Source: a bacterium OM1 bin76 (GTDB taxonomy: Bacteria; Actinomycetota; Acidimicrobiia; Spongiisociales; ZC4RG35). From it: DNA of 64,000 nt. The notes under the pieces were generated by a model. That model saw nothing but the letters and a program-made list of their open reading frames with translations. It did no database searches and was not told where the DNA came from. The translations under genes were made by a program, and so were the position numbers. This document shows, in pieces, positions 1 through 64,000 of the stretch; position 1 is the first letter of the stretch, and each line of letters opens with the position of its first letter. The stretch is taken from positions 15,583 to 79,582 of the forward strand of contig MPNA01000007.1 in assembly GCA_002238785.1 (NCBI GenBank), in the 5' to 3' direction.

Positions 1-99
1 AACGCTATCTCCGCCGCGGCGTTGATGTGATAACGATGGCATCTGTCGTTGATCCCGTCAACCACTTTCCCGCCCACCGGCGCGAGCAACTACTCAGCG

Positions 100-425
100 A
101 AGCCGTGAGGCTATGACTGCAGCCCCGTCAGATGCCCTCCATGTGGGGGACATATTGCGTTGGTGCGACATTGTGCTAACGGATCAGGGATAGGAAGAAG
201 TCGCTACCTTGCAGATGACCTTGACTCTTTGTTGGTCAGACTGGCAATGGAGCGGTGTCTACAGAACATCGGGGAAATACTCATCGCCTCAGCCCCTCCT
301 TATTGGATCGCAACAAGGACATCCCGAGCGCACAGATAGTCGGTTTGAGAAATGTGTTGGCGCATAAATACGGAGACATTGATCACAGCATTCTCTGGTA
401 CATAGGCTATAGAAGATGTGCCTGA
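100..425 (+). pseudogene. HepT/DUF86-family toxin (HEPN nuclease of a HepT-MntA pair), disrupted by at least two frameshifts or in-frame stops
   Basis: Three reading frames together give ...RYLADDLDSLLVRLAMERCLQNIGEILIA... then QIVGLRNVLAHKYGDIDHSILW, containing the DUF86 Rx4HxY motif (RNVLAHKY). No single intact ORF exists. The preceding 1-100 nt could be the 3' end of a cognate nucleotidyltransferase gene. Confidence 0.55.
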
Positions 426-597
426 GTTGGCACGGGCGTTGCGGGCACCCAAATAGCGTCCCCCTATGGTTTTTTGGTGCTTCGGAAATGAGCGGGGAGT
501 CGTGAATCCATCGAATGTGAGGGAGGGTCCTCCATTATCGGGTGTTGAAGCTATTCGCATCCGAGAGGGGGACCCTGTGGAGACTGATGGTAGGCGT

Positions 598-1300
598 ATG
601 TGCGAGTTGTTGGTTGGCCTGGGTGAGGTGGATCTGGTGGGTGTCGAGGAGTTGGCGGGTGACCGGTTGAGAGTGACGATCAGGTCTCGTGGATCTCGTC
701 CGGTGTGCGGGGAATGTGGTGGGAGGGTGTGGTCCAAGGGCGACCAGCCGGTGCGGTTGGTGGATTTGCCGGCGTTCGGTCGGCCGGTGCGGCCTGGGGT
801 GGCGCATAACGCCGCTGGGTGTGCCCCAGACCGACGTGCGCGGTGGGGTCGTCTTGCGGAACAGGATCTGTCGGTGGCGCCGGAACGGGCCTTGTTGACG
901 TCTCGGGCAGGGCGATGGGCCACCGCTCAGGTGGGTCGGTTTGGTCGCACGGTGTCGGAGGTGGCCGAGGAGTTGGGCTGTAGTTTGGCATACGGTGAAC
1001 CGCGAGATCGTCCGGTGGGGAGACGCGCTGCTGGAAGCTGACATCGATCGGTTTGGACAGGTGGAAGCGGTGGGGGTGGACGAGACCCTGTTCTGGCGTA
1101 AGGGCCGGTGGCGGAAGAAGCAGTGGTGCACCTCGGTGGTGGACGTTGGCGGCCGTCAGTTGTTGGACATAGTGCCTGGTAGAACGGCTGAAAGCGCCGC
1201 TAGTTGGTTCCGGAACCAACCTACCGAATGGTGTGAGGCAATGTCGGTGGGCGGTGTTGGATTTGTCAGGTCCCTACCAGGTGGCCTATGACCCGAGTTT
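598..1300 (+). pseudogene. ISL3-family transposase, N-terminal fragment, frameshifted and truncated
   Basis: ORFs 466..1041 and 941..1291 carry ISL3 hallmarks: Cys-rich N-terminus (PVCGECGG), RLVDLPAFGRPVR, ...VGVDETLFWRKGRWRKKQWCTSVVDV...LLDIVPGR. A third frame continues with VLDLSGPYQVAYDP and then stops. The reading is broken where the next element begins. Confidence 0.7.
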
Positions 1301-1439
1301 GGCGGGTCAGGGGGTTTGGTGGGAGGCGATTGGTGTGTTGACCTGGGGTTTTGTGTTGTGAGGTGCTGTTCCGGCACGATTTTGTAGGGGCGACAGGTTG
1401 TTGGTGTTGTGGGGATCGGGGTGCTATTGTTGTGGGGTA

Positions 1440-2804
1440 TGTTCGCTTGAGACGACCCGGCGTCGAAGGGGCGACAAGGTTTACGAGTACTTGTCGTTGG
1501 TGGAAACGGTTCGCAAGGGGTCGAAGATCGGCCATCGGACCCTGCTGCGCTTGGGAGAGGTCACTGCTTTACGCGAATCGGGACAGTTGGGACGGATCAT
1601 TTCGGCGTTGGAACGTCACCTCCACACCGAACGCGTCGACGTTGACGGAATAATCGCCGAGGGAGCACCCGCGGTGGGAGCGGTAGCCGCCGCGGCTGCG
1701 GTCTGGAAACAGTTGGATCTCGAGGGGGTTTCTTCTCACAGGTGGGCGCGGAACGCCGTGCTGACGTTTTGGAGGATGCGGTGTTCGCGATGGTGGCCAA
1801 CCGGCTGGTAGCCCCGTGTTCGAAACGTCGGTTGCCCGAATGGACAGAACATGACGTGATCATGCCTTCTGGGTGGTCAGCGCCGTCGTTGGACCAGTAC
1901 TACCGTGCCCTGGACGCCGTCGCCGACGTCAAAGAAGAGACCGAGGAGCACCTTTACCGGCGGTTGTGCAACCTGACCAACCTGAACCTTCGGCTGGTGT
2001 GCTATGACCTGACATCCACCTATTTCGAGGGTTCCACCCGACCCTCCGACGCGTTCCCGTCGCGGGTGTTCGGGTATTGGCGGGATCATCGCTCGGACAG
2101 GCCCCAGATCGTGATCGGTCTGTTGTGCACCACAGACGGGATCCCGATAGCCCATCATGTGTTCGCGGGGAACACCAACGACGCCTCCACCCTACCCGAC
2201 GTGTTGGAAGACCTGGCCAAGAGGTTCGCGGTGGGTCGGATCTGTGTGGTTTCCGACCGGGGTCTCATATCAGCATCTAACCTGGAAACGGTCACCCAAG
2301 CGGGGTTTGATCACCTGATGGCCACCAGACTCCACCGCGATCCGATCACCGCCCAAGCACTGGCGGCTGTCGACCAGGACACCGTGTGGGTTGAGATCCC
2401 CGAACACGGTTGCAGAGCCGCGGATGTCACCCTCGAAGACGGGACCCGCACGGTGGTGGTCGAAATGCGACGTTCGTGCCCGTCGGGACACCCAACGCAC
2501 CGCCGAACTGATCGCCGCTGCCGAAACCGGGTTGTTGGCGTTGGAACATCGCGTCCGCTCGGGAAGGCTCAAAGACCCGGCCAAGATCGGGAGAGCCGCG
2601 CAACGCATCCTCGGCACCGGGCGGGTCGGGCGACTGTTCGACCTCGAAATCGGACCAGGCCGGTTTCTCTACCACTACAACGAAGAAGCCCAAGCCTACG
2701 AGAAGCTGTTGGCGGGTCGTTATGTGCTGACCACCAGCCTCACACCCGCACAAGCCGACACTGGAATGAATCCCCCCGGCTTTTGTGGAGGCTTTCTATC
2801 TTGA
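1440..2804 (+). pseudogene. IS1634-like (IS4 superfamily) DDE transposase, split over three frames
   Basis: ORF 1398..1811 has GDKVYEYLSLVETVRKGSKIGHRTLLRLGEV, typical of an IS1634 N-terminus. ORF 1742..2845 has ...LVCYDLTSTYFEG...RDHRSDRPQIVIGLLCTTDGIPIAHHVFAGNTND. ORF 2391..2804 has ...FLYHYNEEAQAYEKLLAGRYVLTTSL, a typical C-terminus. There are two frame changes. Confidence 0.7.
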
Positions 2805-2855
2805 GAGGATGGAGTCTCATGGCCAGTAATAGTTCTGTTAGGTAATGCGACTGAG

Positions 2856-3125
2856 TTGCGTGAGCGTGCTGTGCGGATGGTCCTGGAAGGCGTCCGTGAG
2901 GGGGTGTATTCCTCCGAGTGGGCAGCGATCCGGGCGGTGGCGCAGATGCTGGGACCTACTCCCGAAACGGTTCGTAAGTGGGTTCGTAAGGCCGAATCGA
3001 GGGTCTCAGCGGCAGCGGTGGACCACAAACGTCGGATCGTTGAGTTGGAACGGGAGAACCGGGAGCTGCGGCGAGCGAACGAGATCTTGAAAGCTGCTTC
3101 GGCTTTTTTCGCGCGGGAGCCCTGA
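2856..3125 (+). CDS. IS3-family transposase OrfA (HTH / leucine-zipper)
   Basis: 89-aa MRERAVRMVLEGVREGVYSSEWAAIRAVAQMLGPTPETVRKWVRKAE...RIVELERENRELRRANEILKAASAFFA, a classic IS3 OrfA. Confidence 0.8.
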   Translation: MRERAVRMVLEGVREGVYSSEWAAIRAVAQMLGPTPETVRKWVRKAESRVSAAAVDHKRRIVELERENRELRRANEILKAASAFFAREP

Positions 3126-3143
3126 TCCGCGACCGCCAAGGTA

Positions 3144-4083
3144 GTGGCTTTCATCGATCGTTATCGGACCAGGTTCGGGATGCGGGCCGATCTGTCGGGT
3201 GCCTGGGCGAGCGCAATGTCGGAATGCGCCCCTTCCACCTACTACGCCTTCAAGTCCCGTCCGCCGTCAACAAGAGCCCAGCGCGACGGATGGCTTGTTG
3301 AACAGATCCGCCGCGTGCACCAGGAGAACTATGGGGTGTACGGCGCGGTGAAGGTATGGGCACAGTTGAACCGTGAAGGCACCCGAGTGGCGCGGTGCAC
3401 AGTGGAACGGCTGATGCGAAACACCGGTCCTGCGTGGTGTTTCCCGCGGGCGGCGCAAGGTGTGCACCACCGAACCCTCCGGGACTGACTATCCGGCTGA
3501 TCTGGTGGAACGGGACTTCACCGCCGGGGCGCCAGATCGTCTTTGGGTTGCCGATCTCACGTATATTCGCACGCGGGCTGGGTGGGTGTACGCGGCGTTC
3601 ATCATCGACGTGTACTCCAAGTTCATAGTGGGATGGCAGACCGCTACCACCCTCCGCGCCAGCCTGGCCGTGGACGCGTTGGAAATGGCTTTGGCCACCC
3701 GCCGGCGTCGAAACCCCGAGAAATTGATACATCATTCGGACAGGGGAAGCCAATATCTGTCCGTGCGGTACACCACCCGTTTGGCCGAAAGCCAGATCGT
3801 TTCCTCGGTGGGAAGCCGGGGCGACAGCCTGCGACAACGCCCTGGCCGAGACCACCATCGGTCTTTACAAGACCGAACTGATCAACCAACAGGGACCATG
3901 GCAAAACCTGGACCACACCACCTTCGCCACCCTCGAGTACATCGACTGGTACAACCACCGACGCCTACACGGAGGAATCACCCCCGACAACACCTACATC
4001 CCCCCCGCCGACCACGAAACCGCCTACCATCAAACCACCCCCAGAAAACCCGCAACCACACAAACAACCCACTCTCCATGAAA
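3144..4083 (+). pseudogene. IS3-family transposase OrfB (rve integrase core), internal frameshift near 3830
   Basis: DDE core motifs are present. The reading frame jumps between ORF 3460..4194 and the +1 frame, where the conserved C-terminal segment is encoded. Confidence 0.7.
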
Positions 4084-4174
4084 CCCGGGGAGGTTCAATC
4101 GAAGACAACCTCAATCTCATGCCCCCGACGACTACACAACTGGAACAGCGCCCACGACCTCTACAAATCAACTA

Positions 4175-4207
4175 GGGAGGGCAACCACCGCTAGAGCTTG
4201 CCCTCCC
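4175..4207. repeat. Perfect 10-bp inverted repeat (GGGAGGGCAA / TTGCCCTCCC) with a 13-nt loop at the IS3 right end
   Basis: Read directly from the sequence. No following T-run, so not a canonical intrinsic terminator. Confidence 0.5.
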
Positions 4208-4480
4208 TTACGTTCGATGGATTCCCGACTCCCCTGAGATGTCCGAAGAACCAGTAAACCAAAGGCTCCTATCAGGTCACATCCAGTCCAGGTCGGTGAA
4301 AACCGCCCCTGGCCAAAAGGCAGGCCGACAGATCGCGACAAAGGCACAACAACCAGAAATGTTGAGAGTCAGACGTCCCCTGGCAAGGGGCACCCCTATT
4401 ATAAGTGATATGTTGGGATTTGGTTGCTGGATTGGGCATTAATCTATCGAGGGGTTTTACTTGGGGCGTACTGCAACTCC

Positions 4481-5146
4481 TCACTCGTTTTCGAAAAACG
4501 TTGTTAGGTCGAAGGCATCGTTCAATATGGCGCCAACTATCAAACTCAACAAGGTGATGGCTGCCATACTCCACCATTTACGACGGTCCTCTAATGCGGA
4601 TACTCTCTCGGCAAGCGCAGTGGGATTATAGGTTGGGCCTCTGAGGTTACTGATGTGAGAATCGCTAATATTAACTGCATTCTGTCGCGGACCACAATAT
4701 AGATCCTCAGTTGCCTTGTCGAGAGAAACGTACCACAACTGGAAAGTCCGTTGGTCTTGTGTAAGGCTGATAGATTTGGAGCCTGCATTAAACACGGCGA
4801 AGATCAGTTTGCCTTTGTAGCCAGGATCAACGTGGAAGCCAGAGACATTTATCAATCCTTGCATCTTCTTGCTCGATTTCATTGACAGCAATCCGACGGC
4901 GTTGGCGGGGATTTCTACAACTTCGGAGATCAAGAGTTGAGCGAATTGTCCAGGGGGAATATTGACTCGTTCCTTATCATCTATTTTGACTCTGATCCTG
5001 GTTCCTGCGTTGGAACTATTGGTAACCCATGCTTCGTCTCCCATCGAGAGTTCATATGAACAGTTCTTAATGTGTGACTCATCGTATGGCTCGATCAAGC
5101 TCGGTAGTCTTGTCTTGAGGGTCTCACTACTCCAGAAACCGGACAT
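4481..5146 (-). CDS. dCTP deaminase/dUTPase-fold (Dcd-like) protein with a C-terminal transmembrane anchor; catalytic Glu replaced by Ala
   Basis: 221 aa. IEPYDESHIKNCSYELSMGDEAWV and GFHVDPGYKGKLIFAVFNAG align with Dcd motifs (E. coli: HRIDPGWSGCIVLEFYN), but the LEF glutamate is an alanine. C-terminal WWSMAAITLLSLIVGAILNDAF is a predicted TM helix. Strong AAGGAGA RBS upstream. AT-richer than the flanks. Confidence 0.7.
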   Translation of the reverse strand: MSGFWSSETLKTRLPSLIEPYDESHIKNCSYELSMGDEAWVTNSSNAGTRIRVKIDDKERVNIPPGQFAQLLISEVVEIPANAVGLLSMKSSKKMQGLINVSGFHVDPGYKGKLIFAVFNAGSKSISLTQDQRTFQLWYVSLDKATEDLYCGPRQNAVNISDSHISNLRGPTYNPTALAERVSALEDRRKWWSMAAITLLSLIVGAILNDAFDLTTFFENE

Positions 5147-5294
5147 TCCTATCTCCTTAGCTATTAGGACCTATCGATTCGGAAGGTGGAAAGGCCTTAC
5201 TATCTAACCGCCTGCTACATAGATTAGGATTACTTCGCGGTTTCGCAATTCCTACTTGTGCAATCCGGCTGTCTTGGGCTCCCTCCATGTCGTG

Positions 5295-5333
5295 GGAGGG
5301 GTGTTTTGCGGAGGGGTGTTTTGCGGAGGGGTC
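5295..5333. repeat. Tandem direct repeat, about 2.6 copies of the 15-mer GGAGGGGTGTTTTGC
   Basis: Read directly from the sequence, in the intergenic gap between the TS-like gene (5514) and the Dcd-like gene (5146). Confidence 0.6.
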
Positions 5334-5513
5334 TTGCCTAGTCCATAAGAAGGCACTCGCTGGAGTGCGACGCCGGGGCGGTGAACATAGTGTTAGGGGC
5401 GGTTCGACCGATTGCTCAGGTCTTTCGGGATCTTGGGGGTTCACAGGGCCGCTTTGGAATTGGGTGAGGGATAGCCTAGCTTGAGAAGCCAGCACAACCA
5501 GTTCCATCGCACC

Positions 5514-6569
5514 TCATCTTGCTCGGCCCACTGACCTGTATTGTTGACGTTCGTTCTGCGAGCTTATGCTAACCCTCCTCAACCAACGATGCCATAACTT
5601 TCTATACACAGGATTGGTGCAGGTGGCCATAGCGTGATCATGCATCTCATCCCACCCTAGCCTCCGTGCTATTTCACTGGCCAGCACGGCAAGCATGTTA
5701 CGGAATGCCTCCGGGCCTTCATCCCAACGGACGACTCTTTCCAGTTGTGGGCGCCGTAGGCCAGGCGCGATCAGTCGCTCCATCCTTCGGCCCAACTCTT
5801 TGAATGCCGCTTCTGATTTCTCCTTGGGGAGCGCAAGCGAGTCTGTGTTTCGTAGCCGGTTTGGCGGCGTCTGTGAGGCGAATACATTCTCTTCGTCATG
5901 TTCATACATGTGCAGGCTGTCGCTCAGTTGGTGATAGGGACCACAATCGACGCCAAGCCACCCGGCCACAACCTCTTGAAGACTGGTGAACTGTACGAAG
6001 TTGTGAGGAACCCCTAAGAAGAGATCATTGCTTCGTAGTACCTGAAGCCACTCCAGCTTCCCTTCGCGGACCTTCAACAGTGCGAACACATTGCAAGGGA
6101 CATCCCGACTGGTGGGCAAACCCTCAGGGTCGGGAAGGTCGACGGACGAGTCCCAGATTTGCAGTACAACCTGCCGGGTGTCCGGGTTACTGCTTAGCAC
6201 CTGATAGGCCCGAGTTAGTTGGTCTACCCCCATGTGGTAGCGGAGTCGATGCCCATAGGCCCCATGAAGGTGGGGGCCTTCTCCCACATAGTCGGAGAGT
6301 TTGCTGTTCCACGCCCGGAGGAAAGCAAGATCGTTACGACCTGTCATGATCCAAACGATCTCGGCAATGGCGAAGGCAACATTCATGGGAGGTTGGCGGG
6401 AAACCACCCATCGTTGTCGCGGATCATTGATGGTGATGGCTGCATGGAGGATTTCTTTGGTTGCACCACCTCTACTTGGTTGGAGGAGGACACCATGGCC
6501 TGCCCGGAATGCCTCCACGACTTGCTCCCAGACTTCATCTGCGTCTTGGCCTTCAAACGCCCTAATCAT
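5514..6569 (-). CDS. Thymidylate synthase-family (ThyA / pyrimidine-nucleotide C5 hydroxymethylase-like) protein, paralogue 1, with a ~90-aa C-terminal extension
   Basis: 351 aa, colinear with ThyA: AIAEIVWIMTGRNDL (ELLWFIKGSTN), GVDQLTRAYQVLSSNPDTRQVVLQIWD (DQL..IK.NPDSRRII.SAWN), VPCNVFALLKVREGKLEWLQVLRSNDLFLGVPHNFVQF ([36 protein letters not shown]). Nucleophile Cys retained. Asn equivalent to N177 retained. PCH becomes PCN and RR becomes RQ. Confidence 0.75.
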   Translation of the reverse strand: MIRAFEGQDADEVWEQVVEAFRAGHGVLLQPSRGGATKEILHAAITINDPRQRWVVSRQPPMNVAFAIAEIVWIMTGRNDLAFLRAWNSKLSDYVGEGPHLHGAYGHRLRYHMGVDQLTRAYQVLSSNPDTRQVVLQIWDSSVDLPDPEGLPTSRDVPCNVFALLKVREGKLEWLQVLRSNDLFLGVPHNFVQFTSLQEVVAGWLGVDCGPYHQLSDSLHMYEHDEENVFASQTPPNRLRNTDSLALPKEKSEAAFKELGRRMERLIAPGLRRPQLERVVRWDEGPEAFRNMLAVLASEIARRLGWDEMHDHAMATCTNPVYRKLWHRWLRRVSISSQNERQQYRSVGRAR

Positions 6570-8247
6570 GAGATGTTCCGAGAGGAGGTATCAGGCTGTT
6601 GATGCCCCACTTGGGGGGATACCAATACTCTATTGGCTCTGTTGAGGGGCGATAGATTTGCTTGATACGGGAACGGTTGCCGATGCCTTTGAAATCGGGA
6701 TGCTTAACGCGGGCATACTTTGAGACCTCGCAGAAGAGGTTCTGGCAGTCTATGAGCTGAAGTCTTCTGCCCCAAAGGTCTACAAACCGCAGGCCGAGGC
6801 GGTCGAACTCTTCTTCCTGGCGTTCGGTGACCATTCTTATGAGTTCAGCGTCGGTCAAACCGCCCAGGTCAGTGAAACATTTACGGACGCCGTCTATCGC
6901 CCCGGGGCCAGGAACGACGAACTCCATTTCTGAGAAGTCGATAACTTCGCTGTAGTTCAGGTCGGTCACGAATTGGTAGGCAAGGAAATCGCCGATGGAC
7001 GGGTAGGAGCGCAACAAACCGAAGGCGTCCCGCATCCTGCGTGTCCCTGCGATCCTCTTGGGTAACTCGTCTGCCATCATCCGCTCGATGAGCCGGAGAT
7101 GATTGCGGTGCTTTCGGGAATGTCCGAAGACGCGCCCGGCCGATGGCATAATGTAGGCGGCGGAATAGATTGGTCGACCCTCGGCGAGTGCTTGCGACAG
7201 CACCCCGTTGTAGGCGTCGAACGAGTATGACGAGTACTCAACATCCCCCAAGGCGGCTCTGAGCAGCTCCCAAGTCCCAATCCTGTTGAAAACCTTGAAT
7301 AGCAGGGTACGAAAGAACACTTCTTCTGAGGATTGTGGACCCTGGTAGATGACGTTGCGGATGAGGTACTGGCTTACCCGATCAGAGGCTCGGTATGCGT
7401 TAGTGAACTTGAAGCGGGCCAATATCGGGTCGTCCGTCCAGGGAGGTGAACAGCCTTCGAGTCGGCGAAAGAACACTTCTTGGCGTTTCACCGCGAACCG
7501 CCAATAGGTGTCATAGACAACGGTCGGCTTCGCCGGTGAGAGGCGTGGCATTTTCGGTGGCTGGAGTGTTCTGCCATCAAGGAGTGCTGGTTGGCCACTT
7601 AGCTGAGCCACTGCCGGAGAATCTTGCCGTTCGCTGAATCTGCGTACGGTAGAAATAATCGTCTTCCACGCCATGTCAAGGGCGTGCTCAACAGACGAGT
7701 CGTTGTGTAGCGTGACCACATGGGAGCGGATCTGTTCTCGCTTCGCCAGCGCCCGATACCCGTCCCGCAGGTCATCACCATTGTCTGAATCCGCACTCTC
7801 GCGCTCTACCAGAAACACCATGTCCGGCTTGATTTGCTTCCAGTGGAGTCGCTCCAGTTCGATCATCGCCTCCAACGAGGGCTCTGACACTCCAAATGCA
7901 CCGCCATAGACCCGTGTGGACCACCAGAAGCGGTCCAAGACTATCCAAGAGCCTGTACGGAGGGCAGGCAGGATGTGCTCTTCTACGGCCTCTATATGAG
8001 CCGCAATGTGCAGGATCTGAAGACTTGTCGCGTTGACCTTGCCGAGGCCAAAGCTGGGTGCGTCGTGGTGGAGGTCATAGACCAGACGGCCCAGAGAGCC
8101 TAACTGCCTCCCTGGAAAGGATAGGTTTTCGCAGGGAACGCCCGCCTCGTGGAGGCGGTTTGTGAATAGCTCGGCAAGGGTACTCTTACCGACGCCGTCG
8201 CGCCCCTCGAACACGATGAGCCTGCCCGGGGTTTGCTGCTCTGTCAT
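6562..8247 (-). CDS. Fusion protein: N-terminal dTMP-kinase-family P-loop (d)NMP kinase plus C-terminal ~340-aa domain of unknown function
   Basis: 561 aa. The N-terminus matches Tmk: LIVFEGRDGVGKSTLAELF (FIVIEGLEGAGKTT), LSFPGRQ (TREPGGT), ILHIAAHIEAVEEHILPALRTGSWIVLDRFWWSTRVYGG ([38 protein letters not shown]), PDMVFLVE. The C-terminal part (TVVYDTYWRFAVKRQEVFFRR...ILARFKFTNAYRASDRVSQYL...GIGNRSRIKQIYRPS) matched no family I could name. Its start overlaps the next gene (ATGA). Confidence 0.7.
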   Translation of the reverse strand: MTEQQTPGRLIVFEGRDGVGKSTLAELFTNRLHEAGVPCENLSFPGRQLGSLGRLVYDLHHDAPSFGLGKVNATSLQILHIAAHIEAVEEHILPALRTGSWIVLDRFWWSTRVYGGAFGVSEPSLEAMIELERLHWKQIKPDMVFLVERESADSDNGDDLRDGYRALAKREQIRSHVVTLHNDSSVEHALDMAWKTIISTVRRFSERQDSPAVAQLSGQPALLDGRTLQPPKMPRLSPAKPTVVYDTYWRFAVKRQEVFFRRLEGCSPPWTDDPILARFKFTNAYRASDRVSQYLIRNVIYQGPQSSEEVFFRTLLFKVFNRIGTWELLRAALGDVEYSSYSFDAYNGVLSQALAEGRPIYSAAYIMPSAGRVFGHSRKHRNHLRLIERMMADELPKRIAGTRRMRDAFGLLRSYPSIGDFLAYQFVTDLNYSEVIDFSEMEFVVPGPGAIDGVRKCFTDLGGLTDAELIRMVTERQEEEFDRLGLRFVDLWGRRLQLIDCQNLFCEVSKYARVKHPDFKGIGNRSRIKQIYRPSTEPIEYWYPPKWGINSLIPPLGTSHD

Positions 8248-9059
8248 TTGCCCGCCTTTAACTGTTCCAAGATTCTCTCGACATCCCGTGCCAGTTTCTG
8301 AAGGGATCTCTTTGTGCGATCGCGTTTCGCAGGACTTGCCACGCAGGTCACCTGGGTTAGCTGCCTACCCATCTCCTGGGCCATGAAACGGCCGAGCCGG
8401 CACAAGCCCAGATAGTTACCGTAGGCACGTTCATAGATGTACTGCGTGGCATAGAACCCTGTCACCGTCAACCCGTCTGAGCCTTGCTGCGCAAACGCTA
8501 CCTGTTGAAGGCAGGGAAAGCCTCTCATACGCTGATTGGTGTGGTCCCTGTGTGGGTCAAAGATCGCCGCTTGTAATGCTGACCTGCGATGGTTGCCTCT
8601 GTGCCATGTTTGGATGATGTGTTCCAGTTGGTTGACGCTGTCCCCGTTGGCGGCGTTGCGGCCGTAGGCGATGAGGCGTTGGAAGTAGACGCCGTTCCTG
8701 TTGCTAGCGTCCTTGAGCACACGCGGCATGATTTGTCTGTAACGTCGGTATAGCTGTTGACGATCTGCTTCCGGGTTCCAGAGCGAGACGGGGAAAATGG
8801 TGTTGGCGACCTTGTGACAGGAGAGGGATTTGGCTTCGGCACCCAAGGCATCATCAAGGAGTTCACGTATTGGTGCTACTTCCAGGGGCTCCCCATGGTC
8901 GAACCCGCGAATCACGACTGTTAGAGGCGCAATCTCACTCCTGGCCATCAAGTGGAGGAACGCCCTAGCCCAGGCGACGGAGAGGTTGCCCTCTTCAATC
9001 GTAAGTGATCTACCCATCCCCAGCTTCTTCCCAGTGCCGGTACAGGGCACGCCCCACAT
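8244..9059 (-). CDS. Thymidylate synthase-fold protein, paralogue 2 (divergent; most catalytic residues other than Cys are lost; C-terminally short)
   Basis: 271 aa. VPCTGTGKKLGMGRS (DRTGTGTLSIFGHQ), NQLEHIIQTWHRGNHRRSALQAAIFDP ([26 protein letters not shown]), GFPCLQQVAFAQQGSDGLTVTGFYATQ ([24 protein letters not shown]), NYLGLCRLGRFMAQE (NIASYALLVHMMAQ). Lacks the equivalents of R166, D169 and N177. The 5' end overlaps the ImmA gene. Confidence 0.6.
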   Translation of the reverse strand: MWGVPCTGTGKKLGMGRSLTIEEGNLSVAWARAFLHLMARSEIAPLTVVIRGFDHGEPLEVAPIRELLDDALGAEAKSLSCHKVANTIFPVSLWNPEADRQQLYRRYRQIMPRVLKDASNRNGVYFQRLIAYGRNAANGDSVNQLEHIIQTWHRGNHRRSALQAAIFDPHRDHTNQRMRGFPCLQQVAFAQQGSDGLTVTGFYATQYIYERAYGNYLGLCRLGRFMAQEMGRQLTQVTCVASPAKRDRTKRSLQKLARDVERILEQLKAGK

Positions 9060-9870
9060 ACCCGCGTCGCGAAACGCGGACGAACGTAGACCAAGAATTG
9101 CCGGCTTCCAGCCGGCCGACTCCTGGGCTGGTCGCTATGAAGATAGAGCCCTGCTCAATGTCTGAAAAGGGCTCGAGGCAGACACTCTCTGGCTGCGCTC
9201 CACCTAGGACCAATATGAGGTCACCCACTTCCACATCCACGGCCCTCCCGATCCAGTGGGTATCCAACACCAAGGCGGTCTGTGACGCGTACCACCCGAG
9301 GAGCAGCGATTGAGCTTTACGGGAGCCCACTCTCAACAGCGTCCTAGCCCGCATGCCCGGTAACACTTGGAGCGCGCTTCGCAGATGGTGAACCAGCGTC
9401 GCGTATCCAACGCCAAAGTAGCCGGCAACCATAAAAGCCTGCTCGGGTGTACAGTCCTCCATGCTCCACCCTCGAAGCGCAAATGCCTTGGATACCGCCA
9501 ACTTGGGCATGAGAAGAGCACCCGCAAAGCAATCCGCCATGAACTCCTTGGGATCGAAACGAGGGTTGTCCCATTGCCCAACCAGTTCGTCGATATCCAC
9601 TCCGTCACTCTGGTTGTGGTGACCAAGTTCGTGGGCACAGGTAAACGCCCGGCGGCCGGGTGGGCGTAACGAGGAGACGATAATAGTGGGAGTGGAAACA
9701 GATAGGTACATTCCCTCCATACTGGGAAGGTCCAGAAACCGAACCTCAATGCCAAGTTTCTGAGCGAGATCGTACACAGAGACAGCGTGGTCAAGCCCGT
9801 AGCCAACCGAAAGACGGGTACGGAGGGCCGCCGCCGTTGCCTCTCGGGCTATCAATCGCCGGTTGCTCAT
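9010..9870 (-). CDS. ImmA/IrrE-family (Peptidase_M78/DUF955, CapP-like) zinc metallopeptidase
   Basis: 286 aa with HEXXH at CAHELGHH. Sits immediately downstream of, and overlapping, an XRE HTH gene, the classic XRE/ImmA arrangement. Confidence 0.8.
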   Translation of the reverse strand: MSNRRLIAREATAAALRTRLSVGYGLDHAVSVYDLAQKLGIEVRFLDLPSMEGMYLSVSTPTIIVSSLRPPGRRAFTCAHELGHHNQSDGVDIDELVGQWDNPRFDPKEFMADCFAGALLMPKLAVSKAFALRGWSMEDCTPEQAFMVAGYFGVGYATLVHHLRSALQVLPGMRARTLLRVGSRKAQSLLLGWYASQTALVLDTHWIGRAVDVEVGDLILVLGGAQPESVCLEPFSDIEQGSIFIATSPGVGRLEAGNSWSTFVRVSRRGYVGRALYRHWEEAGDG

Positions 9871-10220
9871 TCGATGTGATTTCTCGGAGCGCGGAGCGCC
9901 TGGACAAGCTGGAGAATGCGGTCAAGGTCCTCTTCTCGCAACTTGCTCAACTCCCTCGCCGCTAGCTTCACGCGATCCGCAGCCAAGCTCGACTCCTCGT
10001 CCCCCTCACCCACGATCCAAGAAATACTGACCCCGTACATCTCAGCCAGCGCAGTGAGTTCCTCGGCAGATACCCTTCTGCGAGCTGCTTCGATCTCGGA
10101 AACCGTAGGACGGTGCCAGTCCAGACTCTTGGCTACCTGACCTTGGGTGAGACCTGCCATCTCTCTCGACAGGCGAAGACGTGATGCGATTGCCTTTCGC
10201 TTCTCTTCGTATTTGGTCAT
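9867..10220 (-). CDS. XRE-family helix-turn-helix transcriptional regulator (CapH/ImmR-like)
   Basis: 117 aa: ...LRLSREMAGLTQGQVAKSLDWHRPTVSEIEAARRRVSAEELTALAEMYGVSISWIV, an HTH_3-type motif. Confidence 0.8.
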   Translation of the reverse strand: MTKYEEKRKAIASRLRLSREMAGLTQGQVAKSLDWHRPTVSEIEAARRRVSAEELTALAEMYGVSISWIVGEGDEESSLAADRVKLAARELSKLREEDLDRILQLVQALRAPRNHIE

Positions 10221-10223
10221 CCT

Positions 10224-10508
10224 TTAGGCCTCAGAGCCGACATAGGAACAAAGGGAGTCCGCTATCTCGCCAACCGACAATGCACGCTTCCCATCCTCAG
10301 AAATGAAGGGGTTGTAGTTGCCGGGAAGCTCCACCTTTAGGGACTCCGAAAGCATGACGGTCGCTTCCACCCCGCTAAGGCTGTCGAAGCCCTCCACCCC
10401 AAACACCGGGCACGTTGACGCATCTATGCCAGCACTTGACCGCCCGCTCACCTCTTGGACCTCGACGATGACTTGAACCACCCTCTTCAGGATCTCTTGC
10501 TTGTTCAT
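10224..10508 (-). CDS. Small carrier-protein-like (ACP/PCP-fold) protein, first gene of the operon
   Basis: 94 aa. LKRVVQVIVEVQEV...FGVEGFDSLSGVEATVMLSESLKVELP resembles the ACP DSL phosphopantetheine-attachment motif and helix pattern. AGGAGG RBS 5-11 nt upstream of the ATG. This assignment is tentative. Confidence 0.4.
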   Translation of the reverse strand: MNKQEILKRVVQVIVEVQEVSGRSSAGIDASTCPVFGVEGFDSLSGVEATVMLSESLKVELPGNYNPFISEDGKRALSVGEIADSLCSYVGSEA

Positions 10509-10526
10509 AAGTACCTCCTTACCGCA

Positions 10527-10543
10527 GGTAAGATTATCTTACC
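10527..10543. promoter_or_regulatory. Perfect palindrome GGTAAGAT-T-ATCTTACC about 19 bp upstream of the operon start codon; candidate XRE operator
   Basis: Read directly from the sequence. 8-bp arms with a 1-nt spacer, just upstream of the RBS of the first gene of the minus-strand operon. Confidence 0.45.
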
Positions 10544-10853
10544 ATAAGAAGCCGAGCGGTCAAAACATAACCCAATATTGCTCACCGACAGACCGGTCCT
10601 AAAGGGACAGCGTTGTTGCCCGTCCCGCATTGCTTTGGTAGGCGGCGTTCGGGCTGGCTACCGTCAGGATGGGCGGTTCGGATGTATGCGGGGCTCCTGA
10701 TATTTGCTTGGAGAGCATCTTGATTGGGAGACAACGAGCTAGGTCCAGATCCGTGTTGGAGAGTGGTGGCAACAGGCCGCTGTAAGGAGTCGGCGATTCT
10801 TTGTCAAGAGTCTCCTGGGGGCGGGTGTAACTGTATCCTGACGGACTGTCATC

Positions 10854-11072
10854 TCATGGGCACGTACCCACAGTAGAAGGAGCCATCACCCGGAACGGCA
10901 ACACCCGACTGGTGGAAACCCGCCCGAAGCTGATCCACACCGTTCCATCCACCAACTGTTCCAACCCCAACCGATCAACCAACGTCCCCGCCGTTAACAA
11001 CCCGGCGTCAGCCACCAAAGACTCATCATCGAAAACCACCCCAAAACGATTCGATACTCTGCAATACTCCAC
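10854..11072 (-). pseudogene. Transposase N-terminal remnant (IS1380/IS4-like)
   Basis: 72 aa: NRFGVVFDDESLVADAGLLTAGTLVDRLGLEQLVD, typical of IS1380/IS4-family transposase N-termini. Nothing follows it. Confidence 0.45.
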
Positions 11073-11431
11073 TCACAGGAAGTGCCTCCCAACTGTGGAC
11101 CAACAGCTTCTTCGCTAACAGCTATTGTCCCAGATCAGAGGCACTCTCCGCCTCTATCCACCCACCCACCAACCACACCCCATCGGTGGATTGAGGCTAA
11201 GAATCCGTCAAATCGCTATTCTGACTTTACGGCCCCGCCGCCCTGTGTCTTCAACTGGACCTAATGTCTTTCTCTGTCGAAGACGAATGCCTGTACTCCA
11301 TCCGAACTGATGTACCCTCTCTCTCAGGTCAAGAGTGGAACAGAGCAGTCGGTCACGGTAAGTTTTGGTACTATAAGTAGTATTAAGGCACTCTACTGTG
11401 GCTGTGACCTGGGATTATGTTGAGATCATAG

Positions 11432-11523
11432 CGGAGGCGGACGGGAATCGAACCCGCCGGGGATCGTTTGACCCCCCACCGGTTTTGAAGACCGGGGAGC
11501 CCACCAGGCGCTCGCTCGCCTCC
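11432..11523 (-). tRNA. selC: tRNA-Sec (selC-like), anticodon UCA, 92 nt, class II
   Basis: Reverse complement: GGAGGCGAGCGAGCGCCTGGTGGGCTCCCCGGTCTTCAAAACCGGTGGGGGGTCAAACGATCCCCGGCGGGTTCGATTCCCGTCCGCCTCCG. Anticodon stem CCGGT/ACCGG with loop CUUCAAA (identical to the E. coli selC loop), a long variable arm, T-loop TTCGATT, and 13 nt (8+5) between T-loop and discriminator. The 8th acceptor pair is an A.C mismatch. CCA is not encoded. Confidence 0.7.
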
Positions 11524-11557
11524 AGTGTGGAAGGGTAACCGGTGGGAGGGTGGTACT

Positions 11558-11992
11558 GTGAATGAGATCATGGGCGATCCCGAGAAGATGCAGGATCAGC
11601 AGGCGGCCCTGCGGGTCACCGGACTGGTGGACACGCCCCGCCGGTGGGATCTGGAGGCAATCTCTGGGCTTTCGGGGCAAGTTGCCGAGGCCGGGGGACG
11701 GGGTGTCTCGGCCGGTTCTCTCTTGGAGGCCAGTGGGCCGCGGGGCGGGTTTGTGTCGGTGGAGAGCGAAGATGGTGCCTACCGGGCTTCCATCCCGATT
11801 AAGGAGTTGTCCTCCAAGGGAGTGGTGGTATATGGGTTGGGCGACGGGCAACTTCCCAGGGAGAGGGGAGGTCCCTTCCGGATGCTGGTGCCGGGCGGCC
11901 ACACCCTGTGCTGGAACGTGAAGGGGGTGGGGGAGATGCGGGTGACCGCTGAACAGGAGCCTGACAGCGTGCCTGCCAATCCGACCCACTGA
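11558..11992 (+). CDS. Small molybdopterin-binding oxidoreductase (Oxidored_molyb, sulfite-oxidase-fold) domain protein
   Basis: DGAYRASIPIKEL..GVVVYGLGDGQLPRERGGPFRMLVPGGHTLCWNVKGVGEMRV matches the SUOX/YedY Mo-domain core (LAY.MNGEPLP..HGFPLRLVVPG.YG.KWL..I). GGGAGGG RBS before GTG 11558. Confidence 0.55.
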   Translation: MNEIMGDPEKMQDQQAALRVTGLVDTPRRWDLEAISGLSGQVAEAGGRGVSAGSLLEASGPRGGFVSVESEDGAYRASIPIKELSSKGVVVYGLGDGQLPRERGGPFRMLVPGGHTLCWNVKGVGEMRVTAEQEPDSVPANPTH

Positions 11993-12327
11993 GGCGTGGA
12001 CACGCTTCGGTGGGTGTCGTGATGAGGGTTGAGATGACGACGGTGAGGTCCACGATGGCAAGTCTTCGTAACGGGGGAACTGTCCGCCTGTAGGCCTCTT
12101 CAGTCTGCTGAGAGTCGTTCTGTCTGGTTACGCGTCTCGGGGCACTTCTTGGTTGATTTGTAACGGTTGTTCCGGGTGTCGTTGGGAGTTGTTCTGGCTT
12201 TTGCCCTGTACCGAGACGAAAAGTCGACTGAGGGGAGGACTCCAAACATTAAGTTATTAGTGTTTGTTTTCATAACTTAGTGTTGTGTAGAGGTGTTTTG
12301 TCACAGGACCTGTGCATACTGGTGGAT

Positions 12328-13557
12328 ATGAAAACAGAGTCTGCGAACCGGGCGGCCGTGAACAGGGCGCGTCTGCTGAGGCCTACCATGCCGGTGGCCG
12401 AGGCGTCGGTGGAACAGCTTAGACAGCGGATAAGGTCCACGATCCGCGTTCAGAACCAGGCTGCTGCGGACCGTGCCGAAGCGGTAGCGGAACTGGATCG
12501 ACGCCAGGGTACAGAATTGGTGGAAACCGTGCTGCGGGAGGATGGGCTGTTGGGCAGACGGCGGGCCCGGTCGGAGGTGGAAACTGCCAAAGAGTTGGAA
12601 GAGTTGCCCAAGACCCGGGAGGGTTTCCAAAAGGGAGACATCTCTGCGGACAACGCCCGCATCCTGGCCAGTGCTAACCAGCGGGGAACCATCAAAGAGG
12701 ACGAGTTGTTGGATGATGCCCGTTCTCAGTCTCCTGATAAGTTCGCCCGGTCGGTCCGAAAGCACGAACAACGACAGTCCCGTGATGATGGTGTTTCGAG
12801 GTTGGAGCATCAGCGTTCCCACCGGTTCGCGAAGATCACCACCGATGCCGACGATGGGATGACCGTGTTGTATGGGCGGTTCGACCCTGTTACGGGCGCT
12901 CGGATCGAAACGGCGGTGTCGGCGATGATGAACCAGTTGTGGCACAAAGAGGACCCCACCGATCGGGCCACGGCTCCACAGCGGATGGCCGACGCCCTAG
13001 CAAAACTTCTTACTCGTCAAGGGAAGGGCGGGGAGGGTCGTTCTCAGGATGTGCGACTGTTGTTGATCGCCGACTACGACGCGGTCAGCGGACGGTTGGG
13101 CAACCCCCGCTTGGAGAACGGCACCCCGGTTCCGGCGGGGACGTTGCGCCGTTTGGGGTGTGATGCTCAGGTACTGCCTGCTGTCTTCTCGGGTGGTTCG
13201 ATACCGCTGGACCTGGGGCGGGCCCGGCGTACCGCCAGCGGTTCCCAACGCGCTGCTTTGGTTGCCCGCGACAGACACTGTGTGGGTTGCGGCGCCAAAG
13301 CGTCCTGGTGTCAGGCTCACCATATCGTTCATTGGCAGGACGGAGGCCCCACCAGTTTGGAGAACATGTGCCTGCTGTGCAGCCGGTGTCACCACAAGGT
13401 TCATGACCAAGACTGGACCGTGCACCAAACCCCAACCGGGAAGTACACGCTACGTCGGCCGCCGATCACCGACTGGCGACGACCCTCCCGCCAAACCAAC
13501 CACCACCCCCGCCGTCGGCGACGCACCCGCAAACACCCCATCAAACAAAGAAAATGA
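12328..13557 (+). CDS. DUF222 + HNH endonuclease domain protein (REP13E12-like)
   Basis: C-terminal CVGCGAKASWCQAHHIVHWQDGGPTSLENMCLLCSRCHHKVH is an HNH motif. The N-terminal region is DUF222-like, as commonly seen in actinobacteria. Confidence 0.7.
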   Translation: MKTESANRAAVNRARLLRPTMPVAEASVEQLRQRIRSTIRVQNQAAADRAEAVAELDRRQGTELVETVLREDGLLGRRRARSEVETAKELEELPKTREGFQKGDISADNARILASANQRGTIKEDELLDDARSQSPDKFARSVRKHEQRQSRDDGVSRLEHQRSHRFAKITTDADDGMTVLYGRFDPVTGARIETAVSAMMNQLWHKEDPTDRATAPQRMADALAKLLTRQGKGGEGRSQDVRLLLIADYDAVSGRLGNPRLENGTPVPAGTLRRLGCDAQVLPAVFSGGSIPLDLGRARRTASGSQRAALVARDRHCVGCGAKASWCQAHHIVHWQDGGPTSLENMCLLCSRCHHKVHDQDWTVHQTPTGKYTLRRPPITDWRRPSRQTNHHPRRRRRTRKHPIKQRK

Positions 13558-13651
13558 TCCGCACCCACTCCCCAATCGTTCCTCTCAACAGCCGGTTGTG
13601 CCTGGATAGGTCCCTCAGGAAAAGGTCGGCAGTGGCGTATCCTTTGCCACT

Positions 13652-14215
13652 ATGACTCAGCGCACTAGCCGTCGACCCAGTGCCGGGCCCACCTTTGGGG
13701 AGATTCTGGAGAGTTTTCGACGTCGGCGCGGTTTCAAGAGAAGGCAGATCGCCCGGCAGTTGGGAGTTACCCAGGGTCAGGTGAAGGACTGGGAGCGTGG
13801 TGCGGAGATACCCATCCATCCCGGGTTGCTACGCTCGCTGGAGGCCATATTGGAGACACCGGAGGGGATACTGGTTCGGGCCGCCGGTTTCTCGGCGCCG
13901 GTGCCGGATGAGCCGAAGATGACCATTCAGGAATCGCTGGCCTCCCTGGCCAGTCCGGAGGACGAGGCCACTTTGCATCCCATGGATCTCCAGGAGGAAC
14001 TGCTACCTGTTCTCCCGCCAGCCCCGGCCGAGCCGTCTGGAGGACCATCGGGGTTGTTCTCCTACCGTTACAACCCTCCCGAAGAACGATGGGTGTACCG
14101 GATCCGGTTCCTGCTCACCGGTGCGGGACTGGCCCTTTTGGGTCTGCTGCTGATCTGGGCAGCGGGACGAGTTTGGGGGGAGTTGGGCACTCTCTGGGAT
14201 GCCGTCTTCGGTTGA
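13652..14215 (+). CDS. Membrane-anchored XRE-family HTH protein (RodZ/anti-sigma-like topology)
   Basis: N-terminal HTH (FGEILESFRRRRGFKRRQIARQLGVTQGQVKDWERG), a Pro-rich linker, and a C-terminal TM helix LLTGAGLALLGLLLIWAA. Confidence 0.55.
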   Translation: MTQRTSRRPSAGPTFGEILESFRRRRGFKRRQIARQLGVTQGQVKDWERGAEIPIHPGLLRSLEAILETPEGILVRAAGFSAPVPDEPKMTIQESLASLASPEDEATLHPMDLQEELLPVLPPAPAEPSGGPSGLFSYRYNPPEERWVYRIRFLLTGAGLALLGLLLIWAAGRVWGELGTLWDAVFG

Positions 14216-15164
14216 TGAGCCCCGCCCTGCCGTGACTGAAGCCATTCGGGTGGTGGTGCACCCCTCGCACCCTTGGGGAGTGCCCGAGAGCCTGGCAAGA
14301 GTCCCGGGGGTGGAGGTGATCACCCCACCGGACTTGGATTCCCTGTCCGAATGTCTCGCTGATCCCCGCTCTGAGATTCTGGTGAGCTTCATCTGGACCG
14401 ACGAGTGCCTGTCCGTGGGTCTGCGCTGGATCCAGTCGATCGCCTCGGGACTGGATTACTACCCACTCGAAGACCTGGCCGCAGCCGGAATCCGCCTGAC
14501 ATCCGGCCGGGGAGCCAATGCGCCGGCGGTGGCGGAGCACGCCTTCGCCCTGCTGTTGGCGGTCACCCGGCGGATCGGCAAGTCGGTGCGGTACTCCGAG
14601 CGGGCCCTGTGGCGGCAAGGGATGGGATTCGAACTGGTGGGCAAGACCTTGGGAGTATTGGGGTTGGGCACCGTTGGCGAGGAAATAGCCTGGCGGGCCA
14701 AGGCATGGGGGATGGAGGTGATCGGCACCAAGCGGCGCCCCGGCTCCTACCGAGGATGCGCAAGCCGCGTATTCCCTCCCGAGGAGACCGTGGAGGTGTT
14801 TCGCAGATCCTATGCGGTGGTCAGCGCTCTACCCCATGTGAAAGGCGCCCCTCCCCAGGTGGGCGCCGCCGAACTGGCGGCCCTGGGCGACGGTTGGTTC
14901 GTCAATGTCGGCCGTGGCTCGGTGGTGGACACCGAGGCGTTGCTCGATGCCCTGGACTCAGGAGAACTGCGTGGCGCCGGGCTGGACGTCACCTTCCCTG
15001 AGCCCCCTCCCCAGGACTCTGCGTTGTGGCGGCATCCCAAAGTGGTGCTCACACCACACCTGGGGGGCTTCTCGCCGGAGTACGCAGACCGCCTGGCGGA
15101 CATTTTCGCCACCAATCTGCGAGCCTTCCGCGGAGAGGGTGAGTGGGTTAATCTGGTTGTATAA
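14199..15164 (+). CDS. D-isomer-specific 2-hydroxyacid dehydrogenase family, NAD-binding
   Basis: GKTLGVLGLGTVGEEIA Rossmann motif. Conserved ...VVSALPHVKG... and ...LDVTFPEPPP... blocks of the PGDH/GyaR family. Confidence 0.8.
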   Translation: MPSSVDEPRPAVTEAIRVVVHPSHPWGVPESLARVPGVEVITPPDLDSLSECLADPRSEILVSFIWTDECLSVGLRWIQSIASGLDYYPLEDLAAAGIRLTSGRGANAPAVAEHAFALLLAVTRRIGKSVRYSERALWRQGMGFELVGKTLGVLGLGTVGEEIAWRAKAWGMEVIGTKRRPGSYRGCASRVFPPEETVEVFRRSYAVVSALPHVKGAPPQVGAAELAALGDGWFVNVGRGSVVDTEALLDALDSGELRGAGLDVTFPEPPPQDSALWRHPKVVLTPHLGGFSPEYADRLADIFATNLRAFRGEGEWVNLVV

Positions 15165-15221
15165 GACCTCGCCGCCCAGGTGGGGCGCACCGTTTCATAT
15201 CGCAGAAGACTGCCCACTCAT

Positions 15222-15941
15222 ATGAGCAAGATCAACCACCAGGAGGGGGTGGTGCTCCGCAGTTATCCGTTTGGCGAGGCGGACCGGGTGGTGGTGTTGC
15301 TCAGTCCCCGAAGGGGTAAGTTGCGCACCGTGGCGCGGGGGGTCCGGCGGGTGAAGAGCCGGTTGCGGGGAAGGCTGGAGCCATTCTGCTGGGTGGAATT
15401 GGTGTTGCATCGCGGACGGGAACTGGATCTGATCACCTCGGTGACGGTGGTGGCCGCCTATCCCGAGTTGCGGTCCGACCTGGACCGTTTGCTGGGCGCT
15501 TCCATGATGGTGAACGCGGTGGACGCGGTGGCTCAGCAGGAGCAGCGTTCGGGTCCGCTCTTTGGCTTGCTGACCGAGAGCCTGGGGGTGCTATGCACCT
15601 CTGACGACATCCCCGGTCTTACTACCGCCTTCCTGCTGCGTCTGGCCGAGACGGTGGGGGTGGCGCCGGCTCTGGAGTGGTGCGCCAGTTGCGGACGGGA
15701 AGCAGGGCTGGCCAGGTTTCACTTCGAGGGAGGGGGGGTAGTATGCGGGCGATGCCGAACGCAAGGCTCGGTCCGGCTGGTGGGGGGAGTAACCGAACAC
15801 CTGCGGGACCTGGCGCGAGCCGAATTGAACGATCTCCCCTTCACCACGGTTGATGTGTCACAACAGGCTATGAGTGTGGTCTGCCGGTTCTTGGAGTACC
15901 ACCTGGATCGCAGCTTTCGCCCGGTGGCGGCGCTGTCATGA
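15222..15941 (+). CDS. recO: DNA repair protein RecO
   Basis: N-terminal GVVLRSYPFGEADRVVVLLSPRRGKLRTVARGVRR, an OB fold, and a C-terminal Zn-finger CASCGR...CGRC. Confidence 0.85.
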   Translation: MSKINHQEGVVLRSYPFGEADRVVVLLSPRRGKLRTVARGVRRVKSRLRGRLEPFCWVELVLHRGRELDLITSVTVVAAYPELRSDLDRLLGASMMVNAVDAVAQQEQRSGPLFGLLTESLGVLCTSDDIPGLTTAFLLRLAETVGVAPALEWCASCGREAGLARFHFEGGGVVCGRCRTQGSVRLVGGVTEHLRDLARAELNDLPFTTVDVSQQAMSVVCRFLEYHLDRSFRPVAALS

Positions 15942-16660
15942 CCCAAGGGGTTCCCCGTCATGTGGGGGTGATACTGGACGGCAACGGCCGCTGGGCGCAA
16001 CAACGGGGATTGCCCCGGGTGGCCGGTCATGTGGCAGGGGAGGATGCGCTGCTGGACGTGCTGGAAGGCGCTCTGGAACTGGGGATCGAGTGGTTCACGA
16101 TATTCGTGTTCTCCACCGAGAACTGGCATCGTTCCTCTGATGAGGTGAGTTTCTTGATGGAGTTCTGTGAGGAGTTGCTGGTGAGGCGGGGCCGGGAACT
16201 GGCGGAGCGGGGAGCGCGCCTTCACTTTGCGGGAGACCTCGAGGATCCGCGGATACCCCACAGCGTGCGCCTCAACATCCGGGAGACCCTGGAAGTCACC
16301 ACCCCCAACCACAGATTGAACCTGGTGGTGGCCTTCAACTACGGGGGACGCCGCGAGATTGTGGAGGCTGCCCGGTCACTGGCGGCCGACGCCGCAGCAG
16401 GGAGGATCCGACCCGAGGAGGTGGACGAGCAGTCCCTGGCGGCCCGGCTCCACATTCCCGGGATGCCCGATGCCGACCTGATCATCCGCACTTCGGGTGA
16501 GAACCGCCTGTCGAACTTTTTGTTGTGGCAGGGTGCCTACGCCGAGTTGTACTTCACCGACGTGCTGTGGCCCGACTTCAACCGGGCCGAATTCGAAAGA
16601 GCCCTTGCCGAGTACCGGCGCCGGGAGCGGCGTTTCGGCCGAATACGGGACCCCTCCTAG
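15938..16660 (+). CDS. uppS: Isoprenyl transferase (undecaprenyl-diphosphate synthase)
   Basis: HVGVILDGNGRWA...FSTENWHRS...DLIIRTSGENRLSNFLLWQGAYAELYF, canonical cis-prenyltransferase motifs. Confidence 0.9.
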   Translation: MTQGVPRHVGVILDGNGRWAQQRGLPRVAGHVAGEDALLDVLEGALELGIEWFTIFVFSTENWHRSSDEVSFLMEFCEELLVRRGRELAERGARLHFAGDLEDPRIPHSVRLNIRETLEVTTPNHRLNLVVAFNYGGRREIVEAARSLAADAAAGRIRPEEVDEQSLAARLHIPGMPDADLIIRTSGENRLSNFLLWQGAYAELYFTDVLWPDFNRAEFERALAEYRRRERRFGRIRDPS

Positions 16661-16693
16661 CTTCGGGGTTCGATTAGCCTTTCCTTTGTCCCT

Positions 16694-17998
16694 ATGACCA
16701 GTTTGGAAACCATCGTCAACCTGTCCCGTCGCCGCGGGTTTGCTTTTCCATCCTCGGAGATATACGGCGGGCTGCGATCCGCCTACGACTACGGGCCGCT
16801 TGGGGTGGAACTGCTCCGCAACGTAAAGAACCAGTGGTGGCGTTCGATGGTGAACACCCGCCGGGACGTGGTGGGGATCGACTCGGCGGTGATTCAATCG
16901 CGCCGGGTGTGGCAGGCATCGGGGCACGAGTCGGTGTTCACCGACCCATTGGTGGAGTGTCGTCAATGTCATCAGCGATTCCGGCAGGACAAGCTGGCCC
17001 GACCCGAGCAGTGTCCCTCATGCGGGCGGCGTGACACCTTCACCGAGCCCCGCCATTTCAACCTCATGCTTCGCACCCACATGGGACCGGTGGAGACCGA
17101 GGAGAATCTGGTGTACCTGCGTCCCGAGACGGCCCAGGGGATATTCATCAACTTCGCCAATGTGCTGCGGGTCTCCCGCCGCAAGCTCCCGTTCGGAGTG
17201 GCGCAGATCGGCAAGTCGTTTCGCAACGAGATAACTCCCGGCCAGTTCGTTTTCAGGACCCGGGAATTCGAGCAGATGGAGATGGAGTGGTTCTGCCTGC
17301 CGTCGGAGGCCTCGCAGTGGTTCGAGTACTGGGTGGATGCCCGGCGTCGCTGGTATCTGGACCTGGGCATGAACCCGGAGAATCTTCGGATCCGACCCCA
17401 CGGCGACGACGAATTGTCCCACTATTCGAAGGAGACGGTGGATGTGGAGTACCGATTCTCCTGGGGATGGGACGAATTGGAGGGGATCGCCAACCGGACC
17501 GACTTCGACCTGCGACAACACTCCGAGCACTCCGGGCAGGACCTCAGCTATTTCGACCAGGCCACCGGAACGAAGGTGGTCCCCTACGTGATCGAACCGG
17601 CGGCAGGGGCCACCCGCACCACCTTCGCATTCTTGATCGACGCCTACCGCACAGAACAGGTCCGGGGCGCACAGCGGGTCGTCCTGGGACTGGACCCTCG
17701 TCTGGCGCCCTACCAGGTGGCGGTGCTGCCCCTCTCCCGAAAACCGGCATTGGTGGAGCCCTCCTCGCGAATCGCCGACGACCTGGGGGAACGGTTCTCG
17801 GTTGAATTCGACATCACGCAGTCGATCGGAAAGCGCTACCGGCGCCAAGACGAGATCGGCACTCCCCTGTGCGTCACCTTCGACTTCGCTTCACTGGAGG
17901 ACCAGGCGGTCACCGTCCGTGACCGGGACACCATGCAGCAGGACCGGGTGGGTGTGGATCGCCTGCGTGGGTACCTGGCAGAGAGGTTGAACGGATGA
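16694..17998 (+). CDS. glyQS: Glycine--tRNA ligase (alpha2 dimeric type)
   Basis: [34 protein letters not shown]... and [11 protein letters not shown]... are GlyRS class II motifs. 434 aa. Confidence 0.9.
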
Positions 17999-18861
17999 CC
18001 CGCAAGATCCTGATCGCCGTCTGGGCTTTGCTGGCGCTGGCGGCGGCCGGTGGGGTGATCTGGTTCTACGTGGCTGGGAATGTTGGTGACCCCACCGAAG
18101 TGACCGCTCCGCCCATCACGGCCGACACTGCGACTGCAGCCGGGGAACAACCCTCATCGCCGACCACTTCCGAAGCGCCAGCGGCGACCACCACCGAGAG
18201 CCCGGCGCCTTCCACAACCGCGGCTTCTTCGGGAGCGGAGGATGACGAGGCCTCTGCCGACGGCGCCGACCAGAGCCCGGATCCCGAACCGCAGGAGGAA
18301 GCCGAAGCAGCCTCGGGGGAGACGGTGGAGTTGCAATTGACCGACGGAACCGAGGCTCGATTCCTGATCTACGAGGACCTTCGGGGGGAACCGTTCACGG
18401 TGGTGGGGGTTACCACCGAAGTGGTGGGCAGGATAAACGTGAACCGGGCCGACCTGGCCGCATCGCAGATGGGAGACATCCTCATCAACGCCCGGACCTT
18501 TGTCACCGACACCGGGAATCGGGATCGCGCCATCCGGGGCCCGATTCTCAACGCCGAGCAGTTCGAGTTCATCGTTTTCCGTCCGCATGCGATCATCGGC
18601 CTGTCGGGCGCCGCCGAACCAGGGGTTGAGTGGAGCTTCACCGTTGAGGGGGAACTCACGGTGCGAGACATCACCAAGCCGGTGACCTTCGACGTGGTCG
18701 CCCGCTTGGAAGACGGGGATGTGCTGGAAGGAGAGGCCTCGGCGACCGTGTTCCGGTCCGACTTCAATCTCTCCATTCCGTCGGTGCCGTTCGTGGCCAA
18801 TGTGGCGGACGAAATTGGCTTGGAATTGGACTTCATTGCCGGGCCGGTCGGGCTAGGATGA
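17995..18861 (+). CDS. YceI-like family protein with N-terminal TM helix and a Pro/Thr/Ala/Glu-rich linker
   Basis: C-terminal ~170 aa ([32 protein letters not shown]...[13 protein letters not shown]...[20 protein letters not shown]) has YceI-like beta-barrel signatures. Confidence 0.6.
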
Positions 18862-18928
18862 CGGTCACCTGAATGTATTGCCCAAGGCGGTGTGGGATTA
18901 GAGGCGGTCCGTAATCGGGGGTGAAGAA

Positions 18929-20734
18929 ATGAACAGGGGGGATGAAGACCGGGAGCGGGTCCGAGCGGCGGTCAACCTGGTGGAACAGTTCGCGACTGTG
19001 ACCAAAGTGAAGAAAACCGGGCGCAACCACATGGCCCTGTGTCCCTTCCATCAGGAGAAGACACCGTCGCTTTCCATCGATGCTGCGCGAGGCCTGTTCT
19101 ATTGCCACGGGTGTCACAAGGGAGGGGATGTCTTCACGCTGGTGCAGGAGACCCAGGGGATGTCCTTCCCGGAGGCGCTGCAGACCCTCGCCAGGCAGGC
19201 GGGCATCACGCTGAACTACAACCCGGTTGACGGCCGCAAAGCGGCTGAGCGGGAACGTCTGGTGGCTGCGATGCGCCGGGCGGTCGACTTCTACACCCAG
19301 CGGCTCCTCTCGGGACCGGACGCCGGCCCCGCCCGCGCCTACCTGCGGTCCCGCGGTTATGACCGGGGACTGATCGAGAAGTTCGGCTTGGGGTTCTCCC
19401 CGCTGGGCGAGCCGTCGCTTCGGACAGAATTGCGGTCGGCGGGTTTTTCGGATGCGGTGATGGAGAGGGCCGGTCTGGTCATCAACCGGGGAGGGGATGG
19501 ATCCCGGGACCGCTTCTGGGGTCGTATCATGTTCCCGATACACGACCTGAAGGGCGACCCGGTGGGGTTCGGAGCCCGGTTGCTGAAGGGAACCGGCCCC
19601 AAATACCTCAACTCGCCGGACACCGCGCTGTATCACAAGTCCCGGTTGCTGTACGGATTGCACATGGCGCGGCGGGAGATCAGCCGGGAGGACCGGGCGG
19701 TGGTGGTGGAGGGATACACCGATGTCATCGCTCTCCACCAGGCGGGAATGGAGTCGGCGGTGGCCACCTGTGGCACCGCCCTGGGAGAGGACCACCTGGA
19801 GATGCTGGGCAGGTTGGGCGAGCAGATCGTGCTGGCATTCGACGCCGACCAGGCGGGGACCCAGGCGGTGCTCCGGGGCGAGCGGGTCAGCCGGCGCAGT
19901 GGACGCCGGTTGGACATGCGAGTGGCCGAACTGCCCGATGGGAAGGATCCGGCCGACCTCCTGCAGGATGGTCGCCTGGATGAGCTTCGCAAGGCGGTGG
20001 ATGATGCCCGCCCGGCGCTGGCATACCGGATAGAGCGGCGCCTGCGGGGAGTGGACCTCACCGACCCCGAGTCACGCGCTCGGGCGGTGAACGAGTTGGG
20101 GGCCCTGGTGGCGGCGGTGAGTGATCGGACCACCAGGGGCGACTACGAACAGACACTATCAAGGAGGACGGGAGTGGGCATAGAAGAGATACGAGCCGTG
20201 GTTTCCAGGGCGAAGGGACGACCGACGCAGACTCGCACCGAGAGTCGCCAGAGTCCCCCTCGGCCACCGAGGAGATCCACCCGCCGGGGATCCCCGGCGG
20301 AGCGGGAGCTTCTGAGGGCGGTGCTGTTGAACCATCCCGGTCTGCGGGAACTGGAAGTGGACAGCAACCTGTTTTGTGAAGGCCTGTATCGGCGGGCCTT
20401 CGAAGCCATCGAAGCCGACTGGAGGGCCACCCCCATGGGGAGGCGTACTCCCATCGCATGGCAACAAGAGCAGGCCGGGGAGGAGTCCCGCCGGCGCTCT
20501 CCGTCGGATGAGGTGACCATGGCGTTGCTGGAGATCTCCTCCGATCCGTCGGAGCCGGGCGATCCCCGTCCCATGGTCATCAGGTGCCGGCGGGAGGCGC
20601 TCGGCAGGGAGCGAAGCATGATCGACGCCCGAATGAGGGCGTTGGCCGCCGACGATCCTCAGCGGCCCCGCCTCCTCAATCAGATCGTGCAACTGGATCG
20701 CCGTCGCCAGGAACTTGCCGGAGATCTGCCGTGA
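18929..20734 (+). CDS. dnaG: DNA primase
   Basis: Zn-ribbon CPFHQEKTPSLSIDAARGLFYCHGCHKGGD, RNA polymerase core and TOPRIM (VVEGYTDVIALHQAG, AFDADQAG) domains. 601 aa. Confidence 0.9.
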   Translation: MNRGDEDRERVRAAVNLVEQFATVTKVKKTGRNHMALCPFHQEKTPSLSIDAARGLFYCHGCHKGGDVFTLVQETQGMSFPEALQTLARQAGITLNYNPVDGRKAAERERLVAAMRRAVDFYTQRLLSGPDAGPARAYLRSRGYDRGLIEKFGLGFSPLGEPSLRTELRSAGFSDAVMERAGLVINRGGDGSRDRFWGRIMFPIHDLKGDPVGFGARLLKGTGPKYLNSPDTALYHKSRLLYGLHMARREISREDRAVVVEGYTDVIALHQAGMESAVATCGTALGEDHLEMLGRLGEQIVLAFDADQAGTQAVLRGERVSRRSGRRLDMRVAELPDGKDPADLLQDGRLDELRKAVDDARPALAYRIERRLRGVDLTDPESRARAVNELGALVAAVSDRTTRGDYEQTLSRRTGVGIEEIRAVVSRAKGRPTQTRTESRQSPPRPPRRSTRRGSPAERELLRAVLLNHPGLRELEVDSNLFCEGLYRRAFEAIEADWRATPMGRRTPIAWQQEQAGEESRRRSPSDEVTMALLEISSDPSEPGDPRPMVIRCRREALGRERSMIDARMRALAADDPQRPRLLNQIVQLDRRRQELAGDLP

Positions 20735-21894
20735 CGAGAGGGGGAGAGGGTTTCGATCAGCGGGTGGGGATGATTGTGCGCCGGGGCCGGCAGCGGGGGT
20801 TCGTCACCACATCGGAACTGATGGCGGACCTGGACAGCCTGGACGACGCGGCGGCCGACGAGGGGAAGAGATGGGAGGATCTGATGGCTCGGCTGGGGGA
20901 GGAGGGCATCGAGGTGATCGAGGAGGTGGCGGAGGTCGAGAAGCAACTGGGCCGCCAGGGCTCGGGTAGATCTTCGAAGCTGTCCAATCCGGTCAGCCTT
21001 TACCTGAAGGAGATCGGACGGTATCCACTGCTCAAGCCCGAGCAGGAGGTGGAGTTGGCCGTGCAGATCGAAAGTGGCGTGTTGGCCCGGGAAGCTCTGC
21101 AGAGAGAAGGGTTGTCACGACGGGACCGCAGGGAGATGAGAAGGCGGGTTGCCCGGGGTGAGAAGGCCTACAACACCCTGGTGGAGTCGAATCTGCGGCT
21201 GGTGGTCTCTATCGCTCGCAAGACCTTCGGATCGATGAACGGGGCGACCCTGCTGGACCTGATCCAGGAGGGAAACATGGGCCTGATGAAGGCTGCGGAG
21301 CGTTTTGATCATCGGCGGGGGTTCCGTTTCTCCACCTACGCCGGCTGGTGGATCAGACAACCCATGATCAAGATGTTTGCGGAACAGTCACGGGCCATCC
21401 GGCTGCCTGCCCATCTGGCCGCCATGGTCCCGGTGCTCAAGGAGACCCAGAGGGAACTCACCCAGCAGGAGGGCCGGCCGCCCACCAATGCCGAGTTGGC
21501 GGCCCGGCTGGAGATCGACCCCGCCCAAGTGGAGCGGATGGTGAGGATCACCCAACGCACCGTGTCGCTCCAAGACCCGGTGGGGTCGGAGGAAGACGGG
21601 ACGACGGTGGGAGACATGGTCGAGGACCTGACCGCCCAGGATCCCTTCGATGCGGCCACCCTGGCGTTTCTTCAGAGGCACCTGGCCCACGTGCTGAAGA
21701 ATCTCCGCGGGCGTGAGCAGGAGATCCTGCGGCTGCGATTCGGTTTGGAGGACGGCAGGGTGTGGACGCTTGGGGAACTCTCCCGAAAATTCCGGGTCAC
21801 CAAGGAGAGGATCCGGCAGATGGAGAGAAAGGCGCTGTCCAAGATCCGCCACCAGCGCCTGACCAGGAGCCTGATGGAGTACCTGGAGGACTAG
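20731..21894 (+). CDS. RNA polymerase sigma-70 family factor (RpoD/SigA-like, regions 1.2-4 present)
   Basis: ESNLRLVVSIARK (region 2.2), MGLMKAAERFDHRRGFRFSTYAGWWIRQ (2.3/2.4), region 4 HTH LGELSRKFRVTKERIRQMERKALSKIR. GTG 20731 overlaps the dnaG stop (GTGA). ATG 20773 is an alternative start. Confidence 0.85.
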   Translation: MTRGGEGFDQRVGMIVRRGRQRGFVTTSELMADLDSLDDAAADEGKRWEDLMARLGEEGIEVIEEVAEVEKQLGRQGSGRSSKLSNPVSLYLKEIGRYPLLKPEQEVELAVQIESGVLAREALQREGLSRRDRREMRRRVARGEKAYNTLVESNLRLVVSIARKTFGSMNGATLLDLIQEGNMGLMKAAERFDHRRGFRFSTYAGWWIRQPMIKMFAEQSRAIRLPAHLAAMVPVLKETQRELTQQEGRPPTNAELAARLEIDPAQVERMVRITQRTVSLQDPVGSEEDGTTVGDMVEDLTAQDPFDAATLAFLQRHLAHVLKNLRGREQEILRLRFGLEDGRVWTLGELSRKFRVTKERIRQMERKALSKIRHQRLTRSLMEYLED

Positions 21895-22388
21895 CCGCAA
21901 GCAGGGACTGGACGCCCTATGCAGGGGACTCGGGGAGGATCGAGGTGGCTAAAAAAGATGGCAAAGCCGCGAAACATCACCACTCCTGAGGAGGGTCTCT
22001 CTCCTTGATTTCGACCCATGATGGGAAGACGACACGAAAAAGCCACCGGTCCGGACACCGAGCTCACCGACCGAAGGTTCCAGAGGGCGACAAAGGCCAA
22101 AGAGGCGAAGGCCATTCCTTTCGTGATGGGACTTCGCCCGTTCCACGATGGCGGCGGTGGCGGGGGTGGGCTCCCATGAATGGAGGCGAATTTTCGCGAG
22201 TTAGGTGTGGTTGTGTCTTGAAATGGCGCGGGAGGAGCCTGTTCGTCTTCTTGCCCATTTCAGGGCTTTGAGGCAACCTGCCCGCAGGAGGAAGGCGAGT
22301 GCCGCCAGCGACTTGTTGCCTCGGTCGGGTTTAGGCCAGCGCGAACGCGGGCTGTTTAGAGTCGAAAACCCTTTGTTTGGTTGGTCTG

Positions 22389-23646
22389 CTATCGGATCCA
22401 GTAGGCGTCTTCGCCGTGCTGGGCGATGTCCAGGCCGATGATCTCGTCCTCGGCGCTGGCTCGCAGGCCGATGGTCTTGTCGAGGATCTTGGCCAGGATC
22501 CAGGTGGCGCAGAAACTGAATACAACCACGGCCAGCACAGCCACTATCTGCTTGCCGAAGAAGGCGGCGCCGCCGTAGATGAGGCCGTTGAATTCGCCGT
22601 AGGCGGTGGATGAGAACACCCCGGTGAGAACCGAGCCGATGATGCCGCCCACCATGTGGATTGCCACCACGTCCAGGGAGTCGTCGTAGCCGAACCTCTC
22701 CTTGAGCCCAACCACCAGGGAACACACGTAACCGGCTGCCACGCCGATCACGATGGCGGCCGAAGGGCTGACGAACCCCGCTGCCGGGGTGATGGCGACC
22801 AGTCCCGCCACCGCTCCCGACACCAAACCCAGCAGGGTGGGACGGCGATGGCGCACCCAGTCGGAGACCATCCATCCGAACGCTCCGAGGGCAGCGCCCA
22901 CCTGCGTATTGAGGAGGGCGGTGATGGCGGCTCCATCGGCGGCCAGTGCCGAACCGGCGTTGAAACCGAACCACCCGAACCAGAGGATGCCGGTCCCTAT
23001 CAGAGTGATCGGAAGCGAATGCGGGGGATGCTCGACGCCGAAGTCCTGCCGGGGTCCCAACACTCTGATCAGCGCCAGAGCGGCGATCCCGGAGTTGATG
23101 TGGATCACATATCCGCCGGCGAAGTCCCGGGCGCCCCAGGAGAACAGGAGGCCGTCAGCGGCGAAGCCCCAGTGGGCCACCACCGGATAGATCAGAAGAG
23201 ACCACAGGGCTGCGAAGACCACCCAGGAAGCGAACTTCATTCTCCCGGCCACCGCGCCGGCAATCAGGGCGGGAGTGATGATGGCGAACATCATCTGGAA
23301 CGAGGCGAAAAGCGTCTCGTCGCTACCCAGGCCGTCCAATCCGGCTTTGCTGACGGCTCCGCTGAGAGGAGGACAGAGCCGCTGCCCCCCCCCCCGGCCC
23401 CCCCACCCGGGCTTCGGTGAGCCCCCCAAGGAGACCACGCCCGCCCGCCGAGGCGCCGAAGGCCAGCGAGAACCCGACGATCACCCAGATCACGGTGGCG
23501 ATGGGGATGGTGACGATGTTCATCATCAGCATGTTGACAACGTTCTTGGTGTTCACCATTCCGCCGTAAAAGAGCGCCAGTCCCGGCACCATGAACAGCA
23601 CCAAGGCGGAAGCGGTGATCATCCATGCAATGTCTCCAGTTCCCAA
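22389..23646 (-). pseudogene. amt: Ammonium transporter Amt, reading frame broken inside a C11-GG-C7 homopolymer tract (genuine frameshift/phase switch or sequencing artefact)
   Basis: The N-terminal 107-aa ORF (23323..23646) has Amt TM1-2: DIAWMITASALVLFMVPGLALFYGGMV. The C-terminal ORF (22389..23438) has FQMMFAIITPALIAGAVAGRMKFASWV...DFAGGYVIHINSG... The two frames meet at the poly-C run at 23385-23404. No glnK/glnB follows. Confidence 0.8.
23385..23404. repeat. Homopolymeric tract: 11 C, GG, 7 C (plus strand), inside amt
   Basis: Read directly: gctgCCCCCCCCCCCggCCCCCCCaccc. Confidence 0.9.
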
Positions 23647-23819
23647 AACGAATCCTTTCTCTTACGGATTGTGGTGATGCTGTCGGCGAAAGAAACCGTT
23701 CTTTCCACCGGGACTACTCACCCCTGACATGTGATGATAACTGTCGACATGGGCCCGTCCGGATAATCCGGCGCCACCGTCGGGGTGAAAGGGGGTGGGT
23801 TTCTCGCCGTGGCGGCGCC

Positions 23820-24773
23820 TCAGCCGCTGGAGAGTTCCTCGATCAGCCGGGGCATGACCTTGTGGACATCCCCTACGATCCCCAGGTCGGCGATGGTGAA
23901 GATAGGCGCATCGGGATCCTTGTTGATGGCGATGATGGTCTTGGCGTCCTTCATACCCACCAGGTGCTGCATGGCTCCGGAGATGCCGCAGGCAATGTAC
24001 ACGTCGGGTTTGACGGTCTTACCGGTCTGTCCCACCTGCTTGGCGTAGGGAACCCATCCGGCGTCCACAATGGCGCGGGTGGCTCCAGTGGCGGCGTCCA
24101 GAGGGGCGGCCACGCCCTCCACCAATGAATAGTGCTCCGCCGCTCCCAAACCGCGGCCGCCGGAGATGATCACCGCGGCTTCCTCCAGGTCCGGTCCCTT
24201 GCGCTGCCGCACATGGCGTTCTGTGACCACTGCGTTGGACTCGCCGACCTCCGGCAGGTCGAGGGTTATCACTTGCGGTGGGGGTCCGGCGACCGGTTCG
24301 GCAGGAAAAGACTTGGGGCGCACGATCACCAGGTGCGGACCGGGAGATGAGAAGACCGCCTCGGCAATCTCCGAGCCTCCCGAGATCTCGTGGCGGGAGC
24401 CCACTGCACCGCTGCGGTCCAAGGTCACGTCCACCGCATTGGACAGGACCGGCAGGCCCATGCGGGCTGCCAGGCGACCAGCCACGTCGCGGTCGGTGTA
24501 GGCCTGGCCGAAGAGAATCAGATGGGGAGCATGCTCGGCAGCCAGGGTCGCGGTGGCTGCTGCCACCGGCGCCGCGGCCAGCATGTCGCCGGGGTCGAAG
24601 TGGAAGACCCGGGCTGCTCCATGCTCTCCCAGGGTCTGCCAGGCTTGCGGGGACCCCGAACCCGCGTACAGGACGGTGGCGGACCCGAGTTGCCGGGCCT
24701 TGCTCAGCAATTCCAATCCGAGAGTGGAAGGGCCGCCGTCGGTCTCCTCGCAAAATGTCCAGACTTCGGCCAT
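23820..24773 (-). CDS. etfA: Electron transfer flavoprotein alpha subunit
   Basis: 317 aa. FAD-binding C-terminal domain [53 protein letters not shown]. Confidence 0.9.
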
Positions 24774-24775
24774 GG

Positions 24776-25534
24776 CTATATGACCTTCACTTCCCGTAGC
24801 TTCTCCACGATCAACAGGTGGCCCTCTCCCTCGTCTTCTGCTATCACTCCGGCTTCTCTCTCCGGCGCCGGCGAGACAGCTACCACTTCCTGGCCGATGG
24901 AGATCGAGATTCCCAGGTCGTCGGCGCTCAGCGTCTCGGTGGGCTTGCGCTTGGCCTGCATGATCCCGCGGAAAGTGGGGTAGCGAGGCTCCACCACTCC
25001 GGCGGTCACCGACACCACCGCCGGAAGACCGGAGACCACCACGTCATAGCCGGCGCTGGTCTGGCGGTGGATGGTCACCTGATCGTCTGCAACCTCCACG
25101 CTGGTGGCGTAGGTCATGGCCGCCACCGAGAGCAACTCGGCCATCATCTGGGGAACCACACCGGAGTACCCGTCGGTGGACTCGGTTCCGCAGATGACCA
25201 GGTCGAATCCGGTGTGCCGGGCCGCGGCCGCCAGGATCCGGGCGGTGGTCAGCGCGTCGGCGCCTTCCAGAGCCTCGTCCTCGACCATCACCGCCTGGTC
25301 GGCGCCCATCGCCAAGGCTTGGCGAATGCCCTGGGCACGGCCCACCGGGCCCATGGACAGCAGGGTGACCGTCCCTCCACTCGCCTCGGCCAGGCGCAAC
25401 CCCATCTCCACGCCGTACCGGTCCGTGTCGTCGAGGATCTGGTCCTCGGTACGGACCAGTCGATGGGTGACCGGGTCGAATCGAGAGGGATTGGCAGGAT
25501 CGGGAATCTGCTTGACGCACACCAATATCCGCAT
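24776..25534 (-). CDS. etfB: Electron transfer flavoprotein beta subunit
   Basis: 252 aa: [13 protein letters not shown]...[12 protein letters not shown]...[12 protein letters not shown]... Confidence 0.9.
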
Positions 25535-25566
25535 GAGAAAGCCCAGTTTACCGTCCTCGAACTTGA

Positions 25567-26391
25567 CTAAATCCGGGGCAGGAGGGCCGAGAGCAGCCGC
25601 CTGAAGTCCTCTTTTACGAGATTGGCGGTGGCCGTCACGTCCTCGTGGGTGAGCCGGTGGGTGGCGATGCCGGCGGCCAGGTTGGTGACCACCGAGAGTC
25701 CGATGATGTTCCGTCCCATGTGCCGGGCACAGATCACTTCGGGAACCGTGGACATCCCCACCAGGTCGGCGCCCAACCGGCGGGCCATCTCCACCTCGGC
25801 GGGCGTCTCGAAAGTCGGCCCCAGGAACCAGGCGTACACGCCTTCGGAGAGGGCGATGTCCTGTTCGGCGGCGACTTCCAGGGCCAGGCGCCGCAGTCCC
25901 GGCGTGTAGGTGTCCGACATGTCGGGGAACCGGGTCCCCAACCGGTCATCGTTGGGACCCATCAGGGGATTGATCCCCGCCAGGTTGATGTGGTCTGCTA
26001 TCAGGACAATGGATCCGGCCGTCATCCCGTCTCCGCATCCCCCCGCCGCATTGGTGACCACCAGGGTGTGGCAACCGGCCGCCAGGCATGCCTTCACCGC
26101 AAAAGTCAGCACGTCGGGGTTGTATCCCTCGTAGGCATGGACCCGCCCCGACAGGAGCAACACCCGGTTGTCCCCGAAGGTGGTCGAATAGAGAGTGCCG
26201 GCATGGCCCTTCACGGCCGGAACCGGAAACCCGGGGATCTGCGGGTAGGGGATGGCGGTCGACTCCTGCAGATGCTCGGGGAAGTCTCCCGACGCCGAGC
26301 CGAGCACCACCACCACGTCATGGCGGGCGTGTCCGGTGGCCTCGGCTATGGCCTGAGCCGCCGTTTGGAGTCTGTCGTAAAGATCGGTCAT
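25567..26391 (-). CDS. punA: Purine nucleoside phosphorylase (PNP/MTAP family 1)
   Basis: VVVVLGSASGDF..., LLLSGRVHAYEGY..., VTNAAGGC..., MSTVPEV... 274 aa. Confidence 0.85.
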   Translation of the reverse strand: MTDLYDRLQTAAQAIAEATGHARHDVVVVLGSASGDFPEHLQESTAIPYPQIPGFPVPAVKGHAGTLYSTTFGDNRVLLLSGRVHAYEGYNPDVLTFAVKACLAAGCHTLVVTNAAGGCGDGMTAGSIVLIADHINLAGINPLMGPNDDRLGTRFPDMSDTYTPGLRRLALEVAAEQDIALSEGVYAWFLGPTFETPAEVEMARRLGADLVGMSTVPEVICARHMGRNIIGLSVVTNLAAGIATHRLTHEDVTATANLVKEDFRRLLSALLPRI

Positions 26392-26398
26392 GGCAACC

Positions 26399-27724
26399 TC
26401 AATCCATCTCGCTGCTTCGAATTCTCTCTCCCATCAGAGGAACAGGTTCCGGTGGTTCGTCCCCGATCGACCATGCTCCCGCCAGCAGGCCCCGCACCGA
26501 CTGCCATCTGCTCTGCTCTCGATAGGCGACCTCGGCCAGGGCCTGGCCTCTCTCCACCCGATCACCCGGTTTGGCCAGGATGGTGACCCCCACCCCCGGA
26601 TCGATGGAGTCCTCCTTTCGCTCCCGGCCCGCCCCCAACCGGGTGGCGGCCACCCCCACCGTCAGGGCATGACATCCGGTGACCCATCCCGGCGCCGGGG
26701 CGACCACCTCGGCGCGCCGTGGGGCCAGGGGGAGGATGGAGGGATTCTCCACCACCCGGGGATCCCCGCCCTGGGCTTCCACCACCTTCTCGAAGACCGC
26801 CAGCGCCTCACCGGACCTGACCGCCTCGGTCAGCATCGACCGGGCCCGTGGTTCGTCGGGCGCCCGGTCGGCCAGCAGAAGCATCTCGGCGCCCAGGGCC
26901 AGGACGACCTCCCACAGGTCCCCGGGTCCCTCGCCCCGAAGGACTGCGATGGACTCCTTGATCTCCGAGGCATTGCCCACCTGCCTTCCCAGGGGAGACT
27001 CCATGGTGGTGAGGAAGGCGGTGGTCCTCACCCCATGGGCCTTGCCCAGTCCCACCATGGTGGCGGCGAGTTCCCGGGCCCGGGCCGGGTCGGGCATGAA
27101 CGCTCCGGCGCCGGTCTTGACATCCAGCACCAAGCCGTCCAGGTCTTCGGCCAGTTTCTTGGACATGATGGAAGATGCGATCAGGGGAAGGGAGGGGACG
27201 GTGCCGGTGGCATCCCTCAGGGCGTAGAGCTTGGCGTCGGCGGGCGCCAGGTTCTCCGACTGGCCGCCGTAGACCATGCCATGGGACCGCAGCACCTCCA
27301 TGAATTGCTCGGAGCTCAGAGAAGTGCTCAGCCCGGGAATGGCTTCCAGCTTGTCCCGGGTACCGCCGGTGTGACCCAGTCCCCGTCCGGTCAGGGTGGG
27401 AGCCAGCACGCCGCAGGCCCTGACCATGGGAAGGAGAGGGATGGTCACCTTGTCGCCCACCCCGCCGGTGGAATGCTTGTCCACCTTGGGACCTTCCAGC
27501 CCCGACAGGTCCAGGGTCTCACCCGAGTGCAGCATGGCGTCGGTCCACGTCGCCAGTTCCTGGTGATCAAGACCCCGCAGGTACACCGCCATGGCCATCG
27601 CCGCCATCTGGTAGTCGGTCACCTCACCAGAGGTGAAGGCCGAGATGAGCCACCTTATCTGGTCCGAACTCAGCTCCAGGCCGTCCCGTTTGCGTTCTAT
27701 CAGTTCCACTGCGGTGTAGTTCAT
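26399..27724 (-). CDS. deoA: Thymidine / pyrimidine-nucleoside phosphorylase
   Basis: 441 aa: ...DKHSTGGVGDKVTIPLLPMVRACG...TGRGLGHTGGTRDKLEAIPG..., a glycosyl-transferase family 3 signature. Confidence 0.9.
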   Translation of the reverse strand: MNYTAVELIERKRDGLELSSDQIRWLISAFTSGEVTDYQMAAMAMAVYLRGLDHQELATWTDAMLHSGETLDLSGLEGPKVDKHSTGGVGDKVTIPLLPMVRACGVLAPTLTGRGLGHTGGTRDKLEAIPGLSTSLSSEQFMEVLRSHGMVYGGQSENLAPADAKLYALRDATGTVPSLPLIASSIMSKKLAEDLDGLVLDVKTGAGAFMPDPARARELAATMVGLGKAHGVRTTAFLTTMESPLGRQVGNASEIKESIAVLRGEGPGDLWEVVLALGAEMLLLADRAPDEPRARSMLTEAVRSGEALAVFEKVVEAQGGDPRVVENPSILPLAPRRAEVVAPAPGWVTGCHALTVGVAATRLGAGRERKEDSIDPGVGVTILAKPGDRVERGQALAEVAYREQSRWQSVRGLLAGAWSIGDEPPEPVPLMGERIRSSEMD

Positions 27725-28908
27725 GCCACCTCGCTCCAGAAGGATGAGCCCTCCCCGAAGGCAGGAAGGCCGAACCCTTCGGTAATTGTCGCCGCCACGT
27801 CCGAGAACTGATTGCGTACCCCCAGGTCGGTTCCCGCTGCCTTGCGGCCCGCCACCAGCAGTGGGACGAACTCGCGGGTGTGGTCGGTGGAGTCGTCTGT
27901 GGGATCGGTGCCATGATCGGCGGTTATGAACAGCAGGTCCTGCTCTCCCAGGTTGTCCACCACCACGGGGATCCGGTCGTCGATCAAAGACAGTCCCTCG
28001 GCGTACCCGTGGGGATCCTGCCGATGTCCGTATCTCATGTCAAGGTCCACCAGGTTGGCGAAGATCAACCCGGTGCGGTTTCCTGCCACCATGCCTGACA
28101 GCGCGTCCTCGGTCTTTCGCAGGCCGTCGAGGTCCCCCTCGGTGTGCTCGCTTCTGGTCAGTCCGCGTCCGCAGAACAAGTCCTCGGTCTTGCCGACCCC
28201 CCACACCGTCATGCCGGCGTCGCAGACCCGATCCAGCAAGGTGGCAGATGGAGGAGGCATGGAGAAGTCCTTACGGTCGTAGGTGCGCTGAAAGCTACCC
28301 GGTTTCCCGACGAAGGGACGGGCAATCACCCGTCCGATCCGGCGCCGGTTGCAGTGGCGACGGGCTATGCGGCACAGGCGGTACAACTCGGAGAGGCTCA
28401 GAACCTCGTTGTGGCAGGCGATCTGGAAGACCGAATCGGCTGATGTGTAGAGAATCGGATGACCGGTGCGCAGGTGCTCGGCGCCCAGATCCTCGATGAT
28501 TACCGTTCCGGAGGCGGCGTAATTGCCGAGGAAGGGTCGTCCGAACTCGGCCTCGATGGGGGCGGTCAACTCGGCAGGGAATCCCTGGGGGAAGAGTCTG
28601 TGAGGTCGGGTGGTGCGCAGTCCGGCTATCTCCCAGTGGCCGGTGGTGGAGTCCTTGCCCACAGAGCTTGGGGTCATGCGCCCGAAGGCCATGGTGGGTT
28701 GGGGGGCAGGCGGCACTCCCCGCAGTTGGTGGAGGTTGCCCAGACCTGCTGCACCGAGGTTGGGGAGCCGAAGGCCTCCCACTGCCCGGGCCACGTTGCC
28801 CAGGGTGTCCGATCCGGTGTCCCCGTACCGGTCGGCGTCGGGGGCTTCGCCCGCCCCGCAGGAATCGAGCACTATCACCACCGCCCGCTCCAGGGGTGGG
28901 GTGCTCAC
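27721..28908 (-). CDS. deoB: Phosphopentomutase
   Basis: RAVVIVLDSCGAGEAPDADRYGDTGSDTLGN... (E. coli DeoB: IMVLDSFGIGA..) and a metal-binding ...ITADHGTDPT... motif. Likely GTG start at 28908, overlapping the ATL stop (GTGA). The upstream in-frame extension to 29034 is probably not translated. Confidence 0.85.
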   Translation of the reverse strand: MSTPPLERAVVIVLDSCGAGEAPDADRYGDTGSDTLGNVARAVGGLRLPNLGAAGLGNLHQLRGVPPAPQPTMAFGRMTPSSVGKDSTTGHWEIAGLRTTRPHRLFPQGFPAELTAPIEAEFGRPFLGNYAASGTVIIEDLGAEHLRTGHPILYTSADSVFQIACHNEVLSLSELYRLCRIARRHCNRRRIGRVIARPFVGKPGSFQRTYDRKDFSMPPPSATLLDRVCDAGMTVWGVGKTEDLFCGRGLTRSEHTEGDLDGLRKTEDALSGMVAGNRTGLIFANLVDLDMRYGHRQDPHGYAEGLSLIDDRIPVVVDNLGEQDLLFITADHGTDPTDDSTDHTREFVPLLVAGRKAAGTDLGVRNQFSDVAATITEGFGLPAFGEGSSFWSEVA

Positions 28909-29195
28909 GGCAGGGGACCCCCGGCCACCACCCTTCCATCCCTTACCGTCACCCCTTCCCGGGTGAGCTTGCGGACCTGCTCGGCGAGATTGGGGGCCAC
29001 CAACCGACCGTCGGCCCTGACCACCCTCCACCACGGGACCGGTTCGGCGGTGCCCTTCAACAGGTTGCCGACCGCCCGCGCCGCGCCCCGGTGGCCGGCG
29101 GCGGAGGCCAGTTCGCCGTAGCTGATCACCTCCCCCTCCCGCACGGCAGCCAGGATCTCCAGCACGGCCCCCTCGAAATCTGCCACCGGCGGCAT
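28905..29195 (-). CDS. Alkyltransferase-like protein (ATL; MGMT DNA-binding domain with Trp replacing the acceptor Cys)
   Basis: 97 aa from MPPVADFEGAVLEILAAVREGEVISYGELA...VPWWRVVRADGRL. The Ogt/MGMT active-site PCHRVV motif is here PWWRVV, as in ATL proteins. Starts 9 nt after the upp stop. Confidence 0.65.
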   Translation of the reverse strand: MPPVADFEGAVLEILAAVREGEVISYGELASAAGHRGAARAVGNLLKGTAEPVPWWRVVRADGRLVAPNLAEQVRKLTREGVTVRDGRVVAGGPLP

Positions 29196-29203
29196 CCGTG
29201 GTC

Positions 29204-29854
29204 TCAGTGGGGGGTTCCGAACAGCCGGTCGCCCATGTCGCCCAGGCCGGGGAGGATGTAGCTGTTGGGGTCGAGGCCGCGGTCGTGACCTGCCGTCAGC
29301 ACCGGTGTGTCGGGATGTCGCCGGGCCATGGTCTCCGCCCCGGGGGGACAGGTGACCATGCAAAGGCAGACGATGTCCTCACCCCCCGCTTCTTTGACCA
29401 GGTCAACCGCCTTGGCCAGGGATCCGCCCGTGGCCAACATGGGCTCCAGCACCAGCACCCGGGCGCCGGCCAGGTCAGGGAACTTGCTGTAGTAGCCCAC
29501 CGGTTGGACGGTCTCGGGGTCCCGCTGCAGCCCGACGTAGCCCACCGACGACTCCCCCAGGACGTCGAGGGCGCCGTCCAGCATGCCGACCCCGGCTCGC
29601 AGCACCGGCGCCAGCACGGTCGGCTTGCCCAACCGACCACCCATGAAGCCGCCTTCCATGGGGGTCTCGATCTCGACGGGCGCCACAGGCAGATCTGCCA
29701 CCGCCTCGGCGACCAGCAACCGGGTGATTCGGCGACTGGCGTCCCGGTACTCCCGCACCTCGGTCCGCCGGTCTCGCAGGACGGTCAGATAGTGCACCAC
29801 CAGGGGGTGATCCACCACTATGAGGGTGGCTGGTTGCATGTCGGAGGCTGTCAT
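29204..29854 (-). CDS. upp: Uracil phosphoribosyltransferase
   Basis: 216 aa: ...TLAPVLRAGVGMLDG..., VLVLEPMLATGGS... (PRPP-binding) ...YILPGLGDMGDRLFGT. Confidence 0.9.
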   Translation of the reverse strand: MTASDMQPATLIVVDHPLVVHYLTVLRDRRTEVREYRDASRRITRLLVAEAVADLPVAPVEIETPMEGGFMGGRLGKPTVLAPVLRAGVGMLDGALDVLGESSVGYVGLQRDPETVQPVGYYSKFPDLAGARVLVLEPMLATGGSLAKAVDLVKEAGGEDIVCLCMVTCPPGAETMARRHPDTPVLTAGHDRGLDPNSYILPGLGDMGDRLFGTPH

Positions 29855-29865
29855 GCCTTTAAACC

Positions 29866-32625
29866 TTATCCGGTGTTACGCATCCCCGCCGCGATTCCGT
29901 TGACGGTTATCAACAGGGCGCGCTGCAAGAGGGGATCGAAGGAATCTGCGGAGCGGGACCTCTTGAGGAGCGACACCTGCAGGAAGTTGAGCGGATCCAG
30001 GTAGATGTCACGGACTTCCAGGGTACGGCGCAGCACCGGGCTGGAGTGAAGCAGTGGTCCGCCGGTGAGCCGCGCCACCTCGCGGCAGGTGAGGTGGTAC
30101 TCCTCGGCGATGGTGGCGAAGATGTGATGGTGGCCGGGATCGACCAGTTCGCAGACGTAGCGGGTGGCGATGTCCAGATCGGTCTTGAACAGAGTCATCT
30201 CCACGTTGGAGACGAACGTGTCCAGAAAGGACCACTTGCGAAAGGCCTGTTCGAGGATGCCGCCCAGGCCGGCTCGGCGGGCGGCAGCCAGACCCGACCC
30301 GAGTCCGTACCAACCCGGGATCACCTGCCGGGACTGGGTCCACCCGAACACCCAGGGAATGGCTCTCATGCTCTCCAGTTCCGCTTTCTGCCCGCCCGGT
30401 CGGCGGGCCGGGCGGGAACCGATGTTCAGATAGGCCAACTCCTCCACCGGGGTGGAGGAGAGAAAGTACTCCACCAGCCCATCGGTCTCCATCAGGCGGC
30501 GATAGGAATCGAAGCTGGCTTCCGACACCACGTCCATGGCGTGATACCACGTCTGGTGCTCGGCTTCGCCGTGATGGGGGACGCGATGCAGAAGCGAAGA
30601 CTCCAACACCGAGGACAGCCCCAACTCCAGGTTGCGGTCCGCCAAAGCCGCAAGCCCGTACTTGTCGGAGATGACCTCGCCCTGCTCGGTGACCTTCACG
30701 GTCCCGTTCACCGTGCCGGCGGGTTGGGCCAGTATCGCCCGGTGAGTGGGGCCACCCCCCCGGCCCACCGTTCCTCCCCGCCCGTGGAAGAGCAACAGTC
30801 GGACTCCGTGCCGCTGGGTGACTTCCAACAGCTTCTGTTGGGCCTGGTAGATCTCCCACTGGGAGGTGGTGATACCCCCGTGCTTGCTGGAATCGGAATA
30901 GCCCAGCATGACCTCCTGGTAGTCGCCTCGCAGGGCTACCAGCCGCCGGTAGCCCTCATCGGAGAGCAGTCGGTCCACAATCTGGGGAGCGGCCCGCAAC
31001 TCGGTGATGGTCTCCAACAGGGGGACGAATCCCATCCGGGCGACCCCTCGGTGCAGGTCCACCAGGCCTGCCTCCCGGGCGAGGGCGGCGGCAGCCAGGA
31101 TGTCGTCGGCGCCCCGGGTCATCGAGACGATGTAGCTTTCGATGACCTCCGGTCCGAACCGATCCAGCGCCTTGCGGATGGTGTGGAAGGTCTCCACCAC
31201 CGTGTCTTCAGGCTGGCCCAACTTGGTGGCCACCGTGGACAGGGGGCGGGGACTTACCAATTCCTGGGACAGGAGCGCCGCCCGTGACTCCCGGTCCAGG
31301 GACGGGTAGTTGATGGAGAGGGGCTCATAGAGCTTGGAAAGCGCCATGTGATGATGCCCGGCGTGTTCCCGGACGTCCATCACGGCCAGGCAGAAACCGA
31401 AGGTCACCACATTGCGCGTCAGGCGGGCCAGAGCCCCTTCGGCGATCAACTCTCCGGCGTTGTCTCGCAACGAGGACTCCATCAACCGCAATTCATCCAA
31501 CAGCTCCCGGGGGTGGGAGTAGTCGGCGTCGGGGACATGCTTGGAGCCGTCCTCCAATCGTTTGAGAGTGTTCCGCAGGCGCTGGTGGATGAACGCCAGC
31601 TTCAGCCGGTAGGGCTCGGTGGCGTTGAGCCGCTTCCACCGCTCCCAGATATGGGGCAGGATGACCTTGTCGCGCTCCAAGGCCGTCACCAGTTCCTCGG
31701 AGACCTTCTGGATGAGGCTGGACACGGAAAGTTCAGAGGCCAGTTTCTCCACGGCGGTGACCAGGTTTCTCAAACCCTGGCGGTGTTGCCGCTCCAGCAC
31801 TTCCAAGGTCACTTCCGCGGTGATGTTGGGGTTTCCGTCGCGGTCTCCGCCCACCCAGGTTCCGAACCGGATGGGTGGGCGACCGTGGTTCTCTATGCCC
31901 AGGCGGGAGAATTGGTGATGGATCTTCTCACCCAGGTCCGGCATCACCTCCCCGAACAGGTCGTTGAGATAGAAGAGCACCGCTCCCGCCTCGTCCTGGG
32001 GAAGCGGCCTGACCCCCCGCAACTCGTCGGTCTGCCACATCTGGTCGATCAACTCGGCGGTGCGGCGGTCCAGCAGGAATTGCTGAGAGGCGGTGGCGCG
32101 CGGATCGTTGCGCTCCGCCAGAAGTTCGGAGAGGGCCTTCTGCTTGGTGAGCAGGCTTCGGCGGGCCGCCTCGGTGGGATGGGCGGTGAAGACCGGCCGC
32201 CATTCCAAACGCCCGGCGACCTCCTGTATCAGCGACGATTCACAGTTGCTCTCCAGGATCCGGTCCACGGTCCTCTCCAGCAGCCGGTCGTCGTCCCGCG
32301 ATGTCAGGTCGTCGATCCGGTGAACCTGTTCGGCCACGTTGGCCAGGTAGAAGTAGATGCTGAAGGCCCGGGCCAGATTGATGGCTTCGGGCAGCCCCAA
32401 ACCGGCCAGCAGTTGATCGAGTTGCTGACCTGCCTCGGTCTCCTCCCGGTATCGGATGGCCTTGGTCACCGCCCTGACCTGCTCGACGATGTCCAGCAGG
32501 TCCTCGCCGTGCTGGCGCACCAGGGTGTCCCCCAGTTGATGGCCCAGCCGGCGGATGTCTCTTCTGAGCAACATGCTCCGCTCATCCCGCTGCGGGTAGC
32601 TGGGAACCGGAGCCCGGCCTTCCAC
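29866..32625 (-). CDS. ppc: Phosphoenolpyruvate carboxylase
   Basis: 919 aa with PEPC signatures: ...VFTAHPTE..., ...GYSDSSKHGG..., FHGRGGTVGRGGGP... and a C-terminal ...NTG. Confidence 0.9.
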   Translation of the reverse strand: MEGRAPVPSYPQRDERSMLLRRDIRRLGHQLGDTLVRQHGEDLLDIVEQVRAVTKAIRYREETEAGQQLDQLLAGLGLPEAINLARAFSIYFYLANVAEQVHRIDDLTSRDDDRLLERTVDRILESNCESSLIQEVAGRLEWRPVFTAHPTEAARRSLLTKQKALSELLAERNDPRATASQQFLLDRRTAELIDQMWQTDELRGVRPLPQDEAGAVLFYLNDLFGEVMPDLGEKIHHQFSRLGIENHGRPPIRFGTWVGGDRDGNPNITAEVTLEVLERQHRQGLRNLVTAVEKLASELSVSSLIQKVSEELVTALERDKVILPHIWERWKRLNATEPYRLKLAFIHQRLRNTLKRLEDGSKHVPDADYSHPRELLDELRLMESSLRDNAGELIAEGALARLTRNVVTFGFCLAVMDVREHAGHHHMALSKLYEPLSINYPSLDRESRAALLSQELVSPRPLSTVATKLGQPEDTVVETFHTIRKALDRFGPEVIESYIVSMTRGADDILAAAALAREAGLVDLHRGVARMGFVPLLETITELRAAPQIVDRLLSDEGYRRLVALRGDYQEVMLGYSDSSKHGGITTSQWEIYQAQQKLLEVTQRHGVRLLLFHGRGGTVGRGGGPTHRAILAQPAGTVNGTVKVTEQGEVISDKYGLAALADRNLELGLSSVLESSLLHRVPHHGEAEHQTWYHAMDVVSEASFDSYRRLMETDGLVEYFLSSTPVEELAYLNIGSRPARRPGGQKAELESMRAIPWVFGWTQSRQVIPGWYGLGSGLAAARRAGLGGILEQAFRKWSFLDTFVSNVEMTLFKTDLDIATRYVCELVDPGHHHIFATIAEEYHLTCREVARLTGGPLLHSSPVLRRTLEVRDIYLDPLNFLQVSLLKRSRSADSFDPLLQRALLITVNGIAAGMRNTG

Positions 32626-32645
32626 TCTGGGTTCGAAAAGGTGGT

Positions 32646-32879
32646 CTAGAGGCGAACCGCCGGACAGGTGAGAGTGCGGGTTATCCCCTGCAGCATCTGG
32701 ATTTCGGACACCACCAGCCGTCCCAGCGCATCCATGTTGGGCGCCTGCACCTTGACGATCACGTCGTAGGGGCCGGTTACGTTATCGGCCTCCTCGACGC
32801 CCGCGATGGAGCGCACATTCTGCGCTACCTGCTGGGCTTTACCTACATCGGTCTGTATCAGTATGTACGCGGTGGCCAC
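32646..32879 (-). CDS. Stand-alone Lrp/AsnC ligand-binding (RAM) domain protein
   Basis: 77 aa: MATAYILIQTDVGKAQQVAQNVRSIAGVEEADNVTGPYDVIVKVQAPNMDALGRLVVSEIQMLQGITRTLT, a RAM-domain pattern without an HTH. Confidence 0.6.
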   Translation of the reverse strand: MATAYILIQTDVGKAQQVAQNVRSIAGVEEADNVTGPYDVIVKVQAPNMDALGRLVVSEIQMLQGITRTLTCPAVRL

Positions 32880-32896
32880 TATTCCTCCTCCAAAGA

Positions 32897-33109
32897 TCAG
32901 TATCCGTCCTGACCCATCCTCACGGTATGGGCGAAAGAGTGCTCTCCCTCTCTTTCGGTTTCAAATACAATCCGCTGTCCCTGTCGGAGAAAGCGAAAGA
33001 TGGAGCCTTGCAGCGAGCCCGGTCTGAGCAGGACCGCACTCCGGTCGTCGTCACAAATGATCACTCCGACCCCGGTCTGCGGATCGTAGGTCTTGACGAC
33101 TCCCTGCAC
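32897..33109 (-). CDS. Cold-shock-domain-like small protein
   Basis: MQGVVKTYDPQTGVGVIICDDDRS... resembles CspA MxGTVKWFNAEKGFGFI. Confidence 0.5.
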   Translation of the reverse strand: MQGVVKTYDPQTGVGVIICDDDRSAVLLRPGSLQGSIFRFLRQGQRIVFETEREGEHSFAHTVRMGQDGY

Positions 33110-33112
33110 TAC

Positions 33113-33301
33113 TTAGACCTTTTCCACCTTGCCTGCCTTGATACAAGAGGTGCATACCCGGGCCCGACGGGTATTGGACCCCCGGCGGACCCGAACACGC
33201 TGTATGTTGGGACGCCACCGACGGTTGTTTCTTTTGTGAGAAAAGGTCACGGTCTTTCCGAAAGACGGTTTGCGCCCGCAGACCTCGCATTGGTACGCCA
33301 T
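33113..33301 (-). CDS. rpmB: 50S ribosomal protein L28
   Basis: [59 protein letters not shown]. The longer ORF 33113..33646 is an upstream read-through artefact. Confidence 0.9.
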
Positions 33302-33363
33302 GGATTTCCTCCTGAGTGGAAGAATAGTAAACCTACCAACCAGATAACCAACCGGACTGAACA

Positions 33364-35643
33364 GTGAGCGCACCCGGACCCCCCAGGCAGTCCCCGCCCA
33401 CGCCGTCAGCGGCGGCGGCGGGCCGAAGTCTTGCCTATCTGCACGGGGTCGGCGTGGAACGGGTCCGCTACATCGGTCCGCAACAGGCTTACGTCCTGGC
33501 GAAGGGAGGCATCGAATCGGTTGCCGACCTGTTGCAGCATTTCCCCCATCGATACATGGACCGGACCCTGGTGGTTCCGATCGCCGAGCTTCCCGTGGGC
33601 GAGGAGGTGACCTTGTTCGCGGAGGTGTTGAGGACATATCGGCCACGGTCGGCAGGTCGACGGGGACCCAGGGAGATCCTGAAAGTCACCGTGGCGGACC
33701 CCGATTCGGGAGGGCGGGGGTCCGATCGGGTGTTGCTGGCAGGACCCAGGATGGAGATCACCTTCTTCAACCAGCCCTACCGCAGCCGCCAACTGCAGCC
33801 GGGCACCGTCGCCGCCTTCTCGGGCAAGGTCAGTCTCTTCAGGGCCCGTCCCCAGATGACCAATCCCGATGTGGAGGTGATGTCCTCCGGAGAGGAGGAG
33901 TTTGCCGGGAAGGTGGTCCCGGTGCACTCTGCGGTGGGGGACTTGACGCCTTCCAGAGTCCGGTTGGCCATGCAAAACGCCCTCAACCGGGCCCGCCCGA
34001 TCTCCGACCCGGTCCCCGGTTCGATCGTCAGGAAGAACCGGTTGATGGACCGGGACCGGGCGTTTGCCAACATCCACTTCCCCCAGAGCCTGGACCTGGC
34101 TGAAAGGGCCCGCAGGCGGTTGGTGTTCGACGAACTGTTCAGGATCCAGTTGGCCCTGGCGTTGATCCGCCATCGCCTGGTGGAGGAGCAGGAGGGGGTC
34201 TCCCAGGAGGTCCATTGTCCCGTGGTGGCCACTTTCGTGGGCGGCCTTCCCTACGACCTGACAGGCGCCCAGAAACGGGTGATCGAGGAGATAGCCCGGG
34301 ATATGGCCGGGCCTCGCCCGATGCACCGGATGCTGCAGGGAGAGGTGGGGTCGGGCAAGACGGTGGTGGCCCTGGTCGCCTTGCTGGCCGCGGTGGGATC
34401 GGGGCACCAGGCTGCCATCATGGCGCCCACCGAGGTGCTGGCCGAGCAACTCTACATGGTGCTTCGGGAGATGCTCAGCCATGCCGGGCTGTCACCACCG
34501 GTGGCCCGCGCCCTGGGACCTGGCCAGCAGATGGGCTCGCTCTTCCAATCCGCGTCGGAGGTCACGGTGCGGGTGGCGCTTCTCACCTCCTCGCGGGCTT
34601 CGGCCAACTTCCTGGACTCTCCCGGCCGAGCGAGGGTCAAGGAGGCGGTGGCGACCGGTGAGGCCCAGATCGTGGTGGGTACTCACTCACTGATACAAGA
34701 GGGGATCACCTTCGATCGGCTGGGACTGGCGGTGGTTGACGAGCAGCATCGGTTCGGAGTGTCACAGCGCAACACGCTCAAGTACAAGGCGGCGGGATGG
34801 CAGCCGGATCTGCTGATAATGACCGCCACTCCCATTCCCAGGACCCTGTCAATGACCCTTTACGGGGATCTGGCGCTCTCCTACATAGATGAAATGCCGC
34901 CGGGACGTTCCCCGGTGAAGACCCGGGTTGTCCAGAACTCCCCTGAGGGCCTCAGCAGGGCGTATCAGGTGATCAGAGACGAGGTCCGCAAGGGCCGGCA
35001 GGCGTTTGTGATCTGCCCGCTGATCGACGACAGCGACAAGCTGGAGGTCAGTTCGGTTGCCTCCCAGCACCGCCAGATCCGATCGGTGTTCGGGGACCTC
35101 GTGGTCGACAGGATGCATGGGCAACTGTCCAGCGCGGCCAAGGAGGAGGTGATGGCCAGGTTCCGCGCCGGGGAGACCGACATCTTGGTGAGCACCACCG
35201 TCATCGAGGTGGGAATCGACATCCCCAATGCAACCGTGATGCTGATCATCGACGCCCAGCGTTTCGGGCTCTCCCAACTCCATCAGTTGCGGGGTCGGGT
35301 GGGTAGGGGTAGACACCCGGGCCATTGCCTGCTGGTGGCAGAACCCGCCACCCCGGCTTCCGAACGACGGATGAAGGCGATGGCCCGTACCACCAACGGC
35401 TTGGAATTGGCGGAGGAGGATCTGAGAATCCGGGGGCAGGGGACAGTGTTCGGCGCCCGTCAGTCGGGGATGGGGGACCTGAAACTGGCCGACATCCTCC
35501 GAGACCGTGGCGCTTTGAACCGGGCCCGGCAAACCGCCACGGAACTGATCCGGTCGGATCCCGGCCTTCGACGGCATCCCGACCTGGGAGAGGAACTCCG
35601 CACCATCCTGGGTGATGACGTGAAGTGGCTGTTCGACTCATGA
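33364..35643 (+). CDS. recG: ATP-dependent DNA helicase RecG
   Basis: Wedge domain plus helicase motifs: [12 protein letters not shown] (Walker A), [10 protein letters not shown] (DEQH), [18 protein letters not shown]. 759 aa. Confidence 0.9.
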
Positions 35644-36185
35644 GAGTGATCGCCGGTCAGTACCGCGGATTGCGCATCCGGGCTCCCCGCGGGCCGGGGA
35701 CCCGACCGGCCACCGGCCGGGTGCGGGAATCGGTCTTCTCGGCGCTGGGTTCCGTGGTGGTGGGGGCTCGGGTGCTGGACCTCTACGCCGGTTCCGGGAG
35801 CTTTGGGATCGAGTCGTTGAGCAGGGGGGGAAGGTCGGCGTTGTTCGTCGAACGGTCCCGTCCGGCGTTGGCGGCGCTGCGGTCCAACCTCCAGTTCATG
35901 GGGATCGGTGACCGGGCGGAGGTGGCCGCCACCAGTGTGGAGAGGTTCGTGACGCGAGGGGAGGGAGGGCGCCGGTTCGATATAGTCTTCGCGGACCCCC
36001 CTTGGGATATATCATCAGAGACACTGGCGGGGATACTCGTTTTGGTTTCCCGCTGGATGAACCCGGACGCTGTGGCAATCGTCACCCGGAGAGCGGGCGA
36101 CGATGTTCCGGCGGTCAGCGGGATGGAGGTTGCCGATCAGCGTCGTCATGGTGATGCCGAAGTTATCAGATACAGCAGAGAGTGA
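35637..36185 (+). CDS. rsmD: 16S rRNA (guanine966-N2)-methyltransferase
   Basis: [36 protein letters not shown]...LDLYAGSGSFGIESLSRG...FADPPW, RsmD motifs. GTG 35625 is an alternative start. Confidence 0.85.
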   Translation, partial: LMRVIAGQYRGLRIRAPRGPGTRPATGRVRESVFSALGSVVVGARVLDLYAGSGSFGIESLSRGGRSALFVERSRPALAALRSNLQFMGIGDRAEVAATSVERFVTRGEGGRRFDIVFADPPWDISSETLAGILVLVSRWMNPDAVAIVTRRAGDDVPAVSGMEVADQRRHGDAEVIRYSRE

Positions 36186-36188
36186 AGG

Positions 36189-36665
36189 ATGACCGTCGCT
36201 CTCTGCCCGGGAAGTTTCGATCCGCCCACCAGCGGACACCTGGATGTGATTCGCAGGTGCGCCCGCCTCTTTGAGAGGGTGGTGGTGGGGGTGGTGATCA
36301 ACCCTTCCAAGCAGTCCCTCTTCAGCCTCGAGGAGAGAGTGGGTTTTTTGAAGGCAGCCGTTGCGGACCTGCCGCAAGTGGTGGTCCGTCACCATCAGGG
36401 CCTGCTGGTGGACTTCGCCCGCCGTGAGGGAGCACAGGTGCTGGTGAAGGGTTTGCGGGCGGTGAGCGACTTCGACAGCGAGTTGCAGATGGCCCAGATG
36501 AACCAGACCGTGGGGGGGATAGAGACGATGTTCATGCCAACCAGTCCCGCCTGGAGTTTTCTTTCCTCTTCCCTGATCCGCGAGGTTGCCTCTCTGGGAG
36601 GGTCCGTGGCTGGTCTGGTTCCCGACAGTGTCGCCGAAGCAATGAAGGAGCGCTTCCATGAGTGA
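36189..36665 (+). CDS. coaD: Phosphopantetheine adenylyltransferase
   Basis: ALCPGSFDPPTSGHLDVIRR..., VKGLRAVSDFDSELQMAQMN..., ...SSSLIRE. 158 aa. Confidence 0.9.
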   Translation: MTVALCPGSFDPPTSGHLDVIRRCARLFERVVVGVVINPSKQSLFSLEERVGFLKAAVADLPQVVVRHHQGLLVDFARREGAQVLVKGLRAVSDFDSELQMAQMNQTVGGIETMFMPTSPAWSFLSSSLIREVASLGGSVAGLVPDSVAEAMKERFHE

Positions 36666-37191
36666 TGACCAAATCCCTCACCTCCAACAGTCCGAGGTGG
36701 TCCCAGTCCGTTCTTCGGTTGGCAGCTTGCTCGGGCTGGTGGAGGAGTTGATCGACGAGGTGCGCCATGCCCGTTCCCTCCCTCTCTCCCAGAATGCCCT
36801 GGTGGACCGGGACAAGATGCTGAACCGGCTCGAAGCCCTGCTGAGGGGCCTTCCCGACGAGTTGCGGGCGGCCCGCTGGATGGTCCGGGAACGGGAGAAC
36901 TTCATGCAGCGCGCCCAGGCACAGTCCGAGGAGATCGTGAACAGGGCCAGGTCGGAGGCCAGGCGCCTGGTCAGTCAGTCTCACATCTTGGAGGAGGCGG
37001 TTGCCGAAGCCAACGCCCTGGTGCGAAGAGCCGAAGGGGAAGCCCGGCGGACCCGCTTGGAGGCCGAGGACATGGCCGACGCGGTAATGGAGTCATTGGA
37101 GACACTGATCGGGGATCTGGCGGCAAGAGTGAGTTCCACCCGTTCCGACCTCCATCGGGCCAGGCCTGTGGATCCGCCGCCGCCCATCTGA
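36658..37191 (+). CDS. Conserved coiled-coil hypothetical protein
   Basis: 177 aa, rich in heptad-like Ala/Arg/Glu/Leu repeats. No catalytic motif recognised. Sits between coaD and the YceD-rpmF-plsX block. Confidence 0.4.
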   Translation: MSDDQIPHLQQSEVVPVRSSVGSLLGLVEELIDEVRHARSLPLSQNALVDRDKMLNRLEALLRGLPDELRAARWMVRERENFMQRAQAQSEEIVNRARSEARRLVSQSHILEEAVAEANALVRRAEGEARRTRLEAEDMADAVMESLETLIGDLAARVSSTRSDLHRARPVDPPPPI

Positions 37192-37676
37192 TGCGATCCC
37201 CCAGGAAAGTGGATGTCAGCCATTTTCTCAACGCACCGGGCCGCGGCGAGCGCCGGCGTTGGGTGATGCCTTTAATGGTGCAAATGCCATTGGCCGTCGC
37301 CGAAGAGGCCACCGTGGACATCTGGTTGGAGGGCAGCGATGACGGGATCCGCATCACGGGAACGGTCGCCACAGACGTCAACATGAGCTGTTACCGGTGT
37401 CTGGAGGGGTGGCGGAGCAAGAAGGTGATCCGCTTGGACCGCACGGTCAGGCGTCAACCCGATGGCGACGGTTACACCCTTGCGGAGGACGGTTTGCTGC
37501 AGTTGGATGGGATTGTGATCGATGAGGTGGTACTCTCATTGCCGACCGCGCCATTGTGTGATGAGGATTGCCGAGGCATCTGCTCCGGATGCGGGGTCCA
37601 CTTGAACGCAGAGGCATGCGGGTGTGTCGACGAAGACCGGCAGTCTCCGTTCTCTGTCTTGTCCGAATTGCTATAG
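37191..37676 (+). CDS. yceD: YceD/DUF177 family protein (large-subunit rRNA accumulation protein)
   Basis: 161 aa with C-terminal Cys pairs (CDEDCRGICSGCGVHLNAEACGC). Conserved position directly upstream of rpmF. Confidence 0.7.
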   Translation: MRSPRKVDVSHFLNAPGRGERRRWVMPLMVQMPLAVAEEATVDIWLEGSDDGIRITGTVATDVNMSCYRCLEGWRSKKVIRLDRTVRRQPDGDGYTLAEDGLLQLDGIVIDEVVLSLPTAPLCDEDCRGICSGCGVHLNAEACGCVDEDRQSPFSVLSELL

Positions 37677-37687
37677 GAGAGTCGCCA

Positions 37688-37864
37688 ATGGCTGTTCCCA
37701 AGAAAAAAAGCTCCAAGATGCGCACCAGGCAAAGAAAAGCGGCGTGGAAAGTCAATCCTCCCACCGTTTCCAAGTGCCCGCGATGTCATGCTCCACAGAT
37801 TCCACATAGGGCTTGTCCGGAGTGTGGTAACTATCGAGGACGTGAAATAGTCGAAATCGAGTAG
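37688..37864 (+). CDS. rpmF: 50S ribosomal protein L32
   Basis: MAVPKKKSSKMRTRQRKAAWKV...CPRCHAPQIPHRACPECGNYRGREIVE. Confidence 0.9.
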   Translation: MAVPKKKSSKMRTRQRKAAWKVNPPTVSKCPRCHAPQIPHRACPECGNYRGREIVEIE

Positions 37865-38838
37865 TGCCGACTATTGCCCTGGACGCCGGTGGGGGCGACT
37901 TCGCCCCGCGGGAGACGGTGGCTGGTGCGGTGGCGGCGGCAGCCGATGGCATTGATGTGCTGCTGGTGGGGGATCGACCTGTCCTAGAGGGCGAATTGGA
38001 GCATCACGGGGTGGAGTTGCCGATCATCCACGCTCCATCGGTGGTGGGGATGGGGGACTTCCCGATCAGGGCGATCAGGGAAGTGCCCGACGCGTCGGTG
38101 GTGATCTGTGGGAAGCTGGTCTCCACCGGTGACGCGGTGGGTTTTGTCTCGGCAGGCTCTACCGGCGCTTCGCTGGCGGTGGCGGCGGTCGGGATGGGTC
38201 GGTTGCCGGGGGTCTCCAGGCCTGCTATCGCCAGCCTGATGCCCATTCCCTGGAACCCGACGGTCCTGTGCGATGCGGGAGCCAACCTGGCGGTGCGTCC
38301 CAGCCAACTGGTGGAGTTCGCGGTGATGGGATCGGTGGTGGCGGAGACCACTGCCGGTATCCCCAATCCGAGGGTGGGTCTGTTGAACAATGGTTCGGAG
38401 GACTCGAAGGGAAGGGAGATGGAGAGGGAGGGCTTGGCGCTTCTGCGGGAGGCGCCCGTCAATTTCGTGGGAAATGTCGAGGGAAGCGACTTCGCCACCG
38501 GGGTGGTGGATGTGATCGTCACCGATGGGTTCACCGGAAACGTCTTCTTGAAGACCGTGGAGGCCTCGGTGGTGATGGTGGCCAAGGCATTCTTTTCGAT
38601 GCTGGCCAAAAAGGACCCGGAAGCCGAGGAGAAGGTGCGCCCTCAATTCTCAGCTCAGGGCCGACAACTCATGGATGATCGCCACGCCGGCGCCCATCTG
38701 GTGGGTGCCCGGGGGATTGCGGTCATAGCCCATGGGCATGCCAAGAGCGCAGCCGTTGCAAAAGCGCTACAGATGGCCCATGAGGGTTCCGAGAGCCGGC
38801 TTTCTGAGCAGATCGAGGAGAGGTTTCACTGCCTGTAG
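37864..38838 (+). CDS. plsX: Phosphate acyltransferase PlsX
   Basis: IALDAGGGDFAP..., ...VIVTDGFTGNVFLKT... 324 aa. Confidence 0.9.
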   Translation: MPTIALDAGGGDFAPRETVAGAVAAAADGIDVLLVGDRPVLEGELEHHGVELPIIHAPSVVGMGDFPIRAIREVPDASVVICGKLVSTGDAVGFVSAGSTGASLAVAAVGMGRLPGVSRPAIASLMPIPWNPTVLCDAGANLAVRPSQLVEFAVMGSVVAETTAGIPNPRVGLLNNGSEDSKGREMEREGLALLREAPVNFVGNVEGSDFATGVVDVIVTDGFTGNVFLKTVEASVVMVAKAFFSMLAKKDPEAEEKVRPQFSAQGRQLMDDRHAGAHLVGARGIAVIAHGHAKSAAVAKALQMAHEGSESRLSEQIEERFHCL

Positions 38839-38885
38839 CCGGCCTGGAAAAACGCCTGGGCCATCGCTTCAGGTCCCGGGAACTG

Positions 38886-39620
38886 TTGCTGACCGCTCTG
38901 ACCCATACCTCCTATGCCAACGAGAGGGGGATTGAGGATTACGAGAGACTGGAGTTCCTGGGCGATACCGTCTTGCAGTTGGTGGTGACCCGGCACCTGT
39001 TCAGGGAATACTCTCACCTCAAAGAAGGCCAGATGACCCGAGTGAGGGCGGCGGTGGTGAGGAAGGAGACGTTGGTGGAGATGGCCACCGCATTCGGGGT
39101 GGGGGAGGCTCTTCGCCTCGGCAAGGGGGAGATCCAATCGGGAGGGAGACAAAAGCCCAGCATCCTGGCCGATTCCATGGAGGCGGTGATCGGAGCGGTG
39201 TATGAAGACGGGGGGTGGAAATCGGCGCAGAAGCTGATCATGAAGCATTGGGAGCACATAATCGCCGAACAGGCTGCCGTGCCCGATGCCCGGGATGCCA
39301 AGACGCGCCTGCAGGAGGTGCTCGCCCCCGAAGGTCAGGCCCCCGAATACCGCAGGACCGAGACGGGGCCGAGTCATGCCCGCCGATTCCATGTGGAAGT
39401 GTGGATCAGCGGGAAGCCCGAGGGGAGGGGAGAGGGGTCCTCGCGGCGGTTGTCCGAGCAACGGGCGGCGGCAGACACCCTCCACAATCTGTATCCCGAC
39501 CGGTCTCTCTCAGTCCCCCGGCCGTCGCCGACCGTACCCACCCCTGCTGTCTCACTGGGGTCCCCGATCATGCGCCGGATCCGGGATTGGGGAAACAGGA
39601 GGGCTGGAGAGGGGTCCTGA
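38886..39620 (+). CDS. rnc: Ribonuclease III
   Basis: RNase III signature ERLEFLGDTVL, catalytic ...DSMEAVIGAVYED..., C-terminal dsRBD. The true start is probably a few codons upstream (non-ATG), since ...LEKRLGHRF... precedes the listed start. Confidence 0.85.
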   Translation: MLTALTHTSYANERGIEDYERLEFLGDTVLQLVVTRHLFREYSHLKEGQMTRVRAAVVRKETLVEMATAFGVGEALRLGKGEIQSGGRQKPSILADSMEAVIGAVYEDGGWKSAQKLIMKHWEHIIAEQAAVPDARDAKTRLQEVLAPEGQAPEYRRTETGPSHARRFHVEVWISGKPEGRGEGSSRRLSEQRAAADTLHNLYPDRSLSVPRPSPTVPTPAVSLGSPIMRRIRDWGNRRAGEGS

Positions 39621-39630
39621 CAGAGGCGCC

Positions 39631-40473
39631 ATGCCTGAATTGCCAGAGGTGGAGACAGTGCGGCGGGCTATCCATCCCGAGTTGGTGGGCCGCAGGGTGG
39701 AAAGGGCGCGGATCTGTCACGCCCGCACCGCTCGCCGCCATGCCCGCTCCACCGATGTGGAGGATCGCCTGGTGGGGAGGCGGGTCACAGGCACGGATCG
39801 GATCGGGAAATTCCTGATTCTGCAGTTGGACTCCGACCTGGCCTGGGTGATCCACCTGGGAATGTCCGGTCGCATCCGTCTTGTCCCACCGGAGGACCCC
39901 CAGGAGGTGCACACCAGGTTCTGGGCAGAGACCGATTCGGGGCCCTCGCTTCGTTTCATCGACGCCCGGACCTTCGGGTTCGTGGCGGTGTTCACCTCCG
40001 AAGAGATGTCCTCCTCCAGCCTGGCGAAACTGGGCCCTGACGCCTGGAATGAGTTGCCCTCCGCCCACGATTTGGGGATGCGGATGGAGGGCCGGTCCAT
40101 CGCGGTGAAGAGCCTGCTGCTGGATCAGCGTTTTCTGGCAGGTCTGGGGAACATCTATGCCGACGAGGTGTTGCACCGGGCAGGGATCCATCCGGCCCGG
40201 CCGGCCGGGAGCCTTTCCGGGTCGGAGGTTGGCATGCTCCACTCCCGGGTGAGACCGGTGCTGCGGGACGGGATCAGGCGCGGTGGGACCAGTTTGGACG
40301 ATCTGGCCTATCTGTTGCCGGATGGGCGGGCGGGCGGCTTCCTCGAATACCTGCAGGCCTACGGTCGGGAAGGGCGCCCCTGTCGGACCTGCCACACTGC
40401 GATCCGGCGGATCGTGATCAGGGCACGGTCATGTTTCTTCTGTCCCCGCTGCCAGAGACCCCCTTTCACGTAA
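39631..40473 (+). CDS. mutM: Formamidopyrimidine-DNA glycosylase
   Basis: MPELPEVETVRR (N-terminal Pro nucleophile), H2TH, C-terminal zinc finger CRTCHTAIRRIVIRARSCFFCPRCQ. Confidence 0.9.
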   Translation: MPELPEVETVRRAIHPELVGRRVERARICHARTARRHARSTDVEDRLVGRRVTGTDRIGKFLILQLDSDLAWVIHLGMSGRIRLVPPEDPQEVHTRFWAETDSGPSLRFIDARTFGFVAVFTSEEMSSSSLAKLGPDAWNELPSAHDLGMRMEGRSIAVKSLLLDQRFLAGLGNIYADEVLHRAGIHPARPAGSLSGSEVGMLHSRVRPVLRDGIRRGGTSLDDLAYLLPDGRAGGFLEYLQAYGREGRPCRTCHTAIRRIVIRARSCFFCPRCQRPPFT

Positions 40474-40519
40474 TAAACCACCAATTGGCGAGCACACCGG
40501 TTAAGTTGGGTAGTTCCCC

Positions 40520-43500
40520 ATGTACTTAAAGTCCATCACCTTGGCGGGGTTCAAGTCCTTCGGGGGTCGGACCACCTTGGAACTGGATCCGGGGATCACG
40601 GTGATAGTGGGCCCCAACGGATCCGGTAAATCCAACATCGTGGATGCTGTGGCCTGGGCCACCGGGGGCCAGTCGACCCGGGGACTTCGAGCAGACCGGA
40701 CCGAGGAACTGCTCTTCTGCGGGACCGCCGGTCTCCCTCCCGCCTCCCGGGCCGAGGTGACCCTGGTCTTCGACAACACTTCGGGGTTGCTGCCCATCGA
40801 TCGCCCGGAGATCTCGATCACCCGTCGTTTCCATCGGTCCGGAGAGTCGGAGTTCGAGATCAACCGGAATTCCTGCCGTTTGATGGACATAACGGAGTTG
40901 CTGGCCGCCGCGGGACTGCGCAAGAGCCGTCATGCCCTGCTGGGGCAGGGTCAGGTGGACCGGATACTCAATGCGTCTGCGACCGAGCACCGCAAGGTGT
41001 TGGAGGAGGCTTCGGGGGTGGGCAAGCATCTGTGGCGGCGGGAAAAGGCGGTCCGGCGCCTGGAGTCGACCCGGGTGGATCTGGATCGGATCGAGGACGT
41101 GATTGCCGAGAAGAAGCGCCGCCTGCGTCCGCTGCGGCGCCAGGCCGAAGCCTTGGAACGTTACAACCGCCTCGTCCAACAGATCAGATCCCTGCGTCTG
41201 CACCTGGAGGGAGCGAGGCTGCGGGAAATCGATGGAAGGCTTGAGGCAGCCTTCAGGAGTCGGGCGCTTCTGGAGAAGGCGCGGTCGGATGCGGCCGCCC
41301 GACGGGAGGCCTGTCTTGCCACCCTGGCCGGAGTCGAATCCGCCCAGGAGCGATTACGAGCCGACTCGGCGGCTGGCCTGATACAGGACTGGGAGATGGT
41401 GTCCGAGAGGATGCGGCGAATCTCGGAGGTGGCCGCGTTGCGATCCCGGGAGCGGCGCCTTCGGATGCAGGCGCATCGGCGAAGACTGGCCTTGGACGAG
41501 GAACGTCTCGCCTTGGAGAAGGACCTGGCAGAGATGGATGTCTTGATCGAGACCGCCACGGCTGAGGTGCAGGAGTCCCGGATGACTGCAGTCCGATTGG
41601 CCGGAGAACTGAACAGGCTCTCGGAGCTTCGGGGCGCCGACGCCGAGGCGGAAATCGGGGGGTTGCTTGGTGAGCGGGCCGCCCTGGAGGCGGCATTTGA
41701 TCGGGACCGCCGGGAATTGCAGGGTGTGGAGTCCCGGCTCGCTGAGTTGTCAACTTCGGCGAAGCTGGCGGATGCGGAGACCGGGGAGAAACAACCGCGC
41801 CTTGCTCAACAGGAGGAGGCCTTGGGGGAGGAGGAGAAGCAGATGGAAGAGGCGAAGCGGGCGCTGGCGGAGAAGAGGCTTGATCTGCGGGCGGCCGAGA
41901 CCCGGGCGGCTGAGGGCCGCAACGCGCTTGGGGAGGCGTCCGGCAGGTTGGAGGCGGCCCGTCTCTCCCTGATGCTCGAGGATCCGCGCCGCAGGAAAGT
42001 GGTGGAGTCTCTCACCGGTTGGGCGGGTTGGGTCGGCCAGATGCTGCAGGTTCCCGAGGACCTGGCTGCCGCGGTGGAGGCCGGGTTGGAGAAGTGGGCC
42101 GACGCGGCGGCCTTCGAGGGTCCGGTGGCGTTGGGGAACGCGGTAGACAGGATGGGGGAGGTGTCGGCCACGGGGGGCCCGGTGCTAATGGTCAGCGCCC
42201 GATTTCCCGGCGGCGCCGACAGCCTGGCCCGCACCGTGGCCGCCTCCGGCGCCAAGGTGACGCCTTTGATCGACCAACTGGACCCGAGCGACCGATCCGC
42301 CCTTGCGGTGCGCATGTTGGGTGATGTGGTCCTGGTGGAGGATTGGCAGAGCGGATGGGAAGTGGTGGGAAGCCATCCGCATCTTCGCGCCGTCACCCTG
42401 AGGGGTGACCTGATCACGGTTCGCGGGGTTTCGCTGGGGGGCGGAAGGCGCTTGCCGGACCTGTCGGCGGCCACCACCAGGGCCGAGCAGGCAGCCTTGG
42501 CCAGCCGCGTTCTCGAGGAGAGAGTGGCAGCACTGCGGTCGGAGGTCGATGGGTTGGAGAAGGAAACCGAAGGGATGTATTCGGATCTTGACCGCCGCCG
42601 CCAACTGGTGGCGGACACTCAACGGAGTCTCGACCGGTCGCTTGCCCGTCGCCGGGACATCGCCCGAGAGGGCGGCCATTTGAGGGCCCGACGGGAGTCT
42701 CTGTCGAGGGCCAACCTGTCGATGGAGGCCCGGTTGGTCGAATTGAGGGATCGGATCGAGCGGTTGCAGGAGGGCGCCACCGAGAAGAAGGGAGAGGCGG
42801 AGGAGTTGGCCCACCGGATTGAAGAGGCGTCCCGGGCCAAGATGGCGGCCGAGGAGCAAAACCGATCCAAGACCATGGGGCTGACGCGACTGGGAGAACG
42901 TCGTCGGCTGCAGCAGATCCGCCTGGAGCAGGTCATGATGGAGATGTCGCAGGTGGCACTCCTGCCCGAGGACCTGCCGGCGGACCGGTCCGAGGAGGTA
43001 GCTGACATGGCCGCTCGTGCTCTGCGTTTGCTGACGGATCGCAGGGGGGTTCTGGAAGAGTTGGACCGGGCGGCCAAACGGCGGGGGAGGGAACTTGCTG
43101 CTGAAGCGGCGGAGGCCAGGAGTGCGATGGGCCGCGCCGACCACAACGAACGCCTGGCGACCGGCGAGATAGAGCACCTGATAGCAGAGATATCCCGGTT
43201 GGAGGCCCGCCGCCAGTCCATCACCGAGGGCCTTTATGAGATGGATGCCGACCCGGAACAGGCGCTGGAAGCCGCGGCGCCGGATTGCGAGGACCCCGCG
43301 GCGACCTTGGCGGCTTTGGTGGGAGAACTGGAAAGGGCCCGGCCCATCAACCACTATGCCGCTTCGGACCTGGCGATTCTAGACGAGGAGTTGTCACAAC
43401 TGTGCGACCAGCGCGACGACATCGTGGGATCCGCCCGGCGGTTGGGCAAGGTGATCTCGGAATTGGAGAAAGAGGCCACGGAGCGTTACATGGCGGTTTT

Positions 43501-43978
43501 CAGGGAGGCGGCCCGCGCTTTCGAGCAGACATTCGCGCGGGTCTTTCCCGGCGGCCGCGGGCGTCTTCGCATCGTCGATCCGGCTGATCCACTGGGATCG
43601 GGGGTGGAGATACATGCCAGACCCCAGGGCAAGAGGGTGTCTCGGTTGAGCCTGCTGTCGGGAGGGGAGCGGGCGTTGGGCGCCATGGCCTTCCTGTTTG
43701 CTCTGATGAAGACCCGTCCGTCTCCCTTCTATCTCCTGGACGAAATGGATGCCACCTTGGACTCGGCAAACCTGAGCCGCGTTCTGGAGATTGTGCGGGA
43801 GTTGCGGTCCAAGGCGCAGATCCTGATCATCACCCACCAACCCCAGACCGCCGAGTTCGCCGAGGTGCTCTACGGCGTGACCATGCCGCCCGGAGGGACC
43901 ACCCAAGTGGTCTCCCGGCGAATGGACCGAGCCGAGGTGGCAATGACCGAGTTGAACCCCCAAGCCCGGTCCGCCTAG
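40520..43978 (+). CDS. smc: Chromosome partition protein SMC
   Basis: 1152 aa. N-terminal Walker A GPNGSGKSNIVDA, long coiled coils, hinge, C-terminal LSGGERALGAMAFLFAL...FYLLDEMDATLD. Confidence 0.9.
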   Translation: MYLKSITLAGFKSFGGRTTLELDPGITVIVGPNGSGKSNIVDAVAWATGGQSTRGLRADRTEELLFCGTAGLPPASRAEVTLVFDNTSGLLPIDRPEISITRRFHRSGESEFEINRNSCRLMDITELLAAAGLRKSRHALLGQGQVDRILNASATEHRKVLEEASGVGKHLWRREKAVRRLESTRVDLDRIEDVIAEKKRRLRPLRRQAEALERYNRLVQQIRSLRLHLEGARLREIDGRLEAAFRSRALLEKARSDAAARREACLATLAGVESAQERLRADSAAGLIQDWEMVSERMRRISEVAALRSRERRLRMQAHRRRLALDEERLALEKDLAEMDVLIETATAEVQESRMTAVRLAGELNRLSELRGADAEAEIGGLLGERAALEAAFDRDRRELQGVESRLAELSTSAKLADAETGEKQPRLAQQEEALGEEEKQMEEAKRALAEKRLDLRAAETRAAEGRNALGEASGRLEAARLSLMLEDPRRRKVVESLTGWAGWVGQMLQVPEDLAAAVEAGLEKWADAAAFEGPVALGNAVDRMGEVSATGGPVLMVSARFPGGADSLARTVAASGAKVTPLIDQLDPSDRSALAVRMLGDVVLVEDWQSGWEVVGSHPHLRAVTLRGDLITVRGVSLGGGRRLPDLSAATTRAEQAALASRVLEERVAALRSEVDGLEKETEGMYSDLDRRRQLVADTQRSLDRSLARRRDIAREGGHLRARRESLSRANLSMEARLVELRDRIERLQEGATEKKGEAEELAHRIEEASRAKMAAEEQNRSKTMGLTRLGERRRLQQIRLEQVMMEMSQVALLPEDLPADRSEEVADMAARALRLLTDRRGVLEELDRAAKRRGRELAAEAAEARSAMGRADHNERLATGEIEHLIAEISRLEARRQSITEGLYEMDADPEQALEAAAPDCEDPAATLAALVGELERARPINHYAASDLAILDEELSQLCDQRDDIVGSARRLGKVISELEKEATERYMAVFREAARAFEQTFARVFPGGRGRLRIVDPADPLGSGVEIHARPQGKRVSRLSLLSGGERALGAMAFLFALMKTRPSPFYLLDEMDATLDSANLSRVLEIVRELRSKAQILIITHQPQTAEFAEVLYGVTMPPGGTTQVVSRRMDRAEVAMTELNPQARSA

Positions 43979-44074
43979 CGCCCCGCCTTCCGCTGGAGTG
44001 GGGTACATTGAAGGGATGAGTGATGTGGATCTCTCTTTGTCTCCCCCAAACTTGGGGATGACCCGGGATAAGGG

Positions 44075-44695
44075 ATGGTAAATGTGACCGAGGATGAATT
44101 TGCCGGGAGACAAGATACTGGATTGTTCTCGATCGGTCACTCGAACCACCGTTTCGAGGAATTAGTGCGGTTGCTTGGTGAGCACCGAGTGCAGGCAGTG
44201 GCAGATGTGCGCACTTCGCCTTACTCCAGGTATAACCCGCAATTCAACAGCCGCGATCTTCGCTACGGCTTGGAGGGAACGGGTATTCGGTATGTCTTTT
44301 TGGGGAAGGAACTGGGAGGGCGTCCTGAGGGGGCCAGGTTTTACGACACCGATGGGCACGTTCACTACGGACGGGTGGCGGAGACCCAGTGGTTCCAGAC
44401 CGGGCTGGATCGGCTCTGTGACGGGGCAAGGCGGTTCAGGACAGCCATTCTTTGCAGCGAAGAGGATCCTGCGGAGTGCCATCGCTTTCTCCTTATCACC
44501 CGTGCTCTTGACGACCGAGGCGTGGAGGTCACACACATTCGGGGTGACGGTGCTGTCCAGGGAACGAAGGAGATTTCCGCTTTTGATGCTGAACACAAGG
44601 TAGTTTCTCTCTTTGGAGAGGATGTGAGGAGTTCATGGAGATCTACACGATCGGTTTTACCAAAAGGTCGGCTGAAGACTTCTTCGAATCGCTGA
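44075..44695 (+). CDS. DUF488 (YeaO-like) family protein, copy 1, with a C-terminal extension
   Basis: LFSIGHSNHRFEELVRLLGEHRVQAVADVRTSPYSRYNPQFN...IRYVFLGKELGGR...LCSEEDPAECHRFLL, the DUF488 core. 3' end overlaps copy 2. Confidence 0.65.
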   Translation: MVNVTEDEFAGRQDTGLFSIGHSNHRFEELVRLLGEHRVQAVADVRTSPYSRYNPQFNSRDLRYGLEGTGIRYVFLGKELGGRPEGARFYDTDGHVHYGRVAETQWFQTGLDRLCDGARRFRTAILCSEEDPAECHRFLLITRALDDRGVEVTHIRGDGAVQGTKEISAFDAEHKVVSLFGEDVRSSWRSTRSVLPKGRLKTSSNR

Positions 44696-45072
44696 GCAAC
44701 TGGGGGATCGAACGACTCGTGGATGTACGGGTCAGCAACAACTCCCAGTTGGCAGGTTTCGCCAAGAAACTTGATCTTGCCTATTTGCTGAGGGAACTGG
44801 TTGGAGCAGACTATCACCACGAACCCTTGCTCGCGCCCACAAAGGCACTTCTGAAGGATTACCGCACCAAACAACTCGACTGGGGTCAATACGAGGCGGC
44901 ATTCGTGAATCTCCTGTCAGAGCGCAAGATCGAGGACGAGATCCCAGGAGATCTCTTCTTGCCGCGCACCGTGCTGTTATGTAGCGAACCCACTCCCGCC
45001 TTCTGCCACCGGCGATTGGTGGTGGAATACTTGAATGGGTCTTGGGGAGATGTGCAGGCTGTTGATCTGTAG
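44635..45072 (+). CDS. DUF488 (YeaO-like) family protein, copy 2
   Basis: MEIYTIGFTKRSAEDFFESLSNWGIERLVDVRVSNNSQLAGFAKK...LLCSEPTPAFCHRRLVVEYL, paralogous to copy 1. Confidence 0.65.
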   Translation: MEIYTIGFTKRSAEDFFESLSNWGIERLVDVRVSNNSQLAGFAKKLDLAYLLRELVGADYHHEPLLAPTKALLKDYRTKQLDWGQYEAAFVNLLSERKIEDEIPGDLFLPRTVLLCSEPTPAFCHRRLVVEYLNGSWGDVQAVDL

Positions 45073-45169
45073 GGACCAACAATGCGCATCCTGATCAACC
45101 ATCTGACGCGGATGAGATACCCCTATATGTGTAGCTGGGATTCGGCAAGACGGTTCGCATGTACGTCCT

Positions 45170-45652
45170 GTGCTTGAAGGTACCCAACTGGGTCGTGATC
45201 TATTGCGTAGCAACGGAGGACCATTCTCGTTGGGATCGGTTGTCGACCTGGGCGCGATAGATCCCCGACCGGTTGTTCCCGAGTTAGAGGACGTCGTCTT
45301 TACTCCAGGGAAGGTTCGGTGGGAGAAGGCGCTGGAGCCAGTCGTCTTCAGGGAACTATTGGAGATGACTGCAAAAGACTCCCTTCAAGAGATCTTTGGA
45401 GACGAACTGGTCCGGTTGAGCGAAACGGCCGCGGCGGTTCCCAAGGGAAAGGGGGTCGCCTCTCTGGGGGTCTTGAAGATTGATGGTGGGAAGGATCTTG
45501 ATATCCGGTCTGACGGATCCTCCGTGAGATGCACATTCGAAGATCCCGACTTAGGAATCCTCTCATTGAAAGTGACAGATCTGAGGATGTGGAGACCCGA
45601 TCATGTGACCCCAGCAGAGAGGGGGATCAGTGCTGTTCGCCCACTCCCCTGA
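45170..45652 (+). CDS. Hypothetical protein (160 aa) in the low-GC insert
   Basis: An ORF in the AT-richer stretch. No motif recognised. Coding status uncertain. Confidence 0.3.
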   Translation: MLEGTQLGRDLLRSNGGPFSLGSVVDLGAIDPRPVVPELEDVVFTPGKVRWEKALEPVVFRELLEMTAKDSLQEIFGDELVRLSETAAAVPKGKGVASLGVLKIDGGKDLDIRSDGSSVRCTFEDPDLGILSLKVTDLRMWRPDHVTPAERGISAVRPLP

Positions 45653-46099
45653 CTGCATGGTGGCGGTCGGGCTAACCCGTTATTGGCCGGTCCCTCGCTA
45701 CCCCGGTTTCGGACACTGGTTGCAGATCAATAACGTCTTCCCGATGGAGGATCCGTTGTGGGTCACAGAGTGACCGACGGAAAGGTAGGGATTGACAGTG
45801 TCGCGCGGGCAATGGATGGGTGCCTTGACGTCTAACCGGGTGGAGTGGCTTCTCTCGAAAGAGGTTGGGAAAAATCACGCGCTGAGCCTTGACCGTGTCA
45901 CATCGGCGATTCATGCTGTCTGGAGTCGAAAAACACCTGCGCGACCCGTGGGACGCTTAACGGGGTCGCCGCCCTGGGATCAGATACTCGTTCCCGCCCC
46001 CGGCAGGTGGCGGAAGCCTGTCCCAACGTTGACAAGGTGGTTGGCGGTGGATGGCCTTTGCTGAAGAGTTTGGGTCGGTTTTTCGCGGCTTAGAGACTT

Positions 46100-47191
46100 A
46101 TGTCGCAATTCTGGAGGGGTCCTTGCCTTTCCACGCGGGGTGGGTTGGTTGAGACAGGGAAAGGTCATGCGGCGGTTGGTCACGGGCGGGATGGTCCGGC
46201 GCCGGCATCATTAAACTGCTCAAGAGTGGGTTGGCTGACAGGCTGGTGGAGAAAGCGCGGTTCTTCTGTACGAAGGAGACCGCCTACCCGGGTGGATCCG
46301 ACTGTTTCCGCTTTGGCCAAGACTCGACGTGCATTGGGCGAGATGCTGCGGTCCATCGCGGGGGGTGACCGTCTCGACAGCGACTTCTGGGAGGGTCTGG
46401 AGGAAGCTTTGGTGTCGGCTGACATCGGTGTGGAGGTCTCCACCGAACTGGTGGCGGCGGTGCGCCGGGGTAAGCCCTCCGATCGCGCCGGGGCCCGATC
46501 CCTGCTGGCAGAGGAAATGCTGGCCTCCTTCACCGACCGGGACCGAACTCTGGCTTGTTCCGGCAACGGTGCCCCGGGGGTTGTAATGGTGGTGGGGGTG
46601 AACGGCGCCGGAAAGACCACCACCGCGGCAAAGATCGCTCATCTGCTGGCCTCACAGGAAAAGGAGTGTCTCCTGGGAGCGGCGGACACCTACCGTCCCG
46701 CAGCCCAACAGCAACTGGCTGTCTGGGCGCAGTCGTTGGGGGTGGATGTGGTGGGCGGTAGGGAAGGCGCCGATCCGGCGGCGGTGGCCCGCGACGCCTG
46801 GTCGGCGGCGAAGAGCCGAGGCAGGGAGGTGGTGATCATTGACACCGCCGGGCGCCTTCACTCCAAGACCCATCTGATGAGCCAGTTGCAGAAGATCAAG
46901 CGAGTTCTGGTCAATGCGGCCGGAAAGGTGGACGAGGTGCTGCTGGTCCTGGATGCGTCCACCGGTCAGAACGGCTTGGCGCAAGCCCGGGAGTTCTGTG
47001 ACCGGGTGGGGGTGACAGGGGTGGTTCTGACCAAGTTGGACGGCACCGCCCGGGGCGGGGTTGCGGTAGCGGTGGAACGCCGCCTGGGGGCTCCGGTCAA
47101 GATGGTGGGCACCGGTGAGGGCCTTACGGACCTGGCCCCGTTCTCCGCCCAGACCTTCGTTCGCGCCCTGTTGGAGGAAGATCCCTCATGA
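46100..47191 (+). CDS. ftsY: Signal recognition particle receptor FtsY
   Basis: NG domain: VVMVVGVNGAGKTTTAAKIAH..., IIDTAGRLH..., LTKLDGTARGG... The N-terminal start is uncertain. Confidence 0.85.
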   Translation: MSQFWRGPCLSTRGGLVETGKGHAAVGHGRDGPAPASLNCSRVGWLTGWWRKRGSSVRRRPPTRVDPTVSALAKTRRALGEMLRSIAGGDRLDSDFWEGLEEALVSADIGVEVSTELVAAVRRGKPSDRAGARSLLAEEMLASFTDRDRTLACSGNGAPGVVMVVGVNGAGKTTTAAKIAHLLASQEKECLLGAADTYRPAAQQQLAVWAQSLGVDVVGGREGADPAAVARDAWSAAKSRGREVVIIDTAGRLHSKTHLMSQLQKIKRVLVNAAGKVDEVLLVLDASTGQNGLAQAREFCDRVGVTGVVLTKLDGTARGGVAVAVERRLGAPVKMVGTGEGLTDLAPFSAQTFVRALLEEDPS

Positions 47192-47592
47192 CGGGACACG
47201 AAGACCTGGTCCGAAGGGCCCGTCAAGCCGGCCTCAACTCTTACTCGCCATATTCGGGATTCAGGGTGGGAGCCGCCCTGCTGGCGGAGGATGGCACGGT
47301 CTACACCGGTACCAATGTGGAGAACGCCGCCTACCCCGTATCCAACTGCGCGGAGGTGACTGCTGTGAACACCGCGGTGGCGGAAGGAGTCCGAAGAATC
47401 GACACGGTGGCCGTGGTCTGTCTCGATGCGGATTCGATCGATGACGCCTATCCCTGCGGAGGCTGCCGGCAGGTGATGAACGAGTTCGCGGTGCAGACCG
47501 TGTTGGTGGCCGCCGGCGGCGGGCCGCACCGTGTTCATTCCCTCTCCGAGTTGCTGCCCCATGGCTTCTCGGGTGAGACCCTCTTGTCGTGA
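47188..47592 (+). CDS. cdd: Cytidine deaminase
   Basis: NCAEVTAV (H/CAE zinc motif) and ...PCGGCRQVM. 134 aa. Confidence 0.85.
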   Translation: MTGHEDLVRRARQAGLNSYSPYSGFRVGAALLAEDGTVYTGTNVENAAYPVSNCAEVTAVNTAVAEGVRRIDTVAVVCLDADSIDDAYPCGGCRQVMNEFAVQTVLVAAGGGPHRVHSLSELLPHGFSGETLLS

Positions 47593-47698
47593 TGGGACGC
47601 CTCAAGTGTGGAGTCGGACCCTTTGGGGGGAAGGTAGAATTCGTGGGGTCATCGTCCCTCCCTTCAGCAGGGGCGGGAACCCGGCGGAAGGAATCCCC

Positions 47699-48979
47699 AT
47701 GATCGATATGCGTCCTCTCTCCGAGGTGGATCCCCGCACTGCCGCTTTGATCCGCAGCGACGTGGAGCGGCAGAACAGCCACATTCATCTGATCGCCTCT
47801 GAGAACTTCGCCTCCCCGGCGGTGATGGCCGCCTCCGGGTCGATATTCACCAACAAGTACGCCGAGGGGTATCCGGGCCGCCGGTATTACGAGGGATGTC
47901 ACGTGGTGGACGAGATCGAGACCCTGGCGATCGACAGGGCCAAGGCGCTTTTTGGCGCGGAAGCCGCCAATGTTCAGCCCCATTCGGGGGCACAGGCCAA
48001 CATGAGCGTCTACTTCTCGTTGCTCAAACCGGGAGACCGGGTCCTGGGGATGAGACTCGACCAGGGAGGGCACCTAACCCACGGGTCTCCGGTCAACTTC
48101 TCCGGCCTCTACTACGACTTCGTCGCCTACGGGGTTGATCCGAAAACCGAGCAGATCGACATGGATCAGGTCAGGGAACTGGCGCTGCGGCACCGCCCTC
48201 GCATCCTTCTGGCGGGATACTCCGCCTATTCGCGGCATCTCGACTACCAGGGGTTCCGGGAGATCGCCGACGAGGTGGGCGCCATATTCATGGTGGATGC
48301 CGCTCATTTCATCGGGTTGGTGGCCGGCCAGGCCTATCCCAATCCGGTTCTCCACGCCGACATCGTTACCGGCACCACCCACAAGGCCCTGCGGGGTCCC
48401 CGCGGTGGCCTGGCTCTGGCCAGGGAGGAGTACTCCGGGGCGATCAACAAGGCGGTGTTCCCCAACGCCCAGGGCGGGCCTCTGATCAATCAGGTGGCCG
48501 CCAAGGCGGTGTGCTTTCTGGAGGCGTCCACGCCACTGTTTCACTCCTACGCCACCCAGATCATTCGTAACGCCTCGGCCATGGCCGGCGCCGTGCAGGA
48601 AGCCGGGGCCCGGGTGGTGTCGGGAGGCACCGACAATCACCTGTTCCTGATCGACCTGAGATCGGTTGACGAGGACCTGACCGGACGGGCGGCGGCCCGG
48701 TTGCTGGACGGGCTGGGAATAACCCTCAACTTCAACACCATTCCCTTCGATCCACGCCCTCCCTACCGGGCGTCGGGCCTGCGTATCGGCACTCCCGCCA
48801 TGACCTCCCAGGGCATGACCGAACCACAGGCCCAGCAGGTGGGGTCCCTGATCGTCAGGGCCCTGCAGGAGCGTCACGACGAGTCGGCGTTGCGGGCCAT
48901 CGGAGGGCAGGTTTCGGACTTGGCAGGATCCTTCCAGCCGTACCCGGTTGGTTTTCGAGGATACGGCGAATCCGTATAA
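47699..48979 (+). CDS. glyA: Serine hydroxymethyltransferase
   Basis: ...LIASENF..., ...TGTTHKALRGPRGG... (PLP lysine). About 426 aa from ATG 47699. The track ORF extends upstream artefactually. Confidence 0.9.
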   Translation: MIDMRPLSEVDPRTAALIRSDVERQNSHIHLIASENFASPAVMAASGSIFTNKYAEGYPGRRYYEGCHVVDEIETLAIDRAKALFGAEAANVQPHSGAQANMSVYFSLLKPGDRVLGMRLDQGGHLTHGSPVNFSGLYYDFVAYGVDPKTEQIDMDQVRELALRHRPRILLAGYSAYSRHLDYQGFREIADEVGAIFMVDAAHFIGLVAGQAYPNPVLHADIVTGTTHKALRGPRGGLALAREEYSGAINKAVFPNAQGGPLINQVAAKAVCFLEASTPLFHSYATQIIRNASAMAGAVQEAGARVVSGGTDNHLFLIDLRSVDEDLTGRAAARLLDGLGITLNFNTIPFDPRPPYRASGLRIGTPAMTSQGMTEPQAQQVGSLIVRALQERHDESALRAIGGQVSDLAGSFQPYPVGFRGYGESV

Positions 48980-49014
48980 CCTTTGGTCTTGGTATTCACA
49001 GCACAGGAGAGGTC

Positions 49015-49382
49015 TTGGACGTAGAGGCAATCATCGGGCGCCGCCTGGCGGGGCGAGCGCTCCTGATATCGCCGCTGGCCGCAGTGGTGTCATGGGCACT
49101 GTGGACCGCGGCGGCAGGAGGTTGGGCGGTGGCCGGAGCCTTGGCGGCGGCCGGTTCTTTCGCGGCCACCGGTTGGGGGCTCTCCCTGGCAGCGCGTCGT
49201 TCCTTCGTCACCCTGGGAGCGGTGGCGTTCGGAGGTTTTGTGATCCGGTTGGCGCTGATCACTCTGCTGGTGTGGGCGGCCGTGGCCATCTGGGACGCCC
49301 ACCTGTACGGGATGTTCCTGGGAGTGGGAGCAGCCTGGCTGGGATCGCTCACCATCGAGGCTCGTAGACAGGTGGCCACCGG

Positions 49383-49386
<4 letters not shown>
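49015..49386 (+). CDS. Small hydrophobic protein upstream of atpB (AtpI-like)
   Basis: 123 aa, about four hydrophobic segments, immediately precedes and overlaps the atpB start. Confidence 0.4.
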
Positions 49387-50963
<1,577 letters not shown>

Positions 50964-50967
<4 letters not shown>

Positions 50968-51497
50968 GCGAAGTCACGGAGGGCTACGCAGACGCTCTGT
51001 TCGGACTGGCTGCGGCAGAGTCGCAACTCGAACAGGTGGAGAGTGAACTCTACGTCCTGGCGCGGGCGGTGGAGAGTTCCCCGGAACTGACCGACGCCCT
51101 GTCAGACCCACACCTGCCCTCCGACCGCCGCCAGAGCCTGATGTCTGAACTGCTTTCCGTCCGGGCGGCGCCGGTGACCCGGGAGGCGGTCAGTCTTCTG
51201 ATCCGCATGAACCGGCTCTCCGACGTGGTGGCGATCGCCGACCGCCTGGCCGAGAAGGCGGCGCTTTCCCGGGGCCGCAAGATAGCCGAGGTGCGGTCTG
51301 CGGTGGCGCTGTCACCGGAGACGATCGCCCGGCTGGAAGAAGTCTTAACCAAGGCCGTGGGTCATCCCGTCGAGGTGAGAGCCGTCGTGGATCCCGATGT
51401 CCTGGGGGGAGTGGTGGCCCGGGTGGGGGATCTGGTGGTGGACGGGACGGTTCGCTCCCGGATGAACCAGGTACGCGCCCTGCTGGCCGATGTTTGA
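50964..51497 (+). CDS. atpH: ATP synthase F1 subunit delta
   Basis: 177 aa OSCP-like. Position in the operon. Confidence 0.85.
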
Positions 51498-51513
51498 ATC
51501 TAAGGAGTAGCCC

Positions 51514-53031
51514 ATGGCCCAGATGACGATCACCGCCCACGACATAACCGAGGCGCTCCGAAGGTCCCTCGAAGACTGGAAGCCCTCCATCTCCCGTGAA
51601 ACGGTGGGTTATGTTGCTTCCATCGCGGACGGAGTGGCCCGGGTGAAGGGCCTCCCTCAGGCCATGTCGTCGGAACTGTTGGAATTTCAGGGCGGGCTGC
51701 TGGGAGTGGTGCTCGACTTGGACGAGGATTCCATCGGGGTGGTGATGATGGGAGAGTCGTACCATGTGGAGGAGGGCGACCCCGTCCACCAGACCAGCCG
51801 GGTGCTGGAGATTGGGGTGGGCGACGAACTGCTCGGTCGGGTGATCGACCCGTTGGGCAATCCCATCGACGGCAAGGGTCCCATCAACACCACCGCTCGC
51901 CGCCGCTTGGAGGTGCAGGCGCCCACCGTGGTGGAACGCCAACCCGTCCACGAGCCGCTGCAGACCGGCATCAAGGCGATCGACGCCATGACCCCGGTGG
52001 GACGGGGACAGCGGGAACTCATCATCGGCGACCGCCAGACCGGTAAGACCGCGGTAGTGGTGGACACGATCATCAACCAGCGGGACGCCGGCGTCAAGTG
52101 CGTGTACGTTGCCATAGGCCAGAAGGCCTCCACTGTGGCCGAGGTGGTCGCCTCTCTTGAAGAGCACGGCGCCATGGAGTACACCGTGGTGGTGAACGCC
52201 TCCGCGGCCGCCCCCCCGGCGCTTCAGATGTATGCGCCCTATGCAGGGTCGGCCATCGGCCAGTATTGGATGTACAACGGTGAGCACGCATTGGTGATCT
52301 TCGATGACCTCTCCAAGCAGGCGGTGGCCTACCGGGAAATCGCCTTGTTGCTGCGCCGTCCGCCCGGCAGGGAAGCCTATCCGGGCGACGTGTTCTACCT
52401 CCACAGCCGGTTGCTGGAGCGTTGCGCCAAGCTGTCTGACGAGTTGGGAGGAGGTTCCATGACGGGACTTCCCATCGTGGAGACCAAGGCCGGAGACGTC
52501 TCGGCATTCATTCCCACCAATGTGATCTCCATCACCGACGGGCAGATTTATCTGGAGACCGACCTCTTCTACTCGGGGGTCCGTCCCGCCATCAATGCCG
52601 GAATCTCGGTTTCCAGGGTGGGGGGCGCCGCCCAGTTGAGCGCCATGAAGAAGGTGGCCGGCCCGATCCGGATCAACCTGGCCCAATACCGAGAGCTGGA
52701 GGCTTTCGCGCAGTTCGGGTCGGAACTGGATGCCGCCTCCCAATCGCAATTGGAGCGGGGCGCCAGGGTGGTTGAGGTCCTCAAGCAGCCGCAGTTCCGT
52801 CCGGCCGCCGTGGAAGACCAGGTTGTCTCCCTCTATGCGGTCACCAATGGCTTCATGGATGAAGCGCCGGTGGCAGAGATCCAACGGTTCGAACGGGAAC
52901 TCAACGCTCACCTGCGCCGCCGCCACGGGCACCTGCTGCGTGGCATCGCGGAGACCGGGAAGCTTCCGGACACCGCAACTCTGGATGCCGCGATAGGGGA
53001 GTTCGCCAAGAGCTTCCGTTCCGGAGACTGA
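51514..53031 (+). CDS. atpA: ATP synthase F1 subunit alpha
   Basis: [10 protein letters not shown] (P-loop) and ...[18 protein letters not shown]... 505 aa. Confidence 0.95.
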
Positions 53032-53041
53032 GCGTCCGCCT

Positions 53042-53929
53042 GTGGCTTCCGCCGAACTGCGAATCATCCGCCGGCGTATCGCCAGCGTTTCGGCCACCCG
53101 CAAGATCACCCGGGCGATGGAGTTGATCGCGGCGTCGCGGATCGTCAAAGCCCAGCAAAGAGTGCTGCAGTCCCGACCCTACGTGAGCCGGCTGATCGAA
53201 GTGATCAGCAATGTGGGACGGGATTCGGGGGGTTCGGGGCATCTCCTCTCGGAAGTGAGAGACGTCTCCACAGTGGGGATGGTGATCATCAGTTCCGACC
53301 GGGGACTGGCAGGCGCCTACAACGCCAACCTGATTCGCATGGCCGAGAGAGCGATCGGCCATCATACCCTGGAGGGTCGTGACACCCGCCTGTTCGTGAT
53401 CGGCAAGAAGGCGCAGGGTTACCTGCGATTCCGGGGATACCGGATCGATCAATCCTTCAACGGCATGACCGATCAGCCCAACTACGGGCATGCCCGGGCG
53501 GTGGCCAACCTGGTGATCGAGTCCTATGTTTCAGAAGAGGTGGACGCGGTTGAGGTCTTCTACACCGACTACCGGTCGGTTCTCCACCAGGTCCCCACCA
53601 GGGTGGAGCTTCTGCCGGTGCATCCCCCGGCACAAGAGAGCGAGGAAGAGGCGGGATCGGTGTCCTACAGTTACGAACCTTCTCCCGAGGAGATCCTGAG
53701 CAGGATTCTCCCCCGCTACATCGAGGCGGCCACCTTCGGGTTCTTGTTGGAGAGTTCGGCCTCCGAACACGCCTCCCGGCAGCGGGCGATGAAGGCGGCC
53801 ACCGACAATGCCGCAGAACTCACAAAAGTATTGACCAGGGTGGCCAATCAGGCCCGGCAGGCCGAGATCACCACCGAGATATCAGAGATCGTGGGTGGCG
53901 CCGAAGCGCTCATGGCCTCCGACCGTTAA
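53042..53929 (+). CDS. atpG: ATP synthase F1 subunit gamma
   Basis: ...LRIIRRRIASVSATRKITRAMELIAASR..., C-terminal ...ITTEISEIVGGAEAL. Confidence 0.9.
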   Translation: MASAELRIIRRRIASVSATRKITRAMELIAASRIVKAQQRVLQSRPYVSRLIEVISNVGRDSGGSGHLLSEVRDVSTVGMVIISSDRGLAGAYNANLIRMAERAIGHHTLEGRDTRLFVIGKKAQGYLRFRGYRIDQSFNGMTDQPNYGHARAVANLVIESYVSEEVDAVEVFYTDYRSVLHQVPTRVELLPVHPPAQESEEEAGSVSYSYEPSPEEILSRILPRYIEAATFGFLLESSASEHASRQRAMKAATDNAAELTKVLTRVANQARQAEITTEISEIVGGAEALMASDR

Positions 53930-53939
53930 GACGAATTAA

Positions 53940-55373
<1,434 letters not shown>

Positions 55374-55375
55374 CT

Positions 55376-55705
55376 GTGGCCCGTCCCTTCAGTGTCGACG
55401 TGGTCTCACCGGAGGGGACCCTCTGGTCGGGCGATGCTCAGTTCTTGGTGGCTCGCACCACCGAAGGCGAGATCGGAATACTGGCCGGTCACGAGCCGTT
55501 GATGGCCGCTCTGGCCGCTGGTGCGGTGCTGATCGACCATGATGACGACCAGCGGACCACCATTGCGGTGCACGGGGGATTCATGCAGGTCGTGGAGAAC
55601 CGCGTCACCCTGCTGACCGACCGTGCCAAGATCACCGCCGGGGACCGCGACGAGGCCATCGAGGAAGCGCGCCGGCTGGCTGAAAGCGAGTCGCCTGGGT
55701 TCTAG
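55376..55705 (+). CDS. atpC: ATP synthase F1 subunit epsilon
   Basis: 109 aa. N-terminal beta sandwich. Position in the operon. Confidence 0.85.
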   Translation: MARPFSVDVVSPEGTLWSGDAQFLVARTTEGEIGILAGHEPLMAALAAGAVLIDHDDDQRTTIAVHGGFMQVVENRVTLLTDRAKITAGDRDEAIEEARRLAESESPGF

Positions 55706-55762
55706 CAGGACCAACTCAACCCAAAGGCGCCTCCGGCGTCCTGCCAACGTGTCGATGTTCCC

Positions 55763-56062
55763 TTGGATCCCAGCACCCAGCGACGGGATATCGATGAGTT
55801 GCGAAACGCGCTGATGGAAGCGTTCTGGGCCCGTATGCAAGTCGAACTTGTAGACCGAAGACGCTGGCTGACCCGTATCGAACTCGCCAACGCTATCTTC
55901 GAGTACCTTGAAGTCTTCCACAATGGCCAACGCCGCCACACCGCCTTGGATATGCTGACGCCGATCGAATACGAGAGAATCCACTACCACAACAACCCAA
56001 ACCGTCGTAACGCTGATCCAAGTGAGCTGACTCCACAAAACCGGGTCACCATCAACCGATGA
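55763..56062 (+). pseudogene. IS3-family transposase OrfB, C-terminal remnant only
   Basis: ...FWARMQVELVDRRRWLTRIELANAIFEYLEVFHNGQRRHTALDMLTPIEYE is the conserved rve C-terminal tail. No upstream DDE core or orfA. Confidence 0.6.
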
Positions 56063-56255
56063 GAGACATAACTGAGTTGAACGGTTTCTCGTAATGTGAC
56101 CAAGAGTCTGTTTGTTAGTTTCAGAGTGAATAGTGGCTGTGGTGCACCATTAGGAGAGTCGGGGTGGTTCGCGTTGAAGGAAGTTCCTTGAGGCATCAGA
56201 CGGCAGGGTGGGGTGTATGCGGGGTGTTGATCTGCTACAAGTAGAGTTCTGTGCG

Positions 56256-57008
56256 ATGAAGGGCGCTCGGCACCGGTTGATCAAGGATCTCCTTCGGGAT
56301 AGGGGCGAGATGACGGTGCGTGCTTTGGCCCGGGAACTTGGGGTGAGCGAAGCAACAATTCGGCGAGACCTCAAGGAACTGTTGGGCACTAGCGGCCTAC
56401 GCCGTGTCCATGGAGGCGCGGCGTTTATGGAAGATGTGGAACCCCCCGTGGTGGCCCGCCGGAGAAAAAATGCCGAGGAGAAAATAGCCTTGGCGGCTTA
56501 CGCTGCGTCACGCATTCCGGAAGGCGCCACCGTTTTCATCGGGAGTGGATCGACGATGTCCTTCTTGGCTGAAGCCTTGGTTGTGCGGAGAGAATTGACT
56601 GTTATCACCAATGCCTGCAATGTTGCGGTGACCTTGGCCTCAGCCACCGGCGTCGATGTGTGTATGACCGGTGGCGCTCTTAGGAGAGGCGAGATGTCTC
56701 TAATCGGTGCTATCGCCGAAGAGAGCGTCACCAGCCTGGAATTCGAGACTGCATTCATGAGCATCCAGGGGATCGACCCAAACGTTGGCCTGACCAACAG
56801 CTTCGTACCGGAGGCGAGTATGGATAGGGCAGTGGTAGCGCACGCTCCACGATTGGTGATTCTGGCCGAAGGATACAAACTCGGGCGGGTCGCTCCTGTG
56901 GTGGTTGGTTCAGTCGAGGTAATGGATTCCCTCATTACCAGCCGGACGGCGAACCAGTCTCAGATAGATCGACTGGTGGATTTGGGCGTTGAGGTGGAAC
57001 TTGTGTGA
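56256..57008 (+). CDS. DeoR-family transcriptional regulator
   Basis: N-terminal HTH (MTVRALARELGVSEATIRRDLKEL) plus a C-terminal DeoR sugar-phosphate sensor domain. Confidence 0.8.
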   Translation: MKGARHRLIKDLLRDRGEMTVRALARELGVSEATIRRDLKELLGTSGLRRVHGGAAFMEDVEPPVVARRRKNAEEKIALAAYAASRIPEGATVFIGSGSTMSFLAEALVVRRELTVITNACNVAVTLASATGVDVCMTGGALRRGEMSLIGAIAEESVTSLEFETAFMSIQGIDPNVGLTNSFVPEASMDRAVVAHAPRLVILAEGYKLGRVAPVVVGSVEVMDSLITSRTANQSQIDRLVDLGVEVELV

Positions 57009-57124
57009 TCGTCGGCTGCCACGGCGCATCCTGCTGCGGCCGCTCCAACCCTTAATCGGTTACGAGTCCCCAGATAGCGGCCCGTGGGATGTCGGTTTGC
57101 GCAGACACTCGGCACGACAACCAC

Positions 57125-58075
57125 CTAGGCAAGACGGGCCAGGTCCGCAACCACCTCGGCACGGGCCTCGGGGAACCAGGTAGAGGCATTGGCCGCGCCT
57201 GCGCAAACGCCGGCTAGGAGCGGATCGGCAACTTCTGAGAGGGTTCCGTGGCCGGCGGCGAGATAGCCGGCTAGGAAGGCATCACCGCTGGCGGTGGGGT
57301 TTCGGGTCTCCACGGTAGGAGATGTGAGCCAGCGGAGTTCTCCAGATGTCTTGTGGGCCGCTCCGGCCCTACCGGCGGTCACGATCAAATTATCGATATA
57401 CCCGCCCAGTACCTCACATGCTCCCAGCGTTCGGGCCTTTGTGTTACCAACAGGAATGTCTTCGTCAACGGCTAGCCCAAGCCGCATTGCCAAGTCAACG
57501 GCTTCGGCCAGATTGACCTTGATCGATATCTTTCCCAGGTGCCGTACCGCTGCGACAAGTGGCGCTCCCGATGTGTCTACCCAGATCTCGGTGTGACCGC
57601 CCAATGCCTTGAAGAGCATTTCAGCGGCCGGGACACCCTTCACGGTGGGGAAACTCCCGGAAACGCAGATGACGTCGGCATCGTCGGCTGATTCTGACAC
57701 CAGGTCCACGAAAGAGGCCCAGGTAGCGGGATCGATGATCGGCGGTGGATCGCTGGTGGAAATCACCAGCGCGTCGCTGGTGGAGACCAGGATGGGGCAA
57801 ATGCGCACCTTGGCCGCAGGCGCCAAGGCCGTTCTCAACGTCAGCCGGTCTTGTTCGCACAGAGCTTGCAGGAGTTCGGCGCCGAGGCCACCGCAGCAGG
57901 CGACCGTTTGAGCCTCGAGGCCGAAGGCGGCGGCAAACCTGGCCAGGTTGATTCCCTTTCCGCCCGCGGTGGTTCGGCTTTGGCCGGCTCGGGTAGTCTC
58001 ATCGTTCTGCAACCGGTCCGTTATGACGGTGTGATCGATCGCCGGATTGGGGCAAACACAGAGCAACCGCATCAT
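57125..58075 (-). CDS. PfkB-family sugar(-phosphate) kinase (1-phosphofructokinase / tagatose-6-P kinase / fructosamine kinase-like)
   Basis: ...TTAGGKGINLA... (GG motif) and a C-terminal ...PTASGDAFLAGYL... (DTxGAGD-type motif). Confidence 0.8.
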   Translation of the reverse strand: MMRLLCVCPNPAIDHTVITDRLQNDETTRAGQSRTTAGGKGINLARFAAAFGLEAQTVACCGGLGAELLQALCEQDRLTLRTALAPAAKVRICPILVSTSDALVISTSDPPPIIDPATWASFVDLVSESADDADVICVSGSFPTVKGVPAAEMLFKALGGHTEIWVDTSGAPLVAAVRHLGKISIKVNLAEAVDLAMRLGLAVDEDIPVGNTKARTLGACEVLGGYIDNLIVTAGRAGAAHKTSGELRWLTSPTVETRNPTASGDAFLAGYLAAGHGTLSEVADPLLAGVCAGAANASTWFPEARAEVVADLARLA

Positions 58076-58214
58076 TTGAGTCTTGTCCGGTTGAACCTGG
58101 CGTAGTCATTGATGTGCGCGAGGTCTCCTTTTGGCCCCACCATCGTTCTGATCGGCTTAAGTTTTCTGGTGTTATTGCGCATATTTAGGCATATTATCTC
58201 TATACTGAGCGTAA

Positions 58215-59108
58215 ATGAGCATTACTCGTGCAGAGATAAACAGCCAATCAGAGGTATGGAGCGACTCTCGAGTCCCGGAATTGGCGCGTGGCTTGCCGGA
58301 GCGGGGGGCATGGGTCGGCATAACCGGGTGTGGAACATCATTGCACGTCGCCCAGTCCTACGCGGCTTTCCGAGAAGACAACGGTCATGGCCTGACCGAT
58401 GTCTTCCCCGCTTCGCTGGCGCCACAGCGAGAATGGGATGTTCTGATCGCTCTCTCCAGGTCGGGCACCACCACCGAGGTTGTGGAGGCGATACGAAGGA
58501 GTCGCGCCGGCAAGGTGGTTGCATTGACCGCCACCGAGGGGAGCCCTATCGCATCGAAGGCTGATGTGAGTCTAATAGCGCCTTTCGCCGATGAACAGTC
58601 GGTGGTACAGACCCGATTCGCCACCATGGCCTTGCTGGTCCTTCTGACCAGTGTCGGCTATCAGATCGAAAGGGCGGCGGCGGATCTCTCCGGCAACGGG
58701 GTCGAGCCTCGGCCCGCGGATGTCGGGGGGCGATCACATTTCGTCTTCGTTGGCACTGGCTGGACCTACGGGATCGCCAACGAGGCCGCCCTGAAACTGA
58801 GGGAGATGGCCCACCTTTGGTCGGAGTCGTATCCGGCAATGGAGTTTCGTCACGGGCCGATCTCGGCGGCCGGATCCCGGACTCTTGTCTGGGGATTCGG
58901 GAAAAGGGACGAGGCATTGATAAAGGCCTCGTCCGCCACCGGAGCAGCCGTTCATTGGCCTGAGTGCGATCCGTTGGCTTCCTTGGTCGGCGTTCAGCGG
59001 CTGGGTCTACGGATGGCGGCCGAAAGAGGCCACAACCCTGACAAACCCCGCCACCTGACCAGGTCGGTCATTCTTGACCGGGTGCGTCACATTCCGGCAA
59101 GGCGTTGA
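58215..59108 (+). CDS. Double SIS-domain sugar isomerase/deglycase (AgaS/FrlB/GlmS-C-like)
   Basis: Two SIS halves: ...GITGCGTSLHVAQ...LIALSRSGTTTE... and ...VFVGTGWTYGIANEAALKLREMA... Confidence 0.7.
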   Translation: MSITRAEINSQSEVWSDSRVPELARGLPERGAWVGITGCGTSLHVAQSYAAFREDNGHGLTDVFPASLAPQREWDVLIALSRSGTTTEVVEAIRRSRAGKVVALTATEGSPIASKADVSLIAPFADEQSVVQTRFATMALLVLLTSVGYQIERAAADLSGNGVEPRPADVGGRSHFVFVGTGWTYGIANEAALKLREMAHLWSESYPAMEFRHGPISAAGSRTLVWGFGKRDEALIKASSATGAAVHWPECDPLASLVGVQRLGLRMAAERGHNPDKPRHLTRSVILDRVRHIPARR

Positions 59109-59147
59109 TTTCGAAAATCTGTCGATACGTAAAGGAGAACGTGCAAT

Positions 59148-60545
59148 ATGAGATTCGTCACAATCAAGGGCATCCGCGGAATAGGGTCGCTGAGGCAGAT
59201 CCTCACCGTTTTGGTTGTCCTGGCAATGGTGAGCGCGGCTTGCGGAGGCGACGACAGCTCGGCGTCCCCCACCACCGAAGCGCCGCCTCAAACGACCGCT
59301 GCCCCACCGAGCGAACCCGAGGAGACCGAAACCACGGAAGCCGCACCCGCAGAGCCGCAAACCGTCAGGTACTTCTCAATGTGGAACGAAGGCGAGCCTC
59401 AGCAGGTGGTGCTGCAAGGCATCATTGACGACTTCGAATCCGAGACCGGGATCGAAGTCGATGTGCTGTGGGGAGGCCGGGAGATACTGACCAGTGTCCG
59501 GGCTGCGTTGTCGGCCGGAGATCCCGTCGACCTGGTGGACCTGGACGCTGAACCGCTGGTTGGAGCGCTGGTGAACACCGGCGAGACTGTTTCGCTGGCC
59601 GGGGTGCTGGACATGCAGATTCCCGGTGAGAACAACACCGTGGGTGACGTCATCCCCGCGGCGTTCCTGGACGTTTATGCCATCGATGGGGAACCTCATC
59701 TGATTCCCTATGAGGTCATATCGTCGGGGATCCACTACGACGGTTCGCGTCTCGCTTCCCTTGGGATCGATCCTCCGGAGACATGGGACGAGTTCATCGC
59801 CGCCAGCGTAGCAGCCGGGGAGAACGCCGTTCAGGCCGATGGGCTGATCAACTTCTATAACGCCTACTGGCTGTACTGGCTGATGGTCCGCCATGGAGGA
59901 CCGGGCGTCTTCTACGAAGCCGCTTCCGATCCGACCGGTGAGGCCTGGCGGTCAGAAGCCATCGTGAATGCGGTGAACGACCTGGTGAAGTTGGTGGAGT
60001 CGGGAGCGATGGCTGAGGGATACGATGGCAGCAATTATCCCCTCGCTCAGCAGGAATGGGCGGTCGGCAACGGAACGTTCATGGTGAACGGGACATGGCT
60101 GGCGTCCGAAACGTCGAGTTACGCTGCCGAGGGCTTCGATTACAGGCTCCTCTCCTTCCCAACGGTGCCGGGCGGGTTTGATTCGGCTGAGCTGTATCAG
60201 ATCGGCTGGGTTGTCCCCAGGGCGGCGCAAACCCCGGATGCCGCAATGGACTTTATCGCCTACTCGTTGAACCGGGAACGTCTTGCCGGTATCGCGGATG
60301 TGGCGAAGAACATAACCCCCCGCTCCGACATCGGCGTACCTCCCGAGATCCAGGACGCCGCTGACATATTCGCTTCGGAGCCTCCGGTCCATCGGATCTA
60401 CGACGGTGTGCAGGGCGACTTCCCCGAGTATTGGGAGACGGTCTTCCTGCCACTTGACGACCAGTTGTTCTTCGGACAGATCGGGGCACAGGAGTTCATC
60501 GACAAGATCACATCAGCCACCGCCGACTACTGGGCGTCCCGATAA
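59148..60545 (+). CDS. ABC transporter substrate-binding lipoprotein (carbohydrate, family 1)
   Basis: Lipoprotein signal ...LVVLAMVSAACGG followed by a low-complexity linker, then an SBP_bac_1-like domain. Confidence 0.75.
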   Translation: MRFVTIKGIRGIGSLRQILTVLVVLAMVSAACGGDDSSASPTTEAPPQTTAAPPSEPEETETTEAAPAEPQTVRYFSMWNEGEPQQVVLQGIIDDFESETGIEVDVLWGGREILTSVRAALSAGDPVDLVDLDAEPLVGALVNTGETVSLAGVLDMQIPGENNTVGDVIPAAFLDVYAIDGEPHLIPYEVISSGIHYDGSRLASLGIDPPETWDEFIAASVAAGENAVQADGLINFYNAYWLYWLMVRHGGPGVFYEAASDPTGEAWRSEAIVNAVNDLVKLVESGAMAEGYDGSNYPLAQQEWAVGNGTFMVNGTWLASETSSYAAEGFDYRLLSFPTVPGGFDSAELYQIGWVVPRAAQTPDAAMDFIAYSLNRERLAGIADVAKNITPRSDIGVPPEIQDAADIFASEPPVHRIYDGVQGDFPEYWETVFLPLDDQLFFGQIGAQEFIDKITSATADYWASR

Positions 60546-60577
60546 TGGAATGACCGGTTAGAAAAACTGCAAGTACG

Positions 60578-61534
60578 ATGGTCAAGAGCGTGGGCGTGCT
60601 CCCAGGTTCGATGAGGAGACCCAGGACGAGTCTCCACCGTCAACCTGGAAGGTCCGTGCCTCGGCAGGCCGGGATCTTCCTTGCCCCCGCCTTGATCATT
60701 TACTTGCTGATCATTGTGGCGCCGACAGTCGCCACGATCTGGATCAGCCTCACCGAGTGGAAGGGGATCGGCGACGAGGCCACGTTCGTAGGCATTGACA
60801 ATTACCGGCGGTTGTGGCAGGATGAGACGTTTCGGGCGTCTTTCAACCGAACCCTGACCATCCTGGTGGTTGGCGGCGTAATTGTCTTTGCCTGTGCATT
60901 CGTGTTCACGATGCTCCTCCGGGAACTGCGCTCCAGAAAGTTCGTCCGAGCGGTCATCTTCTTTCCGAACATCGTTCCTCCCGTCGCCCTCGCCATCGCC
61001 TGGGGCGTTCTGTTGGCGCCCCGGAGTGGGCTTCTCAACGGGTTCCTCGAGGCCATAGGGCTCTCCTCGCTAACCCAGACATGGCTGTCCCCGGATCTGT
61101 TCTTCGGGTCGATCATGGCTGGCCTCATCTGGATCTACACAGGCTTTTTCGCGACCATCCTGATGGCAGGTGTAGACCGGGTCCCGAACTACTTTTACGA
61201 AGCCGCCGGACTCGAGGGCGCTTCTTCCCGGCAGTTGTTCACCAGGGTCACGATCCCCTTGACATGGGACGTGCTCAGCGTCTCGGCGGTGCTTTGGGTG
61301 ATAGTCGCAATCAAGACGTTTGAGTTCATCTACGCGTTGGGAGGTTCGGGTACCGATCCATCGGCGGCATCCTGGACTCTTCCCGTCCACATGTACGTCA
61401 TAGCTCTTGGCAATCGCAGCCCCATACTCGCCCTGGGACAAGGCAGCGCCATCGCGGTGATAATGGTGATAATGGTTGGGTTGCTGGTAGTGCTGCTAAG
61501 GCGTTTGATGCGGCGAGGGGTGGTGGAGTTCTGA
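60578..61534 (+). CDS. ABC transporter permease (MalF/UgpA-type)
   Basis: Multi-TM protein with the EAA-like loop ...YFYEAAGLEGASSRQLFTRVTIPL... Confidence 0.8.
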   Translation: MVKSVGVLPGSMRRPRTSLHRQPGRSVPRQAGIFLAPALIIYLLIIVAPTVATIWISLTEWKGIGDEATFVGIDNYRRLWQDETFRASFNRTLTILVVGGVIVFACAFVFTMLLRELRSRKFVRAVIFFPNIVPPVALAIAWGVLLAPRSGLLNGFLEAIGLSSLTQTWLSPDLFFGSIMAGLIWIYTGFFATILMAGVDRVPNYFYEAAGLEGASSRQLFTRVTIPLTWDVLSVSAVLWVIVAIKTFEFIYALGGSGTDPSAASWTLPVHMYVIALGNRSPILALGQGSAIAVIMVIMVGLLVVLLRRLMRRGVVEF

Positions 61535-62409
61535 TGACGGGAAGCGGGGCAAACCGGTTTCAGACTGGTGTGGCCAAACGCTTGTACCGCTGGTTGTGGC
61601 GGGGTCTGGGCGGGGCGTTCGTCTGGTTGTGGGTGGCCTTCAGCCTTGGGATCCTCGCTTGGATCATCCTGGCGGCCTTCAAGCGGAACGACACGGTATT
61701 CGCCGATCTGTGGTCTCTGCCCGACAGCATCGAGGGAGAGAATTTCAGTGACGCCTGGGGACTCCTCAATCTCGCACGGACGTCTTTCAACAGCGTTCTG
61801 ACTGTCGGCGGGGGTACCTTCCTGACCATGGCGGTCTCCGCGCCGGCCGCCTATGCGCTAGCCAGAATGGGCTTTCGGGGGGCAGGTGGTTTGACGGCCT
61901 TTTTTGCATTTGGCATAGGCGTACCGGTGCACTCCATAGTGATCCCGCTGTTCCTCGGGCTCTCGGAAGTTGGGCTGTCCAACAGCCTGACGGGCCTCAC
62001 CATCGCCTATGTGGGAGTCTCCATTCCCTTCGCGGTGTTTCTCATGACCGGATTCTTCCGATCTCTGCCGACCGAATTGGAGGAGGCGGCAACCATGGAA
62101 GGCGCCAAACCGGTTCGGGTCTTCTTCTCCGTGATGCTCCCGCTGGCCAAGCCCGGAATGGTCGCCACCTCGCTAATAGTGGCAGTTGGGCTCTGGAACG
62201 AGTTCTTATTGGCATTGACCCTGACGTTCGACGAGGCGAAACGAACCATTGGTATTGGATTGCTGAACACGTTCGGGGCCATGAGGTACACGTCCAACTG
62301 GGTGGGACTCTTCGCGGCGGTGGTGATAATGATCGTGCCGATGACCGTCCTCTATACGTGGATGTCCCGTCGGATAATTGAAGGTTTGACGGTTGGAGCA
62401 ACGAGGTAG
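61534..62409 (+). CDS. ABC transporter permease (MalG/UgpE-type)
   Basis: ...LEEAATMEGAKPVRVFFSVMLPLAKPG... (EAA motif). 291 aa. Confidence 0.8.
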   Translation: MTGSGANRFQTGVAKRLYRWLWRGLGGAFVWLWVAFSLGILAWIILAAFKRNDTVFADLWSLPDSIEGENFSDAWGLLNLARTSFNSVLTVGGGTFLTMAVSAPAAYALARMGFRGAGGLTAFFAFGIGVPVHSIVIPLFLGLSEVGLSNSLTGLTIAYVGVSIPFAVFLMTGFFRSLPTELEEAATMEGAKPVRVFFSVMLPLAKPGMVATSLIVAVGLWNEFLLALTLTFDEAKRTIGIGLLNTFGAMRYTSNWVGLFAAVVIMIVPMTVLYTWMSRRIIEGLTVGATR

Positions 62410-62412
62410 GAA

Positions 62413-63507
62413 ATGGCATCAATCTCTTTTGACAAGGTCACCAAGCGTTTCCCGGGCAGCGAAGTCAAGGCGCTCTCATCTGTCAGCTTTGACATAGGAG
62501 ATGGAGAATTCGTCGTGTTGGTCGGTCCGAGCGGATGCGGCAAGACGACGCTCCTGCGAATAGTGGCCGGGCTGGAGTCAGCCACCGAAGGGCGGGTCCT
62601 GATCGACGGGAAGGACATCTCAAGAGTGCCGCCGGGGGACCGCAACATTGCCATGGTATTCCAGAATTACGCGCTCTTTCCCCACTTGACGGTGGAACAC
62701 AACATCGGCTTTGGACTGCGCATCCGGGGCGTTCCCAAAGCCGAACGGAAAAGGAAGGTCCGGGAGGCGGCCGAGCTGTTGGAACTCGACCAATACCTGG
62801 ATCGCCGACCGGGCGAACTTTCCGGAGGGCAGCGCCAGAGAGTGGCCATGGGCCGGGCCATCGTGCGTAGACCGGCGGCGTTCCTGATGGATGAGCCACT
62901 CTCCAATCTCGACGCGAAGCTCCGCGTCGAGATGCGGGCGGAGATATCGCGCCTGCAGCGAAGACTGGGAGCGACGATGGTCTATGTCACCCACGACCAG
63001 ACAGAAGCAATGACCATGGGTGATCGGGTGGCGGTACTCGACCAAGGGCTGGTTCAGCAAGTGGCGCCTCCGGTCGAGTTGTACCAAAACCCCGCCAATG
63101 TCTTCGTCGGTGGGTTCATCGGTGCTCCCAGGATGAATCTTCTACGCGGGACCTGCCGGGGCGGTACCCTTCGCATAGGGGATAGACCCGTCCGGCAGAA
63201 GGCCCCAAATATGGGGGACGGCGAGGTGTTGATAGGCGCCAGGCCCGAAGACGTGGAACTCGTATCTCCCGAGAGTGAGGCTGCAGTGCTGACCGGCAGG
63301 GTCGCCTTGGTGGAACACCTTGGCAAGGAAACGCATGTTCATCTCGACATCGACGAGTCGCTGACTCTACCGGACGGCGGCAACATTGTGGCCACCAGCG
63401 CTCCGCTCGCCGTGCCGCAGGAAGGAGCTGTCGTAGGGATAGGAATTGACCTCCATCTAACGCACTTCTTTGCTGCTGACTCCGGCCTCTCGATGCGTGC
63501 TCACTAG
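62413..63507 (+). CDS. ABC transporter ATP-binding protein (MalK/UgpC/MsmX-type)
   Basis: GPSGCGKTT (Walker A), LSGGQRQRVAMGRA (signature), FLMDEPLSNLD (Walker B), C-terminal TOBE-like domain. Confidence 0.9.
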   Translation: MASISFDKVTKRFPGSEVKALSSVSFDIGDGEFVVLVGPSGCGKTTLLRIVAGLESATEGRVLIDGKDISRVPPGDRNIAMVFQNYALFPHLTVEHNIGFGLRIRGVPKAERKRKVREAAELLELDQYLDRRPGELSGGQRQRVAMGRAIVRRPAAFLMDEPLSNLDAKLRVEMRAEISRLQRRLGATMVYVTHDQTEAMTMGDRVAVLDQGLVQQVAPPVELYQNPANVFVGGFIGAPRMNLLRGTCRGGTLRIGDRPVRQKAPNMGDGEVLIGARPEDVELVSPESEAAVLTGRVALVEHLGKETHVHLDIDESLTLPDGGNIVATSAPLAVPQEGAVVGIGIDLHLTHFFAADSGLSMRAH

Positions 63508-63582
63508 CCATCAGACAGGCTGGCGGCAGTGTCGGGCTGGGCTATGGAAGGGGCGGGTCGCCGCCGCTCGCCAAGCAGGTGA

Positions 63583-64000
63583 ATGGTGGACGGTTCTGAA
63601 GCTCTAACATCTGCCGACGGTGCCATCGGGATCGACGTGGGAGGCACGGCGATCAAGGGACTGGTGGCCAGCGCCGGGTCCGTCCTGGTCTCAACGGCGC
63701 AAGAGCCCACAGGCCCCGAGGCGCACGGCCGCCAAATCCTCGACGACGTGATTCGACTCGCCAAGAACTTGGTGGAAGCCGCCAAACGGGCGGAAGTGGC
63801 CGTGAAAGCCGTGGGGATAGGTATCCCCGGCGCCGTTGACGCCGAGGCCGGGGTGGGTAAGGCCTCCGCCAATCTGTTGTGGAAGGACTTCCCGGTTGGG
63901 AAAACCGTTGGGCGCCACCTGGATCTGCCGGTTTTCGTCGAACAGGACGTCTACCTCGGAGCCCTGGCGGAGTTCACAATGGGAGCGGCCCGCAACGACC
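63583..64000 (+). CDS. ROK-family sugar kinase/regulator (partial, runs off the window)
   Basis: MVDGSEALTSADGAIGIDVGGTAIKGLV (ROK N-terminal ATPase motif), ...AVGIGIPGAVD... Continues beyond 64000. Confidence 0.7.
   Translation, partial: MVDGSEALTSADGAIGIDVGGTAIKGLVASAGSVLVSTAQEPTGPEAHGRQILDDVIRLAKNLVEAAKRAEVAVKAVGIGIPGAVDAEAGVGKASANLLWKDFPVGKTVGRHLDLPVFVEQDVYLGALAEFTMGAARND

What the first reader, a model, noticed from the sequence alone, without database searches (positions are those of the whole stretch)
6562..8247. Tmk-like kinase fused to a 340-aa domain of unknown function (possible nucleotide/DNA modification transferase)
The N-terminal 220 aa match dTMP kinase motif-by-motif (P-loop, substrate-binding FPGR, DRF/Y, LID region). 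The C-terminal 340 aa (TVVYDTYWRFAVKRQEVFFRR...GIGNRSRIKQIYRPSTEPIEYWYPPKWG) matched nothing I can name. In phage thymidine-hypermodification clusters, P-loop kinases occur next to or fused with aGPT-pyrophosphorylase-type transferases. I infer an analogous arrangement here but cannot support it from sequence alone.
Basis: inference. Interest (0 to 1): 0.65.

Follow-up and report, generated by a model that had tools for sequence, protein, structure and literature searches.

The report
Kinase–hypermodification enzyme in inducible defence cassette
The gene is real and encodes a thymidylate-kinase-like enzyme fused to an already catalogued "DNA base hypermodification" domain. It sits in a widespread, probably DNA-damage-inducible bacterial operon related to a recently validated anti-phage system whose chemistry is still unknown.

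Summary
The ORF exists at 6562-8247 on the minus strand (561 aa).

**Domains.** The N-terminus is a Tmk-family P-loop kinase. The "unknown" C-terminal 340 aa is a full-length match to Pfam PF18723, HMUDK_hel (E 1e-111). I take this to be the former aGPT-Pplase clade 1, a renaming recalled from memory. It is the paralogue of the phage amino-acid:DNA transferase.

**Not a misassembly.** The fusion occurs in at least 567 species-representative bacterial genomes.

**Not a phage cluster.** The gene lies in a tightly packed operon:
- ACP-like protein
- CapH-like repressor
- CapP-like protease
- divergent thymidylate-synthase-fold protein
- the fusion
- MilA-like predicted dUMP hydroxymethylase
- (after a 370-nt gap) a membrane-anchored dCTP-deaminase-like protein

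A palindromic operator upstream of the operon recurs in other phyla. In 22 of 80 related loci the same fusion is joined to TIR and Nmad2 genes. That arrangement corresponds to E. coli DS-4, a defence system validated in 2026 with no known mechanism.

**Best reading.** This is an inducible pyrimidine-C5 modification module used for anti-phage defence.

**Novelty.** New variant of a known kind. Interest is moderate.

The parts
6562..8247 (-). The finding: a 561-aa ORF encoding a Tmk-family kinase fused to PF18723 (HMUDK_hel / aGPT-Pplase clade 1).
   Evidence: ORF and translation. Pfam domains. Same architecture in more than 120 clusters and at least 567 species genomes.
7648..8247 (-). Kinase domain (about aa 1-200). 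P-loop G15-T23 is at nt 8179-8205. DRF 105-107 is present. Invariant His84 replaces the base-contacting Arg of genuine Tmk, and His80 replaces the stacking Phe.
   Evidence: PF02223 E 2.8e-15. TIGR00041 at 56 bits, below the 83.25 cut-off. Residue alignments to E. coli and P. falciparum Tmk. Family invariants in A3.
6685..7521 (-). PF18723 domain (aa 243-521), all-alpha. Invariant across fused and stand-alone relatives: R255, F281, R286, D289, F421, Q425, D429, Y432, E440, N503, C506, E507, K510. The Cys506-Glu507 codons are at nt 6727-6732.
   Evidence: Pfam E 1.4e-111. 115-sequence alignment A2. AlphaFold2 pLDDT 94.2, pTM 0.91. Foldseek top hits gp46/PUGT then HhH glycosylases. gp46 catalytic Cys247 falls on C506 in the only hhalign segment, which is weak at E 0.11.
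8244..9017 (-). TS257: a divergent thymidylate-synthase-fold protein of 257 aa, counting from the internal Met (the longest ORF starts at 9059). It has an invariant RGFPC169 motif. Its stop codon overlaps the start of the fusion gene by 4 nt.
   Evidence: No Pfam hit. TIGR03283 E 2.2e-11. A 100%-identical cluster is named 'thymidylate synthase [Acidimicrobiia bacterium]'. AF2 pLDDT 87.7. Foldseek probability 1.00 to ThyA, MilA and the phage dCMP hydroxylase. Present in 47 of 62 complete related loci.
5514..6569 (-). TS351: a MilA-like thymidylate-synthase homologue, predicted dUMP (or UMP) 5-hydroxymethylase. Cys159 is catalytic. Asp156 sits at the ThyA L143 position, Asp182 at D169 and Asn190 at N177. 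It overlaps the end of the fusion gene by 8 nt.
   Evidence: PF00303 E 1.3e-21. Profile against PDB: MilA CMP hydroxymethylase E 2e-44, compared with ThyA at about 1e-22. Best phage relatives are thymidylate-synthase homologues of PaMx11-like, SPO1-like, CP-51 and ViI-like phages, one of them annotated deoxyuridylate hydroxymethyltransferase. 26% identical to DS-4A. Residue rules from PMC13326640.
9010..9870 (-). CapP-like (ImmA/IrrE, M78) metallopeptidase.
   Evidence: PF06114 E 1.3e-18. PADLOC capP E 4.7e-17. Present in 49 of 62 related loci.
9867..10220 (-). CapH-like Xre-family HTH repressor.
   Evidence: HTH_31 and HTH_3. PADLOC capH E 6.9e-12. Present in 47 of 62 related loci.
10224..10508 (-). 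First gene of the operon: a 94-aa acyl-carrier-protein-like protein with an invariant GFDS43 motif.
   Evidence: A family profile hits almost only ACPs in the PDB (44 of 48; best E 3.3e-4), with the phosphopantetheine Ser aligned to S43. Weak PP-binding hit. Present in 42 of 62 related loci.
10527..10563 (-). Promoter-like site (TTGACC-16-TAAGAT, 10563 to 10536). Its -10 element lies inside a perfect 8+8 palindrome, GGTAAGAT-T-ATCTTACC (10527-10543), which is the presumed CapH-like operator.
   Evidence: The same GTAAGA-N-TCTTAC palindrome is the best palindrome upstream of the ACP-like gene in 24 of 52 related loci from many phyla, plus a few with swapped half-sites.
4481..5146 (-). dCTP-deaminase/dUTPase-fold protein with a C-terminal hydrophobic helix. 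It is a probable accessory gene, lying downstream after a 370-nt gap.
   Evidence: PF22769 E 4.9e-16. TIGR02274 at 70 bits, below the 92.8 cut-off. Homologues with a C-terminal hydrophobic helix occur in 16 of 80 related loci at E<=1e-20, often immediately upstream of the fusion.
11433..11523 (-). tRNA-Sec, flanking the low-GC island on the right. This is context and not part of the system.
   Evidence: ARAGORN. Rfam RF01852, 76.7 bits. GC profile.
941..4194 (+). IS fragments flanking the island on the left: an ISL3 fragment, a DDE_Tnp_1 transposase and an IS3-type orfA/orfB. This is context.

Best explanation
The ORF encodes a bifunctional enzyme: a Tmk-family nucleotide kinase fused to a PF18723 domain. 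PF18723 is the helix-hairpin-helix, DNA-glycosylase-like paralogue of the phage amino-acid:DNA transferase.

It is the core of a horizontally mobile operon: ACP-like, CapH-like, CapP-like, TS257, the fusion, TS351, and then DCD-TM. This operon is a variant of the modular system that includes E. coli DS-4, an experimentally validated anti-phage system.

Proposed working, all steps inferred:
1. The CapH-like repressor holds the operon off through the palindromic operator.
2. Single-stranded DNA or DNA damage during infection activates the CapP-like protease, and the operon is expressed.
3. The DCD-like enzyme supplies dU nucleotides, and the MilA-like TS351 converts dUMP to 5-hydroxymethyl-dUMP.
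4. The Tmk-like domain phosphorylates this nucleotide. Its thymine-contacting residues are changed, but its phosphate-binding DRF motif is kept. The product can then enter the dNTP pool and replicating DNA.
5. The PF18723 domain uses its invariant Cys506-Glu507 (plus D429 and K510) to attack C6 of the 5-substituted uracil, as the clade-2 transferase does. This converts or traps the base and makes replicating phage DNA non-functional.

Shown here: domain identities, operon structure, recurrence of the operon and operator in other phyla, and homology to DS-4 components.
Inferred: induction, substrates, products and the anti-phage outcome for this variant.
For: **Domain identity.** (PF02223 plus PF18723, E 1e-111). 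The AF2 model has pLDDT 94. Foldseek places gp46/PUGT first, then HhH glycosylases. C506/E507/K510 are invariant over 115 fused and stand-alone relatives. The catalytic Cys247 of gp46 aligns to C506 (weak). Cys plus Glu are essential in clade 2, which acts by Michael addition at C6 (PMC8989533; PMC11472151).

**Operon.** Gene ends overlap by 4-8 nt. Among 62 complete related loci, CapP occurs in 49, CapH in 47, TS257 in 47, TS351 in 43 and the ACP-like gene in 42. The conserved operator overlaps the -10 element. CapH and CapP match the PADLOC models. The CapP+CapH mechanism is described in PMC13228613.

**Link to DS-4.** The C-terminal domain is 29% identical to DS-4C (E 5e-35). TS351 is 26% identical to DS-4A (E 4e-18). 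22 of 80 loci have the same fusion next to TIR+Nmad2, as in DS-4. One locus (L051) carries every module in a row, and two loci have kinase and PF18723 as separate genes. DS-4 is validated and replicated (PMC13092281).

**Hydroxymethylase call.** MilA is the best PDB relative (E 2e-44). Asp sits at the L143 position, Asn at N177 and Asp at D169, read against the rules in PMC13326640. The best phage relatives are thymidylate-synthase homologues of PaMx11-like, SPO1-like, CP-51 and ViI-like phages.

**Kinase as nucleotide kinase.** It is in the Tmk family, not PF18748/PF18747. DS-4B is likewise a T4-type dNMP kinase (PF21448).

**Cellular rather than viral.** At least 567 species genomes carry it. 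Only 11 IMG/VR loci do, and only 2 of those are near full length. No phage record covers 80% or more of the protein.
Against: - There is no experiment on this variant. DS-4 itself has no mechanism. The one raw row I saw shows only about a 0.9 log10 drop in plating efficiency, plus small plaques, on lambda.
- The window lacks the TIR and Nmad2 genes of DS-4, so a different effector logic is possible.
- The clade-1 protein M6 gp55 was dispensable for the reconstituted reaction, so a catalytic role for PF18723 is unproven.
- Similarity to gp46 is weak: TM about 0.35, Foldseek E 0.04, hhalign E 0.11.
- PADLOC has no model for the TS-like or PF18723 proteins.
- The roles of the ACP-like protein and of the second TS-fold protein are unexplained by this scheme.
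- The kinase could instead phosphorylate the base in DNA.
- TS351 could act on ribo-UMP.
- 12 of 62 loci have neither TS351 nor DCD nearby.
Confidence: 0.55

Rival explanations
1. Pool manipulation only. The cassette defends by diverting dCTP and dUMP into 5-hydroxymethyl-dU nucleotides, or otherwise depleting dTTP and dCTP. DNA is never modified. The PF18723 domain binds or processes free nucleotides.
For: - Both kinases (Tmk here, T4-type DNMK in DS-4) belong to free-nucleotide kinase families.
- dCTP-deaminase-like genes recur in the cassette.
- MazG/MazG_C lies next to one related cassette.
- From my own knowledge, dCTP deaminase is an established nucleotide-depletion defence.
Against: - PF18723 has an HhH DNA-glycosylase-like fold, and its nearest solved relative binds dsDNA and flips out a base.
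- Many loci have no DCD gene.
Confidence: 0.2
2. Self-protection. This is a phage- or mobile-element-derived thymidine hypermodification pathway that modifies the element's own (or the host's) DNA to evade restriction, as in phages M6, PaMx11 and ViI.
For: - The gene order kinase, PF18723, TS-like is the same as PaMx11 gp49-gp50-gp51.
- The region is a low-GC island flanked by IS elements and a tRNA gene.
- One IMG/VR contig carries the cassette.
Against: - There are no phage structural or replication genes in the window. Housekeeping genes follow directly.
- No clade-2 transferase, PLP or radical-SAM tailoring enzyme was found.
- The cassette is overwhelmingly in cellular chromosomes.
- It is under a damage-inducible repressor/protease pair typical of immune operons.
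- A homologous system defends E. coli.
Confidence: 0.1
3. Small-molecule pathway. As in mildiomycin or bacimethrin biosynthesis, a TS-like hydroxymethylase makes a hydroxymethyl-pyrimidine nucleotide. This is then phosphorylated and coupled (ThiD/ThiE-like chemistry) into a toxic or signalling metabolite, possibly carried on the ACP-like protein.
For: - TS351's closest solved relative is MilA, by a wide margin.
- In type-B loci a TIR-fold protein follows the hydroxymethylase, as the glycosidase MilB follows MilA (the MilA/MilB analogy is from my own knowledge).
- An ACP-like carrier is encoded in the operon.
- Lee et al. note ThiD as the nearest chemical precedent for the hydroxymethyl kinase.
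Against: - The window has no TIR or glycosidase gene.
- There is no adenylation, ligase or phosphopantetheinyl-transferase gene in the operon.
- The PF18723 fold and its relatives point to DNA as substrate.
Confidence: 0.1
4. It is an ordinary housekeeping dTMP kinase with an accessory domain, or a chimeric ORF produced by misassembly.
For: Tmk motifs are present.
Against: - The score is below the equivalog cut-off.
- The base-contacting Arg and Phe are replaced by invariant or near-invariant His.
- The gene lies in a low-GC island.
- The same fusion is found in four other assemblies and hundreds of genomes.
Confidence: 0.03

Closest known systems
E. coli defence system DS-4 (DefensePredictor; DeWeirdt, Mahoney & Laub, Science 2026; PMC13092281)
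   Same: - PF18723 protein: 29% identity, E 5e-35.
- TS-like protein: 26% identity, E 4e-18.
- A nucleotide-monophosphate-type kinase is adjacent to or fused with PF18723.
- In 22 of 80 related loci the very same Tmk::PF18723 fusion sits beside DS-4-like TIR and Nmad2 genes.
   Different: - The kinase is Tmk-family and fused here. In DS-4 it is a separate T4-type DNMK.
- The window has no TIR or Nmad2.
- Instead it has an ACP-like gene, CapH/CapP-like regulators with a conserved operator, a second TS-fold protein and a DCD-like protein.
- The defence phenotype has not been tested for this variant.
Phage thymidine-hypermodification clusters (M6, PaMx11, ViI; Lee et al. 2018 and 2021)
   Same: - The order kinase, PF18723 protein, TS-like hydroxymethylase matches PaMx11 gp49-gp50-gp51.
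- TS351's best phage relatives come from PaMx11-like, SPO1-like, CP-51 and ViI-like phages.
   Different: - No clade-2 transferase (PF18724) and no PLP, radical-SAM or FAD tailoring enzymes.
- The kinase is not of the phage 5-HMUDK families.
- The location is chromosomal, and the operon is repressor-controlled.
- No phage record has the fused protein.
PaMx11 gp46 / PUGT, the clade-2 aGPT-Pplase (PF18724, amino-acid:DNA transferase; PDB 8z2m, 8z2n)
   Same: - It is the nearest solved structure to the C-terminal domain model.
- A cysteine lies at the equivalent place near the C-terminus, next to an acidic residue.
- Both have an HhH glycosylase-like helical architecture.
   Different: - About 11% sequence identity, TM about 0.35, and no PF18724 hit.
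- Clade 1 has no demonstrated activity.
Thymidylate kinase (Tmk, PF02223 / TIGR00041)
   Same: P-loop, FP(G)R and DR(F/Y) motifs and overall domain.
   Different: - Below the equivalog cut-off.
- Arg to His84 and Phe to His80 in the thymine pocket, conserved family-wide.
- Fused to PF18723.
- Encoded in a mobile island.
MilA CMP 5-hydroxymethylase (mildiomycin pathway; PDB 5jnh, 5b6d). This concerns the neighbouring TS351.
   Same: Best PDB relative of TS351 (E 2e-44). The Asp three residues before the catalytic Cys is shared.
   Different: TS351 has Asn where MilA has Asp at the pyrimidine-specificity position, so uracil rather than cytosine is predicted.
CapH/CapP-regulated immune operons (CBASS and others; Lau et al. 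2022; PMC13228613)
   Same: An Xre repressor plus M78 peptidase pair lies upstream of the effectors and matches the PADLOC models. A palindromic operator overlaps the promoter.
   Different: - The effectors are nucleotide/DNA-modification enzymes.
- An ACP-like gene precedes capH.
- Only the peptidase half of the CapP model is matched.

Membership tests
PF18723 HMUDK_hel (aGPT-Pplase clade 1) | Passes the Pfam gathering score over the whole model. | tested here: met
   372.8 bits against a cut-off of 25; profile positions 2-281 of 281; E 1.4e-111.
PF18723 HMUDK_hel (aGPT-Pplase clade 1) | All-alpha, HhH DNA-glycosylase-like fold. | tested here: met
   AF2 pLDDT 94.2, all-helical. Foldseek gives gp46/PUGT, then MagIII, OGG, AlkA and AGOG. 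Scores are weak: E 0.04-4, TM 0.2-0.45.
PF18723 HMUDK_hel (aGPT-Pplase clade 1) | Genomic association with a P-loop kinase and a thymidylate-synthase-like enzyme. | tested here: met
   Fused to a kinase. TS-like genes lie on both sides. The same holds in PaMx11 and DS-4.
Phage 5-hmdU DNA kinase (5-HMUDK; M6 gp54, PaMx11 gp49) | Kinase domain belongs to the PF18748 or PF18747 P-loop families. | tested here: not met
   No hit to either family at E<=1. The domain scores as Thymidylate_kin. PaMx11 gp49 itself gives only a weak PF18748 hit.
Phage 5-hmdU DNA kinase (5-HMUDK; M6 gp54, PaMx11 gp49) | Transfers phosphate to the 5-hydroxymethyl group of hmU in DNA. | not testable with these tools
   Needs an enzyme assay on hmU-DNA compared with hmdUMP.
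Thymidylate kinase (equivalog) | Passes the NCBIfam TIGR00041 cut-off. | tested here: not met
   56 bits against a cut-off of 83.25.
Thymidylate kinase (equivalog) | P-loop Lys and DR(Y/F/H) Arg. | tested here: met
   K21, D105 and R106 are invariant in 37 family members and align with Tmk structures.
Thymidylate kinase (equivalog) | Thymine-contacting Arg ('AAR' in E. coli Tmk) and stacking Phe. The roles of these residues are from my knowledge of Tmk structures. | tested here: not met
   They align to His84 (invariant) and His80 (at least 90% conserved).
Amino-acid:DNA transferase (PF18724, aGPT-Pplase clade 2) | Pfam PF18724 match. | tested here: not met
   No hit. As a control, gp46 gives PF18724 at E 1.6e-27.
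Amino-acid:DNA transferase (PF18724, aGPT-Pplase clade 2) | Catalytic Cys with a neighbouring acidic residue. | tested here: inconclusive
   C506-E507 are invariant in 115 sequences. gp46 Cys247 aligns to C506, but only in a 22-column hhalign segment with E 0.11.
DS-4 anti-phage system | PF18723 protein and TS-like protein homologous to DS-4C and DS-4A. | tested here: met
   E 5e-35 and E 4e-18.
DS-4 anti-phage system | TIR (DS-4D) and Nmad2 (DS-4E) genes. | tested here: not met
   Neither is present in the 64-kb window. Both lie beside the orthologous fusion in 22 of 80 related loci.
DS-4 anti-phage system | Reduces phage plating. | not testable with these tools
   Shown only for the E. coli system.
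CapH/CapP-regulated operon | Xre repressor plus M78 peptidase pair matching the CapH and CapP models, with an operator at the promoter. | tested here: met
   PADLOC E 6.9e-12 and E 4.7e-17. A palindrome overlapping the -10 element recurs in other phyla.
CapH/CapP-regulated operon | ssDNA-activated cleavage of the repressor. | not testable with these tools
   Only residues 18-132 match the capP model. The C-terminal sensor domain was not verified.

The most novel reading that the evidence does not exclude
The cassette is a widespread, damage-induced immune system that turns phage-type thymidine hypermodification chemistry against invading DNA. In it, the conserved ACP-like protein supplies the nucleophile: its phosphopantetheine thiol, or Ser43 itself. 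The Cys506-Glu507 PF18723 domain would join this nucleophile to phosphorylated 5-hydroxymethyl-uracil. The immune effector would then be an enzymatically made protein-DNA (or protein-nucleotide) adduct. The only indirect chemical support is that the clade-2 enzyme M6 gp51 accepts a thiol (beta-mercaptoethanol) as nucleophile.
Probability: 0.07. Interest if true: 0.9.

Novelty: new variant of a known kind. Interest (0 to 1): 0.55.

Why it matters
Thymidine hypermodification enzymes have been studied as phage counter-defence tools. Here the same enzyme families sit in a repressor-controlled bacterial operon that is common across phyla and related to a system shown to protect E. coli.

If the reading is right, bacteria use base-modification chemistry offensively. 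The clade-1 'pyrophosphorylase' domain, whose function has been open since 2013, would become testable in a defined six- or seven-gene cassette with a known switch.

The cassette also offers a natural fused kinase plus HhH enzyme and two uncharacterised thymidylate-synthase-fold proteins. These are candidates for new DNA or nucleotide chemistry.

Tried and rejected
- **Iyer et al. 2013**, which defined the aGPT-Pplase clades, is not in the paper library. The equation PF18723 = clade 1 rests on two things. Pfam gives PaMx11 gp50 as PF18723 and the known clade-2 gp46 as PF18724. The renaming itself is from my memory.
- **PADLOC** has no model for the PF18723, TS257, TS351 or DCD proteins. Only a candidate-system model (PDC-M51B) touches the kinase domain.
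- **Sequence search of the PDB** with the whole protein found only Tmk structures.
- **Profile comparison with gp46** gave one short, weak segment.
- **The 116-aa ORF** between TS351 and DCD (5157-5507) is Pro/Ser-rich, has low GC3 and has no relatives in 80 loci. I treat it as non-coding.
- **TS257 active-site residues:** I could not place the pyrimidine-specificity residues of TS257 reliably against ThyA (one search aligns only up to the catalytic Cys), so its substrate is left open.
- **Prophage origin** was considered and rejected for lack of any phage gene.
- **Literature searches** for this cassette (CapH/CapP with thymidylate synthase; Nmad2; hypermodification plus defence) found only the DefensePredictor paper.

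Full report
**1. The observation.** The window has an ATG-initiated ORF of 561 codons at 6562-8247 on the minus strand.
- Residues 13-150 match Pfam Thymidylate_kin (E 2.8e-15, 56.9 bits, cut-off 27).
- They align with solved thymidylate kinases with the P-loop, FP(G)R and DRF motifs in register.
- The score is below NCBI's equivalog threshold for a genuine dTMP kinase (56 against 83.25 bits).
- In the alignments, the Arg of the Tmk 'AAR' motif and the preceding aromatic residue correspond to His84 and His80. From my knowledge of Tmk structures these contact O4 of thymine and stack on the ring. His84 is invariant and His80 nearly invariant in 37 family members.
- The domain is therefore a Tmk-family kinase with an intact phosphoryl-transfer apparatus and an altered base pocket.

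**2. [quoted passage not shown]
- As controls, PaMx11 gp50 is PF18723. The experimentally defined clade-2 transferase gp46 is PF18724 ('ADDT'). The experimentally defined kinase gp49 gives only a weak PF18748 hit.
- PF18723 is therefore the second, 'paralogous' aGPT-Pplase of the phage clusters. Lee et al. report that M6 gp55 was not needed for the reconstituted reaction and that the role of this paralogue was not established (PMC8989533).
- An AlphaFold2 model of residues 225-561, built on 115 fused and stand-alone relatives, is confident (pLDDT 94.2, pTM 0.91) and all-helical.
- Foldseek against the PDB puts gp46/PUGT first (probability 0.92, E 0.04, TM about 0.35). HhH DNA glycosylases follow: MagIII, OGG, AlkA and AGOG. 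The scores are weak but point the same way.
- Thirteen residues are invariant across all 115 sequences, including D429, N503, C506, E507 and K510.
- In clade 2 a Cys and a nearby Glu are essential. The Cys (gp46 Cys247) attacks C6 of the pyrimidine.
- The only segment hhalign finds between the two families places Cys247 on C506 (E 0.11). This is suggestive, not proof.

**3. Not a misassembly, and not rare.**
- The identical gene with identical neighbours occurs in four independent assemblies. One of them is GCA_001753035.1 contig MKWU01000180.1, the probable source.
- In a fifth assembly (L091) the same locus and neighbours are present but the gene is called truncated.
- The neighbouring protein is 100% identical to one that NCBI assigns to an Acidimicrobiia MAG.
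- More than 120 protein clusters at 60-90% identity share the two-domain architecture.
- A scan of one genome per species found at least 567 genomes with it. They span Chloroflexota, Acidobacteriota, Planctomycetota, Verrucomicrobiota, Proteobacteria, Cyanobacteria, Bacteroidota, Actinomycetota and others.
- By contrast, no record among 50,697 phage genomes covers 80% or more of the protein. IMG/VR yields 11 loci, only two near full length.
- The PF18723 domain as such is large: 4374 50%-identity clusters at E<=1e-3.

**4. Surroundings.** The gene lies in a low-GC island (52-58%, against 63-66% in the rest of the window).
- On one side are IS fragments. On the other are a bona fide tRNA-Sec and then housekeeping genes (RecO, UppS, GlyRS, DnaG).
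- It is the fifth gene of a minus-strand operon whose genes overlap by 4-8 nt:
  - a 94-aa protein;
  - an Xre repressor and an M78/IrrE peptidase, which match the PADLOC CapH and CapP models (E 7e-12 and 5e-17);
  - a 257-aa protein (TS257);
  - the fusion;
  - a 351-aa thymidylate-synthase homologue (TS351);
  - after 370 nt, a dCTP-deaminase-fold protein with a C-terminal hydrophobic helix.
- **The 94-aa protein is ACP-like.** A profile of ten family members hits almost only acyl carrier proteins in the PDB (44 of 48; best E 3.3e-4). The phosphopantetheine serine aligns to an invariant Ser43 in GFDS.
- **TS257 has a thymidylate-synthase fold.** It has no Pfam hit but matches the archaeal thymidylate-synthase model (E 2e-11). 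It keeps an invariant Pro-Cys. Its model (pLDDT 87.7) matches ThyA, MilA and a phage dCMP hydroxylase with probability 1.00.
- **TS351 is predicted to be a uracil-nucleotide hydroxymethylase.** It is much closer to MilA, a CMP hydroxymethylase (E 2e-44), than to any ThyA (about 1e-22). Its best phage relatives are thymidylate-synthase homologues of PaMx11-like, SPO1-like, CP-51 and ViI-like phages, one annotated deoxyuridylate hydroxymethyltransferase. Using the residue rules summarised in PMC13326640, it has the catalytic Cys, Asp at the L143 position (hydroxymethyl rather than methyl), Asp at D169 (not a 5-hydroxylase) and Asn at N177 (uracil rather than cytosine). Whether the sugar is ribo or deoxy cannot be told.

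**5. The cassette recurs across distant phyla.** I called ORFs in the 80 related loci and searched them with the window's proteins and the DS-4 proteins.
- Among 62 loci with enough flank, CapP-like occurs in 49, CapH-like in 47, TS257 in 47, TS351 in 43, the ACP-like gene in 42, a DCD-like gene in 18, and TIR and Nmad2 in 15-16.
- Two arrangements dominate. Type A is ACP, CapH, CapP, TS257, fusion, then TS351 or DCD or nothing. Type B is fusion, TS351, TIR, Nmad2.
- Hybrids exist. One Bifidobacteriaceae MAG (L051) has every module in a single row. Two loci have kinase and PF18723 as separate genes.
- The DCD-like protein with a hydrophobic tail recurs in 16 loci (E<=1e-20), often between TS257 and the fusion.
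- Upstream of the ACP-like gene the window has a promoter-like site. Its -10 element lies inside a perfect palindrome, GGTAAGAT-T-ATCTTACC. The same palindrome is the strongest one upstream of the ACP-like gene in 24 of 52 loci from unrelated phyla. This supports a conserved operator for the Xre repressor.

**6. Link to a validated defence system.** The DefensePredictor study validated and replicated a five-gene E. coli system, DS-4. Its genes are a thymidylate synthase homologue, a dNMP kinase, a PF18723 protein, a TIR protein and an Nmad2 protein. The paper did not dissect its mechanism.
- The window's C-terminal domain is 29% identical to DS-4C (E 5e-35).
- TS351 is 26% identical to DS-4A (E 4e-18).
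- The kinases are analogous but not homologous: Tmk here, T4-type DNMK in DS-4.
- Type-B loci are DS-4 with the window's fused kinase, so the window's operon belongs to the same modular family. It lacks TIR and Nmad2 itself.
- CapP+CapH pairs are known to derepress immune operons when ssDNA from DNA damage or infection activates the protease (PMC13228613).

**7. How it most likely works.**
- Shown: domain identities, operon organisation, recurrence across phyla, the operator, and homology to DS-4.
- Inferred: derepression on infection; supply of dU nucleotides by the DCD-like enzyme; hydroxymethylation by TS351 (and some C5 chemistry by TS257); and phosphorylation of the modified nucleotide by the Tmk-like domain.
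- I favour a free-nucleotide substrate for the kinase. Both this kinase and DS-4B come from nucleotide-monophosphate kinase families, and the DRF phosphate-binding Arg is kept.
- The PF18723 domain is inferred to act on the 5-substituted uracil, probably in DNA, through Cys506/Glu507.
- The result would be replicating phage DNA that carries an aberrant or trapped base.
- My estimates: about 0.98 that the domain assignment is right; about 0.7 that the operon is a defence cassette of the DS-4 family; about 0.3 for the specific chemical scheme.
- The scheme does not explain the ACP-like protein or the need for two TS-fold proteins.

**8. Rivals** are listed separately: nucleotide-pool manipulation without DNA modification; self-protective hypermodification by a mobile element; a MilA/ThiD/ThiE-like small-molecule pathway; and a housekeeping gene or artefact. 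The last is effectively excluded.

**9. Novelty and score.**
- The protein family is catalogued (Pfam, NCBI names), and a related system has been validated.
- I found no description of the type-A cassette in the searchable literature. That cassette comprises the ACP-like gene, CapH/CapP-like regulators with a conserved operator, a cryptic second TS-fold enzyme, a Tmk-type fused kinase and a membrane-anchored DCD-like protein.
- The function of the clade-1 domain remains open.
- I rate this a new variant of a known kind, interest 0.55.

Noticed in passing
window 10224-10508 (-): The first gene of the operon encodes a 94-aa acyl-carrier-protein-like protein with an invariant GFDS motif. No phosphopantetheinyl transferase, ligase or synthase is nearby. 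An ACP in an immune or nucleotide-modification operon is unexplained.
   Followed up: partly
window 10527-10543: A perfect palindrome, GGTAAGAT-T-ATCTTACC, overlaps the -10 element of the operon promoter. The same motif recurs upstream of the orthologous gene in about half of 52 loci from unrelated phyla.
   Followed up: yes
window 8244-9059 (-): This ORF has no Pfam hit but is a thymidylate-synthase-fold protein (AF2 plus Foldseek probability 1.00) with an invariant Pro-Cys. The likely true start is the internal Met at 9017. Its substrate is unknown.
   Followed up: yes
window 4481-5146 (-): A dCTP-deaminase/dUTPase-fold protein with a C-terminal hydrophobic (membrane?) helix. The tail is conserved in homologues attached to the same cassette in at least 16 other genomes.
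   Followed up: partly
window 11433-11523 (-); L006 10871-12010: The island abuts a tRNA-Sec gene. In an unrelated genome (L006) the same cassette abuts selA. This suggests selenocysteine loci as an insertion hotspot.
   Followed up: no
window 941-4194 (+) and about 11558-11992 (+): IS debris lies to the left of the island: an ISL3 fragment, a DDE_Tnp_1 transposase and an IS3-type orfA/orfB. A 144-aa fragment of a molybdopterin oxidoreductase lies next to the tRNA. The locus appears heavily rearranged.
   Followed up: no
window 12280-13557 (+): A DUF222-HNH endonuclease gene, of a kind common in actinobacteria, lies just outside the island.
   Followed up: no
L091 11467-12456: In one other assembly of the same lineage (GCA_026713945.1) the fusion gene is called as 329 aa with only the PF18723 part. 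This is either a frameshift or sequencing error, or a natural disruption of the kinase half.
   Followed up: no
L002-L005 (Caldilineaceae MAGs): In these loci a 280-aa DCD-like gene takes the position that TS351 occupies in the window. The cassette sits beside MazG/MazG_C and a type I restriction-modification system, a setting like a defence island.
   Followed up: partly
P0331, P0361, P0366, P0386, P0428: The PF18723 domain also occurs in other fusions: with a DNA methylase domain (PF01555), and with long unidentified C-terminal extensions in proteins of 650-1000 aa.
   Followed up: no
L009 (Brevibacterium phage LuckyBarnes) 1846-5861: The closest phage relative of the C-terminal domain (36% identity) is a stand-alone gene next to two glycosyltransferases and a 517-aa TS homologue. 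No kinase is annotated. This may be a different hypermodification route.
   Followed up: no
window 5157-5507 (-): A Pro/Ser-rich 116-aa ORF fills the gap between TS351 and the DCD-like gene. Some assemblies call it as a gene, but it has no relatives in other loci. It is probably non-coding spacer.
   Followed up: yes

Follow-up and report, generated by a model that had tools for sequence, protein, structure and literature searches.

The two thymidylate synthase (TS)-like genes of this bacterial genome belong to a cassette of seven minus-strand genes (4481-10563), located in a window of 64,000 nucleotides, the whole stretch of DNA that was analysed. The cassette appears to be horizontally mobile and normally repressed, and the TS interval would form its enzymatic heart. 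We propose, with a probability of roughly 55%, that it encodes an inducible anti-phage defence built from the thymidine-hypermodification toolkit of phages, and that it makes a 5-substituted deoxyuridine nucleotide. One of the TS-like proteins (bTS) belongs by its sequence with the phage dUMP hydroxymethylases. The other (sTS) represents a separate, undescribed family of TS-fold enzymes.

Organization of the cassette and of related loci

The following features were identified in and around the cassette.

2856-4194, plus strand: IS3-family transposase with frameshifted orfA/orfB, at the island boundary (Pfam HTH_Tnp_1 and rve)
4481-5146, minus strand: 221-aa dCTP-deaminase/dUTPase-fold (DCD-fold) protein with a C-terminal hydrophobic helix (Pfam DCD, E 4.9e-16; TIGR02274, E 2e-19, below cut-off)
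5514-6569, minus strand: bTS, 351-aa TS-fold enzyme of the phage dUMP-hydroxymethylase type (Pfam TS, E 1.3e-21)
6562-8247, minus strand: 561-aa kinase-helical fusion, between the sTS and bTS genes
6685-7521, minus strand: HMUDK_hel domain of the fusion (formerly aGPT-Pplase clade 1), aa 243-521 (Pfam PF18723, E 1.4e-111)
6727-6732, minus strand: Cys506-Glu507 pair of HMUDK_hel, in NLFCEVSKY
7798-8226, minus strand: thymidylate-kinase-like P-loop domain of the fusion, aa 8-150 (Pfam Thymidylate_kin, E 2.8e-15)
8244-9017, minus strand: sTS, 257-aa divergent TS-fold protein (TIGR03283; structural model; Foldseek)
9010-9870, minus strand: 286-aa M78 (IrrE/ImmA-type) metallopeptidase, CapP-like (Pfam Peptidase_M78, E 1.3e-18; PADLOC capP, E 4.7e-17)
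9867-10220, minus strand: 117-aa XRE-type HTH repressor, CapH-like (Pfam HTH_31, E 6e-15; PADLOC capH, E 6.9e-12)
10224-10508, minus strand: P94, 94-aa acyl-carrier-protein (ACP)-like, first gene of the operon (FDS motif; Foldseek)
10514-10543, minus strand: candidate operator, read from the sequence; inverted repeat GGTAAGAT-A-ATCTTACC (10543-10527) overlapping the -10, and a third GGTAAG half-site (10523-10518) running into the ribosome-binding site GGAGG
10536-10563, minus strand: promoter-like site from a consensus scan; -35 TTGACC (10563-10558), 16-nt spacer, -10 TAAGAT (10541-10536)
10854-11072: IS-transposase fragment between the island and tRNA-SeC (ORF translation)
11431-11523, minus strand: tRNA-SeC adjoining the island (ARAGORN)

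The original prediction placed two TS-fold genes in one operon, and both open reading frames (5514-6569, 351 aa; 8244-9059, 271 aa) indeed lie in a tightly packed minus-strand string with junctions of +3, -4, -8, -4 and -8 nt. The 271-aa version of sTS uses an upstream in-frame ATG at 9059. The ATG at 9017 is the likely start, since 257 aa is the usual length among homologues, one of them a database entry with 100% identity, and since the 8-nt overlap with the upstream gene then matches that of other loci. The 561-aa gene, which that prediction omitted, is the key to the context of both TS-like genes. Downstream of bTS, after a gap of 367 nt, the DCD-fold gene follows on that strand. The island has a GC content of 55.4% (vs 63.3%) and carries IS elements on its flanks. 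No phage structural genes or integrase were found among the nearby window genes, and no other recognised defence gene adjoins the cassette within the window.

We compared the cassette with 59 related loci from many phyla. Their core consists of the ACP-like protein (52/59), the CapH-like repressor (56/59), the CapP-like protease (57/59), sTS and the helical Cys-Glu enzyme, the last two being adjacent in all but one of the loci (58/59) and overlapping by 4 nt in the window. The kinase domain and bTS form an optional module of 30 loci, with the kinase domain accompanying bTS in 30/30. Among the 29 loci lacking bTS, 25 have a MazG/MazG_C match, 18 of them with no kinase-domain match, and the DCD-fold gene may be present or absent. 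The locus of Paraburkholderia xenovorans LB400 displays this second architecture (sTS, helical enzyme, DCD-fold protein, MazG/MazG_C). A DCD-like gene occurs within 6 kb of sTS in 26/59 loci, nearly always with a C-terminal hydrophobic segment. Type I restriction-modification, TIR+SLATT, PIN, SIR2 and OLD-like genes adjoin related loci. No conserved partner nuclease was found among the 59 loci, and neither a nuclease nor another evident killing effector belongs to the conserved core.

The consensus promoter scan was by itself not above chance for 10536-10563. More than 40 related loci of many phyla have a TTGAC(A)-N17-TAAGAT site equally far from their first gene, and the pattern (G)GTAAGAT-N1-3-CTTACC-N4-6-GTAAGGAG is kept upstream of that gene across loci. 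The HTH protein may bind this candidate GGTAAG operator. As for P94, its FDS motif is invariant among 58 homologues; its match to Pfam PP-binding (E 0.04) falls below cut-off, and the top 50 Foldseek PDB matches of its model (pLDDT 72) are all acyl carrier proteins.

The TS-fold enzymes and the kinase-helical fusion

The best PDB match of bTS is the CMP hydroxymethylase MilA (E 1e-25), and it matches phrog_5131 (E 6e-61). Its best phage relatives (33-38% identity) come from phages with 5-hmdU-derived DNA and are the TS-like genes of PaMx11, Ab18/19, ZC01, CP-51, SPO1-like and ViI-like phages, that of ZC01 being annotated as a deoxyuridylate hydroxymethyltransferase. Alignment to E. coli ThyA (sequence verified) bore out all motifs previously read for this protein, then called paralogue 1: R33, E70, Y105, R132, C159, R179, S180, D182, N190, H220 and Y222 correspond to R21, E58, Y94, R126, C146, R166, S167, D169, N177, H207 and Y209, while Q133 replaces R127 (RR to RQ), N160 replaces H147 (PCH to PCN) and a helical extension of about 120 aa replaces the ThyA C-terminus. 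It had been judged only near-complete. Yet its PCN and RQ motifs and its extended tail are hallmarks of its clade, not decay: PCN, RQ, the Asn177 equivalent and the tail are common to the phage dUMP hydroxymethylase-type enzymes and to the TS of the E. coli system DS-4, and the catalytic residues of bTS, these traits included, are invariant in 32/32 related loci. The enzyme looks fully competent and, as predicted, uracil-specific, with Asn190 at the N177 position.

Meanwhile, sTS matched no Pfam model, PF00303 included, and a profile search against PDB sequences did not recognise it as a TS. Its match to NCBIfam TIGR03283 (E 2.5e-11) lies below the family cut-off. The AlphaFold model (pLDDT 95.9) revealed the fold, with Foldseek matches to TS, MilA and dCMP hydroxymethylases (E about 1e-9, probability 1.00, TM 0.52-0.63). 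The family comprises 1022 clusters at 50% identity; it had no relatives among 50,697 phage records, and just 3 of 2.9 million viral contigs carried a member. Homologues of both sTS and bTS carry the name "thymidylate synthase" in NCBI annotation.

The retained fold and nucleophilic Cys previously noted for sTS (then paralogue 2) stand: it keeps C169 (257-aa numbering) and also, as had gone unremarked, Tyr94 (Y111) and the Arg126/Arg127 pair (R144, R145), and lacks the R21 loop, E58, H147 and the H207/Y209 motif of ThyA. The proposed loss of R166 and D169 is plausible, with A190 and Y193 there by hairpin register. The proposed loss of N177, however, was probably a mis-registration, as N201 aligns to it (hhalign) and lies exactly 10 residues past the Ser167 equivalent, the spacing of ThyA; this invariant Asn is probably the N177 counterpart. 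The ThyA C-terminal segment is missing as stated, and bTS lacks it too. To call the protein catalytically stripped is at odds with 13 invariant residues among 57 diverse sequences (40-80% identity across phyla), which include Cys169 of the FPC motif, Y111, R144, D158, Q130 and G200-N201. We infer that sTS is an active enzyme with a modified pocket, probably folate-independent, acting as a homodimer alongside the helical enzyme; its role in the cassette is guesswork.

The two proteins had been presented as paralogues. Pairwise BLAST gave E 0.015 over a non-equivalent stretch and profile-profile comparison (hhalign) a probability of 1.7%, so that only the fold is common. We rejected the notion of a duplicated pair; sTS and bTS are two unrelated branches of the TS fold.

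In the fusion, the kinase domain has its best PDB relatives among thymidylate kinases, to which its P-loop and DR(F) motif align, and no similarity to the 5-hmdU DNA kinase gp49 of PaMx11 was detected. Phosphorylation of DNA is therefore unsupported, since the domain is thymidylate-kinase-like and not of the phage 5-hmdU DNA kinase family. The HMUDK_hel domain, known as the helical part of phage 5-hmdU DNA kinases, has 29% identity to its DS-4 counterpart (E 5e-35) and 27% to PaMx11 gp50 (E 2e-24), and its Cys-Glu pair is kept in 74/74 loci. Clade-2 helical enzymes, which attack C6 of 5-phosphomethyl-dU in DNA, cannot do without the equivalent Cys and Glu, and the clade-1 protein M6 gp55 was dispensable for the reconstituted phage reaction (PMC8989533). 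Given the latter result, any activity of clade-1 domains is putative, in phages as well as here.

Proposed function and alternative explanations

We postulate that the CapH-like protein keeps the operon off by acting at the GGTAAG operator and that the CapP-like protease would lift this repression upon infection or DNA damage. The DCD-fold protein and host enzymes would supply dUMP, which bTS would convert into a 5-substituted dUMP, most likely 5-hydroxymethyl-dUMP. The thymidylate-kinase-like domain would phosphorylate this product towards the triphosphate, to be incorporated into replicating DNA, mainly that of the phage. The helical Cys-Glu domain and sTS may perform further C5/C6 chemistry on the base, either within DNA or at the level of the nucleotide pool, and the outcome would be a pool or a DNA that the phage cannot use. 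A plausible effect is that 5-hmU phosphorylation in DNA turns off bacterial transcription, as it does in vitro (PMC6457204). The core cannot depend on 5-hydroxymethyl-dUMP made by bTS, since about half of the loci lack bTS. Also counting against the defence reading, it explains no role for the ACP-like and membrane-anchored DCD-fold proteins, the core has no evident killing effector, and the cassette has no other defence gene beside it in the window.

Defence could also act on the nucleotide pool without DNA chemistry, through dCTP deamination, dUMP consumption or a dead-end or chain-terminating analogue that depletes or corrupts dNTPs, or through a small-molecule signal that the enzymes make and that a membrane-anchored DCD-fold killer senses. 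dCTP deaminases are reportedly depletion-type defences (Tal et al. 2022), the kinase domain is a nucleotide kinase, the alternative modules are MazG pyrophosphohydrolase/MazG_C kinase, and the hydrophobic helix of nearly all DCD-fold proteins resembles membrane effectors of signalling systems. We consider this rather unlikely, however, given that the near-universal helical domain keeps the Cys-Glu pair of its family, which is DNA-glycosylase-like and has DNA as the substrate of its characterised members, that a DCD-fold protein in only 26/59 loci cannot be the general effector, and that depletion alone needs no two TS-fold enzymes. The cassette might instead be a phage-captured cluster or prophage remnant that modifies host thymidines, for example against a partner nuclease. 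Each enzyme type has a counterpart in the phage thymidine-hypermodification clusters, the gene order is that of PaMx11 gp49-gp51, and type I restriction-modification genes often stand beside related loci. Such self-modification is nonetheless doubtful, with phage structural genes and integrase absent nearby, sTS almost absent from the viral sequences searched, the amino-acid:DNA transferase (PF18724) and phage-type DNA kinase missing, and no conserved partner nuclease; the conserved repressor/protease pair, together with the operator that covers the -10, points to a function that is off during normal growth.

Enzymes of the TS fold work as obligate dimers, with arginines shared between the subunits across their interface. 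This, the single operon and the retention of RR in sTS where bTS has RQ would suit the earlier idea of an active enzyme with a degenerate paralogue as regulatory subunit or heterodimer partner. An obligate heterodimer or dead regulatory subunit is disfavoured because sTS is the more constant of the two, bTS being present in only 30/59 loci. Moreover, phages and DS-4 have bTS-type enzymes but no sTS, the two proteins lack detectable sequence similarity, sTS has its own invariant residues and nucleophile, and it is to the helical enzyme, not to bTS, that sTS stays adjacent; we regard such a partnership as very improbable. Even less credible is a reserve or alternative route to dTMP, in the form of another thyA-like pathway on a mobile island, despite the database names of the homologues and the thymidylate-kinase-like domain between the genes. 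The original prediction set housekeeping dTMP synthesis aside, and we agree: scores are far under the curated TS cut-off of NCBIfam (174 bits; bTS 79, sTS 43), bTS lacks His147, Arg127 and the ThyA C-terminus, sTS lacks His147 and that C-terminus as well as the R21 loop, E58 and plausibly D169, and CapH/CapP-type control on a low-GC, IS-flanked island in a defence-island context fits housekeeping poorly.

Comparison with known systems

The closest tested system, and a precedent for the defence reading, is DS-4 of E. coli (working name NTTI), which comprises a TS, a dNMP kinase, HMUDK_hel, a TIR protein and Nmad2 and gives some phage protection (DefensePredictor, Science 2026, PMC13092281). The TS-like protein of DS-4 has 361 aa, PCN and a long C-terminal tail and is 26% identical to bTS (E 4e-18); a nucleotide kinase of the P-loop type is also present in both systems, as is HMUDK_hel with its Cys-Glu motif. 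However, the DS-4 kinase is separate and adenylate-kinase-like, whereas in the window a thymidylate-kinase-like domain is joined to the helical one in a single protein. The ThsB-like TIR and Nmad2 have no counterpart in the window, and DS-4 lacks sTS, the ACP-like protein, the CapH/CapP pair and the DCD-fold protein. With 26-29% identity and a different partner set, this limited likeness weighs against the defence reading. The same publication predicts, without test, a "MazG-C kinase + dUTPase + aGPT-Pplase" system (Fig. S12C). Judged by its domain list alone, this resembles the second architecture of the family, as in P. xenovorans LB400, whereas the window carries the kinase fusion and bTS; the legend names no TS-like gene, which fits the absence of a Pfam model for sTS. 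Neither TS-like protein is covered by a PADLOC model, a further point against the defence reading.

The thymidine-hypermodification clusters of phages PaMx11, M6, ViI, PhiW-14 and SP10 (Lee et al. 2018 and 2021) share the dUMP hydroxymethylase-type TS homologue and an HMUDK_hel/aGPT-Pplase clade-1 gene directly upstream of it, with a kinase before that; in PaMx11, gp49, gp50 and gp51 are ordered like the kinase-helical fusion and bTS. A dCMP/dCTP deaminase supplies dUMP there. In contrast, their DNA kinase comes from another P-loop family, and they add PF18724 transferase, PLP, radical-SAM or flavin enzymes absent from the window, lack sTS, the ACP-like protein and the repressor/protease pair, and serve to protect the phage's own DNA. 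ThyA, T4 gp42, the SPO1-type dUMP hydroxymethylase and MilA share fold and nucleophilic Cys with both TS-like proteins, and bTS also keeps the further ThyA/hydroxymethylase residues listed above, departing from ThyA in its hydroxymethylase-clade traits.

As in the CapH/CapP control of CBASS and other defence systems, an XRE HTH repressor followed by an M78 metallopeptidase stands near the operon head, with a candidate inverted-repeat operator over the promoter. Here an ACP-like gene precedes the pair, and the effectors are nucleotide/DNA-modification enzymes as opposed to a cyclase and its effector. Collectively, the cassette is widespread in bacteria and appears tightly repressed, and the phage genes for DNA modification that it reuses are probably directed against phages.

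Operon, island and control region

The two thymidylate synthase (TS)-like proteins, here called bTS (the larger) and sTS (the smaller), are encoded in the window by a head-to-tail run of seven genes, all on the minus strand:

Genes of the operon, in order
10508-10224, minus strand: gene 1, P94, ACP-like protein, 94 aa
10220-9867, minus strand: gene 2, HTH protein, 117 aa
9870-9010, minus strand: gene 3, M78 peptidase, 286 aa
9017-8244, minus strand: gene 4, sTS, 257 aa
8247-6562, minus strand: gene 5, kinase-helical fusion protein, 561 aa
6569-5514, minus strand: gene 6, bTS, 351 aa
5146-4481, minus strand: gene 7, protein of the dCTP-deaminase/dUTPase fold (DCD-fold), 221 aa

The first five gene junctions measure +3, -4, -8, -4 and -8 nt, and a 367-nt gap lies between bTS and the DCD-fold gene. 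The GC content of the seven-gene block is 55.4%, as opposed to 63.3% for the remaining window, and the block is surrounded by the following features:

Features around the operon
1742-2845, plus strand: DDE transposase, flanking the block
2856-4194, plus strand: frameshifted IS3 element, flanking the block
10854-11072, minus strand: fragment of an IS transposase, flanking the block
11431-11523, minus strand: tRNA-SeC gene, adjoining the island
12280-13557, plus strand: DUF222-HNH endonuclease gene, near the island

Housekeeping genes (RecO, an aminoacyl-tRNA synthetase) begin at about 14.2 kb. Together with the tRNA-SeC gene, these neighbouring elements suggest that the cassette was inserted at this gene or close to it. 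The nearest copies in databases belong to a metagenome bin of Acidimicrobiia.

The operon displays a control region of recognizable design. Upstream of P94, the window contains TTGACC, a 16-nt spacer and TAAGAT, with an inverted repeat, GGTAAGAT-A-ATCTTACC, lying over the -10 and a third GGTAAG half-site running into the ribosome-binding site:

10514-10563, minus strand: promoter and candidate operator, in the same position in related loci L002-L066

A repeat search of this upstream region by default logic returned long-range pairs only, and the candidate operator emerged from inspection of the sequence and comparison between loci. The layout TTGAC(A)-N17-(G)GTAAGAT-N1-3-CTTACC-N4-6-GTAAGGAG-N6-ATG recurs across different phyla, at more than 40 loci, so that the unit travels as a cassette together with its promoter. 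At the head of the operon, after P94, the genes of the HTH protein (PADLOC capH, E 7e-12) and the M78 protein (capP, E 5e-17) overlap by 4 nt, and both are kept in 56-57 of 59 related loci. The cassette is thus probably kept off until a signal arrives. By analogy with CapH/CapP, the control pair of defence operons in which the peptidase reportedly cleaves the repressor upon DNA damage or in response to single-stranded DNA (Lau et al. 2022), this signal would be infection or DNA damage.

The two thymidylate-synthase-fold proteins

The larger protein, bTS, matched the Pfam model Thymidylat_synt (E 1.3e-21), with scores far below the curated cut-offs for TS (79.3 bits against 174.55 for NCBIfam TIGR03283, and 64.5 bits against 327 for NCBIfam NF002497). 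Its closest solved structure is that of MilA, a CMP hydroxymethylase (E 1e-25). Phage relatives with 33-38% identity were detected by tblastn in PaMx11, Ab18/19, ZC01, CP-51, and SPO1-like and ViI-like phages, that of ZC01 being annotated as a deoxyuridylate hydroxymethyltransferase, and bTS also matched phrog_5131 (E 6e-61). The phages with the best relatives are those whose DNA contains 5-hmdU or its derivatives. Gene order is shared as well: bTS (start 6569) lies directly downstream of the helical domain of the fusion protein (HMUDK_hel, end 6562), and the same order of HMUDK_hel and TS-like genes follows from the coordinates of PaMx11 (gp50 then gp51), Epa5 and AIIMS-Plu-RaNi.

We aligned bTS to E. 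coli ThyA, the sequence of which was checked against PDB. In this alignment bTS retains the ThyA residues R21, E58, Y94, R126, C146, R166, S167, D169, N177, H207 and Y209, with the full dUMP-binding set present and the nucleophile being C159 in the motif VPCN. N160 replaces His147, R132-Q133 replaces the Arg126-Arg127 pair, and the C-terminus is a helical extension of about 120 aa, unrelated to the ThyA segment that closes over folate. These three changes had been seen correctly in the original prediction. Their reading as signs of decay does not hold, since P-C-N, Asn at the 177 position and the long tail are common to PaMx11 gp51, to SPO1-like and ViI-like homologues and to the TS of DS-4, an anti-phage system of E. 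coli. From an alignment of bTS, PaMx11 gp51, the Goe26 and BRM13312 homologues, the DS-4 TS and ThyA, rather than from any published definition, we defined a signature composed of P-C-N, Asn at N177, the dUMP-binding set and the long helical C-terminal tail. Its residues are kept in 32 of 32 related bacterial loci, with Asn at the 177 position in 31 of them. Given the phage relatives, the common signature and this conservation, bTS is best read, by homology, as a dUMP-hydroxymethylase-type enzyme.

A few bTS homologues (8153-9193 in L016, which equals L001; P0200, P0167 and P0177) display Asp at the N177 equivalent. The same Asn-to-Asp change is what directs T4 gp42 and the L. casei N229D mutant to cytosine, so that certain cassette copies may hydroxymethylate dCMP.

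The smaller protein proved far more divergent. No Pfam model matched sTS, phmmer against PDB found nothing, and a profile of 57 sTS sequences reached the best TS in PDB at only E 1.5. Comparison with the bTS/ThyA alignment by hhalign gave a probability of 1.7%, and the sTS HMM matched bTS-family sequences only in a short stretch around the Cys. With these sequence links so weak, the assignment to the TS fold relies on a sub-threshold match to the archaeal-type TS model TIGR03283 (E 2.5e-11, 43.5 bits against 174.55) and on a structure model of very high confidence (pLDDT 95.9), which Foldseek matched exclusively to TS, MilA, dCMP hydroxymethylases of the T4 type and a flavin-dependent dCMP hydroxylase from a phage (TM 0.52-0.63, E about 1e-9). 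Two of these neighbours, 9iqu and 9iqc, are TS-fold enzymes of phages, deposited recently and described as flavin-dependent dCMP hydroxylases, which shows that the TS fold can function without folate. No paper on these AfhB dCMP hydroxylase structures was found in the literature searched.

Across 57 diverse sTS sequences the residues F75, Y111, F112, Q130, D158, F167, P168, C169, G200, N201, G204, L208 and F211 are invariant, and they likewise hold in 74-78 genomic copies. In the TS register, sTS retains the nucleophile (C169, in an invariant FPC), Tyr94 (Y111) and the Arg126/127 pair (R144, R145), and is devoid of the R21 loop, Glu58 and His147, with L170 following the Cys. The protein ends about 30 residues past the last core strand and appears to have no folate-closing parts. 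By residue count on the predicted beta-hairpin, Ala190 falls at Arg166 and Thr191 at Ser167. The invariant Asn201 stands ten residues beyond Thr191, exactly the spacing of Asn177 in ThyA, and the pairing of N201 with N177 was also given by hhalign. Hence, the original prediction was right that sTS keeps its Cys, whereas the loss of N177 was, we think, a mis-registration. The pair that it noticed is real, and its description was mostly accurate for bTS and only partly so for sTS.

The sTS family is undescribed and forms a distinct TS-fold branch at the core of the cassette. It comprised 2882 hits in one search and, in another, 1022 clusters at 50% identity, yet it has no Pfam model. No relative was found in 50,697 phage records, and among 2.9 million viral contigs only 3 carry sTS. 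Having kept the nucleophile in an otherwise rebuilt pocket, the family may harbour new chemistry at C5 of pyrimidines.

The helical enzyme, companion proteins and related loci

The N-terminal domain of the fusion protein is thymidylate-kinase-like (Pfam Thymidylate_kin, E 2.8e-15), with thymidylate kinases as its top PDB relatives, and displayed no similarity to the 5-hmdU DNA kinase gp49 of PaMx11 (E 1.9). PADLOC matched PDC-M51B to the P-loop domain of this kinase only, and had no model for bTS or sTS. The second domain is helical and matched PF18723 (HMUDK_hel, E 1.4e-111); it is known in older literature as aGPT-Pplase clade 1, and PaMx11 gp50 is 27% identical to it. Such domains were reportedly first described by Iyer et al. 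2013 and Burroughs et al. 2015. PF18724, the model of clade-2 aGPT-Pplase (ADDT, the amino-acid:DNA transferase), matched none of the operon proteins, though it does match PaMx11 gp46. Within the motif NLFCEVSKY the helical domain carries an adjacent Cys-Glu pair, C506-E507, kept in 74 of 74 loci. Clade-2 relatives need adjacent Cys and Glu residues, the Cys attacking C6 of 5-phosphomethyl-dU in DNA and expelling phosphate (PMC8989533). C506-E507 may be the equivalent of this catalytic pair, judging from resemblance of the motifs. The cassette offers a first functional handle on clade-1 aGPT-Pplase/HMUDK_hel proteins.

Two further proteins complete the operon. P94 looks like an acyl carrier protein: its model consists of helices 3-21, 44-56 and 79-93, with an invariant FDS motif where helix 2 begins, as does the D-S-L serine of acyl carrier proteins, and all of its top-50 Foldseek matches in PDB were acyl carrier proteins. 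Pfam PP-binding scored 14.6 bits, below the cut-off of 20.8, and the operon encodes no phosphopantetheinyl transferase or acyl-handling enzyme beside P94. Meanwhile, almost all DCD-fold proteins of cassette loci end in a strongly hydrophobic helix, with 19-residue Kyte-Doolittle maxima of 1.75-3.06. In the window, hydropathy places it as follows:

within 4481-5146, minus strand, at about aa 194-212: hydrophobic helix of the DCD-fold protein

The other DCD-like ORFs checked were those of L010, L011, L022, L024-L026, L034, L036, L041, L044, L057, L058, L062-L065, L067 and L072. This helix suggests that the DCD-fold proteins are membrane-anchored, which is unusual for enzymes of the dCTP-deaminase/dUTPase fold.

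A search seeded by a 10-sequence alignment allowed us to fetch 72 genomic loci with sTS relatives, from Chloroflexota, Thermodesulfobacteriota, Latescibacterota, Planctomycetota, Acidobacteriota, Verrucomicrobiota, Myxococcota and Proteobacteria. The cultured hosts Paraburkholderia xenovorans LB400, Rubrobacter marinus and Pandoraea aquatica are among them and available for study. Components were counted in the loci with enough flank:

Components of the cassette among 59 loci
helical domain: 58/59 loci
M78 peptidase: 57/59 loci
HTH: 56/59 loci
P94: 52/59 loci
kinase domain: 38/59 loci
MazG/MazG_C: 31/59 loci
bTS: 30/59 loci
DCD-fold gene: 26/59 loci

These counts define a constant core of P94, HTH, M78, sTS and the helical enzyme, with sTS and bTS together in only half of the family. 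The kinase domain accompanies bTS in all 30 of its loci, and bTS never occurs without it. Of the 29 loci without bTS, 25 have a MazG/MazG_C match, and in 18 of these 25 the helical protein is a separate protein of 360 aa, with no kinase domain detected and often with a DCD-fold gene present. This second architecture combines the stand-alone 360-aa helical enzyme with a MazG and MazG_C protein (a predicted kinase), and includes neither bTS nor the kinase domain:

7538-11817 of L054 (Paraburkholderia xenovorans LB400): second architecture
7510-12643 of L024: second architecture

On its flanks, the LB400 locus encodes a protein with a SIR2 domain and an OLD-like ATPase/TOPRIM protein. Across the related loci, neighbours included type I restriction-modification, TIR plus SLATT, PIN, SIR2 and OLD-like genes. 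In 6 of the 59 loci, tblastn found homologues of the Nmad2 protein of DS-4 no more than 6 kb away from sTS, which hints at an exchange of modules between the cassette and DS-4-type systems.

Proposed role and comparison with known systems

In phages, a deaminase yields dUMP, a TS homologue converts it into 5-hydroxymethyl-dUMP, a nucleotide kinase leads to the triphosphate and polymerases place it in DNA (PMC8989533). The window encodes a plausible enzyme for each of these steps: the DCD-fold protein would supply dUMP, bTS would produce 5-hydroxymethyl-dUMP by adding water, with no hydride transferred, the kinase domain would phosphorylate it towards the triphosphate, and polymerases would incorporate the modified nucleotide into DNA. 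Meanwhile, sTS and the helical enzyme share what we infer to be the typical feature of enzymes attaching a thiol to pyrimidine C6 for C5 chemistry, and it is a reasonable guess that they would substitute or eliminate a group on the 5-methylene carbon, in a nucleotide or in DNA. Such base chemistry can disable DNA, as phosphorylation of 5-hmU in DNA turns off bacterial transcription in vitro (PMC6457204).

We postulate, with a probability of roughly 0.3, that this is an immune cassette that turns phage thymidine hypermodification on phages. Derepression would lead to a 5-substituted deoxyuridine nucleotide; sTS, with altered chemistry (possibly substituting at the 5-methylene carbon without folate), would then act with the Cys-Glu helical enzyme, and perhaps with the ACP-like carrier, to turn this nucleotide, or DNA into which it has been built, into a lesion or adduct that stops the phage from replicating or being transcribed. 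To our knowledge, defence by a modified DNA base or nucleotide has barely been explored. The cassette provides a well-defined and widely conserved subject for this, with a fixed five-gene core, a recognizable operator and two interchangeable modules of nucleotide supply, and clear point mutants of it can be made.

A housekeeping or backup thyA was rejected, in agreement with the original prediction that the pair does not serve housekeeping dTMP synthesis: scores lie far below the curated TS cut-offs, and His147 and the ThyA C-terminal segment are absent. The label "thymidylate synthase", which bTS and sTS bear in many genomes, therefore misleads metabolic reconstruction. We also rejected a recent duplication of TS genes. 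The proposal that sTS is a degenerate paralogue, acting as a regulatory pseudo-enzyme or as the heterodimer partner of bTS, accounts for two TS-fold genes in one operon and is disfavoured by the occurrence of the pair in only half of the loci and by bTS-type enzymes that exist without sTS in phages and in DS-4; the sTS-bTS heterodimer was accordingly rejected. A restriction-like system against hmU-containing phage DNA was likewise rejected, since the cassette encodes its own hydroxymethylase-type enzyme.

No paper naming this cassette was found in the literature searched. Compared with housekeeping ThyA (EC 2.1.1.45), both bTS and sTS share the TS fold and the P-C nucleophile and differ in scoring below the equivalog cut-offs and in missing His147 and the C-terminal segment; Arg127 is lost from bTS, whereas sTS keeps the R144-R145 pair. 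The phage PaMx11 resembles the window in the order of gp49 (a kinase), gp50 (PF18723) and gp51 (TS-like), which corresponds to kinase domain, helical domain and bTS. However, gp49, a validated DNA kinase, belongs to a different kinase family. With the phage pathway of 5-hmdU kinase and amino-acid:DNA transferase the window shares the Cys-Glu helical domain, having neither the 5-HMUDK kinase nor ADDT. The control genes resemble the CapH/CapP module in that the HTH repressor gene is followed by the M78 peptidase gene at the operon head.

The closest tested defence system is DS-4, an E. coli operon that protected against phage in the DefensePredictor study, where its TS and 5-hmU-kinase domains were listed as new to defence (PMC13092281). 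Besides its TS-like and HMUDK_hel proteins, DS-4 comprises a dNMP kinase, a TIR protein and Nmad2. Its TS is homologous to bTS (E 4e-18) and its HMUDK_hel protein to the helical protein of the window (E 5e-35). In contrast, its dNMP kinase is adenylate-kinase-like and separate, whereas the kinase of the window is thymidylate-kinase-like and fused, and its bTS-type enzyme occurs without sTS. A tblastn search of the window with the DS-4 kinase, ThsB-like TIR and Nmad2 found nothing below E 0.1. The same study also includes an untested predicted system of MazG-C kinase, dUTPase and aGPT-Pplase domains (PMC13092281), which fits the second architecture by its domain list only. The cassette is a distinct variant among the defence candidates derived from hypermodification genes, with DS-4 as its one tested relative.

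Follow-up and report, generated by a model that had tools for sequence, protein, structure and literature searches.

Repressors that are cleaved by a protease, as in ImmR/ImmA, DdrO/IrrE and CapH/CapP, are the best-understood means by which bacteria link prophage induction, repair and the expression of immune operons to DNA damage, and ImmR and DdrO are known protease substrates. The CBASS-associated CapH/CapP pair is an ssDNA-activated metallopeptidase switch (Lau et al. 2022; Calloji et al. 2026), whose genes lie upstream of the regulated operon on the opposite strand (Lau et al., 10.1101/2022.04.27.489752). In CapP and IrrE, a C-terminal GAF domain forms half of the ssDNA groove, and R90 of CapP is a residue that contacts ssDNA (10.64898/2026.05.16.725639). 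Among nucleotide-metabolism systems, DS-4 ('NTTI', DefensePredictor, Science 2026) protects E. coli against phage (PMC13092281).

The locus analysed here contains a pair of the repressor-protease type inside an operon of nucleotide-metabolism enzymes. All its parts are on the minus strand of the window, the whole 64-kb stretch of DNA that was analysed, and are as follows.

10558..10563, minus strand: -35-like hexamer TTGACC (promoter scan; TTGAC enrichment)
10536..10541, minus strand: -10-like hexamer TAAGAT, TG-extended, within the left palindrome arm (promoter scan; conservation)
10527..10543, no strand assigned: putative operator core, 17-bp perfect palindrome GGTAAGAT-T-ATCTTACC (conservation)
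10518..10523, minus strand: third half-site GGTAAG (conservation at a fixed offset)
10224..10508, minus strand: gene 1, acyl-carrier-protein (ACP) homologue, 94 aa (invariant Ser43 in a DS(L) motif)
9867..10220, minus strand: gene 2, predicted XRE-family HTH repressor, 117 aa (Pfam, PADLOC and profile matches)
9010..9870, minus strand: gene 3, ImmA/IrrE-type Zn metallopeptidase, 286 aa (Pfam Peptidase_M78, PADLOC capP)
8244..9017, minus strand: gene 4, divergent thymidylate-synthase (TS)-fold protein, 257 aa (NCBIfam TIGR03283, synteny)
6562..8247, minus strand: gene 5, dTMP-kinase-like P-loop domain fused to HMUDK_hel, 561 aa (Pfam)
5514..6569, minus strand: gene 6, variable accessory, thymidylate-synthase/dUMP-hydroxymethylase-like, 351 aa (Pfam Thymidylat_synt)
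4481..5146, minus strand: last gene, variable accessory, dCTP-deaminase-like, 221 aa (Pfam DCD, TIGR02274)

The junctions from gene 1 to gene 6 measure +3, -4, -8, -4 and -8 nt. The overlap of the XRE gene with the HEXXH peptidase gene, which the sequence-only reading had pointed out, is borne out (4 nt, ATGA), and so is the position of the pair just upstream of the enzyme genes, which follow with the last three of these overlaps. The first gene behind the palindrome, however, is not the XRE gene but the ACP gene, which that reading left undescribed. The XRE and ImmA genes are thus internal genes 2 and 3 on the strand of their own operon, translationally coupled to the enzymes, and the same arrangement was found in nearly all of about 130 related loci. 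ACP, XRE, ImmA, the divergent TS-fold protein and dTMP-kinase/HMUDK_hel make up a fixed five-gene cassette, to which TS, dCTP-deaminase, MazG and AcpS genes are variable additions. A 116-aa ORF (5157-5507) was not treated as a gene, being of low complexity and with homologues only in identical contigs.

By its sequence, gene 1 qualifies as an acyl carrier protein, with a predicted four-helix carrier fold and a conserved DSL serine. Its family profile matches solved ACPs in the PDB at about 1e-8, and the invariant Ser43 is aligned to their phosphopantetheine-modified serine. Pfam PP-binding is matched by 14 of 33 family members, the Allocoleopsis orthologue was named 'acyl carrier protein' by PGAP, and a holo-ACP synthase (AcpS) gene is present in 13 of 116 loci. 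Gene 4, whose start is more likely at 9017 than at 9059, is found in nearly every related locus. The TS fold of its product is supported by NCBIfam TIGR03283 (2.2e-11), and the NCBI record of the identical protein reads thymidylate synthase. Its profile gave no match among PDB sequences, and hhalign against the TS-like family returned a probability of just 5.6%, with an alignment in register that covers the DQL, RR..DP, PC and N motifs. Gene 5 matches Pfam PF18723 (HMUDK_hel, 1.4e-111) and PF02223 (2.8e-15); HMUDK_hel is the helical domain of 5-hmdU DNA kinase. Gene 6, found in 49 of 116 loci, matches Thymidylat_synt (1.3e-21), and the dCTP-deaminase-like product matches DCD (4.9e-16) and TIGR02274 (2e-19).

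The XRE protein matches Pfam HTH_31 (6e-15) and HTH_3 (8e-13), and its best PADLOC model is capH (6.9e-12, with the HMM aligned over 5-99 of 103). It consists of an HTH (about residues 11-69), an acidic linker and predicted C-terminal helices that start with LAAREL; A87, A88 and R89 are invariant, and the LAAREL and DLDRLL segment is conserved. In CapH, the part behind the N-terminal HTH is a two-helix dimerisation domain, which contains the cleavage site. The best solved relatives of its profile are ICEBs1 ImmR (7t8i, 1e-9) and DdrO (2e-6).

The peptidase matches Peptidase_M78 (1.3e-18), with HELGH at residues 80-84, and capP is its best PADLOC model (4.7e-17). It comprises a peptidase domain (1-132), a helical HTH-like subdomain (142-191) and an all-beta domain (199-267). 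H80, E81, H84 and E109 are invariant across 25 sequences, down to 34% identity; H and E are 25 residues apart, compared with 27 in E. coli CapP. The cysteine of the cysteine switch is absent, as the segment from H84 to E109 is free of cysteine in all 25 aligned members, while the loop retains G90 and D94. R73 precedes the first Zn histidine by 7 residues, a position equivalent to R90 of CapP. A first AF2 model, built from 13 close sequences, gave pLDDT 62 for the N-terminal domain and no IrrE through Foldseek, and was replaced by one built from 40 more-diverse sequences (pLDDT 83.7 overall, 84-93 over the C-terminal domain). In this model, the N-terminal two thirds present an IrrE-like fold: the top solved structures in Foldseek were IrrE 3dti (2.5e-6) and ssDNA-bound PprI 8sln (1.4e-5), with 3dte and 8slm also among the closest, and the sequence profile matches IrrE 3dte at 3.5e-4. 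The alignment to IrrE/PprI spans just about 160-180 N-terminal residues. Residues 199-267 are modelled as eight strands without a helix, and only weak beta-sandwich matches were found for them. This C-terminal beta domain is family-specific, and it occurs at the C-terminal end in all but one of the matches listed.

Upstream of gene 1, the perfect palindrome GGTAAGATTATCTTACC lies exactly at 10527-10543, as had been reported. The proposed location between a promoter and the RBS is wrong, since the sole sigma-70-like match (TTGACC at 10563..10558, 16 nt, TG-TAAGAT at 10541..10536) has its -10 hexamer within the left arm. In the 64-kb window, a search that allowed as many as 3 mismatches found no further copy (0.05 expected). 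By chance alone, perfect palindromes with arms of 8 nt and loops of 0-3 nt are not unusual (the window has 9, shuffles 5.8), and the reality of this one therefore rests on its position and conservation and not on the palindrome alone.

Its conservation supports the predicted operator. Of 82 ImmA-anchored related loci from many phyla, 78 have the motif GTAAG-N5-CTTAC ahead of this first gene, against a background of 47 matches in 1.28 Mb; with the 257-aa protein as an independent anchor, 47 of 51 loci have it. In the family, the consensus reads tgGTAAGATwtTCTTACc. Columns -2 and -1, which are outside the search pattern, are also conserved (A in 71 and T in 69 of 78 loci), while the flanking columns have about 0 bits, i.e. 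they are unconserved. In the 78 loci, TTGAC is enriched at the distance from the palindrome that it has in the window. The sequence is kept almost unchanged in at least ten bacterial phyla, including Chloroflexota, Actinomycetota, Planctomycetota, Cyanobacteria, Proteobacteria and Bacteroidota, and on plasmids of the cultured Sinorhizobium fredii NXT3 and Allocoleopsis PCC 7113. The XRE recognition helix (HRPTVSEIEAGRR) is nearly invariant, matching the near-invariant operator; for the same reason co-variation between the two is not usable. In addition, a third half-site starts 3 nt past the palindrome and overlaps the Shine-Dalgarno AAGGAGG (10520..10514). Of the 78 loci, 55 have GTAAG with at most one mismatch at exactly this offset, while the background is 1.5% per position. 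Three half-sites do not fit a simple dimer, and the -10 (TAAGAT) and the SD (AAGGAG) account for some of the operator conservation. A second complete copy of the operator precedes a MazG gene in two genomes, which is what a transcription regulon predicts.

We propose that the 117-aa XRE protein is probably the autorepressor of a peptidase-controlled operon switch. It would repress a single eight-gene operon running from 10508 to 4481 on the minus strand by binding to the three-half-site operator GGTAAGA-N3-TCTTACC followed by GGTAAG. In the bound form it is probably a dimer or higher oligomer, joined through the C-terminal helices. As this operator spans the -10 hexamer, the predicted transcription start and the ribosome-binding site, RNA polymerase would be blocked. 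The co-translated 286-aa IrrE-like Zn-peptidase would be held latent until a stress or infection signal, sensed via its helical and C-terminal beta domains, led it to cleave XRE, likely close to the invariant AAR with which the C-terminal helices begin. The cleaved repressor would lose oligomerisation and leave the operator, and the ACP, the TS-fold enzyme, the kinase/HMUDK_hel protein, the second TS-like enzyme and the dCTP deaminase would then be expressed. Their predicted joint effect is to draw on the dC/dU pool for C5-modified pyrimidine nucleotides or DNA, and defence against phage is the most plausible purpose. With repressor and protease made from one transcript, the circuit would reset itself. 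The replacement of the GAF domain by an all-beta domain means that the signal may not be ssDNA, and with a different sensor domain, ssDNA or DNA damage can be presumed to be the activator with less confidence. The defence pay-off of the switch is also uncertain, as in the case of CapH/CapP protection against lytic phage did not require induced expression (Lau et al., 10.1101/2022.04.27.489752).

The pair never separates from the ACP and TS-fold genes and could have a role beyond transcription. A rather unlikely explanation, though the best of those competing with the autorepressor, goes further: the pair and the ACP would be an integral working part of an effector system, with autorepression secondary, as in type II toxin-antitoxin loci. 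They could form an antitoxin-like unit that restrains a toxic nucleotide-modifying activity, similar to RosmerTA RmrA and the spr1629 HTH-peptidase antitoxins, or the real substrate of the protease could be the ACP or the TS-fold protein. The constancy of the cassette agrees with this, as the five genes are never apart, keep their order in about 130 loci and are translationally coupled, and the family-specific beta domain suggests a system-specific ligand. Matches to the two proteins also come from PADLOC RmrA models and NCBIfam 'spr1629 family repressor/antitoxin', but the top-scoring models are capH and capP, and XRE and peptidase are separate proteins here and fused in RmrA. The C-terminal region of XRE, moreover, appears to retain the helical, protease-substrate-like layout of CapH and DdrO, and the second operator before an accessory gene is likewise against this explanation.

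Outside the window, the cassette is present on plasmids of the cultured Sinorhizobium fredii NXT3, Allocoleopsis PCC 7113 and Nostoc sp. C057; conjugative plasmids carry it in four cultured strains, with an integrase 5 kb away in one plasmid only. Genes for HsdR, AbiEi, TIR, VapBC and ABC-3C are among the neighbours of related loci, and in one locus (L011) a DS-4-like gene set adjoins a truncated cassette. In the window, the cassette sits in a low-GC island adjacent to tRNA-Sec and IS elements, around which no tRNA-Sec-derived direct repeat marking an integrated element was found. The 257-aa protein had no match in 50,697 phage genomes, where just partial peptidase-domain matches occurred, in Gordonia phages; a phage self-modification module was rejected on these grounds. 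In 2.9 million viral contigs there were only 3 matches.

An ImmR/ImmA-type switch of a mobile element, controlling induction, excision or transfer of an integrative element or plasmid while the enzymes modify the element's own DNA ahead of transfer as anti-restriction, is quite improbable. ICEBs1 ImmR is the best solved relative of XRE, the island and the conjugative plasmids suit such an element, and phage thymidine hypermodification serves anti-restriction (PMC8989533). However, the conserved cassette contains no integrase, excisionase or transfer genes, the island has no tRNA-derived repeat, the operator stands ahead of the enzyme operon and MazG only, and the cassette is absent from the phage genomes and nearly so from the viral contigs.

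Very improbable is that the conserved sequence is only a strong promoter and RBS, or a 5'-UTR hairpin (CTTACC/GGTAAG) masking the SD: TAAGAT and AAGGAG are plausible -10 and SD elements and CTTACC-N3-GGTAAG is able to pair (the scan marked a stem-loop at 10518-10532), but the right arm TCTTACC is near-invariant and accounted for by neither element, the third half-site stays beside the palindrome in the four loci with a more distant RBS/ATG (L058, L068, L073 and L085, shifted by 1-2 nt in three of them), the symmetry of the arms and the 11-bp centre-to-centre spacing fit an HTH dimer, the region matched no RNA family in Rfam, and a -10 at 10541-10536 would put the start inside the right arm, leaving the 5' strand of the hairpin incompletely transcribed.

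The autorepressor switch is the reading we retain, and a broader one can be built on it. We found no published description of the five-gene cassette, which might be an undescribed, widely transferred inducible immune system with a non-ssDNA sensor and ACP-thiol C5-pyrimidine chemistry, a proposal that we consider doubtful. In such a system, candidate signals for the new beta-sandwich sensor are a modified nucleotide, 5-hmU-type phage DNA or the loading state of the carrier protein, and the ACP phosphopantetheine thiol would have a direct part in the chemistry, for example as a trap for the exocyclic methylene intermediate that the TS-fold enzyme forms, or by displacing a kinase-installed phosphate. 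If true, this would be a carrier-protein-dependent nucleotide or DNA modification; to our knowledge, acyl carrier proteins have no known role in either.

Compared with phage thymidine hypermodification (5-HMUDK, aGPT-Pplase; PMC5889632, PMC8989533), the operon shares a dUMP-hydroxymethylase-like TS homologue, kinase chemistry on 5-hmdU and dU supply through dCTP deaminase. It differs in being cellular or plasmid-borne and not phage-borne, in containing no aGPT-Pplase, PLP or radical-SAM enzymes, and in its ACP (often with AcpS), which is part of no described pathway of this kind. With DS-4 it has three domains in common, a TS-like protein, a nucleotide kinase and HMUDK_hel, the last two fused in the window. 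DS-4 has TIR and Nmad2 proteins, both absent from the window operon, and is without XRE, ImmA, ACP and a second TS-fold protein.

The ImmR/ImmA modules of ICEBs1 and temperate phages also have the repressor gene directly before the co-transcribed anti-repressor protease gene. In contrast, the window cassette has no integrase/excision module, the genes regulated are nucleotide-metabolism enzymes, and ImmA is without the beta domain of the window family. The similarity to DdrO/IrrE includes the peptidase fold, close to IrrE/PprI, and DdrO is among the top solved XRE matches. DdrO recognizes a 17-bp promoter palindrome (RDRM), the same size as that of the window. However, IrrE has a GAF-like C-terminal domain, and neither IrrE nor DdrO is part of a mobile enzyme cassette, the two being unlinked chromosomal regulators that serve a DNA-repair regulon.

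The sequence-only reading had called the pair a CapH/CapP-like module, which holds for its two protein types and their best PADLOC models and fails for strand and position, the GAF domain, the cysteine switch and the operator site. As in CapH/CapP, a small XRE-type repressor with a predicted C-terminal helical region adjoins a peptidase of about 286-288 aa, which has HEXXH with a downstream Glu ligand, a central HTH-like helical subdomain and the arginine 7 residues ahead of the first His, and the pair is linked to a putative immune operon. Unlike CapH/CapP, whose genes share the promoter region of the operon that they regulate, it is co-directional with and internal to the operon and is preceded by the ACP gene. 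The peptidase and helical parts are those of CapP, but the protein ends in an all-beta sandwich instead of GAF and has no cysteine-switch cysteine, which is present in many, not all, CapP. In E. coli, the site of CapH is upstream of the -35, and here the operator overlaps both the -10 and the RBS; CapH/CapP is a plug-in for many systems, while the window pair is fixed to one cassette. The pair belongs to the ImmR/ImmA, DdrO/IrrE and CapH/CapP class and departs from canonical CapH/CapP, and the sequence-only interpretation is partly supported. Two natural variants of the class are combined in this locus, the exchange of the ssDNA-binding GAF domain for a different, family-specific domain and a switch built inside the operon under its control, and together they offer a direct test of the part of the C-terminal domain in signal sensing. 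The conservation of the operator across phyla makes binding and reporter experiments simple to design, and the regulated genes are an uncharacterised relative of DS-4, a defence system validated only in 2026.

The genes behind the palindrome all lie on the minus strand and, judged by their spacing, form one translationally coupled operon with the regulator genes in second and third place:

10224-10508, minus: acyl carrier protein (ACP) homologue, 94 aa (profile against solved ACPs; Pfam PP-binding)
9867-10220, minus: predicted XRE helix-turn-helix repressor, 117 aa (Pfam HTH_31, 6e-15, and HTH_3, 8e-13; PADLOC)
9010-9870, minus: ImmA/IrrE Zn-peptidase, 286 aa (Pfam Peptidase_M78, a family described as 'IrrE N-terminal-like domain', 1.3e-18; PADLOC)
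8244-9017, minus: divergent thymidylate-synthase (TS) fold, 257 aa (NCBIfam, hhalign, NCBI name)
6562-8247, minus: dTMP-kinase-like domain fused to HMUDK_hel, 561 aa (Pfam)
5514-6569, minus: TS / dUMP-hydroxymethylase-like, 351 aa (Pfam)
4481-5146, minus: dCTP-deaminase-like, 221 aa, the last gene (Pfam, NCBIfam)

Directly behind the palindrome stands not the XRE gene but a 94-aa ORF (10224..10508), which the sequence-only reading did not describe; the XRE gene starts 3 nt after it. From there the junctions measure -4, -8, -4 and -8 nt as far as the TS-like gene, and the dCTP-deaminase-like gene comes next. The pairing of XRE and peptidase genes was borne out, as their Pfam families match, the two ORFs overlap by 4 nt and the peptidase carries HELGH at residues 80-84.

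A profile of 33 members of the gene 1 family matches solved ACPs at about 1e-8, and Pfam PP-binding is found in 14 of the 33. The sole invariant residue of the family, Ser43, aligns to the DSL-motif serine that receives phosphopantetheine. Of 116 loci, 13 include a gene for a dedicated holo-ACP synthase, an argument that the protein does serve as a carrier; we know of no use of an ACP in any described nucleotide or DNA modification pathway. L081, a Melainabacteria locus, further carries AcpS and a 455-aa protein, whose sequence looks to us like that of a flavin monooxygenase, placed between its TS-fold and HMUDK_hel genes. Gene 4 matches NCBIfam TIGR03283 (2.2e-11), hhalign aligns it to the TS-like family with the DQL, RR..DP, PC and N motifs in register, and an identical protein is named thymidylate synthase at NCBI. 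Its ORF extends over 8244-9059 (271 aa); the start at 9017, called by most assemblies, is more likely, giving 257 aa and an overlap of 8 nt with the peptidase gene. By these matches the operon holds two TS-like genes, of which the very divergent gene 4 is the invariant one. Gene 5 matches PF18723, the helical domain of 5-hmdU DNA kinase, at 1.4e-111. Between the TS-like and dCTP-deaminase genes lies a Pro/Ser-rich 116-aa ORF (5157-5507, minus) with an SAKHPSAKHPS repeat; homologues were found only in identical contigs, and it is probably a lineage-specific spacer instead of a gene.

The perfect palindrome described in front of the operon, GGTAAGATTATCTTACC, is present at exactly 10527-10543. 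The proposed search for other copies was carried out in the 64-kb window and returned none, even with three mismatches allowed. Perfect palindromes with 8-nt arms and 0-3-nt loops number 9 in the window against 5.8 in shuffles; one of such size is not rare by itself, so its meaning has to be judged from position and conservation. It had been placed between promoter and RBS, but the only sigma-70-like match of the upstream region (TTGACC, 16 nt, TG-TAAGAT) puts the predicted -10 hexamer, TAAGAT, in the left arm of the palindrome, as its inner portion. A third GGTAAG, at 10523..10518, lies three bases past the palindrome and overlaps the Shine-Dalgarno sequence.

The upstream regions of loci with dissimilar flanks can be aligned only over TTGAC, about 17 nt, GGTAAGATwtTCTTACC, 4 nt and GTAAGGA. 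Of 82 non-redundant loci, 78 have GTAAG-N5-CTTAC, with at most one mismatch, immediately in front of the ACP gene and 290-390 nt upstream of where XRE begins; elsewhere in the 1.28 Mb that these loci comprise the background is 47 matches, an expectation of about 0.02 in a 600-nt window. Columns outside the search pattern are also kept (G-8 in 60/78, A-2 in 71/78, T-1 in 69/78, T+2 in 65/78 and C+8 in 48/78), as is the -35, and the flanking columns carry about 0 bits over the 78 loci. The third half-site holds a fixed offset in 55 of the 78 (background 1.5% per position) and remains beside the palindrome in loci whose RBS and start codon lie farther off, which makes it more than a Shine-Dalgarno sequence. 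Two Melainabacteria genomes have the complete operator, palindrome and third half-site, a second time (L081 12742-12775; L086 6171-6205), ahead of a gene for a MazG/MazG_C pyrophosphohydrolase that lies downstream of the cassette, as a regulon would predict. The recognition helix of XRE hardly varies over the family, in keeping with an operator that hardly varies either.

The best-supported reading of this arrangement is a self-resetting derepression switch. XRE would cover the -10, the transcription start and the RBS, an IrrE-like protease would clear it upon a signal, with the cut predicted to fall near the invariant residues A87-A88-R89 of XRE, and the operon enzymes would then drive dCTP to dU and onward to C5-modified pyrimidines. 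The ssDNA-groove half of known proteins, the GAF domain, is replaced here, and the signal of the switch may therefore be something other than ssDNA.

The main rival holds that the ACP, XRE and ImmA trio is more than a regulator, and in its favour the trio is never found apart from the enzyme genes. Clustering at 90% leaves more than 3000 relatives of the peptidase, and a genome scan with its alignment gave 80 loci, in Chloroflexota, Latescibacterota, Thermodesulfobacteriota, Planctomycetota, Acidobacteriota, Proteobacteria, Cyanobacteria, Melainabacteria, Verrucomicrobia and Bacteroidota. The order ACP, XRE, ImmA, 257-aa TS-fold protein, HMUDK_hel is held in nearly all of them, and TS-like, dCTP-deaminase and MazG genes vary. 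A second scan, of metagenomes and viral contigs, was anchored on the 257-aa protein to avoid the bias of the peptidase anchor; among its 51 loci with enough upstream DNA, the peptidase was found in 49, XRE in 50, the ACP in 49 and the operator in 47.

A mobile-element switch fits less well than derepression of the enzyme operon. The cassette is carried by conjugative plasmids of four cultured strains, Allocoleopsis franciscana PCC 7113, Nostoc sp. C057, Sinorhizobium fredii NXT3 and Rhizobium rosettiformans, and it was absent from 50,697 phage genomes. In the window it lies in a stretch of 52-58% GC, against 63-66% in the adjoining DNA and 60-67% in the remainder of the window, and it is flanked by a tRNA-Sec gene (11431-11523, minus), about 900 nt from the operator on the upstream side, and by IS3/IS4-type transposase remnants (1742-4194). 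The stretch has the appearance of an island gained by horizontal transfer at a selC-type locus; a search for a tRNA-derived direct repeat around it found none. The roughly 890 nt from operator to tRNA-Sec (10544-11430) hold no convincing gene, a 72-aa ORF (10854-11072) being called in some assemblies, and the operators of three related loci (L011, L012 and L015) are likewise preceded by long DNA free of genes, 540-1075 nt, which cannot be aligned between loci. Directly against the tRNA-Sec gene lies a truncated ORF with a molybdopterin-oxidoreductase domain (11525-11992), and just past the tRNA is a DUF222/HNH endonuclease gene of actinobacterial type (12280-13557, plus).

A pure promoter or RNA-hairpin explanation of the conserved sequence also fits less well. 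The CTTACC/GGTAAG pairing flagged by a sequence scan is unlikely to form in the mRNA if, as the predicted -10 implies, transcription starts within the right arm.

Neighbours of the cassette in related loci include HsdR, AbiEi, TIR, VapBC and ABC-3C genes. DS-4, an NTTI system of TS, kinase, HMUDK_hel, TIR and Nmad2, was validated in 2026 as a defence system (PMC13092281). Together, the neighbour genes and DS-4 suggest that the cassette may have a role in defence. At L011 (1-10700) an IS element cuts the cassette after the TS-fold gene, and a divergent DS-4/NTTI-like set (dCTP-deaminase-like, HMUDK_hel, Nmad2 and two TIR proteins) adjoins it, an arrangement which suggests module exchange between the two kinds of system. 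In three metagenome loci (L164, L167 and L170) XRE and ImmA genes occur as a pair a second time, at a distance of a few kb from the cassette; in L164 this pair is on the opposite strand.

The likeness of the regulator pair to CapH/CapP, claimed from sequence alone, holds for the best PADLOC models, the Zn ligands and the IrrE-like fold, and fails for orientation, C-terminal domain and cysteine. The capH and capP models rank top in PADLOC for XRE and peptidase, respectively. The Zn ligands and catalytic Glu of the peptidase are invariant, and its R73 occupies the position of CapP R90 and IrrE R85, which contact ssDNA (10.64898/2026.05.16.725639). Foldseek gave IrrE and ssDNA-bound PprI as the best solved matches of the AF2 model (pLDDT 83.7, pTM 0.84), and ImmR and DdrO are the closest solved relatives of the XRE profile, which also matched the CapH HTH domain (7e-3). 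The capH/capP-like pairs found by Lau et al. (10.1101/2022.04.27.489752) were all upstream on the opposite strand, whereas the pair in the window lies inside the operon and on its strand. The Foldseek alignments end after about 160-180 residues; residues 199-267, in the place of the GAF domain of CapP and IrrE, are modelled as eight strands without helices and gave only weak beta-sandwich matches. Among 1.84 billion representative proteins, the C-terminal 94 residues matched 316 clusters. With one exception among the matches listed, the domain lies at the C-terminal end, in proteins of about 270-320 aa or shorter, fragment-like ones, and no other family seems to share it with this group of peptidases. 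No cysteine lies between H84 and E109. Strand and position, the non-GAF domain and the missing cysteine speak against strict CapH/CapP membership. A literature search found no published description of the cassette or of the peptidase variant. The regulator is a previously undescribed variant of the known repressor/protease switch, and the system it regulates, in which the role of the carrier protein is unexplained, is an uncharacterised relative of the very recently validated DS-4.
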